Virus record (IMG/VR): IMGVR_UViG_3300034072_000446
Direction: 5' to 3' (one strand)
From: an uncultured virus (IMG/VR IMGVR_UViG_3300034072_000446)
Taxonomy: Duplodnaviria > Heunggongvirae > Uroviricota > Caudoviricetes
DNA length: 20,000 bases
In this document: in pieces, positions 1 through 20,000 of the stretch
Position numbering within the stretch: position 1 is the first letter of the stretch
How the letters are laid out: every line of letters begins with the position of its first letter
Made by a program: the position numbers and the translations under genes
Notes under the pieces: model-generated
The model's input: only the letters and a program-made list of their open reading frames with translations
Databases searched by the model: none
Told to the model about the DNA's origin: nothing

Positions 1-905
1 GCGGATCCCGCGCCGAACTGGTCGGCATAGGTCATCCAGTCATCGGCACTCTTGAAGATCAGGAACCGGGCATCGCCGCGCCGGTTGGCCAGCGCCCCGC
101 TGCCCATCCCGCCGGGCGCGCGATCCTTCCAGCCATCGCTGCGGATCGTCTCGAACACGTCGCGCAAAGCCAGCTCAAGGCTCTGTTGCGTGAACGGCCG
201 CCCGGTGCGCTGATCGATCATCTTGCCCAAGTCGAGCCGTGGCAGGATCTCCGCGCGCCATGCCTCAAAACCGGCGGCACGCACGGCGCGGCTGTCGTGG
301 GTCTGGGGCAGGCCCCACCGCTCGAGCTTGCCGATATCGCCGCCGGCGGCGTTGAAGCGCTGGCGCAGCATTTCAGCCGTACGCAACCAGGCGTCGGCCA
401 ACTCGCGCGCGTTCGCGTTGCCGGTATTTTCGCCAAAGGCTTCGCGCACGATATCGGCCAGCTGCGCCTTGTTGCGCACTTCACCCAGCAGGTTGCTGGA
501 ATGCTCGGACAGGATCCGGTCCATGATTGCGTGCGCCCGGCCGCGCACCGCCCGCCAGCGGCCCTCGACGTTGGAATAGGTGGCGCGGCCGTCGCCTCCC
601 AGCATGGCAGGTCCCGCGCGCGGGTCGATGGGACCATCCCCGCCGCCGCCATTATAACCGCGAAGATCTGCCTCGATGCGTTGGCGCGCCCGGACCGTCT
701 GCGCGGCAAGGAACTTCTTGCGCGCCGCCTCAGCCGCCATGGCTTTCAGCGCGGCATCTGTCGCCATGGCATCGGCGGCCTGGTCGCCAAACTGCCGCCG
801 GAAATCCTGTTGCAGTTCGTCGAACAGCGCACCGGCGCGATCGGCCTGCTCCTGTGTCAGCTTGCCTTCGGAAACAAGGCCAGGAAGGCAGGGCTTCATG
901 CTCAT
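1..905 (-). CDS. Large internal virion (ejection) protein, 5' part only; runs off the left edge and is absent from the ORF track
   Basis: ATG at 903-905 overlaps the TGA of the upstream gene (ATGA). The frame is open for 301 codons to the window edge: MSMKPCLPGLVSEGKLTQEQADRAGALFDE...RQRFNAAGGDIGKLERWGLPQTHD...RFLIFKSADDWMTYADQFG. These motifs recall the last internal virion protein of epsilon15/phiV10-like podoviruses, and the position fits. Confidence 0.75.
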   Translation of the reverse strand, partial: MSMKPCLPGLVSEGKLTQEQADRAGALFDELQQDFRRQFGDQAADAMATDAALKAMAAEAARKKFLAAQTVRARQRIEADLRGYNGGGGDGPIDPRAGPAMLGGDGRATYSNVEGRWRAVRGRAHAIMDRILSEHSSNLLGEVRNKAQLADIVREAFGENTGNANARELADAWLRTAEMLRQRFNAAGGDIGKLERWGLPQTHDSRAVRAAGFEAWRAEILPRLDLGKMIDQRTGRPFTQQSLELALRDVFETIRSDGWKDRAPGGMGSGALANRRGDARFLIFKSADDWMTYADQFGAGS

Positions 906-3838
906 AGCAAGCACCCCTTGATCGCCTCGATCGCCGCTTCGTCGCTGGCGATTTCGTCCTCGATTTCCTTCAAGGTTCGCGCGCCCTTGCCGTCGCCCAG
1001 GTCGAACGTGGGTTGGTCGGCCGCATCGAACAGCGGCGTGCCCATCGTGCCGTCCTGCTCGGCTTTGGCGCGCATTGGGGCCTCGGCCCCAAGCTGTGCC
1101 TTCTGGCGATCGAGCGCGGCAATGTTGGGATCGACCTCCGCCCGCACGTCGTGCCAGGCGCTGTCCGCTACTTGGGCAATGCCGTCTCCGGCGGGATCGT
1201 CAAAGGCGGCGTGCGCCTGTTCGTCGATCAGCGGCGAGCCAAGCCCCGCCGCCTCGATCTCGTCTAGCTCTTTCGGGCTCGGTCGACCATTGGCTGTACC
1301 AGATCCAGCGTCCGTTGCGCCCGCGCGCGCAGATCCGGCGTCAACCGCTGATCCTGTGCCGCTTTCTGCAGTCGCTCCAGCTTCACTGGCGAGATCATAG
1401 TAAGGATCCTCGATCTCGAGGTAAGCCGCCTCGAGCACGTCGTCGATATCGCGGTTTACCATCTCAAGCACGTAGGGTGCAAGCTCGTCCGCACTTGGCA
1501 GGTCGGCTTCCCGCCAAGGCGGCAGGGTGTCGGTCCCGTCTGCCAGCAGCTGCTCGAGCCGAGCAACATCACCGCTCAGCATTGGCGCGGTACCAGCGAC
1601 GTCGGCCGCCTCGTTCCAACGGTCATAGCGCTGCCAGAACCGGTCCTGCTCGGCCACGTCCGCCGCCACGTCCGGGGCATCTTCCTTGGGCCGTGCAAAG
1701 TCGGCCGCCGTGGCCTTGGGCTCGGGCGCCTGGTCCGCGAAGCTGTAGCGCTTTTCCTTCTTGCGGATCGCGTCGTCCAGCCAGGCGATCAGTTCCGTAT
1801 CGGTCGGTCGCGGCGTTGACTCCGGCGGCCCGAAGTAACCTGCATCCCATAGCAGATCGGCCATGTTGTCGAGGCCTTGCCCCGTGGGGCGCAGCAGCGG
1901 CCCCGATTGCGGCACGAAGTAATTCAGGTTGCCGCTGTTGCGCAGGTCATGGCCCTTGCTGTCGATCTTGTCGGCAAGCCTCGGATCCAGCCCGTCGTAG
2001 GAAATGCCGCCGCGCCGTGCGATGAACGTCAGGGCATCTTCCGGCCCCCGCGCCATCCTGCGACGATAGATCCCGCTCTTGGTCAGGGTCAGCCGGCCTT
2101 CGTCGACCAGCTTCTGCAGGATCGGCTGCAGGCTGTCTTCATCCGTGCCCAGCTCGCGCGCCAGCCCCGGCATGTCGTTCAGCGAGATCTTGCGATCATC
2201 CACGATCGCGCGCATCGCGGTGAACAGCCCATCGTTCACCACTTCCGGCCGCAAGGGTGGTTGCGGGGCGATGTCTTCCACCGCGACCGGCTCGGGCATG
2301 TCAACCAGCGGTCGCTCGGCGTCGAGCGCGGCAGGGCGCACCGTCGCCATATCGCCCACCGGCGCGATCGCGCCCGGCTCGCTGCCCATCCGCTCGGCCG
2401 CCCAACGGCGAAAGCTGCCTGCCGTCATCCCCTCGAGGTGCGGGTTGGCTCGCATCACTTCCGGCGTCAGCAGCTGCGCCAGCGGTGTGTCGGCGGCCGC
2501 ACGGAAGATCTTGCCAGCGCCGCCGGTGCCCATGTGGTGCACCACGTAAAGGTTACCGGGACTTGCCTCGATGCCATTGCGCTGCAACCAGGCCGCGTTG
2601 TCTTCCGTAAAGGCACGCATGACGCGTTCCTGCACGTCGCCCTGGTTCTTGCGCGCAAGGATCCGCTCGTCACTCAGGCCGGTGTTGGGGAAGGCCTTGC
2701 GATAGTAGGTGACGAACGTGTCATCGATAAACCCGTATCGTCCCGCCGCGCTCGATGTCTTGCTGCGCGCGCTGTCGTTGCCACCCGACTCTTGGGCCCG
2801 CGCCGCCGCCATGTAGCGCTCGATCGAATTGCCCAGGCCTTCGGCGATCGGCTGTGTCACCGGCGCCGGCGTGATCGGCAGGCGATCGCCCGCCGTCATG
2901 CTGTCCATCACCTCGCGGATCCGCGCGAAGTGCGCGTCCAGCCCCTCATGTGTGTTCACGAAGGGATTGGCCGACGCCACTTCCTCGTGCCGGGTCAATA
3001 CATTCCACGCGGCCGCAACGTCCGGCGGCATCAGGTGCTTGGGGCTGGCCTCTTTCAGCGCCTGTGCCGCGCGATAATCGAACGGCGCGGCCTTTTCGTA
3101 AAGCTTTGCGCCAACCTTAGGACCATAGGCGATCGCGCCGGCAAAGGCGGCATTCGCCGCGCCACCGATAAGCATATCGTTCGCCAGTTGGTCGGCGCTG
3201 TAGCCTTCCCCCATGTTGACTCGAGCATGGACGCGCGCCGGCGTTTGCAACGCCGTGCCCAGCGCACCGGCATAGAACTGCGCGATCAGGAATTCGGAGG
3301 CTGTCTTCGTCCCGCCACCCAGCAGCAGCTGCGGCAGGTTCTCGGCCGAACCGGCCGTGGAAATGCCGAACGCCAACATCGGCGCGATCTGGCTGCCAAA
3401 GCCCCCGCGCGCTGCCACGGCCATGTCCTTTGCGCGCTCGCCCTTGCGCGCATAGGCCCAAGTGTCGAACTCCGCTTGAGTCTTGGGAATGTCGGCGAAG
3501 GCGCGCGGGTTCAGGCGGCGCGCCTCTTCCACGTCGCGCCACAAAGCTCCGAACCGTTTTTCAAAATCGGTGCCCCAGTAACTCGTCCACTCCGGGTTGC
3601 GATAGCGGCTGCGCTTGCGACCCATTCCGACCAGCGCAGTCTCGAGATCGTCGTAGGCCTTGGCCCGGTTATTGAAGTTGCCGGCCTCGTCGTCGTCCAG
3701 GGCAAGCCGCCAGTTAGCCGCCGCGGCGTCCAGCCAGCTGACGGGACCGGTATTGACGGACTCGCTGTCGCTCGCCTGTCGTTGCGGCATGGTGCGGTCC
3801 TGGTCGAGCCGCGGCCGCATCGCCGCCAGAACGCTCAT
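902..3838 (-). CDS. Internal virion/ejection protein (978 aa) with a central lysozyme/lytic-transglycosylase-like domain
   Basis: Motif AQESGGNDSARSKTSSAAGRYGFIDDTF...NLYVVHHMGTGGA (about 2385-2826) has the catalytic ES, a G-x-Y-x-F motif and the YxxH-x-GxGGA pattern of phage virion muramidases. ATGA overlaps with both neighbours; lies in the ejection-protein block. Confidence 0.8.
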   Translation of the reverse strand: MSVLAAMRPRLDQDRTMPQRQASDSESVNTGPVSWLDAAAANWRLALDDDEAGNFNNRAKAYDDLETALVGMGRKRSRYRNPEWTSYWGTDFEKRFGALWRDVEEARRLNPRAFADIPKTQAEFDTWAYARKGERAKDMAVAARGGFGSQIAPMLAFGISTAGSAENLPQLLLGGGTKTASEFLIAQFYAGALGTALQTPARVHARVNMGEGYSADQLANDMLIGGAANAAFAGAIAYGPKVGAKLYEKAAPFDYRAAQALKEASPKHLMPPDVAAAWNVLTRHEEVASANPFVNTHEGLDAHFARIREVMDSMTAGDRLPITPAPVTQPIAEGLGNSIERYMAAARAQESGGNDSARSKTSSAAGRYGFIDDTFVTYYRKAFPNTGLSDERILARKNQGDVQERVMRAFTEDNAAWLQRNGIEASPGNLYVVHHMGTGGAGKIFRAAADTPLAQLLTPEVMRANPHLEGMTAGSFRRWAAERMGSEPGAIAPVGDMATVRPAALDAERPLVDMPEPVAVEDIAPQPPLRPEVVNDGLFTAMRAIVDDRKISLNDMPGLARELGTDEDSLQPILQKLVDEGRLTLTKSGIYRRRMARGPEDALTFIARRGGISYDGLDPRLADKIDSKGHDLRNSGNLNYFVPQSGPLLRPTGQGLDNMADLLWDAGYFGPPESTPRPTDTELIAWLDDAIRKKEKRYSFADQAPEPKATAADFARPKEDAPDVAADVAEQDRFWQRYDRWNEAADVAGTAPMLSGDVARLEQLLADGTDTLPPWREADLPSADELAPYVLEMVNRDIDDVLEAAYLEIEDPYYDLASEAGATAESGTGSAVDAGSARAGATDAGSGTANGRPSPKELDEIEAAGLGSPLIDEQAHAAFDDPAGDGIAQVADSAWHDVRAEVDPNIAALDRQKAQLGAEAPMRAKAEQDGTMGTPLFDAADQPTFDLGDGKGARTLKEIEDEIASDEAAIEAIKGCLL

Positions 3839-5838
3839 TTTGCACCTCGGCGATAAACGCGGGTGACGTAGACTTGACCTTTTGCTGTCTTTACCAACGA
3901 CCCGCCTGGGGTCTCCCAGCGATAGCGATCAGGAGCGATCCACACCGGGTAGGCATTGTTGAGGTTGTAGGGCGTCCCATCGAGATTGACCGGGCCTTCG
4001 CCGCGCTTGTCATCCATGCCGCGCTGCCGTGTGACAAGGATCTGGAAGCTGCCATGATCCAGATCGTCGGGCAGGGCATAGGGTTGGCCACCGGCCCAAT
4101 GGCCAATCCCGCCAAGATATCCGCCGTTCGGCTTGTAATACCCGCCAAGCGCGAGCGTCGCCGCATTGCGGATGTCGCCGGGCGTCAACGAATTTATGTT
4201 CCGCCCCTTTGACGCAAGCCACCCCGCCAGCCATTGCTCGGAGATCTGCTTTACCGCGCTTGCTTCTTCAGGTCCGGCATTCCGCAGAGCAAAGTCGATT
4301 TCAGATCTGGCGATGCCCAGCAGCTGATGAGCACGATCGCCGCCCGGAGCTTTGCGATCAGGCGTCAAGAATGTGCGATCTGCCGCCAGCTTCTCACGTC
4401 CCTCGAATACGGTCGCGCGCGCGAGTGGCCGGATCAGGGACTCATGCCGGAAGCTGACATCGTTGGGCATGATCTGACGCGCCGCCACAGCCCGCTCAGC
4501 CGATGGCATGGCGTCCAGCCCTTTTAGCACTTCTCGCCGCCCGGCCGCGCCGCTGGTGACCCGCTCGCGCAACGGCACCAGCTCGTTGTCGGAAAACACC
4601 GGCACCGGGCGGCCTGTGGCTGCCGAGTATTGACGCCGCCATTCCAGACGCTTTGCCACCGATTGCGGGTCTGCCGGGTCCAGCACAGGTGGAACGCTCG
4701 ATCCCGTGCCATACTTGGCCGCATAGCCAACGGGATCGTTGTTGAAATCACTGTCCATCGCGCTGACCGCGCCACTGCGCGCGTATTGCAGCTCACGATC
4801 TTCCTGGTCGGTACGCTTTTCCTTGCCACTCAAGGCCGCAATGCGTTGCTCACGCTGCACCGGCGTCATCGCGCGATAGACTTTCGCGAAGGCATTGTTC
4901 GCCTTGATGCCGTCCAGCTCCAGCGCGGCTGACGTATCCCCCATGGCCGCCGCGGCCTGTATCAGCTGGTCGATACGCGCCGGATCCACTTCCAGCCCTT
5001 GGCTGTCCGCCTCTTTCAGCGTTGCAATCTGCTCGCGGACCGCCGCCTTCTGCATGTTGGCTTCATGCTCGGCTTGCGCCTGCACGCGCCGGATCTCCAC
5101 GTCGGCGCCGCTGCGCAGCTGCTCGAGCTGCTGTGGTTCGAGCACGTCGTTGAACGCGCCGGCGTCGATCAGCCCGCGCGCCACTGCGGGATTGTCGTCA
5201 ATTCGCCCGTTGAGGAACGAAATCGCAAATTTCTGGTGTGTCTCGCGCTTCAGCTTGCGGCGCGTGTCCTCGTCCAGGTTAAGGCTGTCGATATAGGCTT
5301 CGGCCAGCGCGGACTCATCCTGGTACGCGTTCTGATCGGGCAGGGCGCGTACGCGGTTAGCGCCGATATCGGAATATACCTGTGCATCGTCCAGCGTCTT
5401 GGCAACGCGCTTGCCCTCCGCCCAAGTGCCTTCGCGCTCGAGGAGTGACGAACCGAACGCGATGAACTGCTGTTCGGCCTGGCGCTTCACGCTGTCTTCG
5501 GTCAGCCCGGCAAACAGGGTTTCGCGGCCTTTCTCATAGGCCTGCCGCATCGCCTCGGTATGCCCGACGCCGCCGGGTGCCGCACTGCTGCGCGTCGCCC
5601 GTACCGTCTCGTCCATGGAAAGACGGAACTCGGCAAAGCGCCGGGCAAAGTCCGTCGCCTCGGCATCGGCCGTCGCTGCCCGCTGGATCTTGTAATCGTT
5701 GATCTGGCCCTGATGGAAGACTTGCCCGGCCTCGCCGATCGAGCGGCCAAGCCCCGCGCCATAGGCCTCGGGCGAAACCTGCACGGCCACGTCCTGCGCC
5801 CGGGCTCCAACTTGACTGTCGTATCCGCGCGTCGCCAT
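3835..5838 (-). CDS. Internal virion protein (T7 gp15-like position), 667 aa, largely alpha-helical
   Basis: Long ORF rich in Ala/Gln/Glu/Arg. The N-terminus (VSPEAYGAGLGRSIGEAG) is typical of podovirus core proteins. Translationally coupled on both sides. Confidence 0.7.
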   Translation of the reverse strand: MATRGYDSQVGARAQDVAVQVSPEAYGAGLGRSIGEAGQVFHQGQINDYKIQRAATADAEATDFARRFAEFRLSMDETVRATRSSAAPGGVGHTEAMRQAYEKGRETLFAGLTEDSVKRQAEQQFIAFGSSLLEREGTWAEGKRVAKTLDDAQVYSDIGANRVRALPDQNAYQDESALAEAYIDSLNLDEDTRRKLKRETHQKFAISFLNGRIDDNPAVARGLIDAGAFNDVLEPQQLEQLRSGADVEIRRVQAQAEHEANMQKAAVREQIATLKEADSQGLEVDPARIDQLIQAAAAMGDTSAALELDGIKANNAFAKVYRAMTPVQREQRIAALSGKEKRTDQEDRELQYARSGAVSAMDSDFNNDPVGYAAKYGTGSSVPPVLDPADPQSVAKRLEWRRQYSAATGRPVPVFSDNELVPLRERVTSGAAGRREVLKGLDAMPSAERAVAARQIMPNDVSFRHESLIRPLARATVFEGREKLAADRTFLTPDRKAPGGDRAHQLLGIARSEIDFALRNAGPEEASAVKQISEQWLAGWLASKGRNINSLTPGDIRNAATLALGGYYKPNGGYLGGIGHWAGGQPYALPDDLDHGSFQILVTRQRGMDDKRGEGPVNLDGTPYNLNNAYPVWIAPDRYRWETPGGSLVKTAKGQVYVTRVYRRGAK

Positions 5839-6284
5839 CAGCCTGCACTCGTGCCGGCACGCGCAGCGGCCCAGTCATTGTTCATGCCTTTGGCAGCCGA
5901 AGCGCTGCCAAGCAGGCTACTGGCCAGCTGGAAATAGCCTTGCGTCCGTGTCGCGCTCGCCTGTTTCCTCAGCGTCTGCGCCTTCACCGTGCCTTCTCGC
6001 CTTATGCGCAGCACGTCCAGCGCGGCATTGATCTGGCTTTCCCGCAGATAGTCGAGCGTGCTGCCCGTGCCGCCCTCGATGCCGCCGGAAAACTGGCTTG
6101 CGAGCTGCTGGCCGATCGCCTCGCGCGCCTGCATCCGCAGGTCCGCCTCCTGCTGCACCGCCGCCTGCTGTTCTTCCCACGCCTGCGCATCCAGCGCCGC
6201 CGCGTTGGCCTGGCTCGCCTTGAACTGGCCGATACCTTGGATGATGGGCCCCGCAATGGCCGCCGCAGCTGGCAGGAACGACAT
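5838..6284 (-). CDS. Small internal virion protein (T7 gp14-like position), 148 aa
   Basis: The true start is likely the ATG at 6284 (MSFLPAAAAIAGPIIQGIGQ), which overlaps the upstream TGA (TGATG) and follows a GAGAGGA RBS. Hydrophobic Ala/Gly N-terminus, Gln/Ala helical body and SGGIEGGTGSTLD motif are typical of this ejection protein. Confidence 0.75.
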   Translation of the reverse strand: MSFLPAAAAIAGPIIQGIGQFKASQANAAALDAQAWEEQQAAVQQEADLRMQAREAIGQQLASQFSGGIEGGTGSTLDYLRESQINAALDVLRIRREGTVKAQTLRKQASATRTQGYFQLASSLLGSASAAKGMNNDWAAARAGTSAG

Positions 6285-6796
6285 CAGCGGATCCTCTCGA
6301 ACAGGACATGGGTTTCGCTGGCCGCGCCGAACTTGCGCAAACACGCCACTGCCGTCAGGCCTGCCATCATGGCCCACCGGCAGGGGGCGGTCGGATCGAC
6401 CATCACGCTGGTCAGCAACTCGTAGGGATCCAGATGCGGAAACCGCGCAAGGATGGCTTCGGCGTCATTGGCAAGGGCCACCGCCTCGATCCTTGGCAGC
6501 GGGCTCTCAGCCACGATCCGGTGCGCAAAGCGGGTCAGTGGCACATGCGCGGCGCCCAGCCCTTGCGCGAACAGTGCCATCGCCACGGCGCTGCGGCCGG
6601 GGAAATTCTCCGCAATCGAAATGCAGCAGATGATCCGGTCGCCGTCCAGCGCCGTCCAAGCATCGCGCTGGTCGGCCAGCGCTTCGGCTTCTTCCTGGGT
6701 AAACTGCGTGGGCAGCCCCATCTGCAAGGATTGGCTCGGCTGCACCACGATTTCAGCCAGGTCCGATGGCACCATGCGGCGAACGTGAAACATCAT
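6284..6796 (-). CDS. GNAT-fold / T7 gp13-like virion-associated protein
   Basis: Sits between the nozzle and the first ejection protein. The C-terminal RIEAV...RWAMMAGL...LRKFG...HVLFERI pattern resembles the degenerate acetyltransferase fold found at this position. Confidence 0.6.
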   Translation of the reverse strand: MMFHVRRMVPSDLAEIVVQPSQSLQMGLPTQFTQEEAEALADQRDAWTALDGDRIICCISIAENFPGRSAVAMALFAQGLGAAHVPLTRFAHRIVAESPLPRIEAVALANDAEAILARFPHLDPYELLTSVMVDPTAPCRWAMMAGLTAVACLRKFGAASETHVLFERIR

Positions 6797-9024
6797 GCGT
6801 CCCCGCTCTCGATCTTGAAGCTCATCATCGCGATCGTTGCCGGCAGCGGCGCGTCGCTAACCAGCGTCACCGTCGTGTCACGGTCCGGCTCGCTTGTGAT
6901 CTGCACCTTCACGTCGCCGGTAAAGGTTGGGATCTGCGCGTCCATTGACGCATTGGCCGGTCGGTCGATTGCATCCTCAAGCCGCTCGCCAGTCGCACCG
7001 CCCTTGATGCCAACGGTTTCGACCAGGCGGACAAAGGCATGGGCGATGCGCTGCAGGAAGCCCTGCCATCCGCCCGGAGCCTGCACATAGGGTCGCAAGG
7101 TCACTGCCCGGGCAGTGTAGGGAAGCCCCACGATCAGCGTATAGGCGAACGGCGGCACCAGTTCATCGGGCAGCGTCAGCACCCCGTCATCGTCCACGCT
7201 TTGCCCGGCAATCACGCCACCACCCGCCAGCACCGCCACGTCTTGCCCGGCAAGGTGCGTCAGGCCCGAAAATGTGGCTTGGCCTGCCGTAGCTTCCACG
7301 CGCACGCCCGCGTCAACGAAGAACGATTCCGCGATATCGTCGCCCAGCTCGCGCCAGTTCGATTGCTTCCACACCTCCTTGCGGGTGCCGCCGGGCGTTT
7401 CACGGCTCACCAGCACCCACAGGTCATCGCGCTTGCCGTCCTCGCCCACCACGGCCACTGCTGAAAGGATCTGCGCGTCGCCGCCGGGGATCAGGCGCGC
7501 AAAGCCTTTGACGTCACCCTTGTTGATCGGATGCGTCACGATCTGGCCATCACCGCGCACGGCATGCAGCAGGTTGTTCGGCAGGCGCTGCACCGCCAGC
7601 TGGATCACGCCCGGTGCGGTCACATGGCGCGCCGCCGCTGTCAGATCGGCGGCAAGGTAACGGTCGCTACCGAAATCGTAGGCCGCACTACGCAACCGGC
7701 GCCCGCCACGCTCCACGAACACAGTCTCGCTACCCAGCTGGATCGGGAACACGGCTTCGCTGCCATAGAAGCTTTGCGGCTTGCTATCGATGTTCGAGCC
7801 GGAAACCGCTTCCTGCGAATTCAGCGCGCCGATCGCCAGTTCGCGCGTTGCCGTACCACACAGCAGGCTTCTGTCGCCCAGCGCCCACAGCGGCGGATCT
7901 TCCACGGCCAGCCTGGCCCGAAACGCCATGTCGGCCGCTACCGTGCCTTGCGACGTATATGCCTGGAAATTCAGCAAGTCGCCGCTCACGCTGGCGCACA
8001 CGTCGAATCCCTTGATGTGGATTTGCCGGCCAAAGGCATGAACCACGATCTGCGGGTAACCGGCGTCGGCACTCCAAACCGAATAGGCCCAGCGATGGCT
8101 GGCAACGCTCGTCAGGCTTCTAGGCAACCTGCGGATGACATCGGCTGTGCAAGAAAGGCCATCGCCCGCCACGGCTGTGATCCGCACGATGCCGAAGCGG
8201 TCATGGATATATTCCCACAACACGCCGAACGGCCCTTGATCGCTCATGTTCTTGTTGCCGGAACCATCCCATTCGCTGCCGCTTTCATGGGTCGGCGGGA
8301 TCGTCCCGGTCGTTCCGCCATAGGCCGCCCGGTAAACCTTGCCTTCGTTACGCCGGTAGTCGGAAGTCCCGAGATCCTTGATATTGGCTTCCCACGCCTT
8401 CACGTCGGAGAAGTCCTTGGCTTCGATGCGGAACAGGCTGCCCACATGGCCACTGCGGAAGATCGCCGAATTGGCCGTAATTGTGATGGCGCTGCCCGTC
8501 GTCGCCGAAGCAGTCACGGTTACCGCCTCATTCGTGTTCACGTCCTGGAACGGTCCATTGGCAAACGCGCTCACGGCAAAGGTGAACGTCGTCGGACTCG
8601 TGCGTGTCAGCGATGCAGGCGGATAGCTGGCGTGATCGATGTACAGCCGGTCGAAGCTCTGCTGTGTCGAAAGCTCCGGCACATGCGCCGCAATGTAAGG
8701 TGTGGCCACTTCATAGGCGACGTCTGGCGCGGTTTCGATCCGCCCGCCGTTGGTATAGAAGCGGACTTTCAGGTTGCCCCATTCGATCACGTATTCCTGC
8801 GCGATGGAGCGCCGGAAGGCTGTGAGCCATACCGCCGTTTCATCGGCATCGCGGATGAATTCAAAGCCCTGCCGCTTTACCAGCGGCCCCTCGTTGACCG
8901 GCACGAAATTTTCGCAGGCTTGCAGGCCGAACTGGTATTGCTGCGTATCCACGCGGCCGAACAGCAGCGGCGAGATTTCGCCCGCGATGAACGCTGTCAG
9001 CAGGTGGCGCAGGGTGCGCGCCAT
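6793..9024 (-). CDS. Tail tubular protein B / nozzle (T7 gp12 or P22 gp10-like), 743 aa
   Basis: N-terminal FIAGEISPLLFGRVD...Y..GLQACENF...GPLVKRQGF, internal TQQSFDRLYI, VFVERGGRRLR and the C-terminal VGLPYT motif are characteristic. Confidence 0.9.
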   Translation of the reverse strand: MARTLRHLLTAFIAGEISPLLFGRVDTQQYQFGLQACENFVPVNEGPLVKRQGFEFIRDADETAVWLTAFRRSIAQEYVIEWGNLKVRFYTNGGRIETAPDVAYEVATPYIAAHVPELSTQQSFDRLYIDHASYPPASLTRTSPTTFTFAVSAFANGPFQDVNTNEAVTVTASATTGSAITITANSAIFRSGHVGSLFRIEAKDFSDVKAWEANIKDLGTSDYRRNEGKVYRAAYGGTTGTIPPTHESGSEWDGSGNKNMSDQGPFGVLWEYIHDRFGIVRITAVAGDGLSCTADVIRRLPRSLTSVASHRWAYSVWSADAGYPQIVVHAFGRQIHIKGFDVCASVSGDLLNFQAYTSQGTVAADMAFRARLAVEDPPLWALGDRSLLCGTATRELAIGALNSQEAVSGSNIDSKPQSFYGSEAVFPIQLGSETVFVERGGRRLRSAAYDFGSDRYLAADLTAAARHVTAPGVIQLAVQRLPNNLLHAVRGDGQIVTHPINKGDVKGFARLIPGGDAQILSAVAVVGEDGKRDDLWVLVSRETPGGTRKEVWKQSNWRELGDDIAESFFVDAGVRVEATAGQATFSGLTHLAGQDVAVLAGGGVIAGQSVDDDGVLTLPDELVPPFAYTLIVGLPYTARAVTLRPYVQAPGGWQGFLQRIAHAFVRLVETVGIKGGATGERLEDAIDRPANASMDAQIPTFTGDVKVQITSEPDRDTTVTLVSDAPLPATIAMMSFKIESGDA

Positions 9025-9025
9025 G

Positions 9026-9616
9026 TCAGCTCACACCGCCAAAGCGGGCAAGGATCCAGTCGCACTCTTCCTGTTCGATTGGCGGATTCTCGCGCGCGTC
9101 CACCCGCTTTCCGCCCGATAGCGCGGCCCGGTATTCTGCCCAGGCGGCGCTCACGTCAAAGTCCGCGCCCTGAACTTCCCGGCCACATCGCCACGCCAGG
9201 CGGCAGGCGAAGGCTTCGGCGAATGTCTCGTCCCAGCTCGCTGGCTCGGTCACATCGTCGATCCAGCGCGCATAAAGCGGCCCCGCACTGTTGCACAGCA
9301 CCCGCCCTTTCTCGAGCTGGTAGGAATCGCGCGCGTCGGAATTCAGGATTTCCACAAGGCGCAAAGCCGAGGCAGGCAACGCAAAGGCCGCCGAATAGGG
9401 ATAGATTTCGGTGGCCGGAACATCGGCAATCTTGGCCAGCGTGCCGCGCCCGGCGGCGAAATTCCACGCCCCATCGCGCAATGTCGCACGGCGCTGGGTA
9501 GCCCATACCGCCTTCAGGGTGCGCGCCACTTTCCGATCGTCGTCCAGCGAAACGATCGTGGCACTTGCCCCCATCTTGATGGCTGCAATGTTTGCAACCT
9601 CGGCTTCGCTGGACAT
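9026..9616 (-). CDS. Tail tubular protein A / adaptor (T7 gp11-like), 196 aa
   Basis: SEAEVANIAAIKMGA..IVSLDD, WNFA, AFALPASALRL and WDETFAEAFACRLA motifs; immediately upstream of the nozzle gene. Confidence 0.88.
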   Translation of the reverse strand: MSSEAEVANIAAIKMGASATIVSLDDDRKVARTLKAVWATQRRATLRDGAWNFAAGRGTLAKIADVPATEIYPYSAAFALPASALRLVEILNSDARDSYQLEKGRVLCNSAGPLYARWIDDVTEPASWDETFAEAFACRLAWRCGREVQGADFDVSAAWAEYRAALSGGKRVDARENPPIEQEECDWILARFGGVS

Positions 9617-9628
9617 GGCGCGCGGCCC

Positions 9629-9826
9629 TTACTGCGGCGGCCAGGGCAGCGAGAAGATCTTCTGCTTTACTTCGTCCAGCAGGATCATTGCTTCACCCTT
9701 CGTCATGTTGGTGAAGTCGATGTTGACGCTCAGCGTGTCGCTCTGCGCCTCGGCCGAACCGGCTGAAAGCGCCACGTCCTTCAGCTCGACCTTGCCGCGC
9801 TGGACCGTGAATTTTGCAGTTGCCAT
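9629..9826 (-). CDS. Small hypothetical phage protein (65 aa)
   Basis: Fills the gap on the operon strand, has an AAGGA RBS upstream, host-like codon usage and protein-like composition. Confidence 0.7.
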   Translation of the reverse strand: MATAKFTVQRGKVELKDVALSAGSAEAQSDTLSVNIDFTNMTKGEAMILLDEVKQKIFSLPWPPQ

Positions 9827-9932
9827 GGCCCTTGTCCTTTAAGGAGGGGGCGGGAAACGTGGGGAGCATCGACGCGGCCATGCTTCCCGCCCTGCAGCTG
9901 CCTTTCAGGGGCGGCCGCAATTCATGCACCGG

Positions 9933-10379
9933 TCACTTGACCGATGCGATTTCCAGCTCGATCGTCACGTTGACGCCGGCGGCGATGCCGCCCACGGCTA
10001 GCGTGGCAAGGATCGTTTCCTTTGCCGCAACCGGCCCGGCGGCCAGCACGCTGGCCTTGGGACCGATCGAGGTCGGCGTGTCGAGCGGCGTGGTAAAGGT
10101 GCGGGCCGCCACATACTTGCCGGTATTCCCGGCAATGCCGATCGCCACCGTCGTTGTGCCAAGCGTCGTGTCGCTGTTGATGCGGATGCCGGTGATGATC
10201 TCGCCCGGGCGCAGTTCGCCCAGTACGATATCGTCCCCGGCGGCATAGACGGCGGCCGCAGGCTTGGTAGCCAGGATGATTGACTTCTTCGCACCGACCA
10301 CCTGGCCGTTTGCGCGATCTGCAGGGATCTTCGTACCGTCGAGGACGCCGATCTGCTGCGCTGCATAGAACCTTGCCAT
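9933..10379 (-). CDS. Probable capsid cement/decoration protein (Bbp16-like position), 148 aa
   Basis: Directly downstream of the major capsid gene, with an AAGGAAACACAGGA RBS. Beta-rich, Ala/Gly/Thr-rich sequence (AAGDDIVLGELRPGEIITGIRI) fits a jelly-roll cement protein. Confidence 0.6.
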   Translation of the reverse strand: MARFYAAQQIGVLDGTKIPADRANGQVVGAKKSIILATKPAAAVYAAGDDIVLGELRPGEIITGIRINSDTTLGTTTVAIGIAGNTGKYVAARTFTTPLDTPTSIGPKASVLAAGPVAAKETILATLAVGGIAAGVNVTIELEIASVK

Positions 10380-10459
10380 TTCCTGTGTTTCCTTGCTTCA
10401 GGAAGCGCACGTTGCGGCAGGCGGCTCGATCCGAAAATCTCGGCCGCCGGCCGTTTCGA

Positions 10460-11398
10460 TCAGCCCTTCTGGTTGAGGATGATACCCGAAAGCTCGGGTT
10501 CGACGCGCGTTGCTGCCAGCGTGGTGCCGGCAAACACCTGCACTGCACCCTTCTTGCCCGGCATGCGGTCGACCATCGTGCGGCTTTCCTGCCACCAGTT
10601 GCCGCGCACGCCCTGCTTCACCCAGAACGGCGTCTTGCGATAGCCGCTGCCATCGGTGGCGAGATCCGGGATCGTGGTGAGAAGCGGGTTGTCGAGCTCG
10701 AGGTGCAGGAACGTCCAGCCCAGCATGCGGATGATCTTGCCGTTGCGGAACTCGCCGCCGAACGCGCCCTTGAAATCGCTGCTGGTTGCCGGAACTTCCG
10801 AAAGCAGCGCGTCGTTGTCGTCGGCCGTCAGAACCATGTAGCGCACGATGTCGTCCATGTCGTCGTCAACGGCATAGCCCTGCGTCAGCAGCTTGTTGGC
10901 CGCGCGCAGCTTCATCGTGTTCATCTTCTGCGCACCGGCCGCGCCGCCCGTGGTCACGGCAATGGTCTGCCCGCCGGGGAAAGCCGTGCTGGTCAGGCCA
11001 TCCTTGCCGCTGATGATCGGCCCGTAGAACCCTTCCAGGATGCGGCGGGTCTTGGCGCGATTGATCGTCCCGGCGCCCGACTTCACTGACGAACCTTCGA
11101 GATCGATCGCAGTTGCCAGCTTGTCGGCATTATCGATCAGGTCGGCGTAATAGAGTTCGTTGGTCTTGGGGATCCACACGCCGTCATAGGTGGGATTGTT
11201 GTACTTGGTGTCACCGTGGCGTTCGGTGTCTTCCTGCGGCTCGGTATTGCCGACAAGATCCTGCACCTTGACCTTTTCGGCCCCGCTGTCGCTCTGCCAC
11301 TCGATGGCGTCAACCAGCTTGGGCTGCGTCTGCTGCACTCGCAGCTTCACGTTGTTCGAATACTTGACCTGCATTGCAGGCGCCACGTTGATCGACAT
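10460..11398 (-). CDS. Major capsid protein (HK97 fold; resembles the PF19821-type podovirus capsid family), 312 aa
   Basis: KYSNNVKLRVQQ, RHGDT, YADLIDNADKL, LLSEVPATSSDF, GKIIRMLGWTF and ATRVEP motifs; follows the scaffold gene; GAGAGG RBS. Confidence 0.9.
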   Translation of the reverse strand: MSINVAPAMQVKYSNNVKLRVQQTQPKLVDAIEWQSDSGAEKVKVQDLVGNTEPQEDTERHGDTKYNNPTYDGVWIPKTNELYYADLIDNADKLATAIDLEGSSVKSGAGTINRAKTRRILEGFYGPIISGKDGLTSTAFPGGQTIAVTTGGAAGAQKMNTMKLRAANKLLTQGYAVDDDMDDIVRYMVLTADDNDALLSEVPATSSDFKGAFGGEFRNGKIIRMLGWTFLHLELDNPLLTTIPDLATDGSGYRKTPFWVKQGVRGNWWQESRTMVDRMPGKKGAVQVFAGTTLAATRVEPELSGIILNQKG

Positions 11399-11584
11399 GG
11401 CTGTCGCCTCTCGTCAAAAAGGTTGGATTTTCCGATTTGTCCGAGTGGCTAAGGGCTTGCGCCGGCCTCTCTATCGTTTCACGCCCGCGATCGGCGGCTG
11501 TTCCACAGCTGGGCCCGAGCCGTATTGCTACGGTAAGTCAGGTCTTCGGGGCGGCTTGCTATCCGTCGATACCGCCAAACGACT
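11399..11584 (-). ncRNA. Candidate structured 5' leader (cis-regulatory RNA) of the capsid gene
   Basis: Non-coding stretch with consecutive minus-strand hairpins: GGCGG-TATC-GACG-GATA-GCAAG-CCGCC (11550-11576), CCGTA-GCAA-TACGG (11520-11533), GCTGT-GGA-ACAGC (11497-11509) and GGC-GCAA-GCC (11454-11463). The GNRA loops read as such only on the sense strand. Confidence 0.5.
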
Positions 11585-11620
11585 GGGGCGGAAGATGATT
11601 CATCTCCCGCCCCGCGTCAA
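11585..11620 (-). promoter_or_regulatory. Candidate capsid promoter TTGACG-N17-CATCTT overlapped by a 13-bp inverted repeat
   Basis: -35 at 11615-11620 and -10 at 11592-11597. The inverted repeat GGGGCGGGAGATG-AAT-CATCTTCCGCCCC spans 11585-11613. Confidence 0.45.
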
Positions 11621-11629
11621 CCCACTTGC

Positions 11630-12562
11630 TTAGGCAGCAGCCGCCCGATTGGCTGCTTCACCGGCCGCGTCGTTCAACCGCTTCCAGCGGGCCGCCTCCG
11701 GCGATCCGGCGATCTTGACCTTGGCAAGGAAGTCGGCGTCCTTGCTCAGACGGTCGATTTCCGCCTGTGCTTCGGCACCGGTCACACCGAACCTGCCCTT
11801 GCCGCCGCCGATCAACACATCCTCGGCCATGCCTTCACCAAGGCGGGCCATCAGGCTCAGCGCTTTTTCCGGCCCCCACACCGCGCGAAGCTGCTGCAGG
11901 TCCTGGCTGCTCAGGTCCAATGCGCGCGCCGCACGGTCGATCGCGGCGATCTTGGCACTTGCTTCGCCGCCCTGTTGCTTCACCCATTTCTGCGCCTGCG
12001 CATCGAGATCACGCTGTGCGCTTGCCAGCTGGTCAAGTTCGGCCTGGATATAGTCTGCAACCAGCCCCTGCATTGGCCCTTTCGGCAGGCCATGCTTGTG
12101 CGCAAATTCGGCAATGCGCGTCAGGGTCGCATCGTTCAGCTGGATGGGCTCGCCATTTTCGCCCACCGGAGCGGCAAATTCATAGCCGGCCGGATCATCC
12201 GGCACGCCAACTGCCTTGCGGTACGCAGCCAGCTCCTCAGGCGTCGCGTTCTCACCTGGCACCTTGATCCGCCCGCTGTCGCGCAACGCCTTCACGTTGT
12301 CTCGTGCAACCTTCGCCAGCTGATCGACATCCTTGATTCCGGCAGACTTCAGCCAGTCGCGCAACGATGGGCTGTCGTCTTCACCGGCGTCGGCGGAAAC
12401 ACTCTCGTACCAGCTGGGATCTGCATCGCCGCCCCCTTGCTGCTGATCGCCATTGCTGTCAGATCCACCTTGATCGCCACCGCCGCCAGCATCCCCGCCA
12501 GCGCCGCCCAGCAGATCCGCCGCGCCGCCGCTGCCGCCGTCTTCCCCGTCCTCAAATGCCAT
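11630..12562 (-). CDS. Capsid scaffolding/assembly protein, 310 aa
   Basis: Acidic, Gly-rich disordered N-terminus followed by IKVPGENATPEELAAYRKAVGVPDDPAGYEF and a helical C-terminus; lies between portal and capsid. Confidence 0.8.
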   Translation of the reverse strand: MAFEDGEDGGSGGAADLLGGAGGDAGGGGDQGGSDSNGDQQQGGGDADPSWYESVSADAGEDDSPSLRDWLKSAGIKDVDQLAKVARDNVKALRDSGRIKVPGENATPEELAAYRKAVGVPDDPAGYEFAAPVGENGEPIQLNDATLTRIAEFAHKHGLPKGPMQGLVADYIQAELDQLASAQRDLDAQAQKWVKQQGGEASAKIAAIDRAARALDLSSQDLQQLRAVWGPEKALSLMARLGEGMAEDVLIGGGKGRFGVTGAEAQAEIDRLSKDADFLAKVKIAGSPEAARWKRLNDAAGEAANRAAAA

Positions 12563-12893
12563 CGTCGAGCTCCATCAGTTTGCGGACTTCCATTTCGTCC
12601 AGGTTGAGAAGGATGCAGATCCGCACGAACACTTCGCGCCGCCCTTCCCGGCGGGCGAGGATGTGGGGATCCGCGTGAAAGATTGTCTTGCCGGCAGCGC
12701 CGCAAAATTGCGCCAGATCGCGCAGCACGATCCGCCCGGCGCGGTGTGGCTTGCCATCGGGCGCAAGGAACAGCCACCGCCAGATCCGACGCACCATGAC
12801 CTTGGCAAAGCGCTCCGGCACGCCGTGAAACACGGCCTTGAACTCGCGCGCGATCAGGATCGCCCGCTCACGCAGCCGGTTCTTTTCAGACAT
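12552..12893 (-). CDS. Bbp19-like protein, 113 aa
   Basis: F..PDG...GRIVLRDLAQFC...IFHADPH..ARREGRREVFVRI motif; conserved position just after the portal; TGATG overlap. Confidence 0.75.
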   Translation of the reverse strand: MSEKNRLRERAILIAREFKAVFHGVPERFAKVMVRRIWRWLFLAPDGKPHRAGRIVLRDLAQFCGAAGKTIFHADPHILARREGRREVFVRICILLNLDEMEVRKLMELDDGI

Positions 12894-14551
12894 CAGGCCG
12901 CCTCGCTGATCTGGTTGGCCTTGGCCAGCGACAGGTAGGCATCAGCACCGCCCTGCAGCTGTTCCACGCTCGCCGCTGCCTGCTGATCTTCGGCACGCTT
13001 GGCACGGCGCGCGGCGATGACTTCCGGCGAACGGATGTAGGCGGCCGGCACGCCCAACGCCTCGCCAAGGCCTTGCGCCACTGCATCGGTATCCACGGCA
13101 TCCGCCACTTCCGGGTCGATCGCGGCCAGCGGGCCCAGCGCCTCGATGTAGCGCAGCGTCTTGCCCGTCGCTTCCGCGCGCGCCATCTGTGCCAGCGGGT
13201 TCTCGTAATCGATGCGTGGCCATGCCCCGGCCTCGCGCACCACTTCCGGGAACGGCGCAATCTGCCCGGCGCGCAATGCCAGGTCCAGATCGCGGTTGGT
13301 CACCGGATGCTGCTTTTCCATCGCATAGCGCCCGGCATAGGGCCGAACCAGCACCCCCTGCTTTGCCATGACTTCAAGCACTTCGGTTGTCGTCATGCGC
13401 GAATTGGGATCCGTCAGGATCTTGTAGAACTCCTCGAGGAACGCGGTGCGCACGATCTGCCGCTCTGCCTCGATGTCCTGGCTGACCCACGGCAGCGAAC
13501 CTTCACCGCCCGGCATGCGCTGCACCAGCGGACGGCCTTGCTCATCGACGAGCCCAGCATTCAATCCGCCCGGCTTGGTCGAGATCGAGGTGATGCCGTC
13601 ATCGTCGTAGAACAGCAGCGCCGGATCTACTGCCTTGTTGGCTGCGCGCAGCGTCGTGTGGCGCATGGCGTTCAACCCGTTGATCGTCGGCAGCATCTTG
13701 ATGCCGGGGCTGCGGCCATACTTCTCGCGCGGGCTTGTCGTGTGGCGGCTCACCGATATCGGCATGGTGTGAAAACCGCGGCGGCGAAGATAGATCTTCT
13801 CGTCTACCGCCAGATAGCGCGACGCGATCGGCTTGCCGCGCCAGTCCATCGCATCGCGGTCCCAGCGCGTATTGGGCATCACCACGTGCAGCAGCTCGAA
13901 TTCCGTGTGTGGCTTGTTCTTTTCCAGTGCCTCGCGCATTTTCGGGGTTAGCGCGTCGAAACCAAATTCCTGTTCGCACTGGCGGGCCGTGCGGCACACC
14001 TTGCGCAGCACCGTGTCGACCAGGCCGGCCGCGTCCACGTCGATGTAGCATTCGGAGAGATGCAGCGTGCGGTAAACCATGCCCCGCATGCCGATCGCTT
14101 CCTGGTAAACCGGCGAAGTGCCGTAGCGCCCCAGCTGGTCCCAATCCTCGTTGGCCGCCACGCTGAAACCCGTGTGCATCGCGTGGCGGATGGCATAGAG
14201 CCTGCGCCCTGCATACTCGCACCATGCCTTCACTTCGGGCAGCTTCGCCAGATCCTCGTCTTCGAAAACGGGCCGAATGTAATCCTTTTCCTCGGGCGTC
14301 GTGATGGCAACGCCGGCAGCGGCAAATCGCTCGAGCGCGGTGATATGCGTCGGGTCGAAGTTGCGCTCGCCCCGGATATCGCCCTTGCTCTTGCTGTCGA
14401 ATCCGCCTGCGCCGTCCGGGAAACGTTCGTCGATCTCGCGCCAGGCGCTCTCATACGGCGCGCGCTCGCTAGCAAGCCGCTCGAGGTCGCGGATATCGTC
14501 CTTCGCCAGCTGGTCATCCTGCAGGCCGTCAAGGGGGTCCAACATTTGCAC
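12893..14551 (-). CDS. Portal protein (head-tail connector, T7 gp8 / BPP-1 type), 552 aa
   Basis: ERAPYESAWREI, DLGRYGTS-like QLGRYGTS, IDVDAAGLVDTV, EKYGRSPG, MTTTEV and IDYENPLAQMAR motifs. Confidence 0.93.
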   Translation of the reverse strand: MQMLDPLDGLQDDQLAKDDIRDLERLASERAPYESAWREIDERFPDGAGGFDSKSKGDIRGERNFDPTHITALERFAAAGVAITTPEEKDYIRPVFEDEDLAKLPEVKAWCEYAGRRLYAIRHAMHTGFSVAANEDWDQLGRYGTSPVYQEAIGMRGMVYRTLHLSECYIDVDAAGLVDTVLRKVCRTARQCEQEFGFDALTPKMREALEKNKPHTEFELLHVVMPNTRWDRDAMDWRGKPIASRYLAVDEKIYLRRRGFHTMPISVSRHTTSPREKYGRSPGIKMLPTINGLNAMRHTTLRAANKAVDPALLFYDDDGITSISTKPGGLNAGLVDEQGRPLVQRMPGGEGSLPWVSQDIEAERQIVRTAFLEEFYKILTDPNSRMTTTEVLEVMAKQGVLVRPYAGRYAMEKQHPVTNRDLDLALRAGQIAPFPEVVREAGAWPRIDYENPLAQMARAEATGKTLRYIEALGPLAAIDPEVADAVDTDAVAQGLGEALGVPAAYIRSPEVIAARRAKRAEDQQAAASVEQLQGGADAYLSLAKANQISEAA

Positions 14552-14569
14552 GCTCCGTTAGAAGAAGGG

Positions 14570-14596
14570 GAGGGCGGCACGTCGTACACCGCCCTC
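14570..14596 (-). terminator. Hairpin between the RyR-domain gene and the portal gene (weak terminator or processing site)
   Basis: Minus strand reads GAGGGCGGTGT-ACGAC-GTGCCGCCCTC followed by CCCTTCTTCT. The stem is strong with G-U pairs, but the U-tract is poor. Confidence 0.4.
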
Positions 14597-14612
14597 TTGG
14601 TTGCCCGCGCCG

Positions 14613-15533
14613 TCAGGCCGCGCGGAAAACCACATCGTTGCGCAGATCCATTCGGCGGCCCGGCTGCACGTCGAGCACGTCTGTGCGCGCCGCATAGGCC
14701 ACCTGCGAACCGTCGAGGAACAAGCCATAGCCGTGCAAATTCACGGGACCGGTCGCCGGGCCCACCACGACGAATTCGGGCAGGCGCAGCGCAAGGCCCA
14801 CCGCCGTCATGCCCCATGCCGGTCCATCGATCATGCGCCGCTCAAACGGCAGCTCGCTCTTCCCGTCAGAGAATACCAGCTCCACCGTCTCGGCCATGCT
14901 GATCAGCTCCAGCAGATCTTCCGGCCTGGGCTGATCATCCAACGGCCCGCACCTGCGCGGCTTCGATCCCGCTTTGCCCTTGCGCACCTTCGGCTCCGCG
15001 TCGATCTTGGCCACCTTCGCCGCAAGTGCATCGCGCTCGGCCGTCAGTGCGGCAATCTCGGTTTCCTGCTGCCCGACTTTGCTTGTGGCCTGGTCCAAAG
15101 CGCCTTCGATCTCGGTGAAGTTGTGGGCAGCAGCCTCGAGCTGGGGCGCAATCGCATGAACCAGAGTGCGAAACAGCGCATCTTTGAACTGCTGCGCCGG
15201 CGGCAATTCATCGAAGGGTACGATGCACGGATGGGTTTTCTTCTCGGGATCCTTGACCTCGCCATAGACCCAGCCATCTGCGACCTTTTCAGCCATCCAG
15301 CTGTCATGGCTGGCGCTGTCCCCCGCTTCAGGATTTGCCATGTGGAAGCGCACGCCATTGATTGCGGAAGAACGCTGCCAATCCGGCGCATCAAACCATG
15401 ACGGCTGACTGTCATCGCCAAGCGAACGGCAGTAAGCTGCATTCGCCGCATGGCAAACGCTGGCGATCAGACCAACGAACTCGGGGCTTAAAGCTTCCGC
15501 TTTTGCGGAACCTTGTGGACTTGTATCTGTCAT
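14613..15533 (-). CDS. RyR-domain protein fused to a coiled coil and an unassigned beta-rich C-terminal domain (306 aa)
   Basis: SHDSWMAEKVADGWVYGEVKDPEKKTHPCIVPFDELPPAQQFKDALF is the RyR repeat signature (PF02026-like). Likely start is the ATG at 15533 with a GAGGAGG RBS. Confidence 0.85.
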   Translation of the reverse strand: MTDTSPQGSAKAEALSPEFVGLIASVCHAANAAYCRSLGDDSQPSWFDAPDWQRSSAINGVRFHMANPEAGDSASHDSWMAEKVADGWVYGEVKDPEKKTHPCIVPFDELPPAQQFKDALFRTLVHAIAPQLEAAAHNFTEIEGALDQATSKVGQQETEIAALTAERDALAAKVAKIDAEPKVRKGKAGSKPRRCGPLDDQPRPEDLLELISMAETVELVFSDGKSELPFERRMIDGPAWGMTAVGLALRLPEFVVVGPATGPVNLHGYGLFLDGSQVAYAARTDVLDVQPGRRMDLRNDVVFRAA

Positions 15534-15544
15534 CGCACGCCTCC

Positions 15545-15805
15545 TCAACTGCCGACTACCAATCGGCCGATTTGCCCGGCACTCGGCTCGCCCGATGCCC
15601 CGGAAATGATGTCCGCTGCAGCGCCGCGTCGGCGCGCCAGCAGCAAATCACGCTCGGCTTGTGCCCGCGCGTCGTCGCGTGTCGGCATTGCCATTGATGT
15701 GGCCGCCTTTTTCTTGCCGAGCAGGGCCTTCGCACCCAGCCCAAGCAACCCGCCACCGAGAAGGAATTTGCCGATCCCGCCAATGGCCTTCGCAACAAAA
15801 CTCAT
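15545..15805 (-). CDS. Small virion-associated protein (T7 gp6.7/7.3-like position), 86 aa
   Basis: ATG at 15805 with a GAGGAG RBS just after the TerL stop. Gly/hydrophobic N-terminus and RRRGAAADIISG motif are typical of the small gene preceding podovirus portals. Confidence 0.65.
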   Translation of the reverse strand: MSFVAKAIGGIGKFLLGGGLLGLGAKALLGKKKAATSMAMPTRDDARAQAERDLLLARRRGAAADIISGASGEPSAGQIGRLVVGS

Positions 15806-15806
15806 G

Positions 15807-17366
15807 TCACCGCACTCCTCTGAAAACATCAAACTCACTGTCATTGCGCACGCGCGTGCCTTCCGGCCGCCGTTGCTTGCCGCGCAGATCTGAAATGACG
15901 TGTTCCCCCTCGAGCGCGGCGTATTGTTCGGCGTCGGCCACGTGGGTGTAGATCGTGTCCGCGATCTCTAGGTGACCGCGCTTCTCGCCGGTCGAAAGTT
16001 CCTCTTTCTGGTAGCGATAGCCGCCCGAATGCGCCTTGATCAGGTGGCGGCACTGCGGGTCCACCATGTAGCCATGGCGCTCCGATTGCGCTTTCCAGAT
16101 CGCTTCGTTGCGTAGTGCCGCCCGGTTGCTTTTCGCCTTGTGAATTTTGCCCAGACCAAGCGCGGCCTGGCACGCAAGGATCCAGTCATGCTCGTTGTCC
16201 TCGCGGTCGCCGGCGGCAAATGCAGCAGGGTCCGCCACAAACCGGATGTCTTCCTTTTGAATATTCGGGTAGCGCTCGATGATCGCGTTGCGCAGCTTTC
16301 GGCCGAACGCGCTGGGGCCAACCTTCAGCAGCTTCTTGCGATCGTCGGAAAGGTTGACCACCTCGAACAGCGTGCGGATGTGCCCGTAATCGTCGCGCTG
16401 CAGGCCCACGGCCGCCGCGAACAATCCCTGGTCAATGCCGACAACCAGCTTGCGGCGCGGGTTGTAGATGCACTGCCCAACGTGCGCCGAATGGTTGAAC
16501 TCGCCGTTCACCGGCTTGCCGAACATCATGGCCACCGGCTTGTTGTGCACCATGCGGTCGACATATCCCGGCTTGTGCTTGTTCGCCGCCACCTGCAGCA
16601 CGTAGTAACCGCGCCCGCCCGGCAGGTTATGGATGTTTTCGGCATCCGGTTCCATGCCACCCGGCTGCACAAATGTTTCCACCAGCGGCCGCCCGCCCAA
16701 CACCTGCTCTAGCTCGCCCTTGTCCTGCTCGGTCAAGCCCTCGATCTCTCGATCCATCGCCAGTACGTAGGCGTGGTTCTCGATATCCGGCATGTTCATC
16801 GAAATGATGATTTGCGGATCGACCACCAGCGATGGGTCTAGGTCCGAAAAGCGCCCGACACGGCCTGTCAGGTACGGCACCAGGTCCGAAGGCTGAAGGT
16901 CGGCCTCGTCCACGATCACCGCGTTGACTTCCCAGCCACGACAGGCCTCTTCCACGCTCTGATCGCCGATCGCGCGGAACTCGAATTCCACATCCAGCAC
17001 GTCGATCGGGCGGCCGTCGGCATCGCGGCGCAGGACCTTGCGAAAGTTGTGCGTGAACGGGGCCGACCACAGGAATTTGCCTTCCTCCTCCGGCACGATG
17101 TTGAACCAGCTTTTCAGCGTGGTTGATTTCAGGCTCGGATAGCTTTCACGGATCACGCCAATGCGCGCCTTGCGCCACGTGATGCCGCTTTCGTCCTTCA
17201 CCCCGCCCTGCATCGCGGCCACGCGCAGGCCCTTCTGCAGTGCCGCCATCGTTTTGCCCGATCCCACCGGGCCGATGATGTTGCAGATGAATGCACGGCT
17301 GCGCATGAAGGCATCGGCAACCGGCCCCGGAGAGCGCAGGCGGCGCGGCTTGGATGGCATTTTCAC
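15807..17366 (-). CDS. terL: Terminase large subunit, 519 aa
   Basis: Walker A GPVGSGKT, Walker B VIVDEAD, RNase H-like VVGIDQG, ADPA and C-terminal HVADAEQY. Confidence 0.93.
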   Translation of the reverse strand: MKMPSKPRRLRSPGPVADAFMRSRAFICNIIGPVGSGKTMAALQKGLRVAAMQGGVKDESGITWRKARIGVIRESYPSLKSTTLKSWFNIVPEEEGKFLWSAPFTHNFRKVLRRDADGRPIDVLDVEFEFRAIGDQSVEEACRGWEVNAVIVDEADLQPSDLVPYLTGRVGRFSDLDPSLVVDPQIIISMNMPDIENHAYVLAMDREIEGLTEQDKGELEQVLGGRPLVETFVQPGGMEPDAENIHNLPGGRGYYVLQVAANKHKPGYVDRMVHNKPVAMMFGKPVNGEFNHSAHVGQCIYNPRRKLVVGIDQGLFAAAVGLQRDDYGHIRTLFEVVNLSDDRKKLLKVGPSAFGRKLRNAIIERYPNIQKEDIRFVADPAAFAAGDREDNEHDWILACQAALGLGKIHKAKSNRAALRNEAIWKAQSERHGYMVDPQCRHLIKAHSGGYRYQKEELSTGEKRGHLEIADTIYTHVADAEQYAALEGEHVISDLRGKQRRPEGTRVRNDSEFDVFRGVR

Positions 17367-17932
17367 GGTTCGCGCTCCTCGTCATCATCGATCGGCGCAA
17401 ATTCAGCCTCGAGGATATCCGCCATTTCGTCGCTGGTGTGTGTGACGCCCTCGATGATCAGGTCAGACACGCCCGCGAAGTTCATTTCCACCTTCACCGG
17501 CATCTTGCCCTCGATGTAGGGCAGCAGCGATTCCGCACAGCGCACGCGCAGCTGCTCGGCATCGCCGATCGTCATACGGCGCTTGGGCGGATCCATCGCG
17601 GCCGAACGCTCCACCAGGACTTCCGCTGGCGTGCTCTGGATCTGCATCAGCGTCACCGCCGGATGCTGCCCGAAACCGAGGATGAACTTGCGAAAATCAT
17701 CCGTCCGGCGGTTGCGAACACCCTTGGGGCGGCCGCGCCTGCGCGCTTCCTGCAGCACCGCCACCGGCCCTGCCTCGCGCCCCAACGTTTCGCGAGCCAT
17801 GACGATGTCTTCGGGATCCGGCACGCCCAGCAAATCCAGCTGCTCGGCCTCGTGGCTGGCCGCACGTTCAACCAGCGCCTTTGCATCGCGGATCATTTCG
17901 TCAGCAGGGTTTTTCGCGGGGTCAGTTGACAC
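17363..17932 (-). CDS. Probable terminase small subunit, 189 aa
   Basis: Directly upstream of TerL with a GTGA overlap. Basic RRRGRPKGVRNRRT DNA-binding motif, RCAESLLPYIEGK motif and acidic tail. GTG start with a GGGGTGA RBS. Confidence 0.75.
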   Translation of the reverse strand: MSTDPAKNPADEMIRDAKALVERAASHEAEQLDLLGVPDPEDIVMARETLGREAGPVAVLQEARRRGRPKGVRNRRTDDFRKFILGFGQHPAVTLMQIQSTPAEVLVERSAAMDPPKRRMTIGDAEQLRVRCAESLLPYIEGKMPVKVEMNFAGVSDLIIEGVTHTSDEMADILEAEFAPIDDDEEREP

Positions 17933-18602
17933 GAATCACCCCCGCGCTACCGTCACAAAATCGACGCGGCATTCCCGCCAGACCCGCACCCCGACCCAGC
18001 ACCCGCTTTGCGGGTTGGCGGACTCCCAACCCACACCCCGACCCGATCCGCAGCCTCCCACTTTGGCGGGCTCCGGCGAGGCCGCGCAGAGCGCCGCTAT
18101 GGATCAGGGCCGGATAGCCGGTCCAAATCTGGCAAACCGCGTGCGCCAAGGTGCAAGGGGACGGGCGCGCGCACGATGGGGGCGAGGGGGGTGCCGCCGG
18201 GCGATCGATGCCCCCCCCTGCCGATCTGGTCGACCAGGGCGACGACGATGGGCCTACCAGAAGCCCGCTAGGCTTACGCTGCTGGTCCGAAAACCACGCA
18301 AAACCAAGGCTTTGCGTGCACCCTTCCAACATCGGCTTTCCAACAAGCCCGGATCGACCCGCGCAAACCCGCAGAAATCCGCCATTCTCGCACCGCGCCG
18401 AGATCCGCACCGATCCGGCCGAGCTCGAGGCCGACCGCCAGCCCGCGCGATCCGCGCCAGGGCGAAAATCGCCGAAAGTTTCGCCGACGCGCCCCCGCTT
18501 CACACCGCTGGAGCGACCATCGAGCGACCCGCGCCGATATCCGGCCGCCAGAATATTCGCCTGGACGACTGCGCACGCCCGATCCGCAGCCCGATCCGAC
18601 GC

Positions 18603-18850
18603 CGGTTGCAGGCGCAACCGCGCTGCAACCGCTCTGCAACCACTAACCTTATGATCCATATGGATTAATTCAGACGGTTGCAAAGTTGCAGGTTTTCCGA
18701 AGCCCCCAGATACGCGCGCGCCTACGCGTACGTACGCGCGCACATGACGCGAGGCTCCAGCCTGCAACCGTGCAACCGCCACGGAAAGCGCTGCAAAATC
18801 AATGCTTTGAGAGTTGCACCACGGTTGCAGATGGGTTGCGCCTGCAACCG
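18603..18850. repeat. 248-bp dyad-symmetric, iteron-like element (two inverted 90-bp arms and a 68-bp core); candidate replication origin or DNA-processing site
   Basis: Perfect 17-bp terminal inverted repeat CGGTTGCAGGCGCAACC (18603-18619 / 18834-18850). Six GCAAC boxes per arm at mirrored positions, IHF-like sites at 18644-18656 and 18797-18809, and TACGCGTA (18723-18730) on the axis. Confidence 0.85.
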
Positions 18851-19206
18851 CTACCCCCGACCCATCGGGACCGCCAAACGTGGCAACCAACTTACTCGCA
18901 TCGCAACGGGCCGGGGTCAAACGGAAAGCGAGACCGAGGGTGCGAATCGACGCGCCAGCCATCGCTTTCGCATCGGGCCGGGGAGTAGATGAGGCGCGGC
19001 CGCGCACCGCTCCGGCCCCGGCTTCGCCAGCGCCTCCGCTGCGGCCGCACGTCGGCGCAAACCGCATCGCCTGGCCAAGTCTCGCGCCCTGCGTAAGACG
19101 CTGAAAGTGCAGGCGATCGCGCACCGCTTCGACGTGCTGGCGCACGTCAAAGCTGCGATCGCGAGCAGGCGTAAACCACACCGATATCGCCCCTTCTAAA
19201 CGCGCG

Positions 19207-19246
19207 TTAAAAAACCGCTTGACAGGCAATTTAGCTTCCGTATTTT
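19207..19246 (+). promoter_or_regulatory. Sigma70-like promoter for ardC
   Basis: Perfect TTGACA (19219-19224), 16-bp spacer and TATTTT (19241-19246), preceded by the A-tract TTAAAAAA. AGGAAAGGA RBS before the ATG at 19305. Confidence 0.7.
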
Positions 19247-19304
19247 CGGAACCATTGAAACCCCAGGCACGGGCCGGGGTCTTGGTCAGGAAAGGACCGC
19301 CATC

Positions 19305-20000
19305 ATGGCAAAGCTCGACACTTACGAAGCCGTCACCAACGCGATCATTGCCAAGCTCGAGGCTGGCACGAAGCCCTGGGCTCCCGATTGGATCTCCGGC
19401 GGCGTTGGCGGTGGCCTCGTCATGCCGCGCCGCCACAACGGCGAATTCTATCGCGGCATCAACGTGTTGCTGTTGTGGGCCACGGCCGAGGAACGCGGCT
19501 ATCGCGCCCCGACATGGATGACCTTCAAGCAGGCGCTCGAACTTGGCGGCGCGGTCCGCAAGGGCGAAAAGAGCACGGTTATCGTGTTCTTCAAGAAGCT
19601 GACCATCACCGAACAGAACGAGGCGGGCGAAGAACAGGACAAGCAAATCCCGATGCTGCGCACCTATTGCGTGTTCAACGTCGAACAAATCGACGGGCTC
19701 CCTGCGCAGTACTACCCGGCCGAGGTCGAGCTGGTCGGCGGCAAGGACCGCGACGAAGCGGCCGAGGCTGCGCTGCGCAGCTCCGGCGCGGATATCCGCG
19801 AAGGCGGCGACAAGGCGTTCTATGTGCCCTCGCTCGATTACGTCCAGATGCCCACCTTCGATCGCTTCAAGAGCACGAGCGGATTCCTCGCCACCCTCGC
19901 GCACGAACTGTGCCATTGGACCGGCCACGCTTCGCGCCTCGATCGCTCGATGAAAGGCGCATTCGGCTCCAAGGACTACGCGGCCGAGGAACTGGTGGCA
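19305..20000 (+). CDS. ardC: ArdC-family antirestriction / ssDNA-binding protein (DUF1738 N-domain plus zincin-like metallopeptidase domain); runs off the right edge and is absent from the ORF track
   Basis: MAKLDTYEAVTNAIIAKLEAGTKPW...YRGINVLLLW...WMTFKQALELGGAVRKGEKS...VFNVEQIDGL...AFYVPSLDYVQMP...LAHELCHWTGH...YAAEELVA. HExxH lies at 19902-19916; 232 open codons. Confidence 0.93.
   Translation, partial: MAKLDTYEAVTNAIIAKLEAGTKPWAPDWISGGVGGGLVMPRRHNGEFYRGINVLLLWATAEERGYRAPTWMTFKQALELGGAVRKGEKSTVIVFFKKLTITEQNEAGEEQDKQIPMLRTYCVFNVEQIDGLPAQYYPAEVELVGGKDRDEAAEAALRSSGADIREGGDKAFYVPSLDYVQMPTFDRFKSTSGFLATLAHELCHWTGHASRLDRSMKGAFGSKDYAAEELVA

What the first reader, a model, noticed from the sequence alone, without database searches (positions are those of the whole stretch)
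18603..18850. Mirror-symmetric 248-bp element: 12 GCAAC boxes, paired IHF-like sites and a palindromic axis
Seen: the left arm (18603-18692) and the reverse complement of the right arm (18761-18850) align without gaps. Left: CGGTTGCAGGCGCAACC gcg CTGCAACCG ctc TGCAAC cact AA cctta TGAT ... CGGTTGCA aa GTTGCAGG. Right (rc): CGGTTGCAGGCGCAACC cat CTGCAACCG tgg TGCAAC tctc AA agcat TGAT ... CGGTTGCA cg GTTGCAGG. Boxes and spacing are conserved while the spacers have diverged, which points to selection for protein binding rather than a recent duplication or an RNA hairpin. Three boxes per arm repeat at 11-bp (helical) phase. AATCAATGCTTTG (18797-18809) matches the IHF consensus WATCAANNNNTTR perfectly, and its exact mirror (18644-18656) matches 7 of 9 defined positions. 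The core is largely alternating purine/pyrimidine, with TACGCGTA exactly on the axis (18726.5). Known: phage P4-type origins use short direct and inverted iterons bound by a primase-helicase. Inference: a bidirectional origin, with IHF folding each arm between facing boxes. Alternatives are a terminase-loading site or a recombination site. No cognate replication gene lies in the window.
Basis: partly seen in the sequence, partly recalled or inferred. Interest (0 to 1): 0.85.

Follow-up and report, generated by a model that had tools for sequence, protein, structure and literature searches.

The report
Twelve-iteron replication origin of a prophage
A perfectly mirror-symmetric set of twelve short DNA boxes in a prophage is most likely the site where the phage's own ring helicase starts DNA replication, and its relatives keep the layout while changing the box sequence.

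Summary
Twelve GCAAC boxes at 18605-18848 form six mirror pairs that share one axis, 18726.5. The element lies in a 1.37-kb gap between terS (- strand) and an ArdC-like gene (+ strand). The host is a temperate prophage of Sphingomonadales with T7-like virion genes.

Related phages keep the same layout, often with spacings 9-11-11-41-8-79-8-41-11-11-9. Their boxes differ: TGCAAC, CAGAAC, TGGAAC, GGGAAC, GGTAAC, CCTAAC and others.

In relatives, just beyond the window's end, lie a Toprim primase gene and a ~650-aa helicase gene. The helicase has a D5/SaPI-Rep-like fold.

Of 1,564 alignment columns in four proteins, one separates CAGAAC phages from [T/C]G[C/G]AAC phages without error. It sits in the helicase's C-terminal beta-hairpin, with T/N against R/W.

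Best reading, about 0.7: a pri-rep-ori origin like that of SaPIs, with six iterons per arm. Three features differ from SaPIs:
- The centre is GC-rich alternating purine-pyrimidine, not AT-rich.
- IHF-like sites lie inside the arms.
- The element's position follows terS, not the helicase gene.

A terminase (pac) site is the main rival. Nothing here is shown experimentally.

The parts
18603..18850 (.). Whole dyad element: 12 iteron boxes, two AT-richer inter-cluster gaps and a GC-rich centre; proposed origin of replication
   Evidence: The same architecture is found in relatives.
18603..18642 (.). Outer left cluster: boxes at 18605(-), 18614(+), 18625(+), 18636(+); spacing 9, 11, 11
   Evidence: The boxes are conserved in L024 and L025 while the spacers between them differ.
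18644..18656 (-). Weak IHF-like site (GATCATAAGGTTA, 2 mismatches to WATCAANNNNTTR) in the left inter-cluster gap
   Evidence: L025 has a perfect match nearby in the same gap.
18675..18692 (.). Inner left pair: boxes at 18677(-) and 18685(-), spacing 8
   Evidence: inverted repeat I4.
18693..18760 (.). Centre: GC-rich, alternating purine-pyrimidine runs at 18710-18721 and 18723-18746, TACGCGTA on the axis
   Evidence: The alternating run is a conserved property: median 18 nt, and above the locus's own 99th percentile in 50 of 59 loci.
18761..18778 (.). Inner right pair: boxes at 18764(+) and 18772(+)
18797..18809 (+). IHF-consensus match AATCAATGCTTTG (0 mismatches)
   Evidence: L025 keeps it as TATCAATGATTTG.
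18811..18850 (.). Outer right cluster: boxes at 18813(-), 18824(-), 18835(-), 18844(+)
18537..18558 (-). Conserved motif GAATATTCTGGCGGCCGGATAT just after the element on the terS side. In distant relatives the same motif carries the terS start codon. Possible late promoter or translation start, or a terminase target.
17933..18536 (-). Conserved non-coding spacer between the motif and terS; ends in a terminator-like hairpin at 17980..17967
17363..17932 (-). Small terminase candidate (189 aa): its position before TerL, and an invariant RGRPKGxRNKRT motif
   Evidence: The only family match is weak (phrog_15261).
15807..17366 (-). Large terminase candidate (519 aa, Walker A). Remote relatives in named phages are annotated as TerL.
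19305..20000 (+). ArdC-like anti-restriction gene (ArdcN + zincin), cut off by the window end. It is an insert specific to this lineage, between the helicase gene and the element.

Best explanation
The 248-bp element is most likely the replication origin of a temperate prophage family of Sphingomonadales and related bacteria. These phages have T7-like virion genes but no DNA polymerase gene was seen in the six genomes mapped.

Replication module. It consists of a Toprim primase gene, then the gene of a ~650-aa self-loading SF3-type (D5/SaPI-Rep-like) helicase, then the origin. This is the pri-rep-ori order known from staphylococcal pathogenicity islands.

Proposed steps, with their basis:
- The helicase's C-terminal domain reads the 5-7-bp boxes through a beta-hairpin. 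This is inferred from covariation.
- Each arm offers six boxes: four in an outer cluster, three of them 11 bp apart, and two in an inner pair.
- Between the outer cluster and the inner pair lies an AT-richer gap of about 30-40 bp with an IHF-like site. Bending there could bring the six boxes of an arm around one hexamer. This is inferred.
- The two mirror arms would then place two hexamers facing each other across the roughly 70-bp centre, where strands open and bidirectional replication starts. This too is inferred.

Shown here: the anatomy, its conservation with changing boxes, the gene neighbourhood, the helicase fold and the covariation.

Not shown: binding, bending, melting or replication.
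For: (1) Anatomy. There are 12 boxes in six mirror pairs on one axis.

(2) Conservation with changing boxes. Of 48 TerL-relative loci with at least 1700 bp upstream, 44 have a box cluster of 8-17 copies (mostly 10-14), 1.4-2.4 kb upstream of terL. Pattern and spacing are identical or within 1 bp in loci with AGAAC, GCAAC and GGAAC boxes. Of 78 helicase-centred loci, 59 could be given a box class. The helicase identity reaches down to about 30%.

(3) A switch in register. L065 and L097 differ at all 12 boxes, CAGAACC against TGCAACC, while the flanks and centre stay alignable.

(4) Neighbourhood. The gene order is integrase ... HTH ... Toprim primase - helicase - [optional insert] - element - terS - terL in 6 of 6 mapped genomes. 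All 5 complete proviruses searched hold the helicase.

(5) Helicase fold. The AF2 model has mean pLDDT 84. Foldseek matches include SCCmec Cch, NrS-1, poxvirus D5/E5, ASFV PrimPol, PriRep1 with dsDNA (7pds) and SaPI5 primase-helicase (7ola), at E 4e-8 to 5e-6. A Walker A motif GGRGTGKST and a Walker B motif FDE are present.

(6) Covariation.
- Per-column AMI with box class peaks in the helicase: 0.74, 0.59 and 0.59 at three hairpin columns. The maxima elsewhere are TerL 0.34, terS 0.44 and primase 0.51.
- These columns are T621, A628 and R630 of the L024 protein. They lie on strands 617-624 and 627-635 of the model.
- Of 1,564 columns in four proteins, only R630's column separates 13 CAGAAC phages (T 12, N 1) from 22 [T/C]G[C/G]AAC phages (R 21, W 1) with zero errors. 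The best columns elsewhere have 3 errors (terS), 2 (TerL) and 1 (primase).
- The same hairpin signatures recur with the same box in separate clades of the helicase tree: KST-CAGAAC twice, and DKR-TGGAAC in three places.

(7) Copy number. There is one cluster per genome and one copy in a 4.1-Mb host genome.

(8) Match to SaPI origins. Passages read in PMC9371898 describe 6-12 penta- or hexanucleotide iterons downstream of rep. Half lie on each side of a central region, in opposite orientations. They are read by the Rep C-terminal domain, and two hexamers are thought to load.
Against: (a) Position. The element follows the packaging module. It lies 1.4-2.5 kb upstream of terL in all loci, and directly before the terS start in distant relatives. 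Its distance from the helicase stop codon ranges from 0.05 to 7.4 kb.

(b) Centre. The centre is not AT-rich: mean GC is 0.61. Described SaPI origins have an AT-rich centre.

(c) Weak statistics. Phylogenetically independent contrasts are few and not significant. They gave 2 of 2, 2 of 2 and 3.5-4 of 4 in the same direction, then 3 same and 1 tie of 4. The link between box position 3 and residue 621 is not supported: 2.1 pairs go the same way and 1.4 the other.

(d) Incomplete code. In one deep clade R630 stays R while the boxes vary. L171 and L176 share CCTAAC but have different hairpin residues. The two residues are therefore not a full code.

(e) L065 and L097. The hairpin core differs at 6 of 12 residues, against a 26% difference over the whole protein. 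My own count gives only a modest excess. terS is also strongly diverged between the two phages: about 52% identity to the L065-type terS.

(f) Fold of the C-terminal domain. It has no clear fold match.

(g) Inference from relatives. The helicase and primase genes are read from L024 and L025, not from the window.
Confidence: 0.7

Rival explanations
1. The element is a terminase recognition site (pac or cos). terS would bind the box clusters on both sides, IHF would bend the arms, and TerL would cut in the GC-rich centre. This resembles the hexamer-flanked P1 pac site, SPP1 pacL-pacC-pacR or lambda cosB with its IHF site (all three recalled, not looked up).
For: The element always lies just upstream of terS. 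It is 1.4-2.5 kb before terL, and in distant relatives its last box is only tens of bases from the terS start. Inserts fall between the helicase gene and the element, not between the element and terS. A symmetric GC-rich centre would suit a symmetric nuclease cut. terS carries a conserved DNA-binding-like RGRPKG motif.
Against: Boxes change between relatives, but no terS column follows them. The maximum AMI is 0.44 and 0.32, and the best CAGAAC/TG-class separator has 3 errors. The RGRPKGxRNKRT motif is invariant across box classes. That fits a conserved target better, such as the GAATAAAATAGG motif. Full mirror symmetry does not suit directional packaging. The boxes contain no GATC or GANTC. 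The one error-free covarying column is in the helicase.
Confidence: 0.12
2. The helicase or another phage protein binds the boxes, but the element acts as a regulatory hub and not as the start site of replication. It would sit at the early/late boundary and switch or insulate the late operon, terS onwards.
For: The element lies at the boundary between the replication and packaging modules. Directly downstream is a conserved promoter-like or translation-start motif and, in this lineage, a 600-bp non-coding leader ending in a terminator-like hairpin.
Against: Twelve sites in strict dyad order over 250 bp, with six per arm, exceed what operators usually need. No transcription-factor gene was found to covary, though only four proteins were tested. 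No second iteron cluster that could serve as the true origin exists in six genomes.
Confidence: 0.1
3. The element is a recombination or resolution site (attP, protelomerase target) or a mobile repeat (MITE).
For: It is a long dyad with an alternating CG/TA core on the axis, which resembles protelomerase targets (recalled).
Against: The prophage is integrated. The integrase lies at the far end next to host genes, and four relatives are classed as proviruses. The element is internal, so it is not the attachment site. It is single-copy in the host genome and in each phage genome. I ran no HMM search for a protelomerase gene.
Confidence: 0.02

Closest known systems
SaPI pri-rep-ori replication module of Staphylococcus aureus pathogenicity islands (passages read in PMC9371898)
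   Same: A primase gene lies upstream of the gene for a self-loading SF3-type hexameric helicase-initiator. There are 6-12 penta- or hexanucleotide iterons downstream of rep. Half lie on each side of a central region, in opposite orientations. Specificity resides in the helicase's C-terminal domain, and two hexamers are thought to load. SaPI5 PriRep and PriRep1 are among the fold matches of the helicase here.
   Different: Here the centre is GC-rich alternating purine-pyrimidine, not AT-rich. The AT-richer stretches with IHF-like sites lie inside each arm. The number and spacing of boxes are nearly fixed. Inserts can separate the origin from rep by up to 7.4 kb, and the origin stays next to terS. 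The host element is a complete temperate phage of Alphaproteobacteria, not a satellite. A winged-helix fold for the C-terminal domain is not established.
Satellite phage P4 alpha protein with ori and crr (recalled, not looked up)
   Same: Short boxes occur in direct and inverted orientation. They are bound by the C-terminal domain of a primase-helicase. One site lies near the 3' end of the replication gene.
   Different: P4 fuses primase and helicase and needs two separate sites, ori and crr. Here the primase is a separate gene and each genome has a single cluster.
SV40 large T antigen and papillomavirus E1 origins (recalled)
   Same: SF3 helicases assemble as a double hexamer on inverted pentamer or hexamer boxes arranged around a dyad.
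   Different: Those origins are far smaller, have AT-rich or easily melted flanks, and use no IHF. There is no sequence relationship beyond the SF3 fold class.
Phage P1 pac site and lambda cosB (recalled)
   Same: Clusters of short repeats lie on both sides of a central region. There is an IHF site, and the location is at or next to the small terminase gene.
   Different: Those sites are bound by terminase small subunits, and the P1 boxes carry Dam sites. Here terS shows no covariation with the boxes, and the boxes hold no methylation motif.

Membership tests
SaPI-type pri-rep-ori replicon | Primase gene directly upstream of the helicase-initiator gene | tested here: met
   A DUF7146 + Toprim_3 protein (360 aa) lies upstream of the helicase in G002. 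The ortholog family F14 is present in the 5 other mapped genomes. This is seen in relatives only: the window ends before these genes.
SaPI-type pri-rep-ori replicon | Initiator is an SF3-type ring helicase with Walker A and B motifs | tested here: met
   AF2 model with pLDDT 84. Foldseek E 4e-8 to 5e-6 to Cch, NrS-1, D5/E5, PriRep1 and SaPI5 PriRep. GGRGTGKST and FDE motifs are present. No Pfam hit passes its cutoff.
SaPI-type pri-rep-ori replicon | 6-12 penta- or hexanucleotide iterons, half on each side of a central region, with opposite orientations | tested here: met
   12 boxes, 6 per arm, in mirror order.
SaPI-type pri-rep-ori replicon | AT-rich centre between the iteron halves | tested here: not met
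   Mean GC of the centre is 0.61, against 0.45 in the arm gaps and 0.65 in the loci. The centre holds alternating purine-pyrimidine runs.
SaPI-type pri-rep-ori replicon | Origin immediately downstream of the rep open reading frame | tested here: inconclusive
   The distance is 50-500 bp in many loci but 0.8-3.3 kb in others. It is 5.5-7.4 kb in three further genomes. In the window's lineage an ArdC-like gene lies between them.
SaPI-type pri-rep-ori replicon | C-terminal winged-helix domain of the helicase recognises the iterons | tested here: inconclusive
   Covariation points to a C-terminal beta-hairpin. The domain model (pLDDT 86.6) has no Foldseek match at E <= 0.001. VIA-align gives only Z <= 3.6. 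Those weak rows include ETS, HSF and IRF domains and SaPIbov1 Rep residues 449-558 at Z 2.6.
SaPI-type pri-rep-ori replicon | Helicase binds the origin and drives replication | not testable with these tools
   This needs EMSA or footprinting and a mini-replicon assay.
P4 alpha / ori + crr system | Two separate iteron sites (ori and crr) and a fused primase-helicase | tested here: not met
   There is one cluster per genome in 6 of 6 genomes. Primase and helicase are separate genes. The P4 features themselves are recalled.
Terminase recognition site (P1 pac / lambda cosB type) | Repeats are bound by the small terminase, so they should covary with it | tested here: inconclusive
   No terS column tracks the boxes: AMI is at most 0.44 and the best separator has 3 errors. 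Covariation can miss a binder. Ends of packaged DNA could not be tested, because offered contigs only.
IHF binding site | Match to WATCAANNNNTTR at a conserved place | tested here: met
   The window has 0 and 2 mismatches. Across 59 loci, arm 1 has at most 1 mismatch in 30 and arm 2 in 20. Shuffled arms average 3.0 and 2.7 mismatches. Binding itself was not tested.
MITE / dispersed repeat | Many scattered copies in the genome | tested here: not met
   The only match above noise in G002 is the prophage locus, at E 2.4e-71. All other matches have E >= 0.36.
Protelomerase target (telRL) | Protelomerase gene and a linear plasmid prophage | not tested
   I ran no HMM search for a protelomerase. The prophage is integrated next to host genes and has an integrase, and relatives are classed as proviruses. 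Both argue against this.

The most novel reading that the evidence does not exclude
The fixed six-plus-six layout may be a template for one head-to-head double hexamer of a self-loading SF3 helicase. IHF would wrap each six-box arm around one ring so that all six C-terminal domains are engaged. The conserved alternating purine-pyrimidine (Z-DNA-prone) centre would replace the usual AT-rich unwinding element as a supercoil-sensitive opening site. The origin's invariant place directly before the late/terS control region would couple the start of replication to late transcription or packaging. The family would also offer a natural, readable recognition code between a helicase hairpin and its iterons. 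IMG/VR holds at least 237 relatives, and at least 18 box types have been seen so far.
Probability: 0.25. Interest if true: 0.75.

Novelty: new variant of a known kind. Interest (0 to 1): 0.6.

Why it matters
Origins of self-loading SF3 helicases are known in detail for a few satellites and animal viruses. How a ring helicase counts and uses its iterons remains open. This phage family gives a rigid, countable architecture of 6 + 6 boxes with fixed spacing. It also offers dozens of natural specificity variants and a single helicase residue position that sorts two box classes without error. Iteron recognition, double-hexamer loading and the role of a non-AT centre therefore become directly testable with swaps. 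The result also annotates the origin and replication module of a widespread but unstudied group of alphaproteobacterial prophages.

Tried and rejected
- Exact 17-mer of the outer cluster in IMG/VR: 6 hits, none with a box cluster, so chance.
- blastn of 17900-19400 against GenBank phages: no match.
- Rfam on 17800-19400: nothing below E 0.46 and nothing near the gathering scores.
- Whole genome: not held. The nearest genome, G001, holds only a 1.8-kb contig that stops near window position 18350.
- Whole-protein trees: box-class changes were 12 (TerL), 13 (terS) and 10 (helicase), against about 24, 25 and 21 for shuffled labels. This gives no discrimination. Sliding-window identity gave only weak differences.
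- Independent-pair tests: too few pairs for significance. The link between residue 621 and box base 3 was not supported.
- With 18 box classes and 54 loci, AMI maxima shrink. The helicase reaches 0.45, against 0.32 for terS, 0.31 for TerL and 0.39 for the primase.
- Per-base AMI: base 4 is dominated by three odd lineages and gave a spurious 0.92 in TerL.
- PDB sequence searches with the helicase and the primase: nothing meaningful.
- Fold search with the C-terminal domain: no clear match.
- Cruciform idea: single-strand folding z-scores of the centre were -5.1, -2.1, -1.85, -1.3, -0.1 and 0.0 in six loci, so the potential is not conserved.
- Public runs: all 22 listed are kept as contigs only, so neither ends nor depth can be read. 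Laying 4 runs showed no joints or ends of note at the element. Listed variants inside it are 18632, 18784 and 18816, the last within a box, and 43 further variants were not shown.
- Earlier findings of this scan: none.
- Papers: two searches found nothing on this phage group's origin. For those papers I saw only the search listings and abstract starts.
- Dropped rows:
  - 4 of 48 loci had no credible cluster. L085 and L086 have too little upstream DNA. L075 and L093 gave low-complexity top words. L093's contig later showed a 12-box CGGAAC cluster as L145.
  - 19 of 78 loci got no box class: duplicates, short flanks or low-complexity top words.
  - Near-duplicate loci were removed before the AMI counts.
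  - L130 was left out as a duplicate of L129.

Full report
**Observation.**
- Twelve GCAAC/GTTGC boxes lie at 18605-18848. The six mirror pairs all give the same axis, 18726.5.
- Spacings are 9, 11, 11, 41, 8, 79, 8, 41, 11, 11, 9.
- No other 248-bp stretch of the window holds more than 4 of the window's 74 GCAAC.
- Of the 19 TGCAAC in the window, 10 are in the element.
- The arms align without gaps at 57 of 90 positions. Across the axis, 73 of 124 positions are complementary, against 31.7 +/- 4.9 in shuffles.
- TACGCGTA sits on the axis. The centre has alternating purine-pyrimidine runs of 12 and 24 nt.
- One perfect IHF-consensus match (18797-18809) and one with two mismatches (18644-18656) are present.

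**Setting.** The window is a prophage with a T7-like virion module on the - strand.
- The module holds terS, TerL, a RyR-domain protein, portal (PF12236), scaffold-like protein, capsid (PF19821), tail tubular A and B, and internal virion proteins.
- The element lies in the 1.37-kb gap between terS (17932..17363, -) and an ArdC-like gene (19305 onwards, +).
- Close relatives are in Sphingomonadales. One is a Porphyrobacter MAG contig (L024, TerL 98%). Another is a 299-kb Novosphingobium contig (L025, TerL 90%).
- In the Novosphingobium contig the prophage ends with an integrase next to host genes.
- The element is single-copy in that 4.1-Mb genome. It is therefore neither a dispersed repeat nor the attachment site.

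**The architecture is a family trait, and the box is not.**
- I used TerL and then the helicase as handles in IMG/VR.
- A scan for locally enriched 5-mers found a cluster of 8-17 boxes (mostly 10-14) 1.4-2.4 kb upstream of terL in 44 of 48 loci with enough upstream DNA.
- A box class could be assigned in 59 of 78 helicase-centred loci.
- Orientation pattern and spacing match the window's exactly, or to within 1 bp, in loci whose boxes are AGAACC, GCAAC or TGGAACC.
- Other relatives use GGGAAC, GGTAAC, CCTAAC, TGAAAC, TCCAAC, TACAAC, GGTACC and more.
- Between L065 and L097 all twelve boxes change in register, from CAGAACC to TGCAACC. The flanks and centre still align.
- Between the window and L025, boxes are kept while the spacers and the centre's sequence drift.
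- Two non-box properties are conserved. IHF-like matches lie in the two inter-cluster gaps. An alternating purine-pyrimidine run marks the centre: median 18 nt, above the locus's own 99th percentile in 50 of 59 loci.
- These patterns point to a protein-bound site whose specificity co-evolves with its binder.

**Which protein?**
- Gene maps of six genomes show one order: integrase ... HTH repressor-like ... Toprim primase (DUF7146 + Toprim_3) - a ~650-aa P-loop protein - [optional insert] - element - terS - TerL.
- In the window's lineage the insert is the ArdC-like gene.
- The 650-aa protein has no Pfam family. Its AlphaFold model (pLDDT 84) matches SF3/D5-type replicative helicases. These include SaPI5 PriRep, PriRep1 bound to dsDNA, SCCmec Cch and NrS-1, at E 4e-8 to 5e-6.
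- I scored per-column association with box class in four proteins. In the first set (24-37 loci per protein; 32 for the helicase), the helicase has the three best columns: AMI 0.74, 0.59 and 0.59. All three lie in a 13-column stretch. The maxima elsewhere are 0.34 (TerL), 0.44 (terS) and 0.51 (primase).
- These columns are T621, A628 and R630 of the L024 protein. They sit on the two strands of a C-terminal beta-hairpin, 617-624 and 627-635.
- In the larger set, one column of 1,564 separates the 13 CAGAAC phages (T 12, N 1) from the 22 [T/C]G[C/G]AAC phages (R 21, W 1) without error. It is the R630 column.
- The same hairpin signature recurs with the same box in separate clades of the helicase tree.

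**Limits of that evidence.**
- Whole-protein trees do not discriminate.
- With 18 classes the AMI lead shrinks: 0.45 for the helicase against 0.31-0.39 elsewhere.
- Independent-pair tests all point the same way but have only 2-4 informative pairs.
- The proposed pairing of residue 621 with box base 3 is not supported.
- In one deep clade R630 is constant while the boxes vary. Two CCTAAC phages differ in the hairpin.
- terS is also strongly diverged between L065 and L097.
- The C-terminal domain has no clear fold match. The weak VIA rows include several winged-helix DNA-binding domains and SaPIbov1 Rep, all at Z <= 3.6.

**Mechanism proposed.**
- The closest described system is the SaPI pri-rep-ori module.
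- Passages read in PMC9371898 give its features. The primase gene lies upstream. Rep is a self-loading hexameric helicase-initiator whose C-terminal domain reads penta- or hexanucleotide iterons. Six to twelve iterons lie downstream of rep, half on each side of a central region and in opposite directions. Two hexamers are thought to load.
- The present element fits this on every anatomical point but one: its centre is GC-rich, with mean GC 0.61.
- I therefore read it as the phage's origin. There would be six iterons per arm for one hexamer, an IHF-type bend between the outer four and the inner two, and two hexamers facing each other across the centre.
- The count of six per arm and the bending are inferences.

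**What does not fit.**
- The element's position follows terS. It stays 1.4-2.5 kb upstream of terL, and in distant relatives sits directly before the terS start codon.
- Its distance from the helicase gene ranges from 0.05 to 7.4 kb.
- This keeps a terminase-site reading alive at about 0.12.
- Against that reading, terS does not track the boxes. Its invariant RGRPKGxRNKRT motif suits a conserved target better, such as the GAATAAAATAGG motif next to the element.
- A purely regulatory role gets about 0.1. Recombination, protelomerase or MITE readings get about 0.02.

**Novelty.**
- GenBank phages hold no named close relative. The best hit is an unannotated metagenomic record, with TerL 67% and helicase 44%.
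- Two literature searches found nothing on this group's origin (listings only).
- In kind, iteron origins of self-loading SF3 helicases are known.
- The variant is new in four ways: a fixed 6 + 6 layout, IHF-like sites inside the arms, a Z-DNA-prone centre in place of an AT-rich one, and linkage to the late/terS control region.

Noticed in passing
window 17933-18536 (sense on the - strand): The roughly 600 bp between the element and terS is conserved but non-coding. GC is 0.66-0.70 at all three codon positions, against 0.72/0.42/0.77 in terS. Substitutions against L025 fall 46/48/50 by position, and indels are not multiples of three. The spacer ends in a terminator-like hairpin with a T-run at 17980..17967, just before the terS start. 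It may be a late-operon leader or a small RNA under antitermination control.
   Followed up: partly
window 18537-18558 (- strand); L160, L175, L190 and others: The motif GAATATTCTGGCGGCCGGATAT (GAATAAAATAGGGGGCGGATAT in relatives) follows the element in many loci. A strict pattern found it in 26 of 62 loci, and variants are visible in most of the rest. In distant relatives it runs straight into the terS ATG. The window's lineage has therefore interposed 600 bp between this motif and terS.
   Followed up: partly
window 17363-17932 (-), terS: All aligned terS relatives that reach this stretch share an invariant RGRPKGxRNKRT stretch, which resembles an AT-hook. The N-terminal part varies.
   Followed up: no
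window 19305-20000 (+) and 19219-19246: The ArdC-like anti-restriction gene (ArdcN + zincin peptidase) is oriented against its neighbours and is absent at this place in the five other complete relatives mapped. It therefore looks like an inserted cargo gene. A sigma-70-like promoter (TTGACA-16-TATTTT) precedes it.
   Followed up: partly
window 18901-18916 and 18968-18983: Two copies of a CGGGCCGGGG-containing motif lie on the ArdC side of the element (read on the other strand: CCCCGGCCCGTTG). The motif is conserved just before the element in L063, L065, L067 and L097. Its function is unknown.
   Followed up: no
window 14613-15548 (-): A 311-aa protein with a RyR domain (PF02026) is encoded between TerL and the portal gene.
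   Followed up: no
L037 13370-13783 (G002 prophage, outside the window): The related Novosphingobium prophage encodes a protein with an Acb2/Tad1 hairpin domain, a family of anti-defence nucleotide sponges. It also encodes a GapR-like DNA-binding protein near its integrase end.
   Followed up: no
L127 (IMG/VR contig), element about 1.06 kb after the helicase gene: One relative uses the palindromic box GGTACC, so every box reads the same on both strands. It was counted 19 times. This is a natural test of whether box orientation matters.
   Followed up: no
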